Source of the DNA: a virus
IMG/VR virus record: IMGVR_UViG_3300042868_005761
Coordinates: 112,232 to 176,231 of that record
Strand: one strand, 5' to 3'
DNA: 64,000 nt
This document shows, in pieces, positions 1 through 64,000 of the stretch (its first letter is position 1; the number at the start of each line of letters is the position of its first letter). The translations under genes were made by a program, and so were the position numbers. The notes beneath the pieces are model-generated. The model saw nothing but the letters and a program-made list of their open reading frames with translations. It searched no databases and was not told where the DNA came from.

Positions 1-3000
1 TTGCTTCTTTACGTTGGGGAACAGATATTTATTTGCAAGCGTACCACCAATATCTTCAAACATCTTATCATAAGTAAAGCCTAGGTCGTCTGCTGTAAAC
101 TGCGCTTCAAGAAGAGTATTATCCATTGATGCACCATATCTTAATCTTGCATTTGCAGTTTTCATTATAGAATCTGCTCTTGTCATAGATTGTCCTAGGC
201 CACCATCCATCCAGTACTGACGGATGTATTGACCAGGGGACTTATACATACCAGTACTCATGCCTATGTTTGTGCCTGCCACCATAGGAATACCCTCTCT
301 TGCTAAAGGAATCATCATATAAGCGCGACCTTCTGCGATGTAGTTGTATATGACTGAAGTTAAAGATGAAGATGCATAGAAGTAAGCCAAACTTCCAGCA
401 ATTGCAGAACCAAGAAGAACACTAGCAGTGCTACCAAGTGCACCTCCTCCATACATAAATCTTTTGGTACTTAATGCAAGGGCGCCGCCAGAAATTACGC
501 CAAGAGTACCAGCCCCAATTGATATGTTTTCAGTAAAATCCTGAGCAGCATTTACCTCTTCTTGCATCTTTAAAACTTTTTGTCTGTAATTTTCCATTAC
601 CTCACTTAAGCTATCAAGATAGTACTGCCCTTCACTTGTCATATTATTTTTCTCACCCCAATTGGGGAAAGCTGCAAGCGCTAATTCCATATAGTACTGA
701 GTTCTTGTGTAGACACTACTTTGTAGTCCATTGAAAATAATATAAGGAGTAACATCTTCTTCTATAACAAAAGTGTCTGGGTAAAGCTGAGTGATGTATC
801 CAGTTTCTGGACTAAAGATATGATGCACTTCTTCAACTTCAATAGGTCCATAGATATTGTTATAAGTATCATTTATGATGCATACATCGTAAGGCTTTAT
901 ATGCGGATTCCCCATAATGGTCATTGAACCTTTGTACATCTCTTTTGCTTGCTTTGCAAGTATTGATCTTGCATAAGTTGACGCCATTCCTTTACTTTTA
1001 CAGTTAGGAAACTGATATGAAGTTTTTCTTATAAACTGAGGAGATAGATCTACGTTTGCCTTTCTTGTAACAGTGTTCTGCTCTTGCCAGTCAATAAACG
1101 CGTTTAAGTTCCTAACGTCTGGTGCACTAGCAGTGCGAATGGCCGCATCATTCCATTGTACTTCAACTTCTGTATACCAGCCATCAGCTGTTGCTTCTAT
1201 ATCATTGCTGATAATATCTGTATAAGAATTAAGATTATGCCAAGTTCTAAATGGTCTAAAACGTCTTCTTGCTATTCTTATAAAATTTGCAATCTCTTCA
1301 GAACTAACACTTGGCACATTTCCGTAATCAGGAAGAGTATAGTCACCTGACGCATCTCTTCTTGTTTGCTGTAGGAAAGGACTACCTTCTTCTAATTGTC
1401 CACCTGACTTTAGTATCTTTCTGAAGATTTTATTTTGCCGATAAACATCCAAAGGATCTCCGCAATATTCCCACATATTCTGATCTGGAAGACCAAAAAA
1501 CATAGTCATACGATTACTATTCTTATAAATTCTAGGATGCTTAACATAGCTAGGATGACGATATGTCATCTCTTCAAATACATCCCAAATTGTAGAATAA
1601 AAAACATTGTAATATAAAGTTTCAGGAGAGTACACAGAAATTAACATTGGACTATTTTTATACTCACTATCGTTAGCGTTTTTCTTGGCAAGAGCATGTC
1701 TATCCAAAATACCAGTGCCGTGGTTTCTAGCTCCTTGGAGTTCCTTTTCTACAGCATCCTTGTCCGTTAAGAAATAGTCAGCTGTGTAATACGCAGCTGT
1801 AGCCATTGCCTGAATGACCACTTTAAGTACAACTCCAAAAGCTACAGCCCCTGCAACTATAAGACCTATCTTTGTCTTGGTAATATTACCTGCAGCTGAG
1901 CCAACCTTCCAGGCCGTTGGGAGAGCTATGGCTCCAGCTGTCCATCCAGCCGCAGCAGGAATTCCAAGCTTCTTTGCTTTATCCTCAAACTCTTTTACCT
2001 GTCCATCTTCAACTTGAACAACACGAGCTGTGCCGTCTCTTGTCAATGCCCCAGTCCAAGTACCAAACCAGTCATACCAGTAATAGCCTTGTAGCGGTTG
2101 ATAGCTAGGAATATAAAGATTGTCATCCTGAGGTCCTTGGTTGGGCTTTATAACATAGGCTTTATTTGCATCATTCTTCCAGTTCTCTAATGCGTCATAA
2201 GTTCCATCAATCCAATTCAGATCAAAGCTATCTTCAAACGTATAAAGATAGTTTATAAACCCGCCTTTTCTTCTTGCATTGTGCATACCTCCAACAGCAA
2301 ATCCTTCCTTATAAGCTAAGTTTGAAGCAGCAATGCTTTTGTCTTCACCAAAGGAAATAATACTGTCAAACTTTTTCTTACCAAAGTGTATGACTTCTGG
2401 TTCAAACATTAATCTAGCTAATAGATCAAATGTATCCAGATGTTGAACTGATGTTTCTTTTTTAGTAGTACCTTTTAACTTTGCAACTAATTCAGCACCA
2501 TAAGACTGAGCAACAACTTCAATCTTATTACCAGACCCATCTAGATTAATGTCGGTAATTTCACCAAGGAATACTTCTTCTAGCTTATTAGCATCATTGC
2601 TAAATCCTAAGCAAACTTTGATCTTCATGCCAGCATTCAAAACAAATCCAATATCAGACTGTTCAAATTCTGTTCCTCTTACAAGAGCATTGCTAGATTC
2701 AAACTCTAATCCAGTTCCAACGTTAGCTAATCTTTCTGTGACCTTATCATCACTGATTAATATAGAATTAGCTGCTTTTGCAAATTGATTAAAACCAGTA
2801 AGAACTCCATTTGGATCTACAAATGTAAGTCTGCATATAGAGCTTGGGCGCTTGCGGCTGTCAGCAATCTCTAGTCGCTCAATCTTAGAGTAGGTATAAA
2901 TTTCATCTAACTCTACATACTCTGTATTGTAAATATCATCTTCTTCTATTAGATAAACTTTGCAAACAGGATAAGCTCTTCTTGCTGCTAATTTCTTTCT

Positions 3001-6000
3001 GCCAATGCTTTTCAGGCCATCATGTAGTCTAGTTAAATTCGCATATTTTTGAGTTGAGAACTGTAACAAAACTGAAGGATCTCCCGCTCCACAATCGTCA
3101 TCAAAGAAATTATAAAGATTAAAATTTGGTGGCGTCCTAGACTGATTGTTTTCTTCTTCTTGTCCAAATCTTGCTCTTGGTCTTTCTGCAGTTCCAATTC
3201 GCGGAGGCACACATAGGTTTTCAGGAGTAGGTTGTTCTGATCCGTCAGGGCCGACAGCACCTTGACCTGTTTCTCCAGCCTCTGGACGCTTAATAGTTTC
3301 TAAGAAATCCTCATAATCTCCTCGAAGATATTCTTGCATTCTAAGAATATAGTCTTCGCCCTTAACTCTATTAAAATCTTGAAGAGTAACGTTAGCAAGC
3401 GTACTCATTCTTAACTTTTGATTTTCTTCATCATCTTTATTAAAATTCATAGACATAGGAGCAAGTAAATCTTGGTTAGGTCCAAGCCATAGTGATAAGT
3501 TAGCCCAATCATCTTTTGAGCTCTTTGCCTTTGGATATGTAAGACTATCACCGTCATCGCCCACTTTGTCATCATTATCAAGGTTAGGAGTTTGCTTAGG
3601 TACAACTTGAGTATCATGAATTTCGTTATTCCAAGCTCCAATTACTCCTTCCATCAAATCTGATGCGGCGTTGTTTGCTTTTTCTTTAAACTTGGCTATA
3701 AAATCTTTCCTAGTCGCAGTAGTTCCCGCACGTAAGTCTGCGTTTAATGGGCTACCTGTCTTGCCAAGTCTCTCTATATCTCCAGCAGCAAGATTAGCTG
3801 ACATATTAATGTTAAAGTTATATATATCTTCAGCAGACCATCTTGCACTTAGTTTAGTTTTTTCAATCTGCCTATCTGCAAGTAACTCGTCATTGCCATC
3901 AATTGACGGATTGTAAAGATAGAAGTCTGGTTCAGTAAAGCTATTTCCTCTTGAGAAATTGGCAATAACTTGGTTATCAGGCATATCTTGATTTTGATAA
4001 AAATTATTTACAACTGCATCAAAACCAAGAGCACTTACTCTTTGATTCCAATAAGGATGCAAAGGAAGATCTAGGTCTTCGTAAGCAGGCTCAACTAAGC
4101 TTTGTTCTTGTGCAATTAATAGTTCTCTTGTCTTTGGGAAGAATTCTGTCTCAGTGCTAATCTTATAAATATTCTCAAAATCAAAAACGTTATTTAAGTA
4201 AGGAATAATTAAATAGTTCCAAGCATAATCCATAAAGTATTGGTTTGGAACAGTTAACTTCATCCATCCATTTGATCCTGGATTATCAATGATCTCTTCA
4301 AATTCAGTCACAAAATCAACAACTCTACGACCCCCTTTGTATCCTTTTTTGTTTTTCAACATAAGAGGTGCTCCAGGGCCTTTTTTATTGACATATCCTG
4401 CAGCCTCCTTGAAAAGTTCAGTATCCTTATTATTTAATACAACTGAGTCCTGATCATAGTTCGGATTTCCACCATTGATTCTTCTATTATGAAAATCATA
4501 AAAGAAACTTTCAACTGCCAATTGAGCATTAGCAGAATTAATACCAAAGCCACCAACACTATTGTTAATTCTTTTTTCTGCTAATTCATCATTAAGCTGA
4601 CCTGTAGTTGCTATATTATTAAAAAGGTCAGTTAGATCTTCACCTGCTATTGAAGCACCAGTAATCAATGTTTGTTTTCCTGAAACAAATTGTACACTTC
4701 TCATACCAGGATCAACAGGACCACGAATTGGCTTCTTACCAGCTGCTATTAAGGCATCTTGGGCAGCTACACGGTCTCTTATTCTACCAGTGGCGGCACC
4801 TTTACCTGTGAAAAGTTTACCAGGCGCGCCAATTACGCCAGGAGTTCCACCAGCTGCATTCTTTATTGCGCCTGCTGCATTCTTTATTAGAATATCACCA
4901 CTTCTAATAAAACTACGAGCTGATTGCGTGTTCCAAAGAAGCCAATGCCTAAAAGCTGAAAGTTTTTGTGTACAGGCTACAACAAAACCACTTGTTTTCC
5001 ACCATGCAGCAACAGCCCCTGCAGTGTGTGTTACCGTTGAGCCTGCTTTAGTATTAGCGGCAACTACCGCACCGGCCTTGGCTGCTGCTTTTCCTTTACC
5101 AATAATAAAAGATCCAACCTTTACAACTCCTGATCCTATTTTTGCAACTACGAATTCACCACCCCAGACTAATGCAATGTCAAGAATCATATCTTTAACA
5201 TCAAAACCTTTCCAAGGCTTGAATAACATCTTAGCGCCGGGCTTCATAATAGTATAAGGATTACTTGTAGAGACATCATCTCCGTCTTTGAATCCTCCAC
5301 CAATATCATCTTGTGGGAACATTAAAGTTTCAAGACTTGTAATAGGCTTAACTAACTCAAAGATATTAACACCGTATTCCTTAGCTGAGGTACTCAAACC
5401 TCTAAGAAAATTAGGACCAAACACTTCTTCTTGGAAGATTTCATTGGGTGCAAAGCGTCTAACATAATTCCAATTTTCACGAATAGCTGTATTAGTCTTA
5501 TTTTCATTAGAATCGAAATACTCAATTAATACACGAGGAGTACCTTCAATTAAAGATGCCGCATCGCCTAGTGCACTATTTCCAGTACCAGCTTCTTGTA
5601 ATAGAGAAACTCGCCACATCCAAAGAAACCAAGTATTTCTTGCAAGAGCAAGCACAGATCTATGACTTCTAATATAGGGAGCTATTGGGTTTGTTGTTAT
5701 ATCTCCTGACAACGACCAATCATTTAATGCGTCAGCATAAGAACTTTGTCCTTCACCATCTGCAAAGGTAAAAGCTTCAATACGAAGTGGTAACTCACTT
5801 AAATCATATTCAGTATGCTCAAACTCAAGTTTAAAATCCCAGTAAGCGGGAGCAATAGGATCAAGAGCAATAGGAGCAAACAGCTGGAAAAAACTAAATT
5901 GTTGTCCAAATACTGTCCCCATGCCCCCTTGTAAAAACTCACCTTCATATTTTTGAGTGTAGTCTTTGAGCCAGAGATAAGGTTGATCATATAGAAGAGT

Positions 6001-8196
6001 AGAATGTAAGAACCCAGTTCCTTTGCGATAAAACAAATCGATTATCTCTTTTCCTTCTGGAATTTTTAATCGATAAGCACTATCTACAAGTCTATGGCCA
6101 TTAGGAATAATTAACCTATTACAAAGATTAATAGTGCCACAAATTTTTTGCATAAATGCTTTGTGACCTTCTCCTAAACCTTGAATAGTATCGTTGTACC
6201 AAACACTTCTTGTTGTGTTCCAATACAGGAAAAGCTGATCCCGAATAACATCAAGACCTGGACTTGACAGATCTATTGTAGGTACGTTTGCGTCAGTTGC
6301 TGTAATGGGTGTAGGGGCACAGTTATCAGATATACAATCAACATTTGTAATTATAGGAGTATCAATTTGTCGGTCTACCCCATACTCAACACTTGTTCTT
6401 GAAAGCAACTCATCTATAAAAGTTCTCTTAATATCTTTACTGCTTACCAATGATTGTCTTTTAATCTTTGGATTCTTAATGTAAATGTCATTAGCAGTTA
6501 ATCGCATTTCAGTTGCATAAGTACCTGGCGTTTCAGGTAGTGTTGCACTATCTAATCCATTAATTACAAAGTATAGATCTCCCATCGCATTAATAAAGTT
6601 ATTCTCTACTCTTAGAACATAAGACTCAGGAATAAACTTATACTGTATAGCTTGTTTCTTTAAAGTATCTTTTATGACTTCTATTTGACGAACAGAATCT
6701 AAACCAAGAGACTTAAATGAAACTAAGAAACTGTTATCAGCACGCCCAAGAAATTGGGCAGTTGGCATACTAATTCCTTGAATAGGTAATTTCTTAAATA
6801 CGTTAAAAGATGTTGCAGATATAAAGTCACAAAATAAGTGATTAGAAGTATAAACATTATCAATGCTTGTTCCAGATCTATTGAATTTCATATCTGGATT
6901 GCTTGATGTTGGAATTATCAACGTATTTTCTTTATAGAACAAATCAAATGAAGTTAAATCTTTTGTGTAAAGATTCCATCCCATTTTCTTAAGTTCTTCA
7001 ATCTGCTTCTTATATTTCCTAACAGCAAGTAAAAGTTCGCCTTCAGGTTCTACTTCTGCTGGTGGGGTAATTTCTGGCTTAGCAGGCTCTTCAGGCGGGG
7101 GTACTGGCGCTGGGGTAGGCGCGGGAACCACTTCTGCAGGAGGGGGCGGAGGAGGCGTAGCCTCTACTGCAGGAGGTGCTGGTAGCACCTTCACAGCAGG
7201 AGGAGGCGGTAAAACTACTGCTGGGGTTTCAATTGGTGGAGTAGGGGGATCGACTTGTGCAACCTCAATAGGTCGTAGACCAAGAGCTTCTCTGAACCTA
7301 GCCGCACTTTCTTCTGCGCTTTGTGGTAACAAGAATGTTCCCCAATTTTGAACACCAACGCTGACAGGAAGCAATTGGCCTAACTCATTTTTTTCTGGGA
7401 TTCCTTCTCTTTTTCCATAATTTCTTAACCATCTACGCACTTCTTCTGAAGCTCCATTCAGAAAACTGCCGCCGTCGAAATCGCCACCGCCACCAAAATC
7501 AAAGTGCATAGCGTCGCCAGTGATATTACCAGAATGAAGATATCCGAGCCAACGAAGGCAAACTCCATTATTTGGGACACCAGCACCATCACCACCTCTT
7601 TGATATTCAGAACCTAGAGCATCTCCTTGATCATTAGTTGGACCTCTTGAATGTCCAGTACCTCCTCGAACAAGATCACTCCAGTCATATGCGTCTCCAT
7701 TGTCCTTGACAACTAACCCCTCTTTTATACACTTAACAACTATTTGTGCAAATAACTCATAGACTCTAAAATACTTTGCACTTCTAATGTTAGGCATTAG
7801 CATGTTATTTTCGTTTATAAGAGCAATATCTATAGCTCTACCTCTTGGGTGATGAGCTTTGTTACCTGGCACAGCTCTGAGAAGAGTCGCGGGTCGGGCG
7901 TTACTCTTGGCTCTTGTAGGCCAAGGCTTAAACTCTACTTCTCGAAGGCGCTCATGTGGTTCATTTACCGAACCTTTATTTGTAACCTGCCAACCTGGAG
8001 GTAAGAACTTACTTGCCGCTTTGATCATAGCCTCTAGACGAGGATCAGCATCTACTTTACATTTCCAACTCTCTGGGCAATCAGTTAATGGATTTCGTTT
8101 AGTAGGGTCTTTCCTATAGTAAGTTTTTGACGCGCAAGGATTAGGAACATACCTATCAGTTCCAAAAGTATATGTACTTTTTCTTTGTTCACTCAT
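1..8196 (-). CDS. Giant (>2732 aa, 3'-truncated by window) baseplate hub-like tail protein with N-terminal M15-type Zn peptidase domain and Pro-rich linker
   Basis: Not in the ORF track, consistent with no in-frame stop before the window edge. ATG at 8196 with upstream AAGGAAG; the same frame is open at 5340 and 60-1. N-terminus MSEQRKSTY... contains HHPRGRAID (~7828-7855), WLG and DAMHFDF (~7498-7518), the M15/LAS-type Zn ligands. Pro-rich linker ~7050-7260. The C-terminal part has hub (gpD/gp27-like) motifs IKVCLGFSND...EEVFLGEITDI (~2550-2625) and YKGSMTIMGNPHIKPYDVCIIND...IEVEEVHHIFSPETGY (~795-938). Confidence 0.8.
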   Translation of the reverse strand, partial: MSEQRKSTYTFGTDRYVPNPCASKTYYRKDPTKRNPLTDCPESWKCKVDADPRLEAMIKAASKFLPPGWQVTNKGSVNEPHERLREVEFKPWPTRAKSNARPATLLRAVPGNKAHHPRGRAIDIALINENNMLMPNIRSAKYFRVYELFAQIVVKCIKEGLVVKDNGDAYDWSDLVRGGTGHSRGPTNDQGDALGSEYQRGGDGAGVPNNGVCLRWLGYLHSGNITGDAMHFDFGGGGDFDGGSFLNGASEEVRRWLRNYGKREGIPEKNELGQLLPVSVGVQNWGTFLLPQSAEESAARFREALGLRPIEVAQVDPPTPPIETPAVVLPPPPAVKVLPAPPAVEATPPPPPPAEVVPAPTPAPVPPPEEPAKPEITPPAEVEPEGELLLAVRKYKKQIEELKKMGWNLYTKDLTSFDLFYKENTLIIPTSSNPDMKFNRSGTSIDNVYTSNHLFCDFISATSFNVFKKLPIQGISMPTAQFLGRADNSFLVSFKSLGLDSVRQIEVIKDTLKKQAIQYKFIPESYVLRVENNFINAMGDLYFVINGLDSATLPETPGTYATEMRLTANDIYIKNPKIKRQSLVSSKDIKRTFIDELLSRTSVEYGVDRQIDTPIITNVDCISDNCAPTPITATDANVPTIDLSSPGLDVIRDQLFLYWNTTRSVWYNDTIQGLGEGHKAFMQKICGTINLCNRLIIPNGHRLVDSAYRLKIPEGKEIIDLFYRKGTGFLHSTLLYDQPYLWLKDYTQKYEGEFLQGGMGTVFGQQFSFFQLFAPIALDPIAPAYWDFKLEFEHTEYDLSELPLRIEAFTFADGEGQSSYADALNDWSLSGDITTNPIAPYIRSHRSVLALARNTWFLWMWRVSLLQEAGTGNSALGDAASLIEGTPRVLIEYFDSNENKTNTAIRENWNYVRRFAPNEIFQEEVFGPNFLRGLSTSAKEYGVNIFELVKPITSLETLMFPQDDIGGGFKDGDDVSTSNPYTIMKPGAKMLFKPWKGFDVKDMILDIALVWGGEFVVAKIGSGVVKVGSFIIGKGKAAAKAGAVVAANTKAGSTVTHTAGAVAAWWKTSGFVVACTQKLSAFRHWLLWNTQSARSFIRSGDILIKNAAGAIKNAAGGTPGVIGAPGKLFTGKGAATGRIRDRVAAQDALIAAGKKPIRGPVDPGMRSVQFVSGKQTLITGASIAGEDLTDLFNNIATTGQLNDELAEKRINNSVGGFGINSANAQLAVESFFYDFHNRRINGGNPNYDQDSVVLNNKDTELFKEAAGYVNKKGPGAPLMLKNKKGYKGGRRVVDFVTEFEEIIDNPGSNGWMKLTVPNQYFMDYAWNYLIIPYLNNVFDFENIYKISTETEFFPKTRELLIAQEQSLVEPAYEDLDLPLHPYWNQRVSALGFDAVVNNFYQNQDMPDNQVIANFSRGNSFTEPDFYLYNPSIDGNDELLADRQIEKTKLSARWSAEDIYNFNINMSANLAAGDIERLGKTGSPLNADLRAGTTATRKDFIAKFKEKANNAASDLMEGVIGAWNNEIHDTQVVPKQTPNLDNDDKVGDDGDSLTYPKAKSSKDDWANLSLWLGPNQDLLAPMSMNFNKDDEENQKLRMSTLANVTLQDFNRVKGEDYILRMQEYLRGDYEDFLETIKRPEAGETGQGAVGPDGSEQPTPENLCVPPRIGTAERPRARFGQEEENNQSRTPPNFNLYNFFDDDCGAGDPSVLLQFSTQKYANLTRLHDGLKSIGRKKLAARRAYPVCKVYLIEEDDIYNTEYVELDEIYTYSKIERLEIADSRKRPSSICRLTFVDPNGVLTGFNQFAKAANSILISDDKVTERLANVGTGLEFESSNALVRGTEFEQSDIGFVLNAGMKIKVCLGFSNDANKLEEVFLGEITDINLDGSGNKIEVVAQSYGAELVAKLKGTTKKETSVQHLDTFDLLARLMFEPEVIHFGKKKFDSIISFGEDKSIAASNLAYKEGFAVGGMHNARRKGGFINYLYTFEDSFDLNWIDGTYDALENWKNDANKAYVIKPNQGPQDDNLYIPSYQPLQGYYWYDWFGTWTGALTRDGTARVVQVEDGQVKEFEDKAKKLGIPAAAGWTAGAIALPTAWKVGSAAGNITKTKIGLIVAGAVAFGVVLKVVIQAMATAAYYTADYFLTDKDAVEKELQGARNHGTGILDRHALAKKNANDSEYKNSPMLISVYSPETLYYNVFYSTIWDVFEEMTYRHPSYVKHPRIYKNSNRMTMFFGLPDQNMWEYCGDPLDVYRQNKIFRKILKSGGQLEEGSPFLQQTRRDASGDYTLPDYGNVPSVSSEEIANFIRIARRRFRPFRTWHNLNSYTDIISNDIEATADGWYTEVEVQWNDAAIRTASAPDVRNLNAFIDWQEQNTVTRKANVDLSPQFIRKTSYQFPNCKSKGMASTYARSILAKQAKEMYKGSMTIMGNPHIKPYDVCIINDTYNNIYGPIEVEEVHHIFSPETGYITQLYPDTFVIEEDVTPYIIFNGLQSSVYTRTQYYMELALAAFPNWGEKNNMTSEGQYYLDSLSEVMENYRQKVLKMQEEVNAAQDFTENISIGAGTLGVISGGALALSTKRFMYGGGALGSTASVLLGSAIAGSLAYFYASSSLTSVIYNYIAEGRAYMMIPLAREGIPMVAGTNIGMSTGMYKSPGQYIRQYWMDGGLGQSMTRADSIMKTANARLRYGASMDNTLLEAQFTADDLGFTYDKMFEDIGGTLANKYLFPNVKKQ

Positions 8197-8267
8197 TAGT
8201 AATCTTCCTTTTAGATCTCTATACTATATTAAGCAAGGAGATCATTTATTTATTTACTTACTATATT

Positions 8268-9755
8268 CTATCTTTTTCCTGGCCCGCGCATGAATCGCTC
8301 CCAACCTGTTCTTAACGCTGACTTCTGACTTGTTGTACTTGTTGTAACTATTGGAACAATTGCAGGCTCTTCATCAGGGCGGTTGTTTCTTTCATTATAC
8401 AGAGTCCCTACAGGATTCACCCAACGACTTGCCCAAGGACTCAGCGGATCTGCCATTGTTGGAATTAGAGAAGCTCTTACTTCAAGGTTAGGCGGGGGTC
8501 TTATCCCTAAGGTTTCTTCCCACATTTGTTTACAGTCCTCCGGTGTGCTAGGTAATCGCATATTTTTTACTATAGAGTCTGTCGTAGGTCTATGAGCTAC
8601 AAGGATGTCTTGGTTGGTGCCATTTTTTTCAGCAGGGACGCATAAAGTCTGGGCACCCTTTCCGATAGACCAGATTGACTCGCCGGGCCGAAAATCATAA
8701 TGCATGCTATCCCAACCAATATTCGGAAAATCAGGATGATTTGCATTTACAAATTCATGTGGAACTATAACTTCACCGGCCTTGTTTGTTTTTAATACTT
8801 GAACACGGTTTCCTTCCTTGTCCCACATTGGTATTAAGCTTTTATCCCATCTACCAACTTCAGGTAGATAGGTAATAATCTTACCTTCGCCTGTATGTAA
8901 CATTTGTTGCTCTTTTTTTCCCATATCTCTTTCCATATGATATTTTGTATTTCCAAAATATCCTCCCCATCTTACACCGTATTTGGGAGCTGTCCTTGGT
9001 ACAAAACCAAAAGAACCAGTTATTTTTCCATTTGGTATATCCTTTATTAACTGTCCATTATCATTATGGGAGAAGAACTCTTTTCTTACCATTACTCCAC
9101 TGCCATTATCTTCCATTCTAAATTGTCGACGGGCTCCTAATTCACCACTTGAACCACCTGTCCTGACAATCCCATCTGTATCTGGTTTCCCCAGGACTAA
9201 GTCACCCCAGTTGCAAATAGTTCCATCTTCGTAGGATATATAACCAGGATGCCCAACTACAGTAGGATCTCCCTGTATAAGTCTACAGATAAGCTGATAT
9301 AAGAGCTCATATGTTCTATAAGATCTGCCGTTTCTGATATTACAAAGAAGTGTTCCATCATTAATTCGTATACCTACATCTATTGCTAATCCACTAAAGT
9401 GGTTTATTGTATCTCTTAGCCCTCTAAGAAGAACACCGTTTCCAGCCTTCATATACTCCTCTTTCGTAATGTCTTGTTGCGCGCATATATTATAAATCTG
9501 CCAACCACTAGGCATAAATTTACTTGCTGTTTGCATCATAGCTTCAAGTCTTGGGTCTGCATCTACCATGCATTTCATGTCTTCAGGGGCGGTTCCGTGG
9601 CGGGCGTTTTTGTGACTATGTTCTTCAGTAGTGCGATAGTAATACTTATATCCTCCTCCAACATACCTATGAGGCATTAGGTTAAGAGGCGTACCACTTC
9701 CAATCAAGCAAGGAAAATCGGCTTCTCTCTTTGCTATTATTTCTTCTCTTGTCAT
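8268..9755 (-). CDS. M15-like Zn peptidase (putative peptidoglycan hydrolase), paralog of the N-terminus of the downstream giant ORF
   Basis: 495 aa; NHFSGLAID, RWGGYF and DSMHYDF motifs; shares the KCxVDADPRLEAMxxxASKFxPxGWQ block with the downstream gene. Confidence 0.65.
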   Translation of the reverse strand: MTREEIIAKREADFPCLIGSGTPLNLMPHRYVGGGYKYYYRTTEEHSHKNARHGTAPEDMKCMVDADPRLEAMMQTASKFMPSGWQIYNICAQQDITKEEYMKAGNGVLLRGLRDTINHFSGLAIDVGIRINDGTLLCNIRNGRSYRTYELLYQLICRLIQGDPTVVGHPGYISYEDGTICNWGDLVLGKPDTDGIVRTGGSSGELGARRQFRMEDNGSGVMVRKEFFSHNDNGQLIKDIPNGKITGSFGFVPRTAPKYGVRWGGYFGNTKYHMERDMGKKEQQMLHTGEGKIITYLPEVGRWDKSLIPMWDKEGNRVQVLKTNKAGEVIVPHEFVNANHPDFPNIGWDSMHYDFRPGESIWSIGKGAQTLCVPAEKNGTNQDILVAHRPTTDSIVKNMRLPSTPEDCKQMWEETLGIRPPPNLEVRASLIPTMADPLSPWASRWVNPVGTLYNERNNRPDEEPAIVPIVTTSTTSQKSALRTGWERFMRGPGKR

Positions 9756-9816
9756 AGTATTAACCTTTTAAAATAAGTATTAATCCTTTATCTTTATCTA
9801 TCTTTATAAGATACTA

Positions 9817-12213
9817 TTACTGCTTGCCACTTCCCTCTGACGGGATAATTCCACCAATCTTATCTCCTTCGGCTGCTGTTGGGGCTGCTGTTGGGGCTGA
9901 AAGTCTTTCTGTATCTTTCATAAGGCGAGTCTCACCAGACTCATTTGTGATGATCCAATGCTCTTTTCTTAGTTCATCTTCTAATGTTTCTATTCTTCTA
10001 GCAAGTTTCTGCGCAGCATTAATTACATCTTCAGTTACATTAATTCCAGTTTTTTGACCTGCTGCTTCTCCATATAAACCATAACCTATGTTGGCTGCAC
10101 ATAGGCTATAAAAATTAAAAAAATGATCAAAAATATCACCCATTAAATCGCTTGTTACGCGCTCGCGCCGTGCTATTTGACTTTTACCACCGTAAGGAGC
10201 CCCAGGTAAATTTTTATTAAAAATTTCTATCGCAGTAATGTCTGGGGATTCTTGTTCTAGTCCTGTGAGAGCCCTATAGTAATTATCTTTCCTGGAATAG
10301 TAGTCTTTAATTCTTTCGCCGCAGTCTGAAAATAATAGCAATTGCTCTTTACCCGCAGGCTGAAACGCACTTAACTTCAAAGAATTAGAAGCTCCAGATA
10401 GAGTAGGTGCAAGATATTTATTATAATTATTTACATAATATTCAAGAATATCATTTTCCATATCTCCTATCACTACATCCCAAGTACTCCCAAAAAACCA
10501 AACCCTATACGCAGGAGTAGTCTCAGTTTTGGGCACCATAGTTGAAGTCATTATATGACCTGCTATATAACTGGGATGACTTTTATGTAAATTATTGTTG
10601 ATATCACTTTCTCTATAAAATCTCTTACTGGTGCTAGGATCCACCACAGTTGCAAACTTGTGATTTTTAACAAAATTATAGCTCATTTGCCAACTGCTTT
10701 CTATTTCAGCATCAATCTTCCAGCGACTCTGAGGGTTCTCTCCGGTAACTGTAAGACCTAAGCTTGGACTTGTCCATTGAACTTTATTTCTAATATTTGC
10801 TGCTTTTAGAATACCGTCAGTTTGAATCCACCATTTTGATCCATTAGCACCAAGAAAATGGGAAATATACATCATCCAATAAGGAAAAACTCCATCAAAA
10901 GTACCAACAAGTTTTAGGTTTCTTTCGTTGACAGTTTCTATCCCTTTTTTATTTCTACTACCTGCACTACCTGCACTACCTGTTGTACTAAGCTCTGGAA
11001 GTATGTCTTGTTTTATTAGCTTTTTGGTTTCCGGATCTTCAGTTTGAAAGTAGCTGTTATTTATTACAGCCTGAACTTGCCCTTCAAGCAATCCTCCAAA
11101 GGTATCTATAAATGCAAGTTCATCTGGCGCAAATCGGGAATCTAAGTATCTCATAGAAGTAAAATCACTATCCATTCTTGTATCTAGATAAACAAAAGGA
11201 TAAGGATTTCTAGCATCTCTAAATTTCATTTGGTCAGGATTCTCCGGGTCAACTTCAAGAAAAGCTGACTCAACATAGTTCTTTGTTCCTCTGTTAGCCG
11301 CTTGGAATTGAGTCACAAGGAATTGATTTCTTCCCCATTCCGCCTTTTCTCGATCATATTTAGCTATATATTCAGGATTATTGATCATTAATCTTCTATA
11401 TTCATGTGCCGCAACTACATAGCGATCTCTCATAGCTGTATGGCTTTGATACTGTAAGTATCCGGTTGCTGCCGAATCATTTATGGCATAAACAGTATTA
11501 CCAGATTCTCTCTCAGCGACAGCTAATCTAAATAAAGTAGCATTAAACTTAAGAAGATAAGAATTTTCTGCTGAAAGATTATCTAATTGAAATACGTTTA
11601 AGTATCTCAAGTCAAAAGGTTTCATTCCACCACCAGGAGTACCTGGGTTAAAAGTAAGTATACTACTTGCATCAAGTTTGACACCAGGAAGAGCTTCATT
11701 GCGAGGAGGCGCTCCACTACCACTACCACTTCCAGAACCACTGCCGTCACCACTGCCGCTAGGGGCTCCCTGTCCAAAAATTCCCCCTGTCTCCGGATCA
11801 GTCCAAGCATCGGCAACTTGCCCGACATACTCAAACAGGCTCGGTAGGGATTCGTCTGAATCGTCTTCTTGATTATCACCAATGTAATCACTGGCTAATG
11901 CAGTAAGTCCGACTCCTCCTACAGCAAGAGGAACCCACAAGGGCGCGGTGGTCGCAAGCGCTCCGACACCTCCGACTGTTAAAAATGTTCCTGCTATCGT
12001 AGTTACGTCTCCCTGTCGCCATCGTTCACCGTATGCATTGCCGAACCGTGCAATCGCGTCAAAAGCGCCTTGCTGTACTGGAACGTCTTGCTGTACTGGA
12101 GCAGCAATAGTACTTCCAGGAACTACTGCAGGGGTAGGAGTAGGAGGGGCACCTGAACCTTCAGCAACACCAGAACCTTCTTCTCCTGTATATCCTCTTT
12201 GTTCTGCTGGCAT
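9817..12213 (-). CDS. Virion protein with lysozyme/lytic transglycosylase-like domain
   Basis: 798 aa; AVAERESGN...AATGYLQY (catalytic ES and GxxQ motifs) and YISHFLGANG; N-terminal hydrophobic segment and GS-rich linker; RBS AAGGA. Confidence 0.55.
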   Translation of the reverse strand: MPAEQRGYTGEEGSGVAEGSGAPPTPTPAVVPGSTIAAPVQQDVPVQQGAFDAIARFGNAYGERWRQGDVTTIAGTFLTVGGVGALATTAPLWVPLAVGGVGLTALASDYIGDNQEDDSDESLPSLFEYVGQVADAWTDPETGGIFGQGAPSGSGDGSGSGSGSGSGAPPRNEALPGVKLDASSILTFNPGTPGGGMKPFDLRYLNVFQLDNLSAENSYLLKFNATLFRLAVAERESGNTVYAINDSAATGYLQYQSHTAMRDRYVVAAHEYRRLMINNPEYIAKYDREKAEWGRNQFLVTQFQAANRGTKNYVESAFLEVDPENPDQMKFRDARNPYPFVYLDTRMDSDFTSMRYLDSRFAPDELAFIDTFGGLLEGQVQAVINNSYFQTEDPETKKLIKQDILPELSTTGSAGSAGSRNKKGIETVNERNLKLVGTFDGVFPYWMMYISHFLGANGSKWWIQTDGILKAANIRNKVQWTSPSLGLTVTGENPQSRWKIDAEIESSWQMSYNFVKNHKFATVVDPSTSKRFYRESDINNNLHKSHPSYIAGHIMTSTMVPKTETTPAYRVWFFGSTWDVVIGDMENDILEYYVNNYNKYLAPTLSGASNSLKLSAFQPAGKEQLLLFSDCGERIKDYYSRKDNYYRALTGLEQESPDITAIEIFNKNLPGAPYGGKSQIARRERVTSDLMGDIFDHFFNFYSLCAANIGYGLYGEAAGQKTGINVTEDVINAAQKLARRIETLEDELRKEHWIITNESGETRLMKDTERLSAPTAAPTAAEGDKIGGIIPSEGSGKQ

Positions 12214-12234
12214 TTTAATTCCTTATTTCTAAAA

Positions 12235-13584
12235 TTAAGGCATGTTTCCGTTTCCGTTAGGTCCGGTATTACTACCACTTGTGCTCATTGCGTGTTCTAA
12301 TTCTCTGAAGGCCGCTAATTGCTGCTTGTCATATCCATCTGCAGTAACCTGTCCGTCTTCTTGGAATCTAATCTTAAATAGTCTTGCACGATCAAGTGCT
12401 AGTTTTCTTTTAAAATAAGTTCTTATTATATCCGCGACTTCTGGATCAATTGAGATGGACTTAAATTCTTTCCACTTTAATATTATAGAATCTCCTAGAT
12501 TATGATTCTCAGACCCATAAGGGCTAATTTGAGTAAAGTCATATCTATTTAATTCATTCTCTTTATTATTATTAACAATTTTTTGTGCCCATCTTGCATG
12601 TAGCCAATCAATGTATTGTTTGTAAAGGCTACTCTCATATGCAAACTGTGTAACGTCACTCTTTAACATATAGTTCTGATCAAGACTATTAATAGAATCA
12701 ATTGTTTGATATGCAGGATTAACAACTGACAAATCACTTTCAGTTGTAGTTACTTGACTTGCACTATCGGCGCTAAGTTTAGGATTAACTGTCCACTCTT
12801 TTGATCCAAAATAATATGTAGTCTTCTCTGGGTCCAGATCTGATTCTTGCAATCTAGAAGGATACTTATTCCAGTTTGGTAACTTACTCTGTATTCCAGC
12901 GTAGTTCATATTAACATCATAGAAAGATGATCCACTCTTAGCATCCCAATTCTTTTTAAATAACCACTTATCGCTATATGGAGTATAGCCCATTGGACTT
13001 ACTGTAAGAGTAGCAACAATAGTACCCGGCTCGCCTGGGCTTGTTGAGATTGCTAAGTTATGCATGCAAAATACCATATTATGTGTATGGGGTATTTTTA
13101 GTTTTGCTCGCAAAAAAGCATTCTCAATTACTGAGAATGGAATATGTTTGAACTGGATTATTAAGTCTAGAATGCCACCGCGCTTCTGAGTATTATTAAT
13201 ATTAAAATCTTCGTTGAGTGCTCCACTCTCAGAAGTTCTATCATCAATATTAATAATTGAATTCTTACTTGGGATATTTAAGTTGATAGAGAAAATTTCA
13301 CTTGCAATACCTACTGGTACTTTTGAAGCAGAATTGCTTCTTAAGCTCTGAAATTCCGCATATGAATTTTCTTCTTGAGAACTTATTCTTTCTGGAGGCA
13401 CTTCAAAATATAAATCGTTGACCCAGAATCCATGATTAAACTTATCACCATAAGTTGAATATCCACCTGCTGAATTAGCTGCAGCTGATATATCTCCGTC
13501 AACTGTGCTGTCTAAATAGTTTTTTGCATTGTAAGCATCTGGAAGAACTGTTCCAATGCTTGGTAAATATCTTTTTGAAGCCAT
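12235..13584 (-). CDS. Putative baseplate/tail structural protein
   Basis: 449 aa; start overlaps the upstream stop (TAATG). The N-terminal LYFEVPPERIS...SLRS...KVPVG segment resembles tube-fold baseplate proteins; located in the tail module. Confidence 0.45.
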   Translation of the reverse strand: MASKRYLPSIGTVLPDAYNAKNYLDSTVDGDISAAANSAGGYSTYGDKFNHGFWVNDLYFEVPPERISSQEENSYAEFQSLRSNSASKVPVGIASEIFSINLNIPSKNSIINIDDRTSESGALNEDFNINNTQKRGGILDLIIQFKHIPFSVIENAFLRAKLKIPHTHNMVFCMHNLAISTSPGEPGTIVATLTVSPMGYTPYSDKWLFKKNWDAKSGSSFYDVNMNYAGIQSKLPNWNKYPSRLQESDLDPEKTTYYFGSKEWTVNPKLSADSASQVTTTESDLSVVNPAYQTIDSINSLDQNYMLKSDVTQFAYESSLYKQYIDWLHARWAQKIVNNNKENELNRYDFTQISPYGSENHNLGDSIILKWKEFKSISIDPEVADIIRTYFKRKLALDRARLFKIRFQEDGQVTADGYDKQQLAAFRELEHAMSTSGSNTGPNGNGNMP

Positions 13585-16500
13585 TATAGTTGTCTCTCCA
13601 AGTCTGTAGGTATATTGTAATTATGATTGATACTTACCCCAACTTGAGCTCCAGGAATTATTCCTTGAATTGATCTGGCATATTCAACTGGATTTGTCTT
13701 ATCAACAATCATTCCTCTATTTGATATCCTGACACTAGCATTGTTTAAGTAAGACTTAGCAGCAATGCTATTAGGTGCAGTCATTGTTCCTGACATCTCA
13801 GGGGAGCCTGCACTTCTTGCCATTTCTTCATCATTGGCTTGGCTATAGTTAGAATAGTTGTCACTAAGTAGATTGCCACTATTAATAAGTTGCATATCTG
13901 CATTAGTTGGGGTCATCATCATTCTACCAGGTGGAGGGGGAGGAAGATCAGTAAGTGGCTCATCATCGTATCCAGAGTTGAATAAAGCATATGCGCCAGT
14001 CATAACAGCAGCACCAACCATACCAGCTCTTGCAAACTTATTAGCAAATAGAGATTTAGATGCTTCCTTTGCATCTTTCAATTCTGCTCTTGCTAGCTGT
14101 GCAGCTGAAGTGTTTTTTGTTCTAGCGGCAGCTTTTGCTTTTTCTGATTGGTTTAATTGAGATAGACTATCTCCAAGCGCAGTGCCTCCTCTGCCAGTTA
14201 ATCCTTCCTTAAATTCAGCTACTCTTTTCTTAAATTCCTCTTGTCTTCCTTTGGGTAAGGCTGACACGGCAAAGTCTAATAGCATATCACTTCTACCAGA
14301 ATCTAATTGATGTAATGCAAAATCAGAATCTGCACTTCCTGAAAGATAAGAATTTAGTGCGTCTTCTGCTGTCATCTTCTCAGCTTTTTGTCCGCCACCT
14401 ACAAGAGATGCTCTTGCAAGAGAGAATGAGCCAAGGGCTTGATCACTATTTGTATCAATCTTGTCTGCGTCTCTAAAACCTAAGTCTTTTAGTAGAGACT
14501 TATACTGCGCAAAACCTTGCTCTACGTTTTCATTTGCAATAGCGCTATGGAAACGCTGATACAACATAGCACGTGGAGACGTAGCCATATGTTTGAAACC
14601 AACAGCTTTCTGCTCCATTGCTTGTAAGAAGTTTGTCATTTCTTCTGAAGAACTACTATCAATTCCACCAGTGCCTTTCATTACATAATTCATTCTATGC
14701 ATGGCTCTAGCAGTATTTGAAATTAAACCAACATCTTCTTGACCGGCTTGTCTTAGGAAAGCTTCTTGTTTTCTAGTAGACTTAACTCCGCCGCCTTTAA
14801 GTAAGTCTTTAAAAGACTTCTCTAGGGTAGCTTCATTGCTTTGGCTTCTTAAATCGTATTTCTTTTGACGTTCAAATTGTTGCTTTAGACTAGGTTGACT
14901 AATAAGATCACTTTGCTGTTGCCAGTAATCAGCTATATTCTTACCAGATCTATTTCTATCACCAGCACCAACCATCATTACAGCAGCGGTATCACCGTCA
15001 AAGTCTGATGAAGTCTTTCCTGTGATAAATCCACCAAGTCTTTTCCAGATCTTTGCTCCTTCAAAGTCTACTTGTTCTCCAAGAATATTAGCTGTATAAC
15101 CTCCAGTTACGTCTCTACGCTTATCGTAATAGCCCGCCATTGTAGACACAGACTCAGGACCTATCTGAGGATTTTGCCAGCCCATAACAGCGTAGTATTT
15201 GCCTTCTTCAAGAACACCTTTCTTCATTTTCTTTAGATAGTTCTTTTCACTTTTAGAGGCAGTTCTCATTGCTTCATTAAAGTGTTCTTCGATAACTCTT
15301 TTGCTCATACCAACGCCATAGCCTTGAGTTTCTTTTGCAATCTTGTCATCTAGGTTTGCAATAACCATTCCATACTCTGCTCCACGTAGTCTTCCTTCAA
15401 AGGGTGCATTAAAAGCTTCCATTCCTTTTCTTGCTCCAACTTGCATAAGTTGGCTACGTAAAGTAGAAAATACTTTTTTATCTACGTCATTTATATTTGT
15501 TTCAACACTTCTAAGTATCTCAGTAATCATTTCTTCAAGATCAGTATCTTCAACATTACGACCAGCTCTCGAATCTTTTAAAGACAATTTCTTTAAATCA
15601 TCTGCACCAGGTATATAAATCTGACCAGTTTCATGCTTTAAGAAACCACCTTTTGCTTTGATTGTTGATAGCATTTTGCGACGATCTGCCTCGCTTGTCT
15701 TTGTATCAGAGAAATCTAATACTTTATCTTTCTTTGTCAATTCACGAATTGAATTCTTTGAAAAACTACCTAGCTGTTCAACGTAACCAGGATCATGAGT
15801 CATAACTCTTTGCTGAACTGTCTCCCATACTTTCTTCATATGTCCATGTCTCTCGTTCTGAGAATCCATTAACTGATAGAAGATGTGATCAACAAAGCGT
15901 CGTTCCATTCTTGCATTATTGCCTTGAATTATAGAAGATGAATCTGCTACTCCATGCAACGAAAGATTAAACACTTGCTTTGAGTTCTTGATACCAGCAC
16001 CTAGGCTATCAACAAAGTCCTTGTCTAAGCCAAGATCTAAGAGTGCTTGAGGATCAGTCTCAATTAGATTCTCAAGACGGAACCCAGCTTCGTCAGTCCC
16101 ACCTTGCTCAAATCCGAACACGTTCCCTAGTAACTGTTCTCTTTGGGCAATTAATGTTGGATCTTCTTTGAACGCATCTTGCGCTCTTTTTAAATAGCTA
16201 ATTAATGCATTAGTGTCTTCAACTGAATAGTTTTCTTGCCCCAGTCCCTTTTTCATACCCGCATGAAAAGCTTGATAGGCTGGATTAGCAGGAGAACTAA
16301 TATCCCCAGCATAATTTCTAATATCCTTTAACCCTAAAGTAGGATTATTATCAGCATCAAATCTATTCAGTAGGAATCCTATTGCACTCTCTTGTTGAGT
16401 TCTAATTTGACGGATATTTGTTCCCTTTATAAAGTTACGACCTTCTCCTATAAAGGTTGTAAAAGGAAGAGTTCTTTCTGCTGCTACAGAGCCCATAAAG

Positions 16501-19500
16501 GCAGGATCAACTGCTCCAAAAGCTCCAGCAATTGCAGGTGCATTCCTGGCAGTAAGTATTTCATTAATCTTGCCTGTTCGCACAGAATCTCGCATTCCAT
16601 CCCAGCCGCTTCTTGCTGCATCTACATCCCAAGCATTCTGGTCTGAGAAATCTGCAATTTCACCTTTAATTGTCTTAAGAGAATCAAGAAGACTTTTTCT
16701 CTGAGCTTTTAAATCAGCTACAGGATCTATTTTGCCATACTTTGCTTCTGCAGCTTCTGTGCCTACTTGATTTGCAAGACTAGAATAAGCAAGTTTTCTA
16801 CCCTCTCTTAGCATTTTATTTACTTGCTCAAGTCGAGTTAGGTTGGCTGTTTTTTCTGCTGATAATCTTGCATCTCCTGGAGTCTGCCCCATAAGAGATT
16901 TATTGGCAACTCTCTCTCTTTTAGGGATACCTCTTCCTCCTAAGAAAGCGCCAAATTTACCATCGGCAATTGATTCTTTATTAAGGTATTCCTGAACAGT
17001 ACCAGCACTCGCTGGTTCCTCAACGGCGTCACCTGCAAAAAATGTCTCTACCCCTATTCTCTGTGAAGCATCAATGCCAAGTAATTCTTCTAGCATATTA
17101 CTTCTAGCACCTTTAACAGTACGTGAATCAACACCTAATGCGTATTTGTCTAGAGTTTTAGATAGCCCAGCTTTTGAAGACTTTCCACTTCCAGAGTATT
17201 GAGCTTCAAGACTTCTTGCTAGACTTGGCTTTTTGCCTTGCATCCAGGAAGGCATAGTCTTTCTGCCAGCCTTTGACTTCATTAAGCCTGTGCGAAAAAT
17301 ATTCTCAGCTTCGTCTAGGCTTCCCATACCTCTTCTTTCAAACTCTTGACTTAATCCTTTAACCTTATCTTGCTGACGAGCAAATCTATCAGCAATACTA
17401 TTTCTATAAACTATTGTTCCATTAGGTTTTTGATCTGGATGGCCAGCAAAGTACCTTTCCATATTTCTAAAGACTGTCTGCTCTTCTTTACTTAAAGCTG
17501 TAGCTCCAGCAGTATTAGCTGCCAAGTATCTAATAGTTCCTTCATTCTTTTGCCAAAACTTAGACTCTTCTTCTAGGTTAAAAAGAGCCTGGACTTCTCC
17601 AATTGCTTTTTCTTGGAATCTAACATTGCTTAGTTCCGCGGCAGAGAGTCTAGGTTTATTTCTTAAAAGACTTTCTCTCTCATCCATAAGGTCAAAAAGA
17701 TTGGCTTTACCGCCTGTGCTTTTTCCTTTTCCTGGCCTATTTGGGAATGCTATATCTAGCATTGGACTTTCGTCTACTTCCCATTGACTTCGCCAATCTT
17801 TTAGAATTTTATCCGTCTCTTCGGTGCGAGGACCCATCGTCTCTCGAAGCTGTTTATATCCTTCATAGGAAGTCTCAAGCGATTTATTCTTTCCTAAAGA
17901 GGCATAGGCTTGCTTGGTTTGTTGTTTGCCAAATTTTGCTTTATCTTTTGTATCTTGAGCAGCTTTGCTTATAGTGCTCTTCTGTAAATTTGCAAGAGCA
18001 TCTTGTAAAGCTTGTATCTCAGGAGCTCGTCTTGTCTGTTCTGCTTCTATTACAGACCTAGCATCTGCCTTTGACTTAGCAAAGAATTCATCTTTTTGTG
18101 AGTCTACAAAATCTAAAACTGATTGATATTCGCCTTTACTTAATTCCTGATCAAACAAAGAGCTTTCAGTACTAGTAGTAGCGCCAAAAGTTTTAGTACC
18201 TTCACCAAAGCCACTTACTCTACCAATGCTAAATGTATAGTCATCCATGCCAGGAATAACATCTAAGACAGCAAGTCTTCCTTGCCCTGGTACATTGACA
18301 GTTACATCAGTTAAGTCATCGCCTTCTACTTTCTTACCTAACCAATCTCCTTCATTTAGAAAGATAGGATTAGTTTCTAGTTCTTTTCTAATAGCAGCTT
18401 GTCTTGCTGCGGCATCACCAGTACCAGCCGCATCTGCAGCATCAATGATTCCTTTGAACTTAGAATTAAAAGAGAAAGCTTCTCTTGAAGCTGGGTCACC
18501 TTTTGTGCTTTTGTCGACGGTAAAGTGTCGACCAGGATGAATGACTCTTTCGCCTTCACTAGCCCCTACTCTAATTCTTGTGCCTTCTGGTACAGCCTGT
18601 GGATTCTCTCTCATGCTTTTTTTAGTTGTTAGCCAGCTGCCATGGACAAACCCAATCATTCCTGACTTCTCCATATCAGCAAAAGCACCTGATCCTCTAA
18701 ATGCATAAAGATCGCCTAGTGTTGCACGCAAATGACCAAGAGCTCTTTGCGAGCCTCTATTCTCTACAGTATAAGCATTAATAATATGTCGACCAGGCCT
18801 TCTTCCTATATCATTTGTAGAGTAGAATTCACCTGTGCTAGGATCAACTTCTCCAAGTGCAGCTCTGACATAGTCAGGTGTGCTAGTACTCATTACCTGC
18901 CCAGCAGCGTCTCTTTGAACTCCTCTGAAATTGTAAATATCTTTTCTTATTTGATTTGGACTTGTAAGTGGTTCGATTTCGTAACCATGGCTAATAGCTT
19001 GTTTTGAAATCTCATCAAAGTCACTTAGTCTACTAGCATCTGTACCTTCGACGTCAGCATCTGGATCCATAGGATTCATACTGCGAACAACTTTCATTTG
19101 AGCCGCTTTAAGTGATAAAGCTCTACTGGGAGTTCTTGCAGGATCTACGTATTGGAGAATCTTATATTGGTCATCAACTTCAACATCCTTGCCACCAAAT
19201 AATGTTGATCCAAGTCTTTGTCCTCGTTTAATACTTCTATCAATAAGACTCATGATCTGCCCATCAGAGCGAACACTTCTACCAGCCTTGTCTTTGCTTT
19301 CTTTGCCAAACAAGTATTCAAGTCCACTCATTATTTCGCTGCTTTGATCCTTGTTGATTTGCATAACTTTGCCAGTTGGACTGTACATGACAGACCCAGC
19401 TGCATCTCTATGGTAGACTTGGCCTCCTGTGCTTTCATCAACATAGTGAGCTAAATCCTGTACTGGAACAAGAATGCTTTCTGCGTTATCAGCATCACCT

Positions 19501-20468
19501 ATTCTATACTGAGCATATCTGAATTTTTTAGAATTACTTGCGCCAATCTTTTGATTGATTTCTACAATATTAGATCTTTGGAACGTAGCATCAACACCTC
19601 TTTTCTTAATCTTCCCTTCAAAGTCTTTAACTCTTTCAAGCTCTTGAGTAGTCAAGTCTGACTGGGAAAGAAAGTTTACATTTGATAATGTGTTATTGCC
19701 TGTTCCAAACTTAAGTAGACCTCGTGATCCTGTATCAAGCATGGCTCGGTTACCATGTAGTCTTTTTGAGAAAACATCAGACATACCCTCAACGCCACCA
19801 TAAAGCATATTAAAGCTATTTAGCATAGGCTTTAATCCCCTTTGAGCTGCCTTAGAATTCATTGGGCCAAAAGTTGTAGATTGAACCTGCTTTAAAAGTG
19901 CGTCGTAACTTTTTTGTTTTTGCGTTCCCGTAAACATACCAGAGAAACGTTTGTTAGTCATAATATCAAGTAAGGTTTGCCTTGTAGCTTCTGCTTGCTG
20001 GCCAATAAAAGTTTGGCCATCTGCTGCAAATGAGAACTTTTTTAAAGGTGTGCGGCCTCCAAGAATTGGGAGACCAACAGGTATACCAGTAGCGCCCATT
20101 GGCGTACTAGTAACAAATTTACTAGCTGGTGATATTCCTCCTCCTTTCATCTTTTCGCCACTGAATCTTTCTTGGTGTCTTTGGAATAAATAAGCTAATT
20201 GCTCAGAACTTAAAGCATGATTTACTGCATAGGCAAGAGACTCATTACTATTTACTCTTCTATTATTATTTCTGTATTGCTGATTTAAAACATCAAAGAA
20301 TGTTCCACCTTGAAAGTCAGAAAGAGTTTCACCTGCAAGAGGTGAAACGTCACTGCCTGTAATCATATTACGGACAGCACTCATAGTTAGGTCTTTGCCT
20401 TTTGCTTTACCAAAAGCAAGCGCTCCTAATCCTATACTTAGCAAATTAAAAATCTTATCGCTAATCAT
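13584..20468 (-). CDS. Putative virion-packaged single-chain (two-barrel type) RNA polymerase
   Basis: 2294 aa; SSDFDGDTAAV (DFDGD at 14991-15005) is preceded in the expected order by FEGRLRGAEYGMVI, GVGMSKRVIEEHF and AVMGWQNPQIG, and followed by DVGLISN and EQKAVGFKH, paralleling the beta' DPBB, bridge-helix and trigger-loop regions; C-terminal hydrophobic segment. Confidence 0.7.
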   Translation of the reverse strand: MISDKIFNLLSIGLGALAFGKAKGKDLTMSAVRNMITGSDVSPLAGETLSDFQGGTFFDVLNQQYRNNNRRVNSNESLAYAVNHALSSEQLAYLFQRHQERFSGEKMKGGGISPASKFVTSTPMGATGIPVGLPILGGRTPLKKFSFAADGQTFIGQQAEATRQTLLDIMTNKRFSGMFTGTQKQKSYDALLKQVQSTTFGPMNSKAAQRGLKPMLNSFNMLYGGVEGMSDVFSKRLHGNRAMLDTGSRGLLKFGTGNNTLSNVNFLSQSDLTTQELERVKDFEGKIKKRGVDATFQRSNIVEINQKIGASNSKKFRYAQYRIGDADNAESILVPVQDLAHYVDESTGGQVYHRDAAGSVMYSPTGKVMQINKDQSSEIMSGLEYLFGKESKDKAGRSVRSDGQIMSLIDRSIKRGQRLGSTLFGGKDVEVDDQYKILQYVDPARTPSRALSLKAAQMKVVRSMNPMDPDADVEGTDASRLSDFDEISKQAISHGYEIEPLTSPNQIRKDIYNFRGVQRDAAGQVMSTSTPDYVRAALGEVDPSTGEFYSTNDIGRRPGRHIINAYTVENRGSQRALGHLRATLGDLYAFRGSGAFADMEKSGMIGFVHGSWLTTKKSMRENPQAVPEGTRIRVGASEGERVIHPGRHFTVDKSTKGDPASREAFSFNSKFKGIIDAADAAGTGDAAARQAAIRKELETNPIFLNEGDWLGKKVEGDDLTDVTVNVPGQGRLAVLDVIPGMDDYTFSIGRVSGFGEGTKTFGATTSTESSLFDQELSKGEYQSVLDFVDSQKDEFFAKSKADARSVIEAEQTRRAPEIQALQDALANLQKSTISKAAQDTKDKAKFGKQQTKQAYASLGKNKSLETSYEGYKQLRETMGPRTEETDKILKDWRSQWEVDESPMLDIAFPNRPGKGKSTGGKANLFDLMDERESLLRNKPRLSAAELSNVRFQEKAIGEVQALFNLEEESKFWQKNEGTIRYLAANTAGATALSKEEQTVFRNMERYFAGHPDQKPNGTIVYRNSIADRFARQQDKVKGLSQEFERRGMGSLDEAENIFRTGLMKSKAGRKTMPSWMQGKKPSLARSLEAQYSGSGKSSKAGLSKTLDKYALGVDSRTVKGARSNMLEELLGIDASQRIGVETFFAGDAVEEPASAGTVQEYLNKESIADGKFGAFLGGRGIPKRERVANKSLMGQTPGDARLSAEKTANLTRLEQVNKMLREGRKLAYSSLANQVGTEAAEAKYGKIDPVADLKAQRKSLLDSLKTIKGEIADFSDQNAWDVDAARSGWDGMRDSVRTGKINEILTARNAPAIAGAFGAVDPAFMGSVAAERTLPFTTFIGEGRNFIKGTNIRQIRTQQESAIGFLLNRFDADNNPTLGLKDIRNYAGDISSPANPAYQAFHAGMKKGLGQENYSVEDTNALISYLKRAQDAFKEDPTLIAQREQLLGNVFGFEQGGTDEAGFRLENLIETDPQALLDLGLDKDFVDSLGAGIKNSKQVFNLSLHGVADSSSIIQGNNARMERRFVDHIFYQLMDSQNERHGHMKKVWETVQQRVMTHDPGYVEQLGSFSKNSIRELTKKDKVLDFSDTKTSEADRRKMLSTIKAKGGFLKHETGQIYIPGADDLKKLSLKDSRAGRNVEDTDLEEMITEILRSVETNINDVDKKVFSTLRSQLMQVGARKGMEAFNAPFEGRLRGAEYGMVIANLDDKIAKETQGYGVGMSKRVIEEHFNEAMRTASKSEKNYLKKMKKGVLEEGKYYAVMGWQNPQIGPESVSTMAGYYDKRRDVTGGYTANILGEQVDFEGAKIWKRLGGFITGKTSSDFDGDTAAVMMVGAGDRNRSGKNIADYWQQQSDLISQPSLKQQFERQKKYDLRSQSNEATLEKSFKDLLKGGGVKSTRKQEAFLRQAGQEDVGLISNTARAMHRMNYVMKGTGGIDSSSSEEMTNFLQAMEQKAVGFKHMATSPRAMLYQRFHSAIANENVEQGFAQYKSLLKDLGFRDADKIDTNSDQALGSFSLARASLVGGGQKAEKMTAEDALNSYLSGSADSDFALHQLDSGRSDMLLDFAVSALPKGRQEEFKKRVAEFKEGLTGRGGTALGDSLSQLNQSEKAKAAARTKNTSAAQLARAELKDAKEASKSLFANKFARAGMVGAAVMTGAYALFNSGYDDEPLTDLPPPPPGRMMMTPTNADMQLINSGNLLSDNYSNYSQANDEEMARSAGSPEMSGTMTAPNSIAAKSYLNNASVRISNRGMIVDKTNPVEYARSIQGIIPGAQVGVSINHNYNIPTDLERQL

Positions 20469-20476
20469 ATTTAAAC

Positions 20477-23400
20477 TTACATAAACGGATTAAGAGTATT
20501 GTACTCGTTAAATGTTAAGCTGACAAAGTCTTGGTTTCTATTAGGTCCCTGGATATTATAACTATTTACACCATATGAGCTATATATCTTTGCCGCATTA
20601 GCCATTCCATTCAAACCATTTCTAGCGCTTAGGTTATTTAGATCTTGCATTGCCTTCTCGTCTATGTATGGCTTTCTTGGCATATATGACGCACGACTTG
20701 GATAAATACCAAAATCATGGTAGTTCATGCCTTCGCTTTCAATATACTTTAACTTAACATCTTCTAAGTCTACTGCAGGATTAAATCCAATCCAGTCAAC
20801 AGCTGGCATAGATCTATGATTAAAGAACTGAGATACTTCTTGTAGTTTTGCGCTATCTACCATCTGAGGATCAGAAACATCAAATCCTTCTTTCTGTTTT
20901 TTAACAATAAGATCTGCTGCGTAATCCATACCATAGGTAGACATAGGAGCTGATCCAGCTGCGCGGTTAATTGCTTCAAGATCTTGATTCATGTAGAACC
21001 CTTCCATTAGCCTTGACTTGTAATCTGGCAAAGCATCAATAATATCTTGTTGTCTACCAGGATTCATTTCTCTTGCAAATCCTGCAGCAAACATAGACTC
21101 TCTACCGCCTAGAACATTCCCTAGTCTTTCTTCCGAGACATATCCTGTTCCTCCTACATAGGTATCTTGCGCAATGTTTTGATACTGATTAGCTAACTGT
21201 TCATTGCCTTGCATTCCTGCTGCTTGTGAAAGTCCTGAATACTTAACATATTTGAGTTTATCAAAGTACTCTTCTGTGTCTCTTTTTTCTCTTAGGCCAG
21301 GAGATTCAAAGTCAAATCCTAACCAATTATGTAATGCTGATTTAATAGCAGGGGCTATCCATCCTGCAACAGGACTATCCCATCCTTTCATTTCTGTTCC
21401 GTAAAGTTCTCTTGATTCATATTCTTCAAGAGCATCTCGGAATGGTAATAGCTTGTTAACAGGAGACATACCAAACATACCAATATGCTCTATTGGCTGT
21501 GCAACCCTATTTGCAATATGAGTTGTAGCTTCCCATGCTCTACCAAACATCTTGCCAATGGGATTAGTCATTGCATAATCTGCAATAGGCGAATCATCCT
21601 TTGCAAATCTACCTTCTTCTCTTATGTCTTTATTTACATTAAAGCCATTATTTCTAACAGCACCCATAACTACGCCTCTCTCGTCAACGGCCTGACCAAT
21701 ACTTGCGGCAACATCAACAGTAACGCCTTGTCCTACTTGAATCTTGCTAGAGAAAGCTTTCTCGTTTCTAGTCTTAAGCTTTGCTGCTTGTTTGATTGAT
21801 AAGTTGTAATCGCTAATTAAAGCATCAACGTCATTAGATATTCCTGCTACACCAAATCGACCACCATAGCCAGACACAGTAAAACTCATAGTAGATGCAT
21901 CTACTGACGTAACATCACCACTGATAGTATCGTAAGTGCTTGGCTTGAACTGATAAGCGTCAGTGCCCTTATCGGTTGCCTTTCTTGCTACGTTCTGTTT
22001 ATGCCTATAAAAGAACTTTTCCTCTTCTGTAGTCATTTCTCCTGAAGATCTCATAAGTTCAGCTTGACGCCGATATCCTTTATACTGGGGAGACTGAGGA
22101 GCAACGTCTCCTAGGATATTCATTTTATGTAGTAAAGGATAGTCTTCGGGATTGACGCCTTTTAATTCCGTATGCAAGGCAACATATCCTTTGCCCGGCA
22201 TTCTGTACTCACCTTCACCATACCTAGTATTAGTGTATTGGTTTCCATATTGGAAGCTATCTGGCATCCAACTAGGCATAGCATTTTTAATTGGATTGTA
22301 TTGCTTTAAGTCATCCTTGTGAAGGAATCGACGAATAGGCTCTGAGACAAAGGGAACACCCAAGAATGAACCACCACCTTGTAGGTCATAGAATCTGCTA
22401 GCCATATCCATGTTACGAGAGAACGACTCTAACTCTTGTCTTTGGTCAGCAATGCCCGGTGTTCCTGTAAGATAGTTCTTTGCGGTTTTTGCATAGAAAC
22501 CAACAAGACCACCTAGAGAAGTTGTCTGCTCCCAGAAGTCTCCTAATACTCTACTTGGAGAATAAGGAGAATAAGGTGCAGGCATTCCTAATCCACCAAT
22601 ACTTAAATCTGGAATCTCATCAAGCCCAGTAGATCTTTCTACAAACTTTACGTTACCTTCAGAGTCTGAACGAGCCCATTCTCCAACATGCATTAGTCTT
22701 GGCTTTTTGATAAGGTCAGCGATCGGTTGGATAAGCGGGTATATAAAAGGAACTTGATCAAAGGCAGCTCCAGTTATAGGGGCAGGTCTGGTCCAATAGT
22801 TTTCTCTTTCAAGTTTATAAGTAAAGTTCTTAAGTGCCATTTCCATTAACGGACCATGTCCACCGGACGCGCCCGCCTGTGCAGCTCCAGAACTTAAGCG
22901 CGCAGTAAGGCTTGGACGATAATACAGAATATCAGTTCCTTCATATCCTGTCTGGCCCATTTCCCATTTCTGACCACGTCTAACAGCCTCTAATCTTTTG
23001 CCTTGATTTAGCTCTCTAAGCTCAGAGGGACGCTCAAGGGTACCCATACTACCCGTTCCTACAAACCATGCCGCAGCAGCCACTGTAGAGGCATACAGAA
23101 TGCTTCTAGTTCTAGGCGCAACACGGATGGCTTCTCTTAGTCTTCCAAGAGCATTCTTTTCACTTGCAAAGATTTTGCTTTTTGCTTCTGCGTATGTGTG
23201 ATCAGTAACATGTTCAGCTATCTCGTCAAAGTTAGAAACATCTGCAACCTTGCCTATTGGATTGTTTAATAGTCCGTATTCTCCTTCCCTTTCGAGAGAA
23301 GAAATATAAGAATTCATATTCTGTTCTACAATCTCAGTTTGTCTAGTTGATAGTCCTCCAGTATCACCTCTTATCTTTCTTATAGTAGAATCTAAAGTCC

Positions 23401-25372
23401 TTCTGGCTCTTATTTTTTCTTTGTCAGAAAGTTTAGGATAAGCATCTTCATGTGCTTTGGTTGCTCTAAGAACTCTACCGGCTTGTTCTCTTACTTCATT
23501 TCCCATGTCTGCAAGAGTAATGTTTTCTCTGTCTCTAAATTTAGCTCTTAAAAACTTTGCTCTTTCTTCCTGTTCTACGATAACATCCTTAGATAGTCCT
23601 CCAATCTTTAGATTGTCAGAGATTCTAATACCTCTAGTAGCAGCAACATAACTAGCTCCAGCTAAGAATCCTACGCCCAATGAAGATATAACTCCAGTAG
23701 AGCCAGGCATCATTTCTTCAACATTGCGTCGCCAAGCGTTAACAGGAAGAACCTCTCCTACATAACTTCTAATCTCATTGCCTCTTGCTACAAGATTAGC
23801 AACTCCTGGTATTGGACCAGCTGCAAACGGACCAACTCCAGCCATACCTAAGACACCTAAGGCTGCACCCATTCCTGCGCCAACTAGTGTTCTTCTTTGC
23901 GAGTTGTCTGTAATTTGCATTGCCATCTTTTTAAAGACAGGAGCAAATCCTAAATCATCAGATAGAACTTCTGGAACTTTCTTTCCTAGATAAGCACCTA
24001 AGACGGTTAAGCCAACTGTTTGTAATCCACCTGATACTCCAGCAGTAACAGGATCTCCATTCATCATATTCCAACCAAGCTGATTAACTGTAGCTAGAGT
24101 GAAAGCTACCTTAGCAGCCATTCCTGCGTATCTAACAAGCATTGCTGCTCCATGCCCATGATCTATTCTTGGAGCAAGATTATTCTTAGATAGGAAATTG
24201 TAAATCTTTTGCTTTGGGGCTGGAGATATATACTCAAAGAAATCACCTACCTGATTATATAGTTCTGAGAATAGTCTTGAAGTTCTTTGTAATGCCATAG
24301 AACCGTAAGCTTCAGTAAGCAAAGCTGTAGTTGCATATCGTCTTAAATTAGTTCCCTTGAAAAGACCAAGATCAGCAAGTGAAGTTCCTGCTCCATTTTT
24401 ACCAGGTAGAAATTTAATTCTAGTCAAATTCTGCATTCGACCTATCATACGAGTTAACTCTGGATCCATATTATTTTCTGCCAAAAGAACATAACCTTCT
24501 TTGCCACCAATGCCTTCTGCAAAGGTTGCTCCTGTCTTTTTGTTCTTGAGACCAAGCGAAGGTTCGACTACTCCAAGTAAAGCTTCTGTAAATAAACCTT
24601 TGTCTACTAGTCTTGCTGCTTTTTTATTCAAACTCTGCTTAGGTCCTGCTGCTGCGACTACCTCTCCATACATGTTTAATCTGCCAGCAAAAACATCCCC
24701 ATCTTCAAATATTAAATAATCTAATAGTTCTAATTTTTTCCTATTCATCCTCAATTGTTTAGCATATAAATCTAATGTCCTAGATCTATTGGTTGCACCA
24801 AGCGCATTCATACTTACGTTGAGAACTGTCTTTCCTTTCCTTTTTGTAGTATAGGATAAGACATCACTCATATAAGTAGCTTTTGCAAATAACTTAACAA
24901 CGTTATCAAATATAGGCAGATCTAAACCGCTCTGTTCTACTTTCTTAATACCAGCATACCAAAAGCTTTGCGGGTCATCAGATGAAGTAATATTCATTAA
25001 CTCTTGGCTTGCTCTGAAAGTAACAGCTCTTAGAGTTTTCATAGCTTCTTTACCAGTCTTTAAATTAAAGACATCGCTGACTTTATTGACATGGCTAAAA
25101 CTTCCAGACAACTGCCATGACTGGAACTTGGTACTCCTAGAGAGTTCACCTGCTCCACGTATTGCGCTTGGTCCCATAAAGAAAACAAGGCCACCGGCTG
25201 CGCTTTTCATTGCAAGATCTAATGCTTGATCAGCAACAGTAATTTCTTGCCCGGCATTCCCTGAGCCTTCTGCCCATGTTTGCTTATCTTCAGAATACTG
25301 TGATCTTTCCACTGATTGGCTAAGATCATGGTATTGAGCAAGTTGTTCTGCAATTACATTAGGTAGAGCCAT
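20477..25372 (-). CDS. Large virion protein in tape-measure position (several hydrophobic segments; possible degenerate SNase/OB-like segment)
   Basis: 1631 aa directly after two chaperone-like genes; multiple Gly/Ala-rich hydrophobic stretches; ISGDVTSVD...RFGVAGI resembles an SNase-like OB start without the catalytic residues. Confidence 0.45.
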   Translation of the reverse strand: MALPNVIAEQLAQYHDLSQSVERSQYSEDKQTWAEGSGNAGQEITVADQALDLAMKSAAGGLVFFMGPSAIRGAGELSRSTKFQSWQLSGSFSHVNKVSDVFNLKTGKEAMKTLRAVTFRASQELMNITSSDDPQSFWYAGIKKVEQSGLDLPIFDNVVKLFAKATYMSDVLSYTTKRKGKTVLNVSMNALGATNRSRTLDLYAKQLRMNRKKLELLDYLIFEDGDVFAGRLNMYGEVVAAAGPKQSLNKKAARLVDKGLFTEALLGVVEPSLGLKNKKTGATFAEGIGGKEGYVLLAENNMDPELTRMIGRMQNLTRIKFLPGKNGAGTSLADLGLFKGTNLRRYATTALLTEAYGSMALQRTSRLFSELYNQVGDFFEYISPAPKQKIYNFLSKNNLAPRIDHGHGAAMLVRYAGMAAKVAFTLATVNQLGWNMMNGDPVTAGVSGGLQTVGLTVLGAYLGKKVPEVLSDDLGFAPVFKKMAMQITDNSQRRTLVGAGMGAALGVLGMAGVGPFAAGPIPGVANLVARGNEIRSYVGEVLPVNAWRRNVEEMMPGSTGVISSLGVGFLAGASYVAATRGIRISDNLKIGGLSKDVIVEQEERAKFLRAKFRDRENITLADMGNEVREQAGRVLRATKAHEDAYPKLSDKEKIRARRTLDSTIRKIRGDTGGLSTRQTEIVEQNMNSYISSLEREGEYGLLNNPIGKVADVSNFDEIAEHVTDHTYAEAKSKIFASEKNALGRLREAIRVAPRTRSILYASTVAAAAWFVGTGSMGTLERPSELRELNQGKRLEAVRRGQKWEMGQTGYEGTDILYYRPSLTARLSSGAAQAGASGGHGPLMEMALKNFTYKLERENYWTRPAPITGAAFDQVPFIYPLIQPIADLIKKPRLMHVGEWARSDSEGNVKFVERSTGLDEIPDLSIGGLGMPAPYSPYSPSRVLGDFWEQTTSLGGLVGFYAKTAKNYLTGTPGIADQRQELESFSRNMDMASRFYDLQGGGSFLGVPFVSEPIRRFLHKDDLKQYNPIKNAMPSWMPDSFQYGNQYTNTRYGEGEYRMPGKGYVALHTELKGVNPEDYPLLHKMNILGDVAPQSPQYKGYRRQAELMRSSGEMTTEEEKFFYRHKQNVARKATDKGTDAYQFKPSTYDTISGDVTSVDASTMSFTVSGYGGRFGVAGISNDVDALISDYNLSIKQAAKLKTRNEKAFSSKIQVGQGVTVDVAASIGQAVDERGVVMGAVRNNGFNVNKDIREEGRFAKDDSPIADYAMTNPIGKMFGRAWEATTHIANRVAQPIEHIGMFGMSPVNKLLPFRDALEEYESRELYGTEMKGWDSPVAGWIAPAIKSALHNWLGFDFESPGLREKRDTEEYFDKLKYVKYSGLSQAAGMQGNEQLANQYQNIAQDTYVGGTGYVSEERLGNVLGGRESMFAAGFAREMNPGRQQDIIDALPDYKSRLMEGFYMNQDLEAINRAAGSAPMSTYGMDYAADLIVKKQKEGFDVSDPQMVDSAKLQEVSQFFNHRSMPAVDWIGFNPAVDLEDVKLKYIESEGMNYHDFGIYPSRASYMPRKPYIDEKAMQDLNNLSARNGLNGMANAAKIYSSYGVNSYNIQGPNRNQDFVSLTFNEYNTLNPFM

Positions 25373-25419
25373 ATTAACTTACTATAAAAGAGTATATTCT
25401 TATTTTCTCCTAAACCTTC

Positions 25420-26478
25420 TTATTCGGGTTTAGTTTTAAACCTCTTTTTGAAATTTGGCTTTTGTTTCGGCATTTTAGCAGCTTCATCTCTGGCTCTTTC
25501 TTGTTTCTGTACAATCAATTCATAGCCTGCTGGCATTAGTCCCATTTCCATTTGCATTGCTAATGCTTCAGCATCTGTCATAGTTGCACCAGCAAAGTCA
25601 GAACTTTCAAATCCGCCAAGTCGATTTTCTCTGTTAATTCTAATACCTGGAACATTAACAGCAACACCATTTGAAATTGCTACAGCATCTTTTGGCGGGA
25701 TGTATTCAGTTCTGCCTATCTTCTCTTCGACTTTCTTTTTGATCTCCTCTTCTTGCTTTGGCTTATTTTGCTGCTCTCTTCGGATGTCTTCTTCTTTCCT
25801 AAGTTTTGCTTCTTGTTTTTCTTGCTGTTCTTTTATCTTCAAGAGTTCCTTTAAGAAGCTGCCTTCTTCTGATTCTGGAGCAACATTAGTCTTTACAGGT
25901 TGCTTAGGCTCATTAGCTTCTTCTGAGGCCTGATCTTCAGGGTTATAAATTTCTAGAGGCTGCTTGAGCATTCCGTTCTCTAGTAGATATCTTTCAGCGC
26001 TAGCAAATAGACTTGATATCTTGTCAAAAGACAACTTGTCTAACATCTCAAATGTATAAGCTTTAAACACTAGACATATAACAGTATACATCTGGTATTC
26101 AACATTTGTTCTAGCAATGCTTCTGTACATATTTAACCTGAATGTGAATGCCGGGATATCAATCCTGCCATTCCTATCCGGTATTATTCCAGAATCGCTA
26201 ACATACATAATAAGATCAGAGATAGTATCTATCACACCTGCGGGCAATAGATCTATTTCTGTATCACTCCAACCTGGATCCCTAACCGTATAGTCCCTAA
26301 AGATTTTCATCTTTAGATCCCATGGAGGAATACTTTGAGCCCGTTCCGCAAAACGAATTCTCTTATATTCTCCCCATGGGATACGAGTATAGAATACAGT
26401 CAACTTACTAGATAAGTTGTAAGGAATATCTATAACATATAAGGGAATATCTTTATGTTCAAAGATATCAATTTCCAT
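25420..26478 (-). CDS. Putative tail assembly chaperone 2
   Basis: 352 aa; LPAGVIDTISDLI echoes LPAGLPDLLVNMI of the adjacent 172-aa gene; lies after the tube genes. Confidence 0.4.
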   Translation of the reverse strand: MEIDIFEHKDIPLYVIDIPYNLSSKLTVFYTRIPWGEYKRIRFAERAQSIPPWDLKMKIFRDYTVRDPGWSDTEIDLLPAGVIDTISDLIMYVSDSGIIPDRNGRIDIPAFTFRLNMYRSIARTNVEYQMYTVICLVFKAYTFEMLDKLSFDKISSLFASAERYLLENGMLKQPLEIYNPEDQASEEANEPKQPVKTNVAPESEEGSFLKELLKIKEQQEKQEAKLRKEEDIRREQQNKPKQEEEIKKKVEEKIGRTEYIPPKDAVAISNGVAVNVPGIRINRENRLGGFESSDFAGATMTDAEALAMQMEMGLMPAGYELIVQKQERARDEAAKMPKQKPNFKKRFKTKPE

Positions 26479-26495
26479 TTTTTATCTTATTATGT

Positions 26496-27014
26496 TTAGA
26501 GCTCTTTGCTTAGCGAGAATGCAAGCTCAACTGGAATGAATGCGCTAAGTCGGCTAATCATGTTGACAAGTAGATCAGGAAGACCTGCAGGCAAGTCAGA
26601 GATGGCTTCTTCTGATAGCATTGGAAATACGCAGCCAGCTTCAAGAAGTTCTCTATTAAGCTTTTCTGCATCTTGTCCGGCAATTTCACGAATCATTTTC
26701 ATCTCGCGAACTCTTAATGGTCTAACAACAAACCACTTACCATCCTCATGAGGATAGACAATGACAGTACCATGGCGCTCTTTCATCTTAACAAGGTAAG
26801 ACTTAGAACAGCCAAGCTTTTCAAGGGAGCTGTAAAGTAACTCTTTCTCGTCCATCTCTTCTGCTTCTGGGCCATCATCAGGAAGATCAGTCTCTCCAAC
26901 AACAGAAGCCATAGTCTCAGCTTCTTTACTTTCCTTTTCCTTCCTAGCCTTTTCTAGCTTTGCAGCTAACTTGATATCTGACTCATCTTCTAACTTATTG
27001 TCTAGATCTACCAT
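26496..27014 (-). CDS. Putative tail assembly chaperone
   Basis: 172 aa, acidic; FVVRPLRVRE...CVFP...LPAG pattern; located after the tube genes; RBS AGGAG. Confidence 0.5.
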   Translation of the reverse strand: MVDLDNKLEDESDIKLAAKLEKARKEKESKEAETMASVVGETDLPDDGPEAEEMDEKELLYSSLEKLGCSKSYLVKMKERHGTVIVYPHEDGKWFVVRPLRVREMKMIREIAGQDAEKLNRELLEAGCVFPMLSEEAISDLPAGLPDLLVNMISRLSAFIPVELAFSLSKEL

Positions 27015-27028
27015 AAAAACTCCTACTC

Positions 27029-27913
27029 TTATTTTGTAACTTCTTGTGCAATATCAGGTTTAATTAATGTATGTTTGTCTCTAGCTATGAACTTGTAGAC
27101 CTCCATGACAGGTTGATCATCTGCCATTATCTGTTGGCTTTCGCCTATAAAATGAACACTCCTCAATACAGTTGAAAAGGAGTTACTATAGTCTAGGATA
27201 CCAGTTTGTTCGTTGTTAAACTTAGGATCACCATATGTAATTACAATGTCTATAGCTGGCCATGTCGCTGCGCTTGAATTATTGGAAAACTGATCTGGTC
27301 TTTTGTAGACCGAGTCTGGTGCAGCAAGGTCACCAGCAATTTGAATATTTCTTGGATCCGTAACTGATCCAGATGCATAACCAAACTTGCCATTGCTTTT
27401 GCTAAGGTCAATTCCGTTTAATTGATTTTCTCTTGGAGAAAATGCAGAGCGATAGTCCTGCAACTTTGAAGGACTATTAAATAGATCGTTTAGCAATTGA
27501 TCGTAATTCTTATCTTGCCTTGCGGCTCCACCAACTGTAGTACCAGTTACTATTTCTCTTATTGCTTCTTCTGCAGCCTGAGCGCTAGACTCGTCATTTT
27601 GAATAAAAGCATTTCTATCAATTACTCCGGTAACTCTATCTTTCTTATACTCGACAGGACCATTTGGGAAATTATGATAATCTCTCATAATCTTAGAAAG
27701 ATAATTTGCATGCTGGTAAGTCAAATACAATTGGCCTATTACAATAACCTGTCCAGTTGAGATAGCATCAAATAGCATACTATTGTATCCATAAATAGGT
27801 CTCTTGTTCTGAGAAAGATCATATGAGATACCAAAAGCATTCCCAATCAATGTCTCTCCTATAGTAAGAGAGATATTAGATCCAGTATATATACTTGCAA
27901 CTTGTCTTCCCAT
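27029..27913 (-). CDS. Tail tube-like protein (paralog 3)
   Basis: 294 aa; YTGSNISL, QNKRPIYGY and terminal YKFIARD match the tube pattern of the neighbouring genes. Confidence 0.55.
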   Translation of the reverse strand: MGRQVASIYTGSNISLTIGETLIGNAFGISYDLSQNKRPIYGYNSMLFDAISTGQVIVIGQLYLTYQHANYLSKIMRDYHNFPNGPVEYKKDRVTGVIDRNAFIQNDESSAQAAEEAIREIVTGTTVGGAARQDKNYDQLLNDLFNSPSKLQDYRSAFSPRENQLNGIDLSKSNGKFGYASGSVTDPRNIQIAGDLAAPDSVYKRPDQFSNNSSAATWPAIDIVITYGDPKFNNEQTGILDYSNSFSTVLRSVHFIGESQQIMADDQPVMEVYKFIARDKHTLIKPDIAQEVTK

Positions 27914-27959
27914 TCAATCTCCAGAAACTATTTCTAGTGTGTAAATTACTTATTAAAGT

Positions 27960-28754
27960 CTAATTTAACGGCTGTTGATCTGGTGAAGCAGGCGGTGCCG
28001 GTGTCTCGGCCACTGATGTGTCTGGAGCAGGAGCTACGGCCTCAGGTGCAGTACTTGCAACCTTAGGTGCATTTGCTTGACTCTTCCAACTACGTGTATC
28101 GCTAATCCCAACAGCATGAAAATATTCAATGTCTCTTGCAATATACTGATATTGTACTTCAGTATATATATCCTCTACTGACATTGTTTGCGAATCATGT
28201 ACGATGTCAACGCCATATAGAATAATTTTGCCAACATCATTATCTTCATTTAGAAACAAAATAATAATATCAAATGGCGGTAAATCACTTGGCTTACTTA
28301 CTTCTCCGAAAAGACTTGTGTCCCAAGAGAAATCCCACTGTTTCTTTAGCTTTTCTTTGTTTATCTCTTCAGACTTTTCTGGGATTACATAGTCTACATC
28401 CCCTGAGCTATAAGTAAGAAATCCTCCCTTATCGTTTAAGGTTGTGTATCCAGTCGCAAATGCATTCTCATTTAAAACATGCAGATGCATTTGGTTAAAG
28501 ATTAAGGTACCAGCAATGGTTCTTCCTCCTCTTGCTACTCCAATTGGACTTTTAAATCCTAAAGCTTTTACAGGAGTTTTTGCATTATAAGTTGAAATAC
28601 TTATAGTTTGCAAAGTACCAATATTAAATACTTTTTCTTCATTTAATTGTTGGGTTCCTCTCATGTATTGTGGCAAACGAATAATAGCGTTTATGTCACA
28701 ACCAGAGAATCCCATTCTACCAGTTCTAGAATATCCAGTGAATGTACTTGACAT
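27960..28754 (-). CDS. Tail tube-like protein (paralog 2)
   Basis: 264 aa; FSGCDI, RGGRTIAGTLIF, DLPPFDI and YQYIARD are shared with 28957-29595. Confidence 0.65.
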   Translation of the reverse strand: MSSTFTGYSRTGRMGFSGCDINAIIRLPQYMRGTQQLNEEKVFNIGTLQTISISTYNAKTPVKALGFKSPIGVARGGRTIAGTLIFNQMHLHVLNENAFATGYTTLNDKGGFLTYSSGDVDYVIPEKSEEINKEKLKKQWDFSWDTSLFGEVSKPSDLPPFDIIILFLNEDNDVGKIILYGVDIVHDSQTMSVEDIYTEVQYQYIARDIEYFHAVGISDTRSWKSQANAPKVASTAPEAVAPAPDTSVAETPAPPASPDQQPLN

Positions 28755-28901
28755 GTTACCTTTTTAAGTAAGACTCAAATTTGTTTAGTATGTCTGTAAA
28801 ATAGACATAAGCAAGAAACACTACAATAAGTACTATTATTGCTGCAGATATTTTTATTCTATCAGTTAAAGATTGTCCTTCCATAAGCAATCCTCCATAA
28901 A

Positions 28902-28935
28902 TAAAAAACCCACGTATATATTATATACGTGGGCT
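28902..28935 (-). terminator. Rho-independent terminator after tail tube
   Basis: The minus strand reads AGCCCACGTATAT-AAT-ATATACGTGGGTTTTTT: a long stem followed by a U-tract, ~20 nt after the stop. Confidence 0.8.
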
Positions 28936-28956
28936 TCTTATGCTCTAACTTTAGTG

Positions 28957-29595
28957 TTAGGAGATGGTAATCGCGCCACCATCACGCTTGATTGTACCAA
29001 CGTTGCTGATACCAGAACCTGTGTCTCTGCTAGCTGTCCAGCGAGTGACCGCACGGGCAAGATATGTTGTCTGCATATCAGCCTGACGGTCTTCAATGCC
29101 CATACCCCAGCCTTCATTCATAAGCTCGCAACCATGAATAACGCAACGAGCTTGAATACCAAACTCATTACAGGCAGCAACCGTAATGTCAAAAGGAGGA
29201 ATCTGGTCGGCATAGAATGCCTTCGTAACTTCGCCTAGAGCTGCTGTGTCAAGAGTTGAAACAATTGCAGAAAGAGCTGCATCGTCTTTCTTAAGGTCTC
29301 CAGGGGAGATTTCATACTTCTTCTTTACGAAGTTACCAAGGTCTCCACCTTCGAACTGCTCAAGAATAGCATGTGTATCAAACTGGATAAAGATAAGTGA
29401 ACCAGCAATACCACGCTTGCCACGTGAGAAACCACGAGGGTTAGCCTCACCTAGAACGTAGATAGGAGCCTTTTCACGCTGAATAGCGTAAGAGACTGCC
29501 ATTAGGTTACCAACTTCCTTGGAACCGAAGACAGCTTTAATGTCTGCGCCAGAGAAGCTATTAAATGATCTTGTTGTAAAATCTGCTGCGGCCAT
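28957..29595 (-). CDS. Major tail tube protein
   Basis: 212 aa immediately after the sheath; FSGADI, REKAPIY, RGKRGIAGSLIF, DQIPPFDI; strong RBS AAGGAG; followed by a terminator. Confidence 0.8.
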   Translation of the reverse strand: MAAADFTTRSFNSFSGADIKAVFGSKEVGNLMAVSYAIQREKAPIYVLGEANPRGFSRGKRGIAGSLIFIQFDTHAILEQFEGGDLGNFVKKKYEISPGDLKKDDAALSAIVSTLDTAALGEVTKAFYADQIPPFDITVAACNEFGIQARCVIHGCELMNEGWGMGIEDRQADMQTTYLARAVTRWTASRDTGSGISNVGTIKRDGGAITIS

Positions 29596-29613
29596 TTTTG
29601 TTCTCCTTTAGAA

Positions 29614-32600
29614 TTACTGTGCGCTTAAGTTGACTGAGAAGGTAATCTGGCGAAGCTCAAATACCGGAGTAATTGTAAGCTTCACTTTCATCTTACCAAG
29701 AACACGGTCTGAAGCGCTTTGCTCAATCTTGAACGAAGCACTAGTAACCGTCTGGATAGGCTCACCAGCAATGTTATCCTTAAGGACTTCACCAATGGCG
29801 GATTCAAGAGCAGCTCTCATGGGCGCGGAAAGACCCTTGCCAATGAAAGGACGAGTCGCAACTCTCAACTGATCAACTAGTCTTGAGATGATTCTGACCG
29901 TTGTAAGTCTTGTGTAGTCAGAGGTTGGTGATGCGAATGTCGGTGAGTCAGCAATTGAAGCAGAGACACCATTAGGCTCGCTCTTAGCCATAACAAGACC
30001 AAGACCGCAACCAGCATCAATAACCTTAGTCTCAGTTCTGTAGTCGATGGTAAGCTGTGAAAGCTTCTCATTGATTAGTGAGTTGGCAACTGAGATAGTA
30101 GGAAGAAGACCAGCAACCATTGTTGCGGCATTCAGGATATAGTTAGGACGACGAGGATTCAAGTCGTCTGTTGTTCTACCAAAGAAGGCAACAACGCTGA
30201 CGTACTTGCCAAGATCAACCTTTCTTTGATTCTCATCTAGGACAAGGTTGGCTTCAGCGTAATCGATTAGACCATCCTTTGTAAGGAATAGACCACCATG
30301 CTTAAGGCCGTTGTTGAAGGTAGTATGACCACCAACAAACTTATGACCAAGAAGACCAGCACCATTCTCTGTCACATAGTAAGCATTCTCTTCTCCGTCA
30401 AAGACGTAAGAAGGAGCGCTACCGTAGTAAGCTCTAATAGCACGAGGATTGAGCCCACTGGGAAGAGTTGTTCCGATTACGCCATGAACAAACTTGTAAT
30501 CGCTTGAGTTCTCATGGCAGTACTTGGCTAGAAGATGAGCAAAGTTTACCTCAGTGTAAAGTAGAGCAGGAGAAGCATCCCCAGGAACACCCGCACTTGC
30601 AATCTTAGGAGCAATTGAGTCATCTGACCAGTAGTAGGTGTAGGTATAGTCGCCATTATTAACAGTGGCAAGGTAACCAAGAGCGTCCTTTGATGATCCA
30701 GGAACTGGGTAAGAGCTATCAGTCCATGTAGTCTCAAGGCCATCTGCAATATTAGGACTATTTAGATGGACAGAAAGAGGAACAATAAAATCAAAAGCAG
30801 CAAGATCAAGATCTTCGAAAGCAGTGTGGATCTTCTCGTATCTCTTTATGAGGGATAGGCTTTGACCCGTGTCACCAAGATCATAAACAACTTGGCTGCT
30901 ACCAAGACCATTGGCAGCTAGATAAGCTGATGAGCCCATTTGGTAGAAAGCAGAGCCACGAAGACCATAAGAACTAACTCCCCCACCGTCTTTCACTTTC
31001 GATAGGGGGATGTAGACACCACCCTGGACAGAAGAGAAAGCTCTGTCAAGCGACAGAGGATAAAGGCCAATATCACGGCTAACACGATGGGAAACAGACT
31101 CACCACTGATTGTTATGCCCGCACCAGTCATAGTAATAGGAGCACTAACAAAAGGTCTAGCTGCAAAACCTGCCCAAGGATGCTCAGACGGATACACAAG
31201 CACGCCTGATGTATCATGCGTAAGGCCATTTGGTGTAAAGGTAATTTCTGGACCAACACGAGTAATGTCAAAGATATTATCTAGGGGAGAGTCTTGGAAA
31301 CTTTCCTGAATCAAATCGGCAACATTGGACGCCGTTAAGGGCTGTGCTGCGCGAGTTCCCGTAACACTCACAGTGCTAATTAAACCAAGAGCATTTACAC
31401 TTGTAACTGTAAGAACAAGATTATGGTCAGGGGCTGTACCACCTAGTGCAGTTCCTGGGATAGTAAGCGTGCTTGGAGTGACACCAGCCTTAAACGGCTT
31501 GTGGACAAATCGTGTACCTGAAACAATAAAGTCAGTAACTGTGCCACCGTCGCCAACATTCACTCCAGTTACAGTAAGCGCAAGATTGTTGGCGCTTGTG
31601 CCACCAAGTTCTGTGCCCTTCCAGACAAGCACGTCACCAACTTTATAGTTTGCGCCTGCATCAGCAACTGAAACCTGTGAAACTGTATAAGCACCTGATG
31701 TCGCATAGTTAATCGTAACAGCAATTTCAAGACCAGTTCCGTCAACTTCCTCGTCAACTCTATCAACAAAACTTTCAGAAAAAGTATCAGTGCCAGCAAG
31801 AAGTTCATCGTAAATAATTACTTCATCTGAGGCAGCTGAGCCACCATCTACAACATTAACCTGAGCAGCAGTATATGCACCTGTTGCACTTCCTGTTGGG
31901 AGTGTAACTGTAAACTTTGGCATGTCACGGAAGTACCATGCGGTGCCTGCAGGCTGATTGATTTCAGTACCAGAAGTTGCAGAAACTTCTGTGTACTCAG
32001 TTGATGAAAGATCGCCTGTGACAGTCACACCAGAAACTGTAACCGAATACTCACCGCCGGTATAACTACCGCCGACTGAAACACCAAGCTTCAAAGTCTC
32101 TAGGGCGTCAGAGTCTGCTGCAGAACCAATTCCAAGATCAACATCTGACATATCAAAGCTAACATCAACTTCACCGTTATCGGAAGTAGCGCCATCAAAG
32201 GCATTACCCATCCAGACAATAGCATCAGTCGTAAGATTGACGACAACAAGTTGAGCTACAACGCGGCTTTTATCTGCAACTTCTCCAGCACCATCACTTG
32301 AGTAAAGTTCAGCATGCTTATATGCGACAGCATAATTTGAAGCTGCCTCTGGAGACTGCTGAATTGGGGTAATCTTAATACCAGCAGGCGCACCAAAAGC
32401 ATCAGCGCCAATGGCAGAGACAGAAGGAGCAGTGCCAGGAAGACGATATAGGTAAATGTTTGTACCACCGCCTTTCTTGACTTCGGAAGCACCGCGAGTT
32501 AGCTCGGATGTCGCACCAAATTCACGAACGACAGAAGCAATATCAGTCACTTGATAGGGCTCACTTGTTAAACCTTTGCTAGCCGTACCAATTACTAGAA

Positions 32601-32685
32601 CAGACTGACTAGTATTTGCCGAAATCTGGCCGAGGTTTCCGTCCTGAAGCTCTACATAACTACCAGGTAAATTTACATATGGCAT
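29614..32685 (-). CDS. Contractile tail sheath protein with inserted beta-rich modules
   Basis: 1023 aa; N-terminal LPGSYVEL...VLVIGTA...P; C-terminal SDYTRLTTVRI...PFIG...LTITPVFELRQI, typical of sheath proteins; RBS AAGGAG. Confidence 0.9.
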   Translation of the reverse strand: MPYVNLPGSYVELQDGNLGQISANTSQSVLVIGTASKGLTSEPYQVTDIASVVREFGATSELTRGASEVKKGGGTNIYLYRLPGTAPSVSAIGADAFGAPAGIKITPIQQSPEAASNYAVAYKHAELYSSDGAGEVADKSRVVAQLVVVNLTTDAIVWMGNAFDGATSDNGEVDVSFDMSDVDLGIGSAADSDALETLKLGVSVGGSYTGGEYSVTVSGVTVTGDLSSTEYTEVSATSGTEINQPAGTAWYFRDMPKFTVTLPTGSATGAYTAAQVNVVDGGSAASDEVIIYDELLAGTDTFSESFVDRVDEEVDGTGLEIAVTINYATSGAYTVSQVSVADAGANYKVGDVLVWKGTELGGTSANNLALTVTGVNVGDGGTVTDFIVSGTRFVHKPFKAGVTPSTLTIPGTALGGTAPDHNLVLTVTSVNALGLISTVSVTGTRAAQPLTASNVADLIQESFQDSPLDNIFDITRVGPEITFTPNGLTHDTSGVLVYPSEHPWAGFAARPFVSAPITMTGAGITISGESVSHRVSRDIGLYPLSLDRAFSSVQGGVYIPLSKVKDGGGVSSYGLRGSAFYQMGSSAYLAANGLGSSQVVYDLGDTGQSLSLIKRYEKIHTAFEDLDLAAFDFIVPLSVHLNSPNIADGLETTWTDSSYPVPGSSKDALGYLATVNNGDYTYTYYWSDDSIAPKIASAGVPGDASPALLYTEVNFAHLLAKYCHENSSDYKFVHGVIGTTLPSGLNPRAIRAYYGSAPSYVFDGEENAYYVTENGAGLLGHKFVGGHTTFNNGLKHGGLFLTKDGLIDYAEANLVLDENQRKVDLGKYVSVVAFFGRTTDDLNPRRPNYILNAATMVAGLLPTISVANSLINEKLSQLTIDYRTETKVIDAGCGLGLVMAKSEPNGVSASIADSPTFASPTSDYTRLTTVRIISRLVDQLRVATRPFIGKGLSAPMRAALESAIGEVLKDNIAGEPIQTVTSASFKIEQSASDRVLGKMKVKLTITPVFELRQITFSVNLSAQ

Positions 32686-32705
32686 ATTTTCTCCTTTGAA
32701 TTAAA

Positions 32706-33449
32706 TTAACTTGAGGGTGTTATCTGTAGAATAATTTGTTTGAGGACAAGAATACTGGTCCAAGTAAGTTTTTCAATTGAAACAGCATATTTTAAAGTTC
32801 TTTTGTGTCTAAGGGCTTCTGTATCATCTCCTGTATCCTCAACAAACGTGAAGTCTAGGACTCCACTGTATTTAACATACCATAGATAAGTCTTTATAAT
32901 ATCTGCAATCCACTCCTTGATCTGGTCCGCTTCGTGCGCAGTTTTCCCGTATATACTAAGATTGATATTGTAATCTAATCTTTGACCATATATGTAAACC
33001 TCAGAGGTATCATCCTGCGGATCAATATACTTCCCAAGAAGTATACTAGTTACCATTCTTCGAGAAGGTGAGTTGACTGGACCGCTACCAGCAGCGCCAG
33101 GTTTTCCGTCTCTTACTAGGAAGACAATATTAGGAGTTTCACTTTCAACGTTAATAATTGGTCTTTGAATTATAAGACGATCATTATTTAACCAAGCTGG
33201 CTTCATAGTAGAAGTAGCCATATTGATAATCTGCTGAAGAATCTCCATAACCTCATAAATTGTATTTACCTTAAACCTTTCATTCTGAAGTCTAACTATA
33301 GCTTTGCCACCTGGCTCGAGAATTATATTAGTAGGCATTGGCTCAAGTTGAACATTGCCTAAATTCTCCGACTCCATAATAGTAACAAGAGTTGTTTGCT
33401 GAGCTTCATTTAGGTCTTTTAGAAGTTGGGGAGTTAAAGGATTCAACAT
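32706..33449 (-). CDS. Putative tail terminator/completion protein
   Basis: 247 aa directly before the sheath; YNINLSIYGKTAHEAD pattern; synteny. Confidence 0.5.
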   Translation of the reverse strand: MLNPLTPQLLKDLNEAQQTTLVTIMESENLGNVQLEPMPTNIILEPGGKAIVRLQNERFKVNTIYEVMEILQQIINMATSTMKPAWLNNDRLIIQRPIINVESETPNIVFLVRDGKPGAAGSGPVNSPSRRMVTSILLGKYIDPQDDTSEVYIYGQRLDYNINLSIYGKTAHEADQIKEWIADIIKTYLWYVKYSGVLDFTFVEDTGDDTEALRHKRTLKYAVSIEKLTWTSILVLKQIILQITPSS

Positions 33450-33450
33450 A

Positions 33451-33999
33451 TTAATATTTCCTGCAGTATAAGATTATGTACTCTATTCGACCAGTATCTG
33501 ATCTCTTCTCATTTAGTGTATTGATTGTCCAGATGATATTGCGGCGCTCTGGTTTAACAAGAGCACCATCAGGCTCTAATGCTAGCTCTATGATCTTGTC
33601 TTCGTAGTCTATGCCAACTGTATCTTGGACATAGAACTTGCAGAATTGCTTCTTACTTCTACCTATCTCAGTTAGAAGAGATGCCCCGGCTTTCTCTTGA
33701 TCACTGCCAATTTCTACCTTGAATGTATCAACATACTGTTCATCCCAAAGGTATCCTTCACCTAAGCAAACACTGCATTTCTGATGACCTTGTCCTTCTT
33801 TTGCTACGTTGCAAGAACAAGGAATCCTGTAGTTATTGGCATTTCGCCTAAACTTCCTAAGCATAACTTTAAAAGCCTTTGGGATTTCATAGACTGAACC
33901 TGTAAAGGTATCCTTGGTTTCCTTGCGCAAGTCTACTTCTTTCTGTGTAGTCTTTGGACCTGAGCTAGAGCGATAAAAACGACTTCTTCCTACTGACAT
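33451..33999 (-). CDS. Putative neck/head-closure protein with Zn-ribbon
   Basis: 182 aa; CSC...CSVCLGEGY and terminal RSDTGRIEY; lies between head and tail genes. Confidence 0.55.
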   Translation of the reverse strand: MSVGRSRFYRSSSGPKTTQKEVDLRKETKDTFTGSVYEIPKAFKVMLRKFRRNANNYRIPCSCNVAKEGQGHQKCSVCLGEGYLWDEQYVDTFKVEIGSDQEKAGASLLTEIGRSKKQFCKFYVQDTVGIDYEDKIIELALEPDGALVKPERRNIIWTINTLNEKRSDTGRIEYIILYCRKY

Positions 34000-34008
34000 T
34001 CGTCCCCC

Positions 34009-35097
34009 TTAGCTTCCAGTATCTGGCCAGTTTCCATTTATATTTCTATAGATGTACCGGTAACGGTAACGGTTTTGGTAAGCATAGTCTGGATAGTATC
34101 TGTAAGACCCAGGTAGTCTAGTTTTAATATTAACACTAGGCGCAAACCTAGGCATGTTATCAATTGACCTACCAAAGGCAGGATAATCTGCTCCCATATA
34201 TCCTTTGATTGCCATACCAGCATTAAGGCTAGCACCATAAGAAAGATTGCCATTGCTATGAAGAATTCTATGTAAGTCTTCATCACGCTTTCTCATCTGT
34301 TCAATCTTTGCTTTCAGTGCAGTGGCATTATCGGCCCACTCAACTTTAAGATCACCAAGTTGCTTAGCACGAGGAGAACCTAGAGCAAGTGAAATATTTT
34401 CAATAAGATCAACAGAACTGTTAATAATTACATATTCCATCTTAACATAGTTAAGCCACTTTTGTGTGCCATTCTGGACTGGCATGTTAAAGACCATTGC
34501 GTCAACAATCTTTGAATATCTATAGATAAGATAGTTAACTGTATCAGCATCTACGTCGCCTACAATGCTACCTACGCTAGATATTACCTGATCATAGGTT
34601 GCATACATAGGGGTATATCTACTAGTAAACCATGACTCGTCTTCTACACCAATAGAATCAACAGCAGCACCAATTTCTTTAATACCTCTAATCTCAATAA
34701 CATATTGGTTGTTATTAAGTAAAGTATCAAAGCCTTCATCCTGCGAATACGCGTTAGCGTTGTTTCCGCTAGAGTTAATAGTAAATGGAATTAGGCTTGT
34801 AAACATGACAGGAGCAAGTGCTGTTCCAACATTTACTTCAAAGTAAGCCCACCACTCACCAACTTGCGCATCATCAGCAGTCAAATAGCTATAAGTGTAC
34901 TGGCCATATTTAGTTGGAGCACCAGCGTCCTCTTGGTAGACAATAGCATCATCCTCAAGGTTTACACCGGGAAGCCCTGGTTTTCTACCATAAGGATAAA
35001 TAGACACAACAGGATCAAGCCCATTAGCTAAGTAGCCATTGCCATCTCTGACTTGGCAAACAATATCAACTGTGTCTCCTTGGCTTACGGTTAACAT
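34009..35097 (-). CDS. Putative head-tail adaptor/neck protein
   Basis: 362 aa; beta-rich N-terminus, then WFTSRYTPMY and KQLGDLKVEW; synteny. Confidence 0.45.
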   Translation of the reverse strand: MLTVSQGDTVDIVCQVRDGNGYLANGLDPVVSIYPYGRKPGLPGVNLEDDAIVYQEDAGAPTKYGQYTYSYLTADDAQVGEWWAYFEVNVGTALAPVMFTSLIPFTINSSGNNANAYSQDEGFDTLLNNNQYVIEIRGIKEIGAAVDSIGVEDESWFTSRYTPMYATYDQVISSVGSIVGDVDADTVNYLIYRYSKIVDAMVFNMPVQNGTQKWLNYVKMEYVIINSSVDLIENISLALGSPRAKQLGDLKVEWADNATALKAKIEQMRKRDEDLHRILHSNGNLSYGASLNAGMAIKGYMGADYPAFGRSIDNMPRFAPSVNIKTRLPGSYRYYPDYAYQNRYRYRYIYRNINGNWPDTGS

Positions 35098-35098
35098 A

Positions 35099-36205
35099 TT
35101 ATTCCCTTATTATGTTAATGATAATTTTTTTGCCATTAACAATCCAAGAGTAGCCAACGTCGACTGCGTCTTGATTGCCATCCATAATATTCCTAAACAA
35201 CTTAACTGTATCTGCTGTTACGCTAGCAGGATCAACATTCTTATTAAAGGTAAGAATGATTTGTCTAGTCTTTAAAGACATATTACTAGAGCCGTACTCA
35301 GGCTCAATCTTTACTAGTTGGAATTCAGTGGCAGCTATGTTTATCTCTGCCTGCGTTGGAGCGTCTAGCCCAATGGGACTCTGTGAGACTGCAGTAGGTA
35401 ATTCTTTAACTTGATTTACTGCCGTTGAGAAGTCAACTTTATAAGTATCCGCAAGATATTCTATTGGACGTAAATTGATAGTCCAGGCATCACCTATTTT
35501 AAATGCGTCAGATGCCCCGCCAATTAACTCTAAATAGATATCCTTATCCTTTGCAATCTTATTGCGTCCAGTCAAGGGTAGCAGATCATGGGTCACAAGT
35601 GAGGTGCTTTCAAAGTACCAATTTAACTTACAAGTTGAAGAGCTTCCTGCTTTGATAACTTCAACAACAAGAACATCATCTGCTTCACCGGTGTAATATC
35701 CACTTGCTCTTAGTATTCCTTCCCCAGTCGAAGTTAGTAAATCTTTCTCTGCATCAAACACAGTTCGAGATCCAACATAACTCCACTCATTGTCAGGAGT
35801 AGATGAACCACTGATTAGTAGACGGTAGTCTGTCTTCTCTTGTAGGAATGACTTAGGTCTAACAATTAATTTGCTTTTGACAGTAACGTCATAGGCATAA
35901 CTCATTTGCTCTTCAAGAGTTTCTCCAGAAGCGTTGCATCTAACAATTTCTAACTCGACTGGAACTTCACCTTTGAGATGTAGAGTCTCAAGTACTTTTG
36001 AATAGTTTGTGTCATTTGAGAACTTATAAAGTCTCTCTTCAAACTCGATACCAGTAACAATATGATTATCAGGACCAACTAAACTAATACTATTTTCAGC
36101 AAGAAACTCAGAGACTTCTTGGTTAAAAAGAATTTCAATCTTTTCCCCTGTAGGAAAAGTAGTAAAGCCATCATTTGGCCAAACTGAAACAATAGTAAAA
36201 GCCAT
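35099..36205 (-). CDS. Virion protein with Ig-like (Big_5-type) domains
   Basis: 368 aa; IVSVWPNDG...IEILFNQEV and LVKIEPEYG...IILTFNKNVDPASV are two Ig-like repeats. Confidence 0.55.
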   Translation of the reverse strand: MAFTIVSVWPNDGFTTFPTGEKIEILFNQEVSEFLAENSISLVGPDNHIVTGIEFEERLYKFSNDTNYSKVLETLHLKGEVPVELEIVRCNASGETLEEQMSYAYDVTVKSKLIVRPKSFLQEKTDYRLLISGSSTPDNEWSYVGSRTVFDAEKDLLTSTGEGILRASGYYTGEADDVLVVEVIKAGSSSTCKLNWYFESTSLVTHDLLPLTGRNKIAKDKDIYLELIGGASDAFKIGDAWTINLRPIEYLADTYKVDFSTAVNQVKELPTAVSQSPIGLDAPTQAEINIAATEFQLVKIEPEYGSSNMSLKTRQIILTFNKNVDPASVTADTVKLFRNIMDGNQDAVDVGYSWIVNGKKIIINIIRE

Positions 36206-36207
36206 TG

Positions 36208-36426
36208 TTAGAACTCCTCAATGTAAGATTCAAGAGTACACTCAACTTTGCAACCAGTAACTAAGGTAATTTCTTGCGTCTCAAGACTCTCAGCCTCTAT
36301 AATACAATCTTCTGCTTCCATAATTGCTTGATGCTCTTCAAAAGCTAACCTTCTGAATAGAGCCTCCATATCCTTTTGGGATGTGATGGTTGCAAGGGCC
36401 TGGGCGATCTTATCTTCTAAACTCAT
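36208..36426 (-). CDS. Small acidic hypothetical protein
   Basis: 72 aa; RBS AGGAG; in the operon after the capsid terminator. Confidence 0.6.
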   Translation of the reverse strand: MSLEDKIAQALATITSQKDMEALFRRLAFEEHQAIMEAEDCIIEAESLETQEITLVTGCKVECTLESYIEEF

Positions 36427-36460
36427 GTCTACTCCTAGTAACTAATATCTAGATACCGAC

Positions 36461-36469
36461 ATTATAACA
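36461..36469 (-). promoter_or_regulatory. Candidate extended -10 promoter (TGTTATAAT) for neck/tail genes
   Basis: Exact TGnTATAAT immediately downstream of the capsid terminator U-tract, 35 nt upstream of the ATG at 36426. Confidence 0.5.
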
Positions 36470-36504
36470 AAAAGAAAGCCCCCAGGCCTTTCGACCTGAG
36501 GGCT
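36469..36504 (-). terminator. Rho-independent terminator after major capsid
   Basis: AGCCCTCAGGTC-GAAA-GGCCTGGGGGCT (G-U pairs, GNRA loop) followed by TTCTTTTT. Confidence 0.9.
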
Positions 36505-36531
36505 ATTTATCTATTACCTGTTACCTAACTA

Positions 36532-37818
36532 TTAGTCAGGGAACTGAGTGCTAACCGGAGAAGCACCAGGCACCGCTGCAAGGAACTCGCCATCCGTAAT
36601 ATTGTAGTAAGGACGCGCAATCTCAGGAGCGTAGAAGTTCTGATCGCAGAAGATATTCTTAAGCGTAACAAGACCCTGACCTTCGTTGTACATGAAAAGA
36701 CCCCACTTCTCTGACCACTTCATCTTGAAGGTCTCGAAATACTTATCCTCCCACTCATCAGCAACAATACCTGAACCAACGATTAGAGCACCAAGTGACT
36801 TGCTATCGCAAAGAACGATATCGGTAAGCTTAGTAGCAGGATCGTAAGGCATGAAGCGTGAGGTCACAATGCGGAGACCGAACGGAAGGCCAAGGGGAAG
36901 CTGGGGAGCCGCCGTAATAGCATTGACGTTGAAGTCCTTAAGCGAGGCCTTGGAGCTATCGGCACCAGTACCAAGCTGGCCGCGTGAATAACCCTTTGAA
37001 AGAACACCCTTAACGGCGTCAGGAACACCGCTAACGTTAGCGGCTGAACCCGAGTAGCTACCAAAGAGATTGCCGCTGCCGCTCTGCATTGCAAATGCAC
37101 GAAGGACGGGGTCGCGAACAAACATAAGGTAAGTAAGAGGATGGCAGATTAGCGTATCAGGCGTAAAACCTCTCTGAATGAGAAGGTGATAAGCGTTGAA
37201 AAGATCATCCATGGTAAGAGTACCATTGGTCTTCATCTTGATGTCACGACCAGTCGTGATGCCAAGAGCTGACTGAGTAGGATTAAGATTGTCAAACGCA
37301 GGAACGCTGATGTTCGTGATATGCTTAGCGATTTCGGTCTCCTTGCGGCGAGCGAAAGCACGACCAGCCTCACGGGCAAGGTAACCAAGGAGATTCCAGT
37401 TGGAAGCCTTGATAGCCTCTTGCGTAAGGGAGATCATAACACCCCACTTGTCGATGGCGGCCGTAGCCATACCACCGCCAGTTGTCACACGCTCTTCACG
37501 GTAGCCTTCAAGCTCAGTGACCTTATGGACAGTGAAAGCTGAAAGGGCGGGAAGGCGGAACTCAGTGATACCATCCGGTGCAGGAATGGTGTCAAGGAGT
37601 GGAGTTAGCGTGAGCATAGGCTCCATGGGCTCCATCATAATCTCAACAATTGAGTGCTTGACCCAGGGCCCAAGCTCAGCTGATGTAATCGCGTCTTCGA
37701 TTGAAAGACGTGAATCGCTGCTATGGTCTGAGCCAGGAAGCCAACCGTTGTTCTTGATGAGCGCTGTAAGCTCACTCTGATCAGCAATTTCTAGGTTCTT
37801 ATGCTTTAGTCTTGACAT
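36532..37818 (-). CDS. Major capsid protein (HK97 fold)
   Basis: 428 aa; KWGVMISLTQEAI, AGRAFARRKE, TPDTLICHP; strong RBS AAGGAG, biased codons and a downstream terminator. Confidence 0.9.
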   Translation of the reverse strand: MSRLKHKNLEIADQSELTALIKNNGWLPGSDHSSDSRLSIEDAITSAELGPWVKHSIVEIMMEPMEPMLTLTPLLDTIPAPDGITEFRLPALSAFTVHKVTELEGYREERVTTGGGMATAAIDKWGVMISLTQEAIKASNWNLLGYLAREAGRAFARRKETEIAKHITNISVPAFDNLNPTQSALGITTGRDIKMKTNGTLTMDDLFNAYHLLIQRGFTPDTLICHPLTYLMFVRDPVLRAFAMQSGSGNLFGSYSGSAANVSGVPDAVKGVLSKGYSRGQLGTGADSSKASLKDFNVNAITAAPQLPLGLPFGLRIVTSRFMPYDPATKLTDIVLCDSKSLGALIVGSGIVADEWEDKYFETFKMKWSEKWGLFMYNEGQGLVTLKNIFCDQNFYAPEIARPYYNITDGEFLAAVPGASPVSTQFPD

Positions 37819-37852
37819 TTTTCGGTTCTCCTTATTGAGATTATGATTTTAA

Positions 37853-39439
37853 TTAGAGTAGGACGCGCACGATGGCAGCGAACTGACCACCGAATGACTG
37901 ATGAATTTCTGCAGGATGACCATCATTAGCCGAACCAGGAGTACGATCAGCGAGTGACACGCCTTCGTAATCATGGAAAGTCTTAACTGTTGCAAGATCA
38001 GCCTTAGGTGAACGATCAAGTGTATAGCACTTACCAACAATGTCCTCTGGACGATGGTAAAGAGTAGGATCAACCCAAGCAGTTGCCTCTACGGTAGCAT
38101 TGTCATTGGCGTCAGCGTCATCGGCACCGTCAGTAGCAATAACCTTAGTCTCATCGGGACGAGCCACATAAGGAACAAAGTTGGAATACTTGTCATAAGC
38201 AAGATAATCGCCAGGCTTGACAGCCTTACCAACCGCAGCAAAGACATTACCACTGTATGACTCGACATCAGCAGCAAGACGGAAGGCAACAAGATAGTCA
38301 CCAGTAGCAGGGCAGTCAGTGTGCACGAAAAGAAGACCAAGATCACGGTCCACAAAGTAATCGCCAGCAGCCTTAACACCAGCAGGAGCTGCCTTCTCTT
38401 TGGCTAGCCAGGTTGAAGTAAGATCCGTATTCTGTGAGACAGTTGCACCACCAGTCGCATAAGTAACTGACCAAAGTTCAATAGTATTGTAGATGTTGCT
38501 TTCAATACCCTGATGACCAAGAACAAGCACCTTGGCACTCGCATTAGTAGCAAGATCAGCATAACGCTCATCAAACGTAGCCTTCACGTTAGCATAGGTA
38601 GCAACCTTAGCCAAATCAGCACCATGGTAGTAGTTAGAAAGCGTAGTGCCAGCAGCAGCAGCAGCAGCAGCCGTATTAACTGAGTTATCGCCAAGGAAAA
38701 CAAGCTTCTTTGTACCATCCCAAGAGGCGCTGGCATTAGTATCAGTCGTAAGATTAAGAGCCGAGATGTCATAAGACTTTGCAGGAGCAACAGGAAGACG
38801 AAGGGTGTGGTCCTGGCCAGTCCAGAACGTTGACTTATTCTCACGACGATAGTTCATGAAACGAAGCTTATTGGGCTGCGTACCATCACCACCGGCCCAA
38901 GCGTAAACCACGTTAGCAGCTACACCAATTGGACGAGAAATTAGCTGGTCAAGGGTCTCGCCGTCGCCAAGAAGGCCACGCTCTTGAAGCTTAAGAGTAA
39001 GGGCAGTCTTAGTGTAGGTCTTAGGACCTGTGACAGGGCGACCTGTACCAAGGTCTTCAATTCTCTCAGCCACGTCAACGGCAGTATACTGGAGAACAGT
39101 AACAGATGTAGCATGAGCAGCCTTCCAAGCAAGACGAATGCCAGCAGGAACAAGACGACCTACGGTACCTTGATTGATTGAAGAGATGGTATTGTCACCA
39201 GTAAGGCTTTCACGCGTAAGAGCGACAAGCTTACCAGGCATGATAACAACCTTGTCGGTAAAGACATGGCGTTGGTAGTCATAAGAGTGGAAACCCATTG
39301 CAATATTAGCATCGGTTGGGTCAACGGGTAGCCAAGCCGCAGCGGCAAGGTCATTCTGAGGAGCAACCGTGTCGCCATGCGTAGGGGCGATAATCGGCTT
39401 ACCGTAATCGATATCTCTAAACTTTCTGTATGTTGCCAT
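37853..39439 (-). CDS. Abundant capsid-associated (decoration-like) protein
   Basis: 528 aa directly before the major capsid gene, with the same codon bias; VVIMPGKLVAL, GRLVPAG, SRPIGV, VKPGDYL; RBS AGGAG. Confidence 0.6.
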   Translation of the reverse strand: MATYRKFRDIDYGKPIIAPTHGDTVAPQNDLAAAAWLPVDPTDANIAMGFHSYDYQRHVFTDKVVIMPGKLVALTRESLTGDNTISSINQGTVGRLVPAGIRLAWKAAHATSVTVLQYTAVDVAERIEDLGTGRPVTGPKTYTKTALTLKLQERGLLGDGETLDQLISRPIGVAANVVYAWAGGDGTQPNKLRFMNYRRENKSTFWTGQDHTLRLPVAPAKSYDISALNLTTDTNASASWDGTKKLVFLGDNSVNTAAAAAAAGTTLSNYYHGADLAKVATYANVKATFDERYADLATNASAKVLVLGHQGIESNIYNTIELWSVTYATGGATVSQNTDLTSTWLAKEKAAPAGVKAAGDYFVDRDLGLLFVHTDCPATGDYLVAFRLAADVESYSGNVFAAVGKAVKPGDYLAYDKYSNFVPYVARPDETKVIATDGADDADANDNATVEATAWVDPTLYHRPEDIVGKCYTLDRSPKADLATVKTFHDYEGVSLADRTPGSANDGHPAEIHQSFGGQFAAIVRVLL

Positions 39440-39460
39440 AATTTTCTCCTATAATTTGGG

Positions 39461-40309
39461 TTAGACTTTCACATCTAGTGGGTTAAACTTTCCTGAAATA
39501 AAGCCAGAACGCACTTGTTGAACAAGATAGTTCTCAGCTTTATTTATATCATGATTTCGTAATTCTTTGTATTTACTAGCTACTCTAAGTTCTACAGATG
39601 TCCAGTATTCTGGTGTAGTATCTATTGCGTCTTCAATAGTATTCACATCAAGCTTCTTACCAAGCTCCTTAGGCTCAGCAGAATCTTCAATAATAATCTC
39701 TTCTGACTCTGAACTATCGGCAGCCTCAGTTGTCGCTTCTTCTGAACTATCGGCAACTTCAGTTGTCGCTTCTTCGGCCGAATCCATTGGGCCACTCATT
39801 TCTTCTTCAATTTCCTCACCGGGAGATTCACTTGGAATTTCCATGCCAGCAGTCTGAAGAGAAGAGCCAAGTTGCCATTGCCACTTTTGATGCATATCAA
39901 TGCGCTCAGCTACAAAGTTTGCAATACCTTGCTCATTAGCAGAGTTAGCCATGTCAAAGACATTCTTAAGCATAGCAATCATCACTACATTCTTCTTGTA
40001 CATATCAAGAGCAAGTTCACTTGCCTCAGTGGTCATAGAGTCATCTTTAATTGATGCAGTCTCGACCATGTAAGTAAGAGAGTGAGGAAATGAACCAAGC
40101 TTGCGGATATTCTCAGCAAGTGGATCTACTGAACTAGAGTAGATGTCATCATAGATATTCCCAAATAGCTCATGATACTGGGCAAAGTCAGGGCCAGCCA
40201 CATTCCAATGTGCACGATGTGCAGTAGAGTACATAGCAATTACATTACTAAGTAAGCCCTTAAGAGCATCAGCTACTTGAGCTGGGCTAGTTGTCATTTC
40301 AGTTTCCAT
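39461..40309 (-). CDS. dps: Dps-family ferritin-like protein with acidic C-terminal extension
   Basis: AHWNVAGPDFAQYHELF...DPLAENIRKLG...HQKWQWQL is the Dps signature, with His/His/Asp/Glu ferroxidase ligands; about 130 extra C-terminal residues; RBS GGAGG. Confidence 0.85.
   Translation of the reverse strand: METEMTTSPAQVADALKGLLSNVIAMYSTAHRAHWNVAGPDFAQYHELFGNIYDDIYSSSVDPLAENIRKLGSFPHSLTYMVETASIKDDSMTTEASELALDMYKKNVVMIAMLKNVFDMANSANEQGIANFVAERIDMHQKWQWQLGSSLQTAGMEIPSESPGEEIEEEMSGPMDSAEEATTEVADSSEEATTEAADSSESEEIIIEDSAEPKELGKKLDVNTIEDAIDTTPEYWTSVELRVASKYKELRNHDINKAENYLVQQVRSGFISGKFNPLDVKV
39708..39775. repeat. 33-bp tandem duplication encoding DSxEEATTExA
   Basis: gaactatcggca...cagttgtcgcttcttc occurs at 39711 and 39744 (period 33). 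Confidence 0.8.
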
Positions 40310-40354
40310 ATTATTCCTCCAAAAGGATTAAGTTAAATTAATAATTACATAGTG

Positions 40355-40363
40355 ATTCTAGCA
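40355..40363 (-). promoter_or_regulatory. Candidate extended -10 promoter (TGCTAGAAT) upstream of dps-decoration-capsid
   Basis: TGnTAGAAT in the 67-bp AT-rich intergenic gap before dps. Confidence 0.35.
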
Positions 40364-40376
40364 TAATTTCTATACT

Positions 40377-42791
40377 TTAGCCACCTATACCAGGAGAAGG
40401 ATACGCGCCAAGGGGAGGAGTCTCTTTCTTACTCCAGACAATAGGAGCCATAATCTTTCTTAGTTCAGACCTCTTCTTGACAGTTACTTCTTCAGTCTTG
40501 TCATATAAGCCATCCTCACCCATCTTAGCAATAGTAAGAATAGTAGCAGGATCTTCCTCTGATGCATCTACACTTAAACCAGGACCATGAGTAACAGTTC
40601 CTTTGCTATGCATAGCATCAATGACTCCATATCCTTCTTTCATTTCAGCTGCGTCGTCTTGCTCACCAAGTGAACCTGAACTAACACCAACTTCATTACC
40701 CTTGCTATCAAGGCGATAGGAAACAAAGTCACCTACAGCAAAAGTTGGCGTTGACGGAGTTGTATAAGTTTTCTCAGGAGTATAAGTATCTTCGACTGAA
40801 GACTTAAAACTTTCCTCAATGGCAGTCTCAACAACTGGCTCATTGTAAACAAAGTCACCCATAACCCAAGGACCCTTAACTGAATCTTCAGTTCTCATAC
40901 GTTCAATTTGTGCAGCTTTGGCATTTGCCCAGCTCTTGCCGCCATCACCACCCCAAAGATCCCAAGCAATACGACCAGGAGAGGGAAAGCCTTCTTCGCC
41001 TTGGTTGAAGCCAGAAGCCTTCTTGTCAACCTCATGACGTGCAAAGAAACTCTTCATACGCATAACGGTAGAAGGAGAAAGCTCTTTCTTGTTCATAATG
41101 TCTCTAGCGCGAGCTACTCCAACGCCGGTACCACCGCGCTTGAACTCTGCACGCCACTCAAGGGCACGCTTAGCAGCTGAAGCCATACCAGGTGTTGGAA
41201 CAAATCCCTCAGCGGCATCATCAATAGTAATAGTTTTTACCATCTCAGAAAACATTTCAGCCGACATATCGTCAGCTAACTCCAGATTGAAATTACTAAC
41301 TAGTAACTTCTTGATAGAGTCTAATAGTGATTGGCTATCAAGCTCAAACTTTGCAAGCTTCTCGTCTGCGATAGCTTTGCCAGATCGTAGTTCTTCAAGC
41401 TCTGCAATTACCTCAGGAGCAGGAATAGATTTTAATTTAATGTATTCGTCAACAATTGAAAGAATTTCTTTCTTATTGTCTTCTGATAGTACGGTGGGCA
41501 TTTCTTGCTCCTCTTGATTAATTAAGTTAGTTTGGTCTTCCATAGGCTCTGTTTTGTTTGCAGAAACTAATCCATCTGGGATAACAGCAAATCTGCAGTA
41601 ACCATCAGGCTCTATAGTTTGGGAAATAATTTTACAACGATTTTCGCTAGCATGAAGAGCGCAGTTGCCGCACTTAACGCCAATACTGAGATTCTCATTC
41701 TCTGGGCCACTTTCATAGCCAACCCAAATACCAGGAGCCTTATCAAGAGGTCCAACTTTATTAGCAAGAGTCATCAGTGAGTCAGCTAGAGCCTTTTCCT
41801 CTTCTGAGAGTTGACTGTAAAGATCAACATAATCGTCTGCTATTTCGACTGGCACTGTCGCAACAGGACCATTGTCAAAGCTAGCCATAATCTCTGAGTC
41901 GCTAATATCAGTAACCGCATTCTTAAAGCAATCGGTGACAACCATAGTAGTCTTGAAGTTATCTAGGTATTGCTGAAGAGCGTCGCCGCCAACCTCTTTG
42001 TAATTCATTACTCGTGCATGAACATCAGCAGGATGTGTAACGTAAGCATAGCCACGATAGCGAAGACCGCTTGGGACGCCATAGGCTTTGGTCCCATCAA
42101 TATCGTCGCCAATGTCCCATTCCATCTCATCAGTCTTGTAAGACTTACCGCTAATAGAATCGTAAAGATCATTAGGAGTCATTTCAACACTAACTGTAAG
42201 ATAGCGCCCATCAAGAGTTTTCTCTACAGCCTCTGGATCTGTAACAAGTCCCTTGACAAGTACCCATCCAAGGCCCTCAAAATCCTCATCGGTCATCATT
42301 CCAGACTTGGCAAGCTTCTTCATATAGGGAGCCATAGCAACGTCAGGAGCCTTAAGTATAAGGCCATCCTTGATCATTGTAGAACTAACATTATAAGCAG
42401 CCTTAGGGTTGTCTACCCAAGTCCCACCCATGGCACGACCAACTGCACCAACCTCTCTATTCTCAATTTTCTTACCATCAACAATAGCAACTTCCTTATG
42501 CATAGGTTTAATAGGAATATTGTATGGACTAGTAAGTGTAGGAATTGCATCTTTTAAATCAGATGGCATATAGATAAGGTTATTCTGAGTAGGTCTCATA
42601 CCGTGAGTAACCTTTGTAAGAGTTACTAGACCAACCTTGTTCTCTGCCACGCCATCACTAATAAAGTATTTAAAATCAAGAAAGTGTGGGCTCTTCTTAT
42701 CCCAAACTTCATGGGTAAAATCGCCCTTAATACTATTAACAAAATAGTCCTGAACAATACCTTCTTGTAATAGTCTCTTACTTATCTTCAT
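40377..42791 (-). CDS. Prohead protease/scaffold, multidomain
   Basis: 804 aa between portal and capsid genes; THG, YLTVSV and YVTHPAD herpes/HK97-type protease motifs, followed by a CxxC-C-C motif, a Trp-rich helical domain and an SH3-like tail. Confidence 0.75.
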   Translation of the reverse strand: MKISKRLLQEGIVQDYFVNSIKGDFTHEVWDKKSPHFLDFKYFISDGVAENKVGLVTLTKVTHGMRPTQNNLIYMPSDLKDAIPTLTSPYNIPIKPMHKEVAIVDGKKIENREVGAVGRAMGGTWVDNPKAAYNVSSTMIKDGLILKAPDVAMAPYMKKLAKSGMMTDEDFEGLGWVLVKGLVTDPEAVEKTLDGRYLTVSVEMTPNDLYDSISGKSYKTDEMEWDIGDDIDGTKAYGVPSGLRYRGYAYVTHPADVHARVMNYKEVGGDALQQYLDNFKTTMVVTDCFKNAVTDISDSEIMASFDNGPVATVPVEIADDYVDLYSQLSEEEKALADSLMTLANKVGPLDKAPGIWVGYESGPENENLSIGVKCGNCALHASENRCKIISQTIEPDGYCRFAVIPDGLVSANKTEPMEDQTNLINQEEQEMPTVLSEDNKKEILSIVDEYIKLKSIPAPEVIAELEELRSGKAIADEKLAKFELDSQSLLDSIKKLLVSNFNLELADDMSAEMFSEMVKTITIDDAAEGFVPTPGMASAAKRALEWRAEFKRGGTGVGVARARDIMNKKELSPSTVMRMKSFFARHEVDKKASGFNQGEEGFPSPGRIAWDLWGGDGGKSWANAKAAQIERMRTEDSVKGPWVMGDFVYNEPVVETAIEESFKSSVEDTYTPEKTYTTPSTPTFAVGDFVSYRLDSKGNEVGVSSGSLGEQDDAAEMKEGYGVIDAMHSKGTVTHGPGLSVDASEEDPATILTIAKMGEDGLYDKTEEVTVKKRSELRKIMAPIVWSKKETPPLGAYPSPGIGG

Positions 42792-43290
42792 TAGCCTTCC
42801 TTATAATGACTTTGCTATTAGGATGATCAGGCGGTAAATCATAATACTTACTATCTGAGATTTTTCTATTATCTATTATAGACTGACTACTTTGATTATA
42901 TACCTGGTATGATTCTTCGCCGCTATCCTTTAACGCATTGAAAACACCCCAGTTATAACTTCTCATTCTTTCTGTCTCATAGATAGTCATCATCCTATGA
43001 CCAATAGTCTTAGCTGTGTCAGTTATAGTATTGCCTTGCCGATTGCGCATCTCAATATGTAACTTATCTATAAAGAACTTCTGAACCTTCAACTGGAATT
43101 CTATGTTGCCAGTATGAGTCTCATTAGTTAAGTTAGAAGAGTCAGCATACTCAGAGTAGCCTTTTATATAAGCCTTAATACTGTTATCTTTGAGCATAAC
43201 AGAGAAACGCTCAAAAGCGGCATCAACGGTAAAATTAGGCTGAACGTCGTAGTCAGCCTTCTCCTTGAGATGACTAACTAATCCATTCAC
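42778..43290 (-). CDS. MuF/SPP1 gp7-like head morphogenesis domain (frame open upstream to 43428; probably fused to portal)
   Basis: ETERMRSYNWG and LPPDHPNS resemble the MuF TE..RAYN and PPxHPNC motifs; the annotated GTG has a poorly spaced RBS. Confidence 0.55.
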   Translation of the reverse strand: MNGLVSHLKEKADYDVQPNFTVDAAFERFSVMLKDNSIKAYIKGYSEYADSSNLTNETHTGNIEFQLKVQKFFIDKLHIEMRNRQGNTITDTAKTIGHRMMTIYETERMRSYNWGVFNALKDSGEESYQVYNQSSQSIIDNRKISDSKYYDLPPDHPNSKVIIRKANEDK

Positions 43291-43412
43291 ATCCTCTCGA
43301 TATTCATCAAAGTCTAGGATACTGTTTGTAACTAGACTTCCTGGCCCACTTTTTGTGCCATGTTGATTTGATGGTCTAACGGCATTTGCATTAGCTTTAC
43401 CGCTAGGAGACG

Positions 43413-44942
43413 CTATCGAATTTTTTTTTTAACAGCAGGTTTCTCAGAGGACTTAGTAGCCATCTTATTTTGTAATTCTCTTGCCTTGTTTAGATCAGAA
43501 GAAGACATAGGTGTTTTGTCACTTCTAGCAGAGGTTTCTGCAATAGGTGACATTGCGTTAGCTCCAAGTTTCAATAGCTCTTGGGCCTCTGTAATCATCT
43601 TGTAATAAGAGTGATCCCAGTCATCTTCCTGAGCAGCAGAAAGACCAATACGATCTCTGAGTTCATCATGACTAATAGCACTATTCAACCAAAGTTGAAT
43701 TGCTGCATTCTCTTTCTTTATTTGGTTCTCAACATCTATCTCTTTGAATCTTAAAGCAACTTTATTATCTGGGTCTAGCCAGTCAAAGCTATTCTCTTCG
43801 GTGCTTTCTTGTAAAAGAGGAACAATCAAATGAGCATAGATTTGTTCCTCGAAAACAAGCTGATCACTCTTTACTGAGTTGATAAGACTACTAGACATAG
43901 TAGCAGCGGTTGATCTGTTAGCTGTATCGCCTTCTCCAATATCAACAGTAGATAAACCAAGTGCAGCAAGAACACGCTTCTTGAAATAATCAAGGTAGCC
44001 CTCTGCTCTAAGCGAACGACCTTCTGCTCCAATCATTTTAATTTCATGACGCTCAGGGGTAACAAAGAAACCTTCAGGAGGTTGGTTATTAATAACCTCA
44101 GTAACCATACTAATCTCATCTCTACCGTCTGGTAGAATAGTAGCAGGCATAGCGTCAGTGCCAATCTTGTACTGGACAATTGGAAAGATACTTTGGTGAA
44201 GTAGAACTTCTACATCTGTTTCAATGCGACGCAAAGCTTTGATATCTTCAATTGCTGCGCTGCATCTTGGAGTACCAACAATAAAACCTTCAAGCTTGTT
44301 AACATGAAAATGTATGATCTCACTAGGCTCATATACAGTAGTAGGACGAGTATTTTCCGTCCAGTCCTCTTCGCTGTATTGTCGATACTTTATGGGTTGT
44401 TTAAGGTCGTTGACCTTAACCTGGATCATACTGGTAGGAAGTACATGAAGTGAGCTAATTGGGGCTATCTTGCGCCCTTTAGAGTCTGTTCTAGTATAGC
44501 CACCAGATGTCTTGTCATTGCGTTTGACGAGAACAAAACAATTACTATATCTAATGATATTCTTGGCTATGTCAGTTATGAATTGGCGAGGTGTAGTCCG
44601 GCTGACATAACAAACTTCCTTCAAACGGCGCTCTATGTACTCTACAAGATCTCGGTCTTTACCTATAATCTCGTAACCTTCTTTCATAAATAAAGATAAC
44701 TTTTTGTCAAAGCTAATTTGCAAGTAAGCTTCAATGGTGGCAATCTTGTCTATCTCTTTAAAGTCATGCTCTAGCTTTTGCCAGTCATTCATAAAGTATG
44801 GACGAGTTGTTCTATAGTTAAATACTGGATCTTTTGTTCTTTCTAAACTTGGCGCAGGTATCTTACTCTCCGCATCATCTATTGTTTGAATAGAAGATGC
44901 AAGATTCTTTAGATTAATAACTTGTGCTTTTAATTTAAACAT
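43413..44942 (-). CDS. Portal protein
   Basis: 509 aa; IIRYSNCFV, EIIHFH...GTP, DIKALRRIE, YFKKRVLAALG, GEGDTANRSTA; lies between terminase and protease. Confidence 0.85.
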   Translation of the reverse strand: MFKLKAQVINLKNLASSIQTIDDAESKIPAPSLERTKDPVFNYRTTRPYFMNDWQKLEHDFKEIDKIATIEAYLQISFDKKLSLFMKEGYEIIGKDRDLVEYIERRLKEVCYVSRTTPRQFITDIAKNIIRYSNCFVLVKRNDKTSGGYTRTDSKGRKIAPISSLHVLPTSMIQVKVNDLKQPIKYRQYSEEDWTENTRPTTVYEPSEIIHFHVNKLEGFIVGTPRCSAAIEDIKALRRIETDVEVLLHQSIFPIVQYKIGTDAMPATILPDGRDEISMVTEVINNQPPEGFFVTPERHEIKMIGAEGRSLRAEGYLDYFKKRVLAALGLSTVDIGEGDTANRSTAATMSSSLINSVKSDQLVFEEQIYAHLIVPLLQESTEENSFDWLDPDNKVALRFKEIDVENQIKKENAAIQLWLNSAISHDELRDRIGLSAAQEDDWDHSYYKMITEAQELLKLGANAMSPIAETSARSDKTPMSSSDLNKARELQNKMATKSSEKPAVKKKIR

Positions 44943-47208
44943 TGTCTACGTTTGCTCCTAATGCAACTCGTCTCCAGAAATCCAGACTTTCACCTTTGCT
45001 TATTATAGACGATTTTGCTCTATCGCAATTAGTAAGATTAAATCTACTATCAGTTGCAGGATTTATTAAGTATCTAATCGGCTTTGTCTTTTTGTTACTC
45101 TTGTTATTCCTTGCCTTTTCCTGGTAAACAGGTTGGCTATTGAAGTACTCCTTCATTGGGAAGTCACTATTAGGATCCGGATCCCAGGGATCCCATGGGC
45201 TTTCATTTGTTAGGTTACCATTATCATCTTTCATAGGAATGCAAGGTTCAATTCCCTTAGAGGTTGCTGCTTTGTAAACTCCTAGAGCAAAAGCTAGAGT
45301 CTGAGACAAGGCCATAATCTTTGTACAGAGAACAATATTGGTATCAGCTTGAGTACCCATCAAAGCCTTCAAGGCATCAAGGCCATACTTTACAATGTCT
45401 GACTGAGAAGAAACCCAATCAATAAAGTCATATATTACAGACTTAATCATTTCGATTGAGTCAAGAGCATCACCTTTACCAAAGAGAGGATTGGTTATTG
45501 TTGATAGGAACTTCATACCATTGTTATTCAATGCTCCTTCTAGAGCTGTCCCTACAGCTTGCTGATCTACTCCAATCTCACCATTGCTATTGTTAAAGTA
45601 TGTTTGGCTAAACTTTGTAAGTGCGCTTATTTTGCTTTCATCTGCTGTGCCTGAATTCACCCAGTTTGAGAGTTCTTCAGTTGTAAAGCCATATTGCTTA
45701 CCAGCCTTATCAATATCTTGGACACTGATAAGACTATTAATAGTACACAAAGCATAGTTGGGCAAAGGGCTAATGTTTGCACGAATACTCATTTGTAAGA
45801 GATTTAGAAGAGGCTCAACAATTCCACGCAAAATAAGATCTCTTAGGAAATTTAATCCAAAGTTTGCATTTGCAGAGAATATCTCAGACCAAGTGTAGAC
45901 TAGAAGTCCACCTAGACTTGCAATAACAAATAATAACTCAAGCGGACACAAAGAGCCAAGTCGGAGAAGAGAACAGTAATTAGCTTTTAACTGAAACTCA
46001 ATGTCACTGGCAAACCTTATTTTTGCAAGAAGAGCTTTCGTAATTTGTAATTGTTCTTTAAGTTTTACTTCGAGATCAATACCAAATACAAAGTCACTCC
46101 CTTTAAATATGTCCCCCGGACCTTTGATATCTCCTAACTTATTTGCAAGTTTAGTCCACTCCCCACCAAAGCAATCATAACAGCCTTCCCAGTTTGTAAC
46201 TAGGTCTCCTAGGTTCTTAGCAGGTTCTCCTATAGCTCTTGCCTTGACATTTGACGGCTCTTTGCCTCTCATTAGAACGTCAATAGCGCTATTTTGCTTG
46301 TCTATGCCATTGAGGGTACTCTCTATACCATGAACGACTTCCCTAGTCTTCTGTGCCTCATTAAACAAAGGTATTAGTCCAACTTTTGCACTAATATTAT
46401 CTTCACTTAGTTTTATTTCATTTTGAGCTAAAGCTGTTTCAAGTCCGAACATATCTCTAAAAATATCAAATTCTTCATAGACTTTAAATCTTTTATCTTC
46501 TTCTAGGTTATTAAGCCAAACAGATGCCATCTTTCCAAAAGTCTTTTTAGGCTCAGGGTCATAGTCTTTCTTAACAGTTTTTTCTGCTTGATATGCATAA
46601 GCTAATTTAATTACTTCACCATACTTTGAATTAAGATCCTCTTCTTCTTCCATGCCAACCATTGGATCATTTTTTATATCTTTTGTAGCAGACCTTAATT
46701 GATTGTCAGCTTTGAGCTCTCGGTATAGTTTTGTGTACCTTTTAAGTTCTTGCATTTCCTGATAGGTTAACTTTCCTTTCTGGTGAGTAGGAAATAGGAA
46801 GTCTGCAAGTAAACATTGATCATGGTCTTCTTTTTCATAAGCAACGCTATAGTTTATATCTTCTAGTCTTTCTGCTGTGACTTTCAAGAAATTATCCAGG
46901 ATAGCAGCTTGTCTCTTTGCTTCTTCTCTGTTCTCCTTGCGCAAGGCTTCTGCTGCAAGAGAGTCAATGTTCTTTCCCTTGCCGTTGTAAAGCTTAGTAT
47001 CTAAGATTTGATTGTATTCTTTATTAGGCTCTATGCTAGAAAGAAGATCTTTAATAAGACCATTCAGTTCACTCTTAGAAAGCTTATTTACATCTTTGTT
47101 TTCTAGTCTTTCATTGTTACCATCAGGACTAAGTTCTTCTAGTGTAATATCTTGTTGTGTATTTGTTATCGAAAAGATTTGTCTTTTCTGTAAAGGAAGT
47201 CTTTCCAT
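44935..47208 (-). CDS. Hypothetical virion-associated protein
   Basis: 757-aa ORF overlapping the portal start; charged N-terminal half, Cys-containing hydrophobic C-terminal half. Confidence 0.6.
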   Translation of the reverse strand: MERLPLQKRQIFSITNTQQDITLEELSPDGNNERLENKDVNKLSKSELNGLIKDLLSSIEPNKEYNQILDTKLYNGKGKNIDSLAAEALRKENREEAKRQAAILDNFLKVTAERLEDINYSVAYEKEDHDQCLLADFLFPTHQKGKLTYQEMQELKRYTKLYRELKADNQLRSATKDIKNDPMVGMEEEEDLNSKYGEVIKLAYAYQAEKTVKKDYDPEPKKTFGKMASVWLNNLEEDKRFKVYEEFDIFRDMFGLETALAQNEIKLSEDNISAKVGLIPLFNEAQKTREVVHGIESTLNGIDKQNSAIDVLMRGKEPSNVKARAIGEPAKNLGDLVTNWEGCYDCFGGEWTKLANKLGDIKGPGDIFKGSDFVFGIDLEVKLKEQLQITKALLAKIRFASDIEFQLKANYCSLLRLGSLCPLELLFVIASLGGLLVYTWSEIFSANANFGLNFLRDLILRGIVEPLLNLLQMSIRANISPLPNYALCTINSLISVQDIDKAGKQYGFTTEELSNWVNSGTADESKISALTKFSQTYFNNSNGEIGVDQQAVGTALEGALNNNGMKFLSTITNPLFGKGDALDSIEMIKSVIYDFIDWVSSQSDIVKYGLDALKALMGTQADTNIVLCTKIMALSQTLAFALGVYKAATSKGIEPCIPMKDDNGNLTNESPWDPWDPDPNSDFPMKEYFNSQPVYQEKARNNKSNKKTKPIRYLINPATDSRFNLTNCDRAKSSIISKGESLDFWRRVALGANVDNV

Positions 47209-47211
47209 TTT

Positions 47212-47661
47212 TTATCCTGCTAGGGTTGTCTCAGTCGCATTGATTTTGATTGTTGCCTCATTGAAAAAGTTTACACCATTTCCTTTAGGTACAAAAGTCT
47301 TTAACATAAGATATCTGCTTACTATAGCTCCAGGCTCAATATCTACTAGTGTAAGCGTATTGTTATATGGAAGGTTTTCCCAGTTCTGGTCTCTTATGTC
47401 TGCAGTTGCTGATTCCATTGGCATTAGCTGGTAAATAATTCCATTATTAGAAATAGGACCATTTACTACTCCATTAATAGAAACAGCTACTGATATGTTA
47501 GTATAGCCAAGATTCTCATTCGTATTCTGAAGAGTAAGAGTCTGATAGCGATAAGATCCATCAGTCGTATCATGGAAAGCTATTATCTTTGTATTTGTAT
47601 TGTCTACCATCTGCTCAGATAAGCCAGTTACTGGATCGTTAATATATAGGGCAAGCGCCAT
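47212..47661 (-). CDS. Hypothetical beta-rich protein
   Basis: 149 aa; RBS AAGGAG; in the operon. Confidence 0.6.
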   Translation of the reverse strand: MALALYINDPVTGLSEQMVDNTNTKIIAFHDTTDGSYRYQTLTLQNTNENLGYTNISVAVSINGVVNGPISNNGIIYQLMPMESATADIRDQNWENLPYNNTLTLVDIEPGAIVSRYLMLKTFVPKGNGVNFFNEATIKINATETTLAG

Positions 47662-47670
47662 TTAGACTCC

Positions 47671-49809
47671 TTATTTAATTGTTCGACCACTTGGTCTTTG
47701 ATAATTGTGACGAGAATTAAATACTGGAGCTATTGCTTGTCCCATATTTCCTTTCCCATCTCTAGTAACAATCATATCTCTTTCCCAAGCTCTTCTATCA
47801 AGGTCACTGTAGTGTTCTGTTGTTTTTTGGTAAGGACCAGTACCATTTTTTCTGCTATCTATAGCAGAGTTCCTTTCATTTTGCAAGTGCCTTAATAACT
47901 CTCCACCTGTTAATCTCTTAGCATGGGGATCTTGATTTTGTTCACTTAGAATTGAATGTCCAAGTGTTTCAGTTATTCCAAAGCTAGAAACCATATTCTT
48001 AGAAAGAGCCATTGGTCCTTCTTCTATAGTAAATGCAACAAGACTAAGCATAAATGCGTCAAGTGCGTGATCTCCAATACTTGTATTGTCTTGTCCAAAT
48101 ATAGGAGTTCCGTTTGGCTGACGAGACTTAATAATGTAGTTAAGTAATTGTTTTCTAAGCAAATCATCTTCAAATGAAAACTTAACAATCTTATCTTCAA
48201 AACGTCTGACTGCATTTTCTACTAGAAATGGCTTAGCAGGATGTTCAATTAGACGACCAGTAGACGGTTCTCTTATTGAGATTTTGCTACCAAAGTCATA
48301 TGCCTTAATCTTTCTCTGGACATTGAATTCATATGTTCCCGCTTTTTGCTGAGAAGACCACATCTTCAATGTTTCCCACTGAGTTGCTCCGTGACCTTTG
48401 TCAACGTAGATATGTTGTGGTTGCCAGAAACTAAGTAGTTCTGTTATTTTCTGTAGACCTTGTAGCTGAGTAAAGTTTTGCTTTGGTACGTTTATGATTT
48501 CCATTACCTGCAGACCAATCTGAGGATGAAATCCTGTAATGCATATCCAAGTACCAAAGCTAGTATTCCAGTCAACTCCAAGACTAAACCTAAAGCTAGA
48601 TAACTCTCCTTGCATCTTGGCTTCTCGCATTTGGCCGTAAGAATATCCTTCCATTGCACTAGTAACCAGAGGAGCAGCAAATACACCATCAGCATTACTA
48701 ATAAACATTGCCATAACTTCTTGTAACCAACCGTCACTAGTGTACTCTCTTCTCATTTCATTTCTAAGAGATTTCCAGTTAATCTTTGTCTGGGCAAAAG
48801 GTGTTTCGTCAATAACTGCTGTTGGGAAATAAAACTCTTTCCAATCTGGAGCCTCTTGGCACCACTCATAAAACTTACTACGAAGACCACTAGGAGTAGA
48901 AGCAACGCGAATTAGACAATCACTATGAGACTGAGCAATAGGTAGGATTGTTGTGAAATCCTTTTCGGTCATATAGTCGACCTCATCAAGAATTATAACG
49001 TGTGCGTCTTGACCACGAACTGCGCTAGCTCCATTGCTACCAGTAGTAAATCCAGAGATAATTGCACCGTTTTCTAATCTTATCTGGTGATAGGGAGATT
49101 GCTTATATCTAAATTCTTTTTTCAAACTAGAGTTACCATTAAGCAATTCAAGTATTCTGTTAAATATAGCTGTTACCTGAGAATCGAATGGGCAACAAAT
49201 AAGAATTTTAATTCCGTTGACATTCTCTCTTATTTCCTCGTCAAAGTATTCCCGGACTCTAGTAAAAGCATGAAAAAGTATCTCAATGGCAAGTGCATCT
49301 GATTTACCAGAACGTCTTCCAAATCTAAATACTTTCTTCTTGCTCTGACAACGAAGAGCAATCTCTTGATGTGCCCTAGGTTTCCATCCAAACATTTTGC
49401 TTGCAAATGTAACTGGATCAGTATTAATAACTAGCGCGTCCTTCTCTTCAGGAGAAAGTTCACTAGCAAACTCTGAATATTGCTCTAGATAATTCTCAGG
49501 AATTAAAGGACAACTAATCTGAAAAGGATGTGTAGCAAAAGCTTTAGGATCAGCTTTAACTTTCCTTTTACTTTCAATAGGATGGGTAGAATAGTCTTTC
49601 TTGTATTTTTCAATATGAGAGACTTGACAATTCTCACAGCCAGAAATACACTTAGCTCCAGACTTGGTTTTAGTTCTTAGTCCGTAGCTTTCAATGTACT
49701 CAGTAATTACACTCTTAGAAATTTTAGTCCAATAGTCCACATAAGATATGTCCGAACTCTCGGTGTCTACTTTCTTGTATAGGTCTTCTATTCTAAGTAT
49801 TTGATTCAT
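47671..49809 (-). CDS. terL: Terminase large subunit
   Basis: Walker A GRRSGKS, RGQDAHVIILDE (Walker B), VASTP coupling motif, nuclease LGVDW and DHALDA. Start placed at ATG 49809 (MNQILR), 1 nt after the upstream stop, rather than 49878. Confidence 0.92.
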   Translation of the reverse strand: MNQILRIEDLYKKVDTESSDISYVDYWTKISKSVITEYIESYGLRTKTKSGAKCISGCENCQVSHIEKYKKDYSTHPIESKRKVKADPKAFATHPFQISCPLIPENYLEQYSEFASELSPEEKDALVINTDPVTFASKMFGWKPRAHQEIALRCQSKKKVFRFGRRSGKSDALAIEILFHAFTRVREYFDEEIRENVNGIKILICCPFDSQVTAIFNRILELLNGNSSLKKEFRYKQSPYHQIRLENGAIISGFTTGSNGASAVRGQDAHVIILDEVDYMTEKDFTTILPIAQSHSDCLIRVASTPSGLRSKFYEWCQEAPDWKEFYFPTAVIDETPFAQTKINWKSLRNEMRREYTSDGWLQEVMAMFISNADGVFAAPLVTSAMEGYSYGQMREAKMQGELSSFRFSLGVDWNTSFGTWICITGFHPQIGLQVMEIINVPKQNFTQLQGLQKITELLSFWQPQHIYVDKGHGATQWETLKMWSSQQKAGTYEFNVQRKIKAYDFGSKISIREPSTGRLIEHPAKPFLVENAVRRFEDKIVKFSFEDDLLRKQLLNYIIKSRQPNGTPIFGQDNTSIGDHALDAFMLSLVAFTIEEGPMALSKNMVSSFGITETLGHSILSEQNQDPHAKRLTGGELLRHLQNERNSAIDSRKNGTGPYQKTTEHYSDLDRRAWERDMIVTRDGKGNMGQAIAPVFNSRHNYQRPSGRTIK

Positions 49810-49810
49810 A

Positions 49811-52800
49811 CTAATAAGATAGCATTGAAGACGTTCCATATATAGCAGTTGAACCTGAGTATCTTGCTTTTGGAGCACTCATCATATAACTTTCATTGCC
49901 TATAGCCTTCATTGCATTAAACCTTGAATTCTCCATTGCATTTATAGCTCTTTGCCTGACACTAGCTCCAATAGAACTTGACATTCCTGGTGTAGGCCCA
50001 CGGTTCCAAGAGATACCACCCATTCTACCTGACCTAATGTAGTCAGCGCCTTTATTCCTAACGTCAAAGACTTTGAAAGCAGTATATCCTGCGGCTGCTG
50101 CAACGGCACCACCAGTCAAGCCAATTGTCGGATTAAGAAGAGCTCCAGCAATAACTTTATTCTGTACCAGTCCAGTGGCAATACCAAGAGCTGTATTACC
50201 TACTCCTCCTAGTACACCTGACTGTCTATATCCTGATTTAAAATCTCCTATTGCGCCATAACCCATTAAAGCAGGAGCAATCATTGTAGACAGACCACCT
50301 GCCTTAACAAGTTGTTTATTCAGCCAACCATCACCAACTGAGTCTAGTAATTTAAAGCCATGATAACGTGCTCCATGGAAAAATTTAGCTATGCCAGTCG
50401 ATCTGCTGTGAGAGGTTGTAATGTAATTCTTCCAGCCTTGATACGCGTCATCAAGATTATTTGCGACTTGCCAAAAAGCCTCATCGGCGCGATAAACTGG
50501 ATGTACGTATCCAGATGTACCAAGAGCTTTACCAAAGAATGAGTCTAGGAAACTTGAAGGTTTGCCGCTTGGATCAAACCCACCAATTCTTCTGTTCAGT
50601 CCAAAGTCATTGATAACAGACCCGATACCAGCAAAGAAGCCTCTAGTAGTTAGATCTAGTTCGCCTTGAATAAATCTACTATTGTAGATTCTCGAACCAG
50701 TATTCCTATTAATTGTGCCACCACCTGGTCCGGACATAATATTTCCTAGTACACTTGGAATTTTGGCTGCTTTAGCTCCCTTATAGGCTGCAATACCTAA
50801 TCCTGTTGCAACACCTATCCCTCCTATTATAGCAGCGCCTGTTATCAGGGTAGAAGCTAATCCTCCCCCGCCACCTGCTGCTCCCGTCGCAGCAGAAGCT
50901 ACGCTTGGGAAAGCTGCTGCAGCCGCTCCTACGGCAATGCCTATTCCAAGGCCTTTTAATGATTTAAGTCTTCTTATTCTGTCAGGAGTAAGTTTAAATC
51001 TAGCTTTAATTTCTTTTTCTGCGGTTTGCAGTATTTTTCGAGACTTAGCGTTATCAGATCTAGAATGAAAATTTAAAGTTCTAGGCCTATCTAAGTGTCC
51101 AAATGGAAGTCCAGTTTCTGGGTCATTTTTTTTAATACCTAGCATCTTCGTAAGATGCTCCCGGGCCTTGTGTGGCTGTGAAGCTTCTTGAGTTCCAAAA
51201 AATTGTCTAAAAGTTTCAAAGAATGAAGAAATTTCTCTAGTTCTTCCAAGTGGGGTAGCAGCATCTCCGTTTGATGGAAATGCTTGTTGAATTTCTTTTA
51301 CAAAAGGATGACTAGGATGAGTACTATTTAACTGTTTGTACCCCCAGTCAAAAAAGCCATTGCCTCTGCTTAAGGCAAAACCTATATCCTCTGGAGTACC
51401 CTCTTCGCTTATAAGATAGCCAAATTCCGTTCCTACCTTCATCTCTCGTTGATGAGCGCCATTTCCAACGCAAAAATTGCCACCATATTTAATATTTATT
51501 GCATTAGCTCCTATTTGGGCTTCTTCAGCCGTGGCTAATCTAAGCTTTAATTTTTTACCTAAAAATTCACCAGAAGTTTCAATCTCTCTAGGCATATTAG
51601 TAGAAACATCGGTAGGAAGACCCGCTCTTAACCCAATCCAAGAATCTACAACATCATTTATATTTTTAATTCCTCCTAAAATACTTTGTTCATTCTTGCC
51701 CTTATTTTCAAAATAATAACTTAAAAATTGCCCATACCCACCAGCAAGAAAAGGTTTAATTGCAGCAGCTACCTCTCTACTAGTTGAGGCATCTATTTTT
51801 CCCATAATAGGATGCAGTCCTTCTTCAACCGCAGCCATTGCTGAGGGTGATTTAAATAAAAAATCTTGTAGTCCTGGGCTTGCACTAGGAAGAAAATGTG
51901 CAGCAGCAAGGTCTACGTCAGAAACACCTATAAAATCTCTACCAGTTGCGAGAGAAGTTCTATTTATCAAAGAATCCCCTGGAGATTTGCCAGCCCGTAA
52001 AGGCGCAGGCCTTCGACCTGCTACTGCTCCTATATCCCATTGGGAATCCGTAACTGAAGGTAGGACTTCTCGATCGCTAAAACCTTTCAAAACAAAAGGT
52101 AAATTTTTTCCCTTAACAAAAGGAAGTATAGCCTTGATTTCTCCCGGTAAAGAATCAATATTTTGTCCAATTTTATTTGCTCTTCCAGCAAAGTCTGAGA
52201 ATTCCATGAGAGAAAGATCTATTTGTCTACTCTCAGGTACAATTCCGAAAGCTTTAGCTTTTTTTGTTCTTTCTGGAACAGCTGCTGCAGTTTGAGACCA
52301 CTGAAGCAAGTCCTCATCTGTCACCGGAGTTTGCCAATATCTTTTTGCTGCTTTTAATTCTTCAGTATGATATGTTCTGCCTAAATGCTCAGCTTTTAGA
52401 GTCAATCCAACAGGTAACGCAGGAATTCTTTTTTCTGCAGTGCGAGGGTAGTCAAGTAACGCTTTTCCTGCATGATTTAGGCCAGCTCCACCTTCATCAT
52501 ATATCTGATCACTATTAGAAGGATCTATATATTCAAAAACTTTCATTACCGCTTCCATAGCGGGTCTATCATGGTAATCTAAAATAGCATCTGACATTCT
52601 CATGACTGGATTTGGGTCACCTAGTCCAGCAGATGAAATAGAAAACCTTGAAGTTTGCTTAAACGCGGTGTCATTAAAATGATACAAGGCACTAAAAACT
52701 CTATCCGCAGTTAAACCTTCTTCAGCCATCATAGGCGCAAATCTACGCCAATTTATTTCAAAATTGTTTCGAACGGATTGTCCATTTATCTGACCTGCTC

Positions 52801-53056
52801 TAGAAACTAAATTTCTATTTTGGCTTGTTTGTATTTCTTTAAAATTACTATCTGTAATAGCACCTTGCTCAAGATCATAAATATCTTTAATGCTGTTTGC
52901 ATTAAGTGTGTTAGAGGTGTTACTATATCTAGGGGATTTTGTTGCATCAGTAACCGTTTCCGCTATATCTGGAAAAATATTTTGCAAACGACTAATGTCT
53001 GCATTGCCAAGATACATCTCATCTATAACTTTTTTAAGATCTGGATTATCAGACAT
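49811..53056 (-). CDS. Putative internal virion/ejection protein, paralog B (variable N-terminus, conserved C-terminus)
   Basis: 1081 aa; the last ~300 aa are closely similar to those of 53070-55856; hydrophobic segments. Confidence 0.6.
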   Translation of the reverse strand: MSDNPDLKKVIDEMYLGNADISRLQNIFPDIAETVTDATKSPRYSNTSNTLNANSIKDIYDLEQGAITDSNFKEIQTSQNRNLVSRAGQINGQSVRNNFEINWRRFAPMMAEEGLTADRVFSALYHFNDTAFKQTSRFSISSAGLGDPNPVMRMSDAILDYHDRPAMEAVMKVFEYIDPSNSDQIYDEGGAGLNHAGKALLDYPRTAEKRIPALPVGLTLKAEHLGRTYHTEELKAAKRYWQTPVTDEDLLQWSQTAAAVPERTKKAKAFGIVPESRQIDLSLMEFSDFAGRANKIGQNIDSLPGEIKAILPFVKGKNLPFVLKGFSDREVLPSVTDSQWDIGAVAGRRPAPLRAGKSPGDSLINRTSLATGRDFIGVSDVDLAAAHFLPSASPGLQDFLFKSPSAMAAVEEGLHPIMGKIDASTSREVAAAIKPFLAGGYGQFLSYYFENKGKNEQSILGGIKNINDVVDSWIGLRAGLPTDVSTNMPREIETSGEFLGKKLKLRLATAEEAQIGANAINIKYGGNFCVGNGAHQREMKVGTEFGYLISEEGTPEDIGFALSRGNGFFDWGYKQLNSTHPSHPFVKEIQQAFPSNGDAATPLGRTREISSFFETFRQFFGTQEASQPHKAREHLTKMLGIKKNDPETGLPFGHLDRPRTLNFHSRSDNAKSRKILQTAEKEIKARFKLTPDRIRRLKSLKGLGIGIAVGAAAAAFPSVASAATGAAGGGGGLASTLITGAAIIGGIGVATGLGIAAYKGAKAAKIPSVLGNIMSGPGGGTINRNTGSRIYNSRFIQGELDLTTRGFFAGIGSVINDFGLNRRIGGFDPSGKPSSFLDSFFGKALGTSGYVHPVYRADEAFWQVANNLDDAYQGWKNYITTSHSRSTGIAKFFHGARYHGFKLLDSVGDGWLNKQLVKAGGLSTMIAPALMGYGAIGDFKSGYRQSGVLGGVGNTALGIATGLVQNKVIAGALLNPTIGLTGGAVAAAAGYTAFKVFDVRNKGADYIRSGRMGGISWNRGPTPGMSSSIGASVRQRAINAMENSRFNAMKAIGNESYMMSAPKARYSGSTAIYGTSSMLSY

Positions 53057-53980
53057 TTTAACCTCTTATTTAATAGGATAGTACTGGAGTTATCCCATGA
53101 ATTGCAGTTGAATTCGCATATCTACTCCTTGGTGCATTCATCATGTAACTCTCATTACCCATTGCTTTCATTGCATTGAATTTTGAGTTCTCCATAGAAT
53201 TAAGAGCCCGCTGTCTTGCCGTTGCTGCCATTGAGCCTGACATACCAGGTGTTGGGCCACGATTCCAAGACAAGCCACCCATTCTACCTGATCTTATATA
53301 GTTAGCACCTTCATTCCTGACATCAAAGATTTTGAATGCAGCATAGCCAGCTGCAGCTGTAATACCTGCACCAAGTAATCCAGTACCAGGATTCAAAAGA
53401 ATACCAGCAATAACTTTGTTTTGAACAAGACCACTTACAAGACCAGTCACAGTTTTAAAAGCACCACCAACCAAACCACCTCTCCTATAGCCTTCTTTGA
53501 AATCGCTCAAAGCTCCCTGGGCCATTAAAGCTGGTGCAATTAGAGTACTAAAACCGCCGGCTTTAACTAGTTGCTTATTCAACCACCCACCACCAACCGA
53601 ATCTAAAGCTTTAAAGCTATGGTATCTAACTCCTTGAAAAAGCTTACTAAGTCCGCTTGAATTCTGATATGAAGCATTGATATAACTTTTCCAACCTTGA
53701 TAGGCATCGTCCAGGTTGGTTGCTATTCTCCAATATGCTTCTTCTTTCCTAAATACAGGATGAACATATCCATCTTGCTTTAATGCTTTACCAAAAAGAG
53801 AATCAATAAAACTATCAGGTTTACCACTGGTATCAAAACTTCCTGTTCTTCTATTGAAACCAAAGTCGTTAATGACTGATCCAATGCCCGCAAAGAAACC
53901 CCTAGTAGTAAGGTCAAGTTCTTCTTGGACAAACGCACTATTATAGATACGAGATCCTCTGTTTCTATTTACTGTGCCTG
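49811..53980. repeat. Diverged ~0.9-kb direct repeat (49811-~50720 and 53070-~53980) forming the shared 3' ends of two genes
   Basis: Both encode NRNxGSRIYNS, ELDLTTRGFFAGIGSVINDFGxNRR, GWLNKQLVKAGG, FDVRNxGAxYIRSGRMGG and RFNAMKA/KFNAMKAxGNESYMM, ending in LSY. Confidence 0.9.
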
Positions 53981-55856
53981 CAGCCCCGGCTGCGGCACCT
54001 CCGCCTACTGCTCCTGCTGCACCAGCTGCCCCTCCAGCAGCAGGCCCTGCAGCACCCGCAGCTCCACCTCCTGTCACTCTTGGACTTGCCCCAGCTTTCC
54101 TTAACTTAGAGTAAGAATAAGCTCCAACTGCTCCAACAGTAACAACTCCCGCACCTACTGCTAAGGTACTACCTAATCCTCCATCAGTAGGACTAACTCC
54201 AGTAGACGCCGAAGCTACAGCAGGAACACCAATACCTAAGGCTAATGCTAATCCTCCAATTTTTGATATTTTGACTAATTTTCTAAGAGTATCATGGCCG
54301 CCACTAAACGTGCGTCTCAGTTCAGCTACACTATCTTTTACTTTATAAACCCCCGGATGACTGCTACTTAAACCCATTCTGACAAAATCATCTGCTTGGT
54401 CTACAAGCTTTCCTATAGGTTTTGAATTTTCAATTATATTTTCTTTTATTTGCTTGGGAGAAAGTCCAGAACTAATTGCATCATCAATAGTACCCCGAGT
54501 GTTTCTAACTTCAAGTTGATCAACTTCATCATACTTGTCTACTTGATAAGGATTCTGAGGATAAACAGGGAGTGTTTCATTTCCAGAAAGCTGATTTTTA
54601 TGCAGAAAAGAATCAAGATCTATTGCATCTTCGGAGCTCCCTGTTAATGTTCTTAATTTGCGCCTAAACTCATCAATCTCAGGAGTCCATTCTGCAGCTC
54701 TTAGTTTTTCAAGTGGAGTGCCATCTCCTGGCATCTCAGCTGCCCTACCTAGAAGATCTTCATTCTTTTTGAAAAGCTCTTCAATGCTATCTACAACCCC
54801 AGGTTGTCCTACAATTGTATGTTGAAATGGCGCAGTATGCTTGTTATTTCCTCCTAAAGTTACTGTTCTCTGAACTAAATTACCGGAATCAATTTGAGCA
54901 TTAATTGATTTCCTTATTGCAAGAGGACTTTTGTCTTTTGTATCTGTCTCAGCAAACCAACTTCTTTTGAGATCGTCCTCTCCTCCAAATCTTACATGAG
55001 CAGGTTTCTTACCTTGAGCTACTAGATCAAGGTGAGCGGGAGTCGAAAGTGCACGTCCTCCTTTTGCCATCCTAGCTATTCTTTCTTTTACTTCCGGGTT
55101 GTCAAGTGGAAGTATTGCTGTATCTTTCATTATTGATGGCTGGACTTTAACCGGACTATACTCATCAGTTCTAGCCTTATACCAAGCGCCCCAAGTTGGG
55201 AATTCCGATTCGCTATTCGAAACATCTAAAAAAGGATATTTCTTTTTTACATCCGCAGGATAACAACATTGCACAAAAGAACCCCGAAGTTTTTCAACTT
55301 CCTCTGGATGTAACTGTTGTTCTGGAGCTATACTACCGCCTGTGTATAAATCTCCACTTTTATCTCCATGCAAAACTTTACCTGGATATGTTTGCTTTCC
55401 GGTCTCCGTAACAGTGCTAGCATCAGCATTACCACTGCGAGCTCGCCAATGGCTAGGAGCGGTAACGTCCGCAAAACGTCCTTCAACATAACCGTGCTCT
55501 TTAAATTGTCTCTGGCCTATATCTGCAAGGCTCAAATATTCATCAGGCTGACGAACTGTATTAAGGCTATGAACTTCAAGATTTGTACTACTAAAACGTA
55601 ATTGCTCTTCTCTTGTACCTGCAAAATCTGCAGGAGCAAGGTCACTCATATCATTAAATAGCCGCAATTGTTGACCAAAATTATAGTCTTGTCTTTTGGT
55701 TAAAAAATCTTTAACGTCAGGAACATTCTCCCAAGCAGATCTAAGCGGACCAACACCTTGGCTAGTATCTACACCTTGACTTTTAAAGAAATCAAGAGCA
55801 TCATTACTGCCTACAAACTCATCAAAAGGAATAAGTTTTCCGTCTCTAAAAAACAT
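53070..55856 (-). CDS. Putative internal virion/ejection protein, paralog A
   Basis: 928 aa; unrelated N-terminus, then the same hydrophobic segments and conserved C-terminal domain as 49811-53056. Confidence 0.6.
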   Translation of the reverse strand: MFFRDGKLIPFDEFVGSNDALDFFKSQGVDTSQGVGPLRSAWENVPDVKDFLTKRQDYNFGQQLRLFNDMSDLAPADFAGTREEQLRFSSTNLEVHSLNTVRQPDEYLSLADIGQRQFKEHGYVEGRFADVTAPSHWRARSGNADASTVTETGKQTYPGKVLHGDKSGDLYTGGSIAPEQQLHPEEVEKLRGSFVQCCYPADVKKKYPFLDVSNSESEFPTWGAWYKARTDEYSPVKVQPSIMKDTAILPLDNPEVKERIARMAKGGRALSTPAHLDLVAQGKKPAHVRFGGEDDLKRSWFAETDTKDKSPLAIRKSINAQIDSGNLVQRTVTLGGNNKHTAPFQHTIVGQPGVVDSIEELFKKNEDLLGRAAEMPGDGTPLEKLRAAEWTPEIDEFRRKLRTLTGSSEDAIDLDSFLHKNQLSGNETLPVYPQNPYQVDKYDEVDQLEVRNTRGTIDDAISSGLSPKQIKENIIENSKPIGKLVDQADDFVRMGLSSSHPGVYKVKDSVAELRRTFSGGHDTLRKLVKISKIGGLALALGIGVPAVASASTGVSPTDGGLGSTLAVGAGVVTVGAVGAYSYSKLRKAGASPRVTGGGAAGAAGPAAGGAAGAAGAVGGGAAAGAAGTVNRNRGSRIYNSAFVQEELDLTTRGFFAGIGSVINDFGFNRRTGSFDTSGKPDSFIDSLFGKALKQDGYVHPVFRKEEAYWRIATNLDDAYQGWKSYINASYQNSSGLSKLFQGVRYHSFKALDSVGGGWLNKQLVKAGGFSTLIAPALMAQGALSDFKEGYRRGGLVGGAFKTVTGLVSGLVQNKVIAGILLNPGTGLLGAGITAAAGYAAFKIFDVRNEGANYIRSGRMGGLSWNRGPTPGMSGSMAATARQRALNSMENSKFNAMKAMGNESYMMNAPRSRYANSTAIHGITPVLSY

Positions 55857-55860
55857 AACT

Positions 55861-58323
55861 TTATCCTCTTCTTAGTGCACTCAAGGCAAGTGTTAGATTA
55901 CCATCATCATTGTACTGGCCTGGTCTAGATCTACTTCTAGTAGGTTTAAGACTTGGATTCTGGAAGTATAACTCATCTGCATCATTAAGTCCCATCATTG
56001 AAGGATTTGTCATTCTAACTCTATTAGATTGATCTGCCTGCATCTGTGCTTCTGCACTGATGTTTTGTTTTGTAGCTCCACTTAATACGTTAATAGGATG
56101 GTCAGAAGGCGCTCCATATGCGGAGGCTTTTGTTGCTGCCCCTATAAATCCAGCTGCTGCCCCTGCGCCACCTAATCCAAACATCAATGCATTATCAGAC
56201 ATAAAACCTGTATTCATTGCAGGTCGAATAGGCACGCCAGCAGGAGCTGTTGCAGGTTTTCCAGGTTTTGCAGCAGGAGTAACAGTGTGGATGCCAGGTT
56301 TTGCAGGATCAAATTCATATGATCTATTTATTCGATCAAAAGCTCTGCCAGGAAGTTTACTTTCATTTCTGTATTGCTCCAAAACACTTGATTCATTTTG
56401 CTCAGCAGCAGTAAGGGTGCGACTTTTGCCAGCATCTTGTAGCTGCAATTGTCTTTGTGCAACAGTAGGACTCTCTGTGTTTCTTTCTTCATACGGCTTA
56501 AGGACATCATCCTTGTATGTACGAGCGGCATATCTGCCAAAGTAAATGGGAGCACCTGCCGCCATACCAACTGCGCCTGCCCCAATTCTACCAATGTCTT
56601 GCATTGCTGCTCCGCCTGCATCTAATGCTCCCGGATCAACCATTGCATTCTTATCAGTCTTTCCAAATATTTTTGCTAATTTACTAGTTTCTGGATTTTC
56701 AGCAATGGGCTTGTTCTTTTTTTGTTGCTCAAGTAACTTTTTCTTAGAATTCTGCGCTGCTTTTAATTGTTCTGTAGCTTCTGCCTCTTCGGCTACAGCT
56801 GCTGCATGTTGCTCGTAATCCTGACTAAATTCTTCACCTCCTTTCCCTGAAGGCCGTGGTCTTCTGTGACCAGGAATAGTATGGGTAGAAGGCGCTGCAG
56901 GTGCAGCGGCCGCTGCAGCAGGAGCTTGAGGTGGCTTTGAAGGAAATCCACCACCAAAAGCAGGTCCAAGTTTATCCAAGCGAGCTGTTTCTGCTTTTCT
57001 CTGGGTCTTTGTCATTGGAGTTGGCCACGCGGATGATGGACCAGCAGGCGTGTTTGACATAGGCAAAGGCGGAGAAGCGGGTGCTGCAGGCGGCGTTGCT
57101 TTTTTTGAAGATCTTCCTCTTTGCGGAGCAGCATATTTAATTTCAGGAGGTTTATTTTCAGGAATAGCTGGTGTGCCTGTAGTTTGTCGCTTCATTTCGT
57201 CTAGTTGTTGCCTTGCAGAATCTTGACTTATACCTTTGAAAGGATTAGTGCTATCAGCACCTTCAAAATTTTCTGGATTTGTAGGATCAATTCTAGACTC
57301 TAAATCTGCCATTTTCTGTTTACGAGCTGCTAACTCTGCAGGAGTTGCAACTTTTGCCCCACTCTTAAGTGCAGCCTTATGAGTAGCTAATTCTTCTTTA
57401 AGCTTTGTTTGGGTTGAATTTAATGTCTCACGTCTTTGATTTAAATGAGCTTGGTTATTATTCAGCTTTGAAGTAATTGTCCCAATTTCAGCTTGCTCTT
57501 TTGGATCAGTTAAAAGTTTTTGAATATCAGCATCATGTGCATTATTGTCTAGGCCTACGCCTTTTGCCAAACGAGCTCTTCTTCTCATTAGATTTCGAGC
57601 CTCAGTAGCTTGCTTTTCCATTTGCTCTGGAGTAAGCGTAGGTGCATTTGCAAGATGTGTGTCAATTTGGCCTATTTCACCAGTGACTTTCTTTAAATCA
57701 TCATCAATATCACGCAACCGTCGAGTTAAAATAGTAGGTGGACTAGCCGGAACAGCAGGAGTTGCTTGCCATTTTTTTACAACTTCCCCTTGTACTGCCT
57801 TTGCTTCTTGTGCTCTTTGGCTAGCGGCATGAATAACTCTATCAGCCTCTGGTAATTTTTTTCCTACCTTTTCAGCAGTTTCTGCTGCTATTTTTTGTCT
57901 TTGTACTGCTAAGGTTGGAGTGCTGCTTGCAACATCCATTACAGAATCACTATAAGCCTCAAAATCTTTAACATCTCCGCCTGCAACTGTCTGAAATCCT
58001 TGTCTGAGCGCTCCAAATAAAGTTTTTGGCCGATTTGGGTTAACCGCATCATATGCTTTTAGTCCCTCATCGCTCATCATCTTTCTGCCAATTCCTCTTA
58101 ACGCATAATCTCCACCTTGCAATGCGAGACCAGTTGCACCGCCAACTAAAGCGCCAGAAGCTGCTGCTCCTAGTCTTCCTGCTACAGGAGTTGCTCCAAG
58201 CTTCTCATCCTCTTCAGGATTGTAATTGTAAGCAGATCTAGCAGCATTAGCGACAGCACCAACTCCACCTAATCCTAGAGTTCCGCCTGCGTGCTTGAAA
58301 AAATTAACAATTGCATTTGCCAT
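55861..58323 (-). CDS. Ala/Pro-rich putative internal virion protein
   Basis: 820 aa; Gly-rich hydrophobic segments near both ends, coiled-coil and low-complexity middle; TAATG coupling to the upstream gene. Confidence 0.55.
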   Translation of the reverse strand: MANAIVNFFKHAGGTLGLGGVGAVANAARSAYNYNPEEDEKLGATPVAGRLGAAASGALVGGATGLALQGGDYALRGIGRKMMSDEGLKAYDAVNPNRPKTLFGALRQGFQTVAGGDVKDFEAYSDSVMDVASSTPTLAVQRQKIAAETAEKVGKKLPEADRVIHAASQRAQEAKAVQGEVVKKWQATPAVPASPPTILTRRLRDIDDDLKKVTGEIGQIDTHLANAPTLTPEQMEKQATEARNLMRRRARLAKGVGLDNNAHDADIQKLLTDPKEQAEIGTITSKLNNNQAHLNQRRETLNSTQTKLKEELATHKAALKSGAKVATPAELAARKQKMADLESRIDPTNPENFEGADSTNPFKGISQDSARQQLDEMKRQTTGTPAIPENKPPEIKYAAPQRGRSSKKATPPAAPASPPLPMSNTPAGPSSAWPTPMTKTQRKAETARLDKLGPAFGGGFPSKPPQAPAAAAAAPAAPSTHTIPGHRRPRPSGKGGEEFSQDYEQHAAAVAEEAEATEQLKAAQNSKKKLLEQQKKNKPIAENPETSKLAKIFGKTDKNAMVDPGALDAGGAAMQDIGRIGAGAVGMAAGAPIYFGRYAARTYKDDVLKPYEERNTESPTVAQRQLQLQDAGKSRTLTAAEQNESSVLEQYRNESKLPGRAFDRINRSYEFDPAKPGIHTVTPAAKPGKPATAPAGVPIRPAMNTGFMSDNALMFGLGGAGAAAGFIGAATKASAYGAPSDHPINVLSGATKQNISAEAQMQADQSNRVRMTNPSMMGLNDADELYFQNPSLKPTRSRSRPGQYNDDGNLTLALSALRRG

Positions 58324-61300
58324 TATCTGCGCTCCTTGCGTCTGCCTCTATTACGTTCTAAGCCCCCAGCCATTGCCATAGTTTGCATGTCAGCCATAAC
58401 ATTTTTTCTACCACTAGAAAGTGAATTTGCAGAATGGAATATTTCATTATAATCATTATAAGACATATCCATCGGATAACTCATCTCTTCATTCCTTATT
58501 TGTGAAGCTTGTACTGCTTGCTGTTTTGAAGTCCCTGGACTTCTCTCAAACTTAAATTTGTAAGCATTTGATGGACTTAAAACGTTATAACCTTTTCTCT
58601 CTCTCCCGCTTACGCCCGCGTGAACACCAGCATAGAATGGGTCCGAGAATAATCCTTTATTAGAAGCTCTTGCAACTCTTTCAGCTGCATTAAATTGCTT
58701 TTGACTTACGAGATCTTCTTGTGCAGTATTTCTATATAGGACAGTCGCTAAACCTTGGTTGACCATTTCATAAGAATAGTTAATCCCAGAATCATCTGTG
58801 ACAATACCAACTGAGCGTCCAAAGGTGCTACCTTGGCCTACTGTTACAGTTGCTCCGCTTCTTGCAGAAAGAACGTTAGATAAATATTGTTTACCAGGTT
58901 GCGCAAAAGGCATTTCTCCTGGTCCGCCAAAGCCTTCATGTCCTGTTTCTGGCGCGTCTATACCAGACAGACGAACGCTTCCAAGGTTACGTTGGCCCAT
59001 TCCCATAAATCCTTTACTAATAATCTGAACAGTATCTGCGTCGCCAACTGCGTAATCAACTTTGCTAGAGTCAACGGCAGAAACAGCAAATCCTGCAGAA
59101 TTCATTTTGTCTATATTTGTATTAGTAGGCACCAGAACATTTTTCATTCCGCCGCTTGCTCTTCCGCCTTTTATGTCTTCGGGATTGTAAATCTTTCTTT
59201 CATCCCCAGACATCTTTAATATGTCTTTGGTTGTTGGCTTGTAACTAGGCATATCAACCATGTAATTAGTAGAAACACCAGCAGCAATAAGCCCAGCGCC
59301 ACCCATCATACGAATTCCTCTACCAGCATTTTTCATTATATATTCAGATATCTCAGGACTAGCACCTGACATTCTGCTCATAAGACCACTTTCTAATCCT
59401 CTAGGACTAAAAAGAACTGCTCCTACAGTATCAACTCCAAGTTTGAGTTTGTCTTTGGCAGAAGTTGCAAAGTTATAAATTTGCCCAGCTGTTTCATAGT
59501 TAGGTGTTTGTACTTTAGGAGTTGAATATTCTCCTGTTGCTACAAGTTCTTTCTTTCTTTCTGAGATAGCTTCATATAGGAAATCAGCAGAAGAAGTAAC
59601 TCTTTCTGTGATTGGAGTGGGGCGAAGTCTATCTTTTATACCTTGCACAACTGGAGCTAAAGCGCTGTCCATATCTCTTTTAAATCCATCAGCTCCTGAC
59701 ATTCTTAAAGCAAGAGATGCCCTAGAAACTTCATCTTCTGACATATTTGGAGTTACAGAAATTCCTTGTTCACTTAAAATTCTTACTTGATCTTGTGAAA
59801 ACAAAGTTCCTGCAGCGTGCCTTGCACTTAAACCAGTTTTTAAACTACTAAGTCTAGTTTCAAGATCTTTAGCATCTATTCCCTTTGCCTTAAGATTATC
59901 TCCTTCTGCATATCTTGTAATTAAAGTACGCTTTACTTTATCTCTTGCTGTTTTTTGCATATCTTCAAGAGCTAAAGCAGGACTTGTTGGCCCAGGGGTA
60001 TTTAAGAAATTACTAGCAATATGCTCAACAGAATGTCCCATTGACTGAAGCCTTTGGAATGTACCTCCTCCAAATCTTGCGTCTATCTCACTGCTAACAT
60101 CAGTAGACAATTCTTTTTGGTACTCTTCTCTAATAAAATTCTGTATATTCCAGTCAGACTGGGTTTTCAAGATACTAACTTCTGTTCCGGAACCAGTTAA
60201 CATAGTATGCTTTACTTTACCAACAGCCATTGGCATAGAGAATGCTTCATGCATTGCTGGGTTGACATTGATAGTCTGGACTGCACCTAATTCGTCAGTA
60301 TATGTATGACTAATCATTTTAGCAGGATCAGGCGCATATAGCCCACCCTTTACTCCAGTATAACTGTCAACTGTTTCACTTAAACGTAAAAGTTCCTTAT
60401 CAAGGTTGTACGATCTTGTTAACTCCGATTGTGTACCTCTAGTAACACCACGCAATTGGCTAGTTCTTACATTTCCTTGCCGACTACCAAGAGGGTCATC
60501 TCCAAGCCAAGAACTATCAATCTCTAAGTTTGTGTCTTTAATTTTGGCAAGCTCTAGCCATCCTAACTTTTTAGAGTCGCCCAATATTGACAATGAAGAA
60601 AACACAGACCTAACTTGATCAAGGGCAGATCCTGATTCTTTTGCTCTATATATATTAGAAATGTCACTAACAACTTCTCCAAGTTTTCCTTCCTGAAGAA
60701 GACGGCCCTGAACCATAACGTCAGATAAGGCTTGGTGAGCTTCATCAAAGCCAAGTATTATCTGAGATGCTAAGTTAATGTTAGTACCAGAAGCAACATC
60801 GCTACTTGTTTCAATCAATCCAGTCTGCATTAGTCCAGAAAAAACCATCTTTGTTAAGTCAAGTTGGTCTCTTGTGTTTAAGCCTGTTGATACATTCTTT
60901 ACATAAGCAGGTAAAAGAGAAATCAAATCTTCATTTTTACCCTGATCTTTTAAGATTCGAGCTTGTTCTGTAAAAAAGAAGTTATTAGCATCAAGAATAT
61001 TTCTTTTTCTCTCGCTTTTCCAGGTAGCAGCAAGCATACTTCTCATGTCTCTGAGTCCAGTAATCTTTCCGCCAAAAGCTTTTACAATATCTTTATCTTT
61101 ATTTAGATAATTACCATGATCTTCTAGTGAAGGTTCAAACGCGTCTTTGACTCCACTACCTTTCTGTGTTAAGAAATGCTCCCAAAGCTTACCTACTCGA
61201 AAAGACTCATATGGCAAGTTAGCAGCCATAAGAGTTCTACCTTGTTTGCTGCCTTCCTTGGCAAATAACATAGAGTATTTTGCGCCTTCTTTTTGGCTAT

Positions 61301-62282
61301 ATAATCTTTGTCCAGACTTTAGCTCTACGTAACCCTCTTCTTGTAATTGCTTTTGTAGTTCCTGGATCCTGGCCTCACTTATGATCTTGTCACCAGAAGG
61401 ACCTTCACCGTACTCTTCGTAGAACTCACTAAGCCAAGGAAACTTGCCACTAGCCCAAGTGCCAAATCTTTGCTTGAACTCAGCTTCACTTCTTGGAATA
61501 TAACTAAAGCTTCTAAATGTAGCTTTTCTACTGCCATCTGGCGCATCTTCAACGTCTCTAATAATTGCCTCAGGCATAAGATTCATTGAAAGAAATCCTT
61601 CTGCCATTTGCTCTTTTGGAGACATCTTTCCAATTGCTTCAGCGGCAGATAAATCTGCCGTTTGGTCACTAGCTCCAACTGTTCTTTTCAACTCATCAAG
61701 TTTTGCCATATCTCCCATAGCAATCTGAAGAATAGGTGCATCTTTGAAAAGACCACCAGTCTCAATGTCTATGATTAAGGCATTCTTAACTATATCATCT
61801 AGTTCAAAATTAAACCCCGCCATTGCCATAGCATCAAGTTTCAATTGCTTAATAGCTGTGCTTGTCAAACTTCCAATAATCTCAGATGGTTTTGCTTTAT
61901 CTTTACCAGTAGCAAAATTAGCCATTTGTTTGCCAACTTCTCTGTATGCTCTAACTGCGTCTTTCTTTACATGATCCGTGTAAGAGAAAAAGTTATCAGT
62001 ATTTTCTGTACCTATTAATGTCTCCATAGTAGTGACAATCTTTTTATTGGCACCAGTTATATCATTAATAAACTTTGTAGCACCTAAGGTTGCGCGGTAG
62101 GTTCCTTTTAGGATTGAAGTGGAAAGAGTAAAAGTTCCACGAACCGCAGCATCAACACCAGATATAAAGTTAGTATGGTCGTACTTACCTTTAAGCGCAG
62201 TAATAGCTTTAATGGGGTCAGCATCGGGATTAACAAAGTAATCTTTTAAGGTATATACCTTATCTCCTTTGCCATTCGCCAT
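58323..62282 (-). CDS. Large protein with DEDDh (DnaQ-like) exonuclease and C-terminal SNase/thermonuclease domains
   Basis: 1319 aa; IIDIETGGL...ILQIA (ExoI), ANLPYE (ExoII-like), AHQALSD (ExoIII); then a hydrophobic segment; then GDADT...VRLSGIDAPE...FGR...MVNQGLA...ARASNKGLF (SNase). Confidence 0.75.
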   Translation of the reverse strand: MANGKGDKVYTLKDYFVNPDADPIKAITALKGKYDHTNFISGVDAAVRGTFTLSTSILKGTYRATLGATKFINDITGANKKIVTTMETLIGTENTDNFFSYTDHVKKDAVRAYREVGKQMANFATGKDKAKPSEIIGSLTSTAIKQLKLDAMAMAGFNFELDDIVKNALIIDIETGGLFKDAPILQIAMGDMAKLDELKRTVGASDQTADLSAAEAIGKMSPKEQMAEGFLSMNLMPEAIIRDVEDAPDGSRKATFRSFSYIPRSEAEFKQRFGTWASGKFPWLSEFYEEYGEGPSGDKIISEARIQELQKQLQEEGYVELKSGQRLYSQKEGAKYSMLFAKEGSKQGRTLMAANLPYESFRVGKLWEHFLTQKGSGVKDAFEPSLEDHGNYLNKDKDIVKAFGGKITGLRDMRSMLAATWKSERKRNILDANNFFFTEQARILKDQGKNEDLISLLPAYVKNVSTGLNTRDQLDLTKMVFSGLMQTGLIETSSDVASGTNINLASQIILGFDEAHQALSDVMVQGRLLQEGKLGEVVSDISNIYRAKESGSALDQVRSVFSSLSILGDSKKLGWLELAKIKDTNLEIDSSWLGDDPLGSRQGNVRTSQLRGVTRGTQSELTRSYNLDKELLRLSETVDSYTGVKGGLYAPDPAKMISHTYTDELGAVQTINVNPAMHEAFSMPMAVGKVKHTMLTGSGTEVSILKTQSDWNIQNFIREEYQKELSTDVSSEIDARFGGGTFQRLQSMGHSVEHIASNFLNTPGPTSPALALEDMQKTARDKVKRTLITRYAEGDNLKAKGIDAKDLETRLSSLKTGLSARHAAGTLFSQDQVRILSEQGISVTPNMSEDEVSRASLALRMSGADGFKRDMDSALAPVVQGIKDRLRPTPITERVTSSADFLYEAISERKKELVATGEYSTPKVQTPNYETAGQIYNFATSAKDKLKLGVDTVGAVLFSPRGLESGLMSRMSGASPEISEYIMKNAGRGIRMMGGAGLIAAGVSTNYMVDMPSYKPTTKDILKMSGDERKIYNPEDIKGGRASGGMKNVLVPTNTNIDKMNSAGFAVSAVDSSKVDYAVGDADTVQIISKGFMGMGQRNLGSVRLSGIDAPETGHEGFGGPGEMPFAQPGKQYLSNVLSARSGATVTVGQGSTFGRSVGIVTDDSGINYSYEMVNQGLATVLYRNTAQEDLVSQKQFNAAERVARASNKGLFSDPFYAGVHAGVSGRERKGYNVLSPSNAYKFKFERSPGTSKQQAVQASQIRNEEMSYPMDMSYNDYNEIFHSANSLSSGRKNVMADMQTMAMAGGLERNRGRRKERR

Positions 62283-62291
62283 AATTTAACC

Positions 62292-63590
62292 TTAGTCATC
62301 ATCAAAGTCCATTGGGTCTACACTATTATCCCTTATTAAACTATTAATCTTACTTAATGCAGCAGACATTTTTGTCATAGTTGAACTAACACTCTCAGCC
62401 TTAGTAGCTTCTATCTTTGCCCTTGCATTAAGCTTAGCTTCAGGAGTACTTAACAGTTCTTTCATAAGCTGACTTCTCATCTTTTGAAAACGCTCCTTCA
62501 ACGCAAAGGCAGGATGCTCCTTCATTGCAGTCTTAACAGGGTTACCATGTAGATCGCTACTTAGCACAGCCTCCTGCATTAAGTCTCTACCTTCACCAAG
62601 GCTATCTCCTTGACTTAATAGCATATTAACCCGGATCTCATAGATATCCAACTCAGCAAGCTTAGTAGCTAGGCTAATAACAGTAGGGGTAATATTGTTT
62701 AGATTATGGAAGTTCTCACTGCAGTATTGCTTAACCTTAACCTGAAGAATACTTGCTTCTACGGGGCAGGGTTGCAGTACTGGGAATTTACTAGCAAGAA
62801 GATCAACACTGCCATTATCTCTCTTAACAGCAAACCAGCATGAACTACGAATAGGGCAACTCTCATATCCTTTACAGATAAGTGGCACACTAGCATAAGT
62901 ACCATGCTTAACCGCCGCCAAGTGTGACCTCATCCTAGCAGCACTCTGAGGTGTTATGTGTAAGTCCCTATATAGATCAGGATCACTGCCAAGAAATGCC
63001 CCAAGACTACTATTAGAAAAAAAGCTAGTAACATCTACCGTAGCAAGATCACTATTATCTAAGGCACTTTGGAAAGCATCACGTAAACTGATACTAGTAG
63101 AAGAAGTATTATCAAGGGGCTCAACTCTTTCCAATAATGTTTCATCGTTATCTAAAAGCTCACCTACTCTGTCAAGTAGAACTTGGGTATTAGCCTCCAC
63201 GCCGCCGAGACCATTAGCATTCCTATTACCTGAAATCATACTAGAGTCTTTCAAGAGGGGTGAAGTCTTATCAAAGGCTTTATCCTGTGATATTTCCATT
63301 TGCCGAGTAGGTAACCCCTTAGCACTGGAACTAATATCTACATTTTCCTCTAAAGCTTGAAGGTCAAAGGGCATTCCTTCTTCCTTAGGAGCAAACTCTA
63401 ATCTATTAGAAAGCTTATCAGAAAGAAGATAAGGATCTATAACTTGCCCAGTCATAGTCCCAGTATAAGTAGGGTTCTCCAATCGCGCCGCATTCTTATA
63501 TGGATTATCGGCTCCACGCCCTGCACTGTTATCGTGTGAAGATCTAGGCTTCTTATTATTAGCCTTATTAATGTCGTTATAGTGTGCCAA
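62292..63590 (-). CDS. Probable terminase small subunit
   Basis: 432 aa; TTG start with AGAGGA RBS; Cys cluster (LICKG..CPI...C, PCPVE) and EHPAF...LMKELLSTPEAK resembling the P27-type TerS C-terminus; first gene of the structural operon. Confidence 0.45.
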   Translation of the reverse strand: MAHYNDINKANNKKPRSSHDNSAGRGADNPYKNAARLENPTYTGTMTGQVIDPYLLSDKLSNRLEFAPKEEGMPFDLQALEENVDISSSAKGLPTRQMEISQDKAFDKTSPLLKDSSMISGNRNANGLGGVEANTQVLLDRVGELLDNDETLLERVEPLDNTSSTSISLRDAFQSALDNSDLATVDVTSFFSNSSLGAFLGSDPDLYRDLHITPQSAARMRSHLAAVKHGTYASVPLICKGYESCPIRSSCWFAVKRDNGSVDLLASKFPVLQPCPVEASILQVKVKQYCSENFHNLNNITPTVISLATKLAELDIYEIRVNMLLSQGDSLGEGRDLMQEAVLSSDLHGNPVKTAMKEHPAFALKERFQKMRSQLMKELLSTPEAKLNARAKIEATKAESVSSTMTKMSAALSKINSLIRDNSVDPMDFDDD

Positions 63591-63626
63591 GAATTCCTCT
63601 TTTTTACTTTGCTTGTACTTCTCTGT

Positions 63627-63642
63627 ATTCCTTTAAAGGAAT
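63627..63642. promoter_or_regulatory. Perfect 16-bp palindrome ATTCCTTTAAAGGAAT
   Basis: Identical to its reverse complement; 37-52 bp upstream of the TTG start at 63590. Confidence 0.45.
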
Positions 63643-63740
63643 TCGAGAGTTCCTCTTTATTCCTATTTATCTCTAGTAATTAAACTTTCCTATAAGAGCT
63701 GATACCATAAATTTTGCTGTATAGGGACAAAAGAAAAGCC

Positions 63741-63923
63741 TTATATATTATTCTGGGAAAAGGTCTATATATATTTGGGAAAAAGGGTCATAGGCCAAGT
63801 AGAAAAACTCTATATATACATTTATATATTTTTATATATTTTTTTTATAGAAAAGAGTGAAAGGCCAAGTATTAAGGTATAGGTACAGCCTCTATTTATA
63901 TATATATTTTTTTTCGGAAAAGA
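63741..63923. repeat. AT-rich non-coding region with imperfect repeats
   Basis: Four TATATATT...GAAAA(A)G units (~63741, 63765, 63833, 63901) and AGGCCAAGTA twice (63792, 63862). Confidence 0.6.
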
Positions 63924-64000
63924 GCGGGTACTTATACTCCTGGGCCCCTGTATTTACCCTACCCCTATTCGTTTTTAGCCCACCCCCTTTCAAGACCATG

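Follow-up and report, generated by a model that had tools for sequence, protein, structure and literature searches.

Does the portal gene of this phage encode one protein or two? The window, i.e., the whole 64,000-nucleotide stretch of viral DNA that was analyzed, comes from a large uncultured phage with a 176-kb genome, and both genes considered here lie on its minus strand. The portal ORF ends GTT AAA AAA AAA ATT CGA TAG, and a second frame opens at the run of 10 A's and continues into a putative head protein domain. A preliminary description of the window proposed that this run joins the portal to a MuF-like domain in the -1 frame; the position of the run, the portal 3′ end, and the opening of the -1 frame that it reported all agree with the sequence. 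The features of the locus are as follows.

43413..44942, minus strand: portal gene, zero frame (509 aa; TAG stop at 43413-43415; from the ORF list)
43421..43430, minus strand: A10 run, the putative slip site, in phase with the portal frame from its first A (codon position 1) and including the heptamer A_AAA_AAA
43420..43431, minus strand: T-A10-T, the sole contiguous invariant block of the junction (DNA alignment, 15 distinct sequences)
42778..43428, minus strand: -1 frame continuation (216 codons plus the stop at 42778-42780; 721 aa together with the portal)
43291..43422, minus strand: stretch without a conserved start, inferred to be translated in the -1 frame (mostly disordered linker according to AlphaFold2)
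43351..43377, minus strand: RPSNQHGTK linker motif, in frame in distant portals wherever the motif search found it
43288..43290, minus strand: annotated GTG, the gene-caller start of a 170-aa ORF (42778..43290)
42796..43308, minus strand: predicted folded MuF/SPP1 gp7-like domain (helical bundle and three-stranded sheet)

The -1 frame is closed upstream by a TAA (43429-43431) made of the T preceding the run and the first two A's of the run; read from 43428, it begins KKNSIASPSGKANANAVRPSNQHGTK. The upstream gene met the requirement for portal membership by its match to phrog_9232 (portal; E 1.7e-36, residues 53-498) in the PHROG profiles. Its score against Pfam Phage_portal (PF04860) is 29.3 bits, under the cut-off of 39.1, which two homologous portals do exceed (Edson, 49.6 bits; KLEB27-3, 51.8 bits). 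A tblastn search with the window portal retrieved the portals of 0305phi8-36, ME3, Edson, WH1, KLEB27-3, and MTATph1.

Conservation of the run and ancestry of the fusion

Chance alone could account for the presence of an A10 run (1.3 expected per 64-kb window; at least one in 58 of 100 shuffles), even though it is the longest homopolymer of the window, followed by three T8 runs. Its conservation in relatives is beyond chance. The run is kept at the portal/MuF junction in all 18 further distinct sequences (A10 in 17 and A9 in one, i.e., L032), and the MuF frame stands at -1 in every one of them despite diverged flanks. The further junction sequences comprise 14 IMG/VR contigs, L038, L117, L032, L033, and L034, and they originate from independent metagenome assemblies (IMG/VR, JGI, ENA, and Logan; different samples and pipelines). 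The portals of the run-bearing relatives are 53 to 99% identical to the window portal (only whole portals were compared). Both the A-run and the frame break, for which the preliminary description had suggested a check in relatives, have thus been retained throughout a deep clade. Among the 15 sequences of the close set, the part upstream of the run is not conserved, and T-A10-T alone is invariant as a block.

Lysine is encoded by both AAA (18 codons) and AAG (21 codons) in the window portal. None of the 24 other conserved-Lys columns of the portal is all AAA, and an invariant codon was found in only 43 of the 324 portal columns with a conserved amino acid. Judged from these codon comparisons, the run is conserved at the nucleotide level beyond the need of the protein, and it meets the definition of a slippage site as a run that is conserved beyond coding need and links two conserved ORFs. 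On this comparative evidence, the A10 run is a putative slip site that is kept by selection.

Sequence comparisons with more distant portals place the -1 frame within a formerly uninterrupted gene. The -1 ORF matches the C-terminal ~215 aa of uninterrupted 712- to 725-aa portals (phmmer), and the virtual 721-aa fusion is colinear with the 648- to 716-aa portals of Edson, WH1, KLEB27-3, MTATph1, and 0305phi8-36 (a Bacillus jumbo phage; gp122, 648 aa). These five belong to the same portal family as the window portal (tblastn E 1e-42 to 1e-61) and share the PxNQHGTK linker motif with it; unlike the window portal, they are single ORFs without a long A-run. The portals of Edson, WH1, KLEB27-3, and MTATph1 carry a C-terminal MuF-like domain, as in the window. 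Every instance of the NQHG and PPxHP motifs that was found in metagenome relatives with 33 to 42% identity is in frame, and the MuF domain, where present in more distant relatives, is in frame with the portal. A scan of ~85 portal ORFs from more distant relatives detected no run of at least A9. The 11 frame-broken genes group together in the portal tree as a single clade (100/100 support) that sits within the fused portals.

The preliminary description considered a one-base homopolymer assembly error to be equally possible, in which case the true genome would have A11, and one uninterrupted gene would encode a 721-aa portal-MuF. Homopolymers are error-prone, and the fusion is uninterrupted in distant relatives; however, ~20 independent assemblies all have A10 or, in one case, A9, with the same -1 offset and never an in-frame run length. 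Since the flanking sequence differs between assemblies, these are not copies of one error. An uninterrupted fusion without an A-run, which had been named as a refutation of recoding, occurs only in distant outgroups (≤45% portal identity), while close relatives keep the run and the break; the in-frame domain of the outgroups therefore shows the fusion to be ancestral, without making the break an error. We regard the assembly error as refuted, with a negligible residual chance. We further infer that an A10 run is especially prone to one-base indels, so that in-frame revertants would arise frequently and take over if they were fitter; no such revertant turned up in the sequences compared.

The linker and the MuF-like domain

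If the run were only the Lys-rich tail of the portal, the MuF-like protein would be the product of a separate gene, made either by termination-reinitiation or from a GTG or ATG start at around codon 47. Stand-alone proteins of 143 to 179 aa are what gene callers annotate here, and phages commonly have a portal gene with a distinct MuF gene behind it (e.g., Hardycor1; PMC7911831). However, over the 47 codons leading from the run up to the GTG, variable columns number 26/15/43 at the three codon positions, and pairwise codon differences in the VRP..SLV core are 798 synonymous versus 236 nonsynonymous. On this pattern, the ~46 to 47 codons evolve as coding sequence, in the same frame as the ORF downstream. 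They also hold RPxNQHGTK, which lies inside a single portal ORF in distant relatives where found, including in frame in some distant portals that lack a MuF domain.

The putative start is itself not conserved. The first in-frame start varies by lineage in type and position, and L014 has none before codon 78; L013 and L014 have no start at the position of the window GTG, and the second subclade has a different codon there. There is no start codon near the portal stop, and the AGGA of the window lies only 1 nt from the GTG, as the preliminary description had correctly pointed out. Separate genes would also leave the nucleotide-level invariance of the run unexplained. The GTG at 43288..43290 is probably not a real start, and we consider two separate genes very unlikely. 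The alignments instead indicate that the sequence past the run is translated although it lacks its own start codon. In the AlphaFold2 model, residues 1 to 35 have pLDDT values of <50.

The domain that follows was modeled with a pLDDT of 81 and a pTM of 0.76. It contains the motifs TExxRxYNWG and PPDHPNS. The succession TE..R.YN.G, CxxC, and PP.HPNC.C is what we take to be the C-terminal signature of the Phage_Mu_F/SPP1 gp7 family; in the alignment, the four Cys residues of CxxC...HPNCxC are replaced in the window domain. They are lost throughout the clade of the window, while they are kept in the MuF domain of the fused portals named above and are retained in Edson, L043-L045, L053, and L112. 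The window domain matched no Pfam or PHROG model (the PF04233 gathering score of 29.6 bits was not met). Phage_Mu_F was matched by 5 of the 27 aligned homologues (best E 3.4e-4), all below threshold, and the score of KLEB27-3 (17.3 bits) is likewise subthreshold. A Foldseek search against BFVD returned many minor capsid and phage head morphogenesis models (E 1e-3 to 3e-2; probability ~1.0; TM 0.33 to 0.5), with a top match to a 682-aa protein (E 3e-7) that is probably a related portal-MuF. No solved structure matched the domain in the structure search. The domain lies directly after the portal, and there is no other Phage_Mu_F match in the 176-kb genome. Thus, the label MuF-like holds as remote homology, on the strength of the subthreshold hits of homologues, and not as a match of the window domain itself; we describe it as a divergent MuF/SPP1 gp7-like head domain that is supported only below the Pfam threshold.

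Route and products of the proposed slip

The conserved run and frame break, the start-less translated stretch, and the in-frame domain of the outgroups support the two products that the preliminary description had inferred. Programmed recoding of some kind at the A10 run is very probable, a judgment made from genome sequences without transcript, read, or protein data; the slip, its products, and their ratio are unobserved. We propose that the gene descends from a single-ORF portal-MuF fusion, in whose linker an A10 run and, along with it, a frame offset of one base would have arisen in the ancestor of the clade. Under standard decoding, translation would end two codons past the run, giving the 509-aa portal. 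A slip on the run would give a 721-aa portal, with the disordered linker (RPSNQHGTK) and then the MuF/SPP1 gp7-like domain. The molecular step, which is inferred, may be the addition of one A to the mRNA by RNA polymerase or a move of the ribosome back by one base on A_AAA_AAA.

A slip during replication could, in principle, have the same outcome. In a mixed A10/A11 phage population generated by such phase variation of the DNA, the long portal would come from the A11 subpopulation. It can be inferred only that the one-base indel rate of an A10 run is high and that consensus assemblies hide a minority genotype. A11 is the consensus in 0 of the ~20 assemblies, and A10 virions would be without the RPxNQHGTK segment, whose dispensability in most particles sits badly with its family-wide conservation. 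We therefore give phase variation little credence.

Recoding at the level of expression is compatible with either enzyme. A homopolymeric A/T run of approximately nine or more inside a coding region, as required for transcriptional slippage, is present (A10), and so is an X_XXY_YYZ heptamer in the zero-frame phase, as required for -1 ribosomal frameshifting. The codon phase of the run is xxT AAA AAA AAA ATT in the close clade, and in L033 and L034 it is CAA AAA AAA AAG, after which comes a stop. The retention of run length in two codon phases was counted for polymerase slippage. Runs of nine A's or T's suffice, without context features, for efficient slippage by bacterial RNA polymerase, and Thermus thermophilus dnaX exploits such slippage productively (Atkins et al. 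2016, PMC5009743).

A purely ribosomal -1 programmed frameshift on an mRNA of uniform length, as in Escherichia coli dnaX and lambda G/GT, would act on A_AAA_AAA (window, close clade, and L032) or on A_AAA_AAG (L033 and L034). Every lineage has a correctly phased heptamer, L033 and L034 have the classical A_AAA_AAG with a zero-frame stop at once, and a local hairpin begins 14 nt past the run in the window. This hairpin has an unremarkable fold energy (z -1.5), exceeds the usual spacing of 5 to 9 nt, and is missing from the second subclade. A conserved stimulator (i.e., a hairpin or pseudoknot at 5 to 9 nt or an upstream Shine-Dalgarno-like element) was not found: the RNAalifold consensus downstream is -1.7 kcal/mol with no helix adjoining the run, and no upstream structure is conserved, the folds there being inconsistent and unremarkable. 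Moreover, all 9 to 10 A's, not merely seven, are conserved in the two codon phases. A purely ribosomal shift is a possibility that we hold to be the less likely one; since a valid -1 heptamer occurs in every lineage, this route cannot be ruled out and may even predominate. RNA polymerase slippage is favored, and both could contribute. We lean slightly toward polymerase slippage as the main route, an inference made with the host, its RNA polymerase, and its tRNA-Lys set unidentified.

Either route would yield a portal dodecamer with fewer than 12 MuF domains on the capsid-interior side. This substoichiometry, proposed in the preliminary description, remains a reasonable inference, as does any product ratio. 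In the fused relatives, all 12 subunits presumably carry MuF, so the need for substoichiometry is not self-evident. How many MuF domains are needed or tolerated per portal ring, and why one lineage left 12 fixed copies for a tunable fraction, are testable questions. The chances seem even that poly-A portal/MuF slippage is a general, repeatedly evolved way among tailed phages to set the number of subunits per 12 that bear MuF inside the capsid, of which this ~176-kb phage clade would hold an independent invention from a fused ancestor. In practice, gene callers split the locus into a portal and a bogus 143- to 179-aa "hypothetical protein" that begins at an arbitrary codon, while the true products would be a short and a long portal.

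Comparison with known recoding and portal systems

No published portal recoding site was found in the literature, and this portal gene would become one of the few phage structural genes whose expression relies on programmed slippage. The closest mechanistic parallel is T. thermophilus dnaX (tau/gamma), which undergoes programmed transcriptional slippage on an A9 run (PMC5009743). As in the window, a run of 9 to 10 A's lies in a coding region without a conserved flanking stimulator, and two proteins share an N-terminal part and differ in the C-terminal domain. However, the zero frame of dnaX encodes the long product, which slippage truncates, whereas the zero frame of the window encodes the short one, to which a slip would add a domain. 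Additionally, dnaX encodes a clamp-loader subunit, while the window gene is a phage portal without experimental demonstration. The same run length in two codon phases offers a clean natural case that helps to separate polymerase from ribosome mechanisms.

The -1 ribosomal frameshift of the lambda G/GT type (Xu, Hendrix & Duda 2004, as cited in PMC7302621 and PMC10885494) likewise gives tailed phages a conserved short and long form of structural or assembly proteins, the long form arising when the ribosome shifts to the -1 frame shortly before the short ORF ends. The window shares the X_XXY_YYZ heptamer (A_AAA_AAA or A_AAA_AAG) with E. coli dnaX and lambda G/GT; unlike them, it shows no conservation of a hairpin downstream or of a Shine-Dalgarno-like element upstream. 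Conservation extends beyond the heptamer to the entire 10-mer, and the proteins are a portal and MuF versus the tail chaperones of G/GT. If the general reading were true, the A-run would rank as the second recoding signal to be widespread among phage structural genes, the first being that of the G/GT tail chaperones, and it is one that currently goes unannotated.

The predicted long product itself has precedents. Microbacterium phages of subclusters EA3, EA5, and EA8 and of cluster EB have portal-MuF fusion genes (PMC7302621), in which a MuF-like minor head domain at the portal C terminus forms one polypeptide, as predicted for the window after a slip. In these phages, which are small siphoviruses with unrelated portal lineages, the two parts are simply fused in frame, and no recoding has been reported. 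In SPP1, the minor head protein gp7 (MuF family) is associated with the gp6 portal and encoded directly after it, as the MuF-like domain is in the window; however, gp6 and gp7 have separate genes and starts and associate noncovalently, and the homology of the window domain to gp7 is remote and below the Pfam threshold. Each SPP1 capsid contains only a few copies of gp7, and a stoichiometry of this kind is what a slip site would set.

The portal gene and its terminal A10 run

The probable recoding site lies at the end of a gene predicted to encode a portal protein; the source virus record in IMG/VR has 176,231 bases and is estimated to be complete.

Features of the portal locus (coordinates of the window)
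43413..44942, minus strand: portal ORF, 509 aa, ending GTT AAA AAA AAA ATT CGA TAG
43421-43430, minus strand: A10 run, at the end of the portal ORF
Open from 43428, stop at 42778-42780, minus strand: -1 frame, 216 codons
42778..43290, minus strand: ORF of the type reported by gene callers, 170 aa, with a GTG start and AGGA only 1 nt upstream

The preliminary description had reported the run, the two frames, and the GTG with its closely spaced AGGA, and all of these statements proved correct on re-reading of the locus. The -1 frame is closed upstream by a TAA, made up of the preceding T and the two A's with which the run begins. The run is the longest homopolymer in the window and is by itself unremarkable (i.e., approximately 1.3 A10 runs are expected per window), so the argument for recoding rests on conservation only.

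The 509-aa product is a portal protein as judged by homology, with a match to phrog_9232 (E = 1.7e-36) and a weak match to the Pfam family Phage_portal. The nearest cultured portals are those of large phages, namely, Bacillus phages 0305phi8-36, Edson, WH1, and KLEB27-3, followed by Moorella phage MTATph1 and Acinetobacter phage ME3. In Edson and WH1, tblastn placed the -1 ORF in the C-terminal part of the one 682-aa ORF that also holds the portal, and in phmmer searches it matched the final ~215 residues of metagenomic portals (712 to 725 aa) that are uninterrupted. The ME3 portal (L004) is just 530 aa long, carries a degenerate NQY linker motif without the MuF-like domain, and forms a very long branch (2.73) in the portal tree.

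A 757-aa gene upstream (44935-47208, minus strand) has an 8-nt overlap with the portal start and gave no meaningful match in Pfam or PHROG; a ~707-aa gene occupies the same place, also overlapping the portal start, in a deeper relative (L032). Directly after the MuF domain, an 804-aa gene (40377-42791, minus strand) holds the position of the 0305phi8-36 protease/scaffold gene. Its sole match was phrog_2859 (unknown function; residues 532 to 631), and no protease model in Pfam matched it.

Conservation of the run and of the sequence that follows it

A portal search of IMG/VR yielded 25 loci, 19 of which span the junction and provide 14 further distinct sequences with 72 to 99% portal identity. 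All 14 carry exactly A10, whose first base is the first position of a portal codon and which is bordered by T on both sides, with the downstream domain in the -1 frame; T-A10-T was also present in two more assemblies (L038 and L117). This T-A10-T was the sole contiguous invariant block in the DNA alignment of the close junctions. The linker upstream of the run was barely alignable, the zero-frame tail after it showed no conservation, and the distance from the run to the zero-frame stop is 5 nt in one subclade and 38 nt in the other. Immediately before the run stands a codon for Val, Ile, Thr, or Ser that nevertheless ends in T in every close sequence. Lysine in the window's portal is encoded by 18 AAA and 21 AAG codons, none of the 24 other conserved-Lys portal columns was all-AAA among 12 close sequences, and only 43 of the 324 portal columns with a conserved amino acid had an invariant codon. 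Thus, the three consecutive invariant AAA codons, the flanking A, and the T's are not explained by the protein.

Three deeper lineages (L032, L033, and L034) were reached through short "stand-alone" homologs. Their portals are 53 to 64% identical to that of the window (C-terminal domains, 29 to 42%), and in each the -1 frame runs on into (T/S)PxNQ(H/F) and then the domain. The junction reads T-A9-G in L032 and C-A10-G in L033 and L034, where the zero frame is CAA AAA AAA AAG followed by a stop. This stop abuts the run as TAG or TAA (L033, 2305-2321; L034, 1641-1657), and these two loci represent the deepest frame-broken lineage, with a codon phase unlike that of the window's clade and an equal run length. 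Two other short homologs are P0016, which was rejected because its short call is a gene-calling artifact within what is in reality an in-frame fusion, and P0017, which lies at a contig end.

The 18 further distinct junctions from independent assemblies carry A10 in 17 cases and A9 in one, and an in-frame run length was found in none of the 18. These assemblies are too many and too independent of one another, and agree on the broken frame, so that an assembly error, the alternative raised in the preliminary description, is excluded.

Alternatively, the downstream ORF could be a separate MuF gene with its own start. Between the run and the window's GTG (47 codons), variable columns numbered 26, 15, and 43 by codon position, and the core VRPxNQHGTKxxPGSLV showed 798 synonymous versus 236 nonsynonymous pairwise codon differences. 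The first in-frame start varies: at codon 47, most of the main subclade has GTG and the second subclade has ATG; two lineages have TTG or ATG at codon 38; and one relative (L014) has no in-frame start ahead of codon 78. By these patterns of substitution, the stretch after the run is translated without a conserved start, which rules out the separate gene. With this alternative and assembly error both excluded, recoding on the run remains. The remainder of the domain is also under purifying selection, since third positions vary in 132 of the 167 codons and second positions in 45.

The motif RPxNQHGTK (43351-43377, minus strand; also in relatives L003, L005, L027-L030, and L039-L112) lies within a predicted disordered linker and, in the window's clade, is contained in the slipped product only. 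It is kept across the wider portal family, even in portals of ~541 to 650 aa that end soon after it without a MuF domain. Conservation of this kind inside a disordered stretch suggests a site for binding or cleavage.

The downstream domain and its fused ancestry

The window's -1 ORF alone matched no Pfam or PHROG model. An alignment of 27 domain sequences contains the motifs YRxxxIxxTExxRxYNWG and PPxHPN(C/S). Among Pfam families, only Phage_Mu_F was matched by three or more of the sequences (5 of 27, with a best E of 3.4e-4 that does not reach the threshold), with the KLEB27-3 portal tail at 17.3 bits, and PHROG matches fell in families annotated as "head morphogenesis" or "minor head protein." A confident AlphaFold2 model (pLDDT 81; pTM 0.76) has ~35 disordered residues followed by a helical bundle and a small sheet, and the models that Foldseek retrieved from BFVD were mostly labeled "minor capsid protein" or "phage head morphogenesis domain." The domain-alignment profile found no meaningful match among PDB sequences (E above 0.4), Foldseek found nothing in the PDB at E of 1e-3 or better, and VIA-align against 48,161 chains returned only generic helical bundles (Z of 8 or less), a result that says little about a domain that is itself helical. 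We describe the domain as MuF/SPP1 gp7-like by remote homology and not as a demonstrated member of the family.

CxxC and C-x-C are present in many relatives and lost in the window's clade. The four cysteines of CxxC ... HPNCxC at the domain end (42796-42900, minus strand) are also missing from the nearest fused relatives (P0009 group) and are retained by the Bacillus phages, L043-L045, L053, and L112. They probably form a metal site, replaced by Ser, Thr, or Val.

A metagenome scan added 80 loci, most with 33 to 42% portal identity, whose portals are single ORFs, mostly of 541 to 886 aa. Every NQHG located by the motif search shares the portal's reading frame, and so does PPxHP of the C-terminal domain, apart from one match kilobases past the portal ORF. 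Some of these portals stop shortly past NQHG and lack the domain; since they still carry NQHG, the motif belongs to the portal itself. The window's virtual 721-aa fusion and the natural fusions were colinear when aligned. A maximum-likelihood tree of the portals grouped the 11 frame-broken genes in a single clade (support, 100/100) nested among fused lineages. Among more distant relatives, ~85 portal ORFs were scanned and no run of A9 or longer was found, and fused relatives with an in-frame A-run in the linker (i.e., the reverse, Thermus dnaX-like arrangement) were likewise not found at A9 or longer in portal ORFs. On this phylogenetic evidence, the run and the frame break arose jointly and once, from a fused ancestor, and have been retained down to 53% portal identity.

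Proposed mode of recoding, inferred portal ring composition, and known systems

The conserved run and break, the translated start-less linker, and the fused ancestry support the recoding interpretation originally proposed, and we consider programmed recoding of some kind at the run very likely. An mRNA that gained one A would yield ...KKK-NSIASPSG... and the 721-aa product, as would a ribosome shifting by -1 on A_AAA_AAA, while an mRNA shorter by one A would give merely five extra residues before a stop. RNA-polymerase slippage is somewhat favored as the main route, without direct observation, because the full 9 to 10 A's are conserved instead of the heptamer alone, because the run length is the same in two codon phases, and because no flanking RNA element is conserved (a stimulator was sought downstream and upstream of the run, and none was found). 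A contribution from a ribosomal -1 shift cannot be excluded, given that L033 and L034 bear a textbook (Escherichia coli dnaX-type) A_AAA_AAG followed by a stop.

A10 runs frequently gain or lose single bases, so in-frame revertants would constantly arise, yet no revertant is present in any assembly. From this we infer selection for the out-of-frame state, i.e., for both products or for their ratio. The C-terminus of known portals faces the capsid interior, so a mixed dodecamer, itself an inference, would carry fewer than 12 linker-MuF units on the capsid-interior side. If this is true, the frame-broken clade departs, for a reason not known, from the twelve fixed MuF copies of its fused relatives.

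Portal and MuF are usually encoded by separate genes (e.g., PMC7911831), and portal-MuF fusions are known in Microbacterium phages (PMC7302621). Our searches of the literature on portals in connection with frameshifting, slippage, slippery sequences, MuF, or homopolymers found no report of portal-gene recoding, and the word "portal" is absent from the portion of the Atkins 2016 review available to us (PMC5009743). Programmed slippage on A-runs is well known, as are -1 frameshifts in the tail chaperone and capsid genes of phages (PMC5009743; PMC10885494). The window's site fits the slippage known for Thermus thermophilus dnaX and for bacterial runs of at least 9 A or T (PMC5009743).
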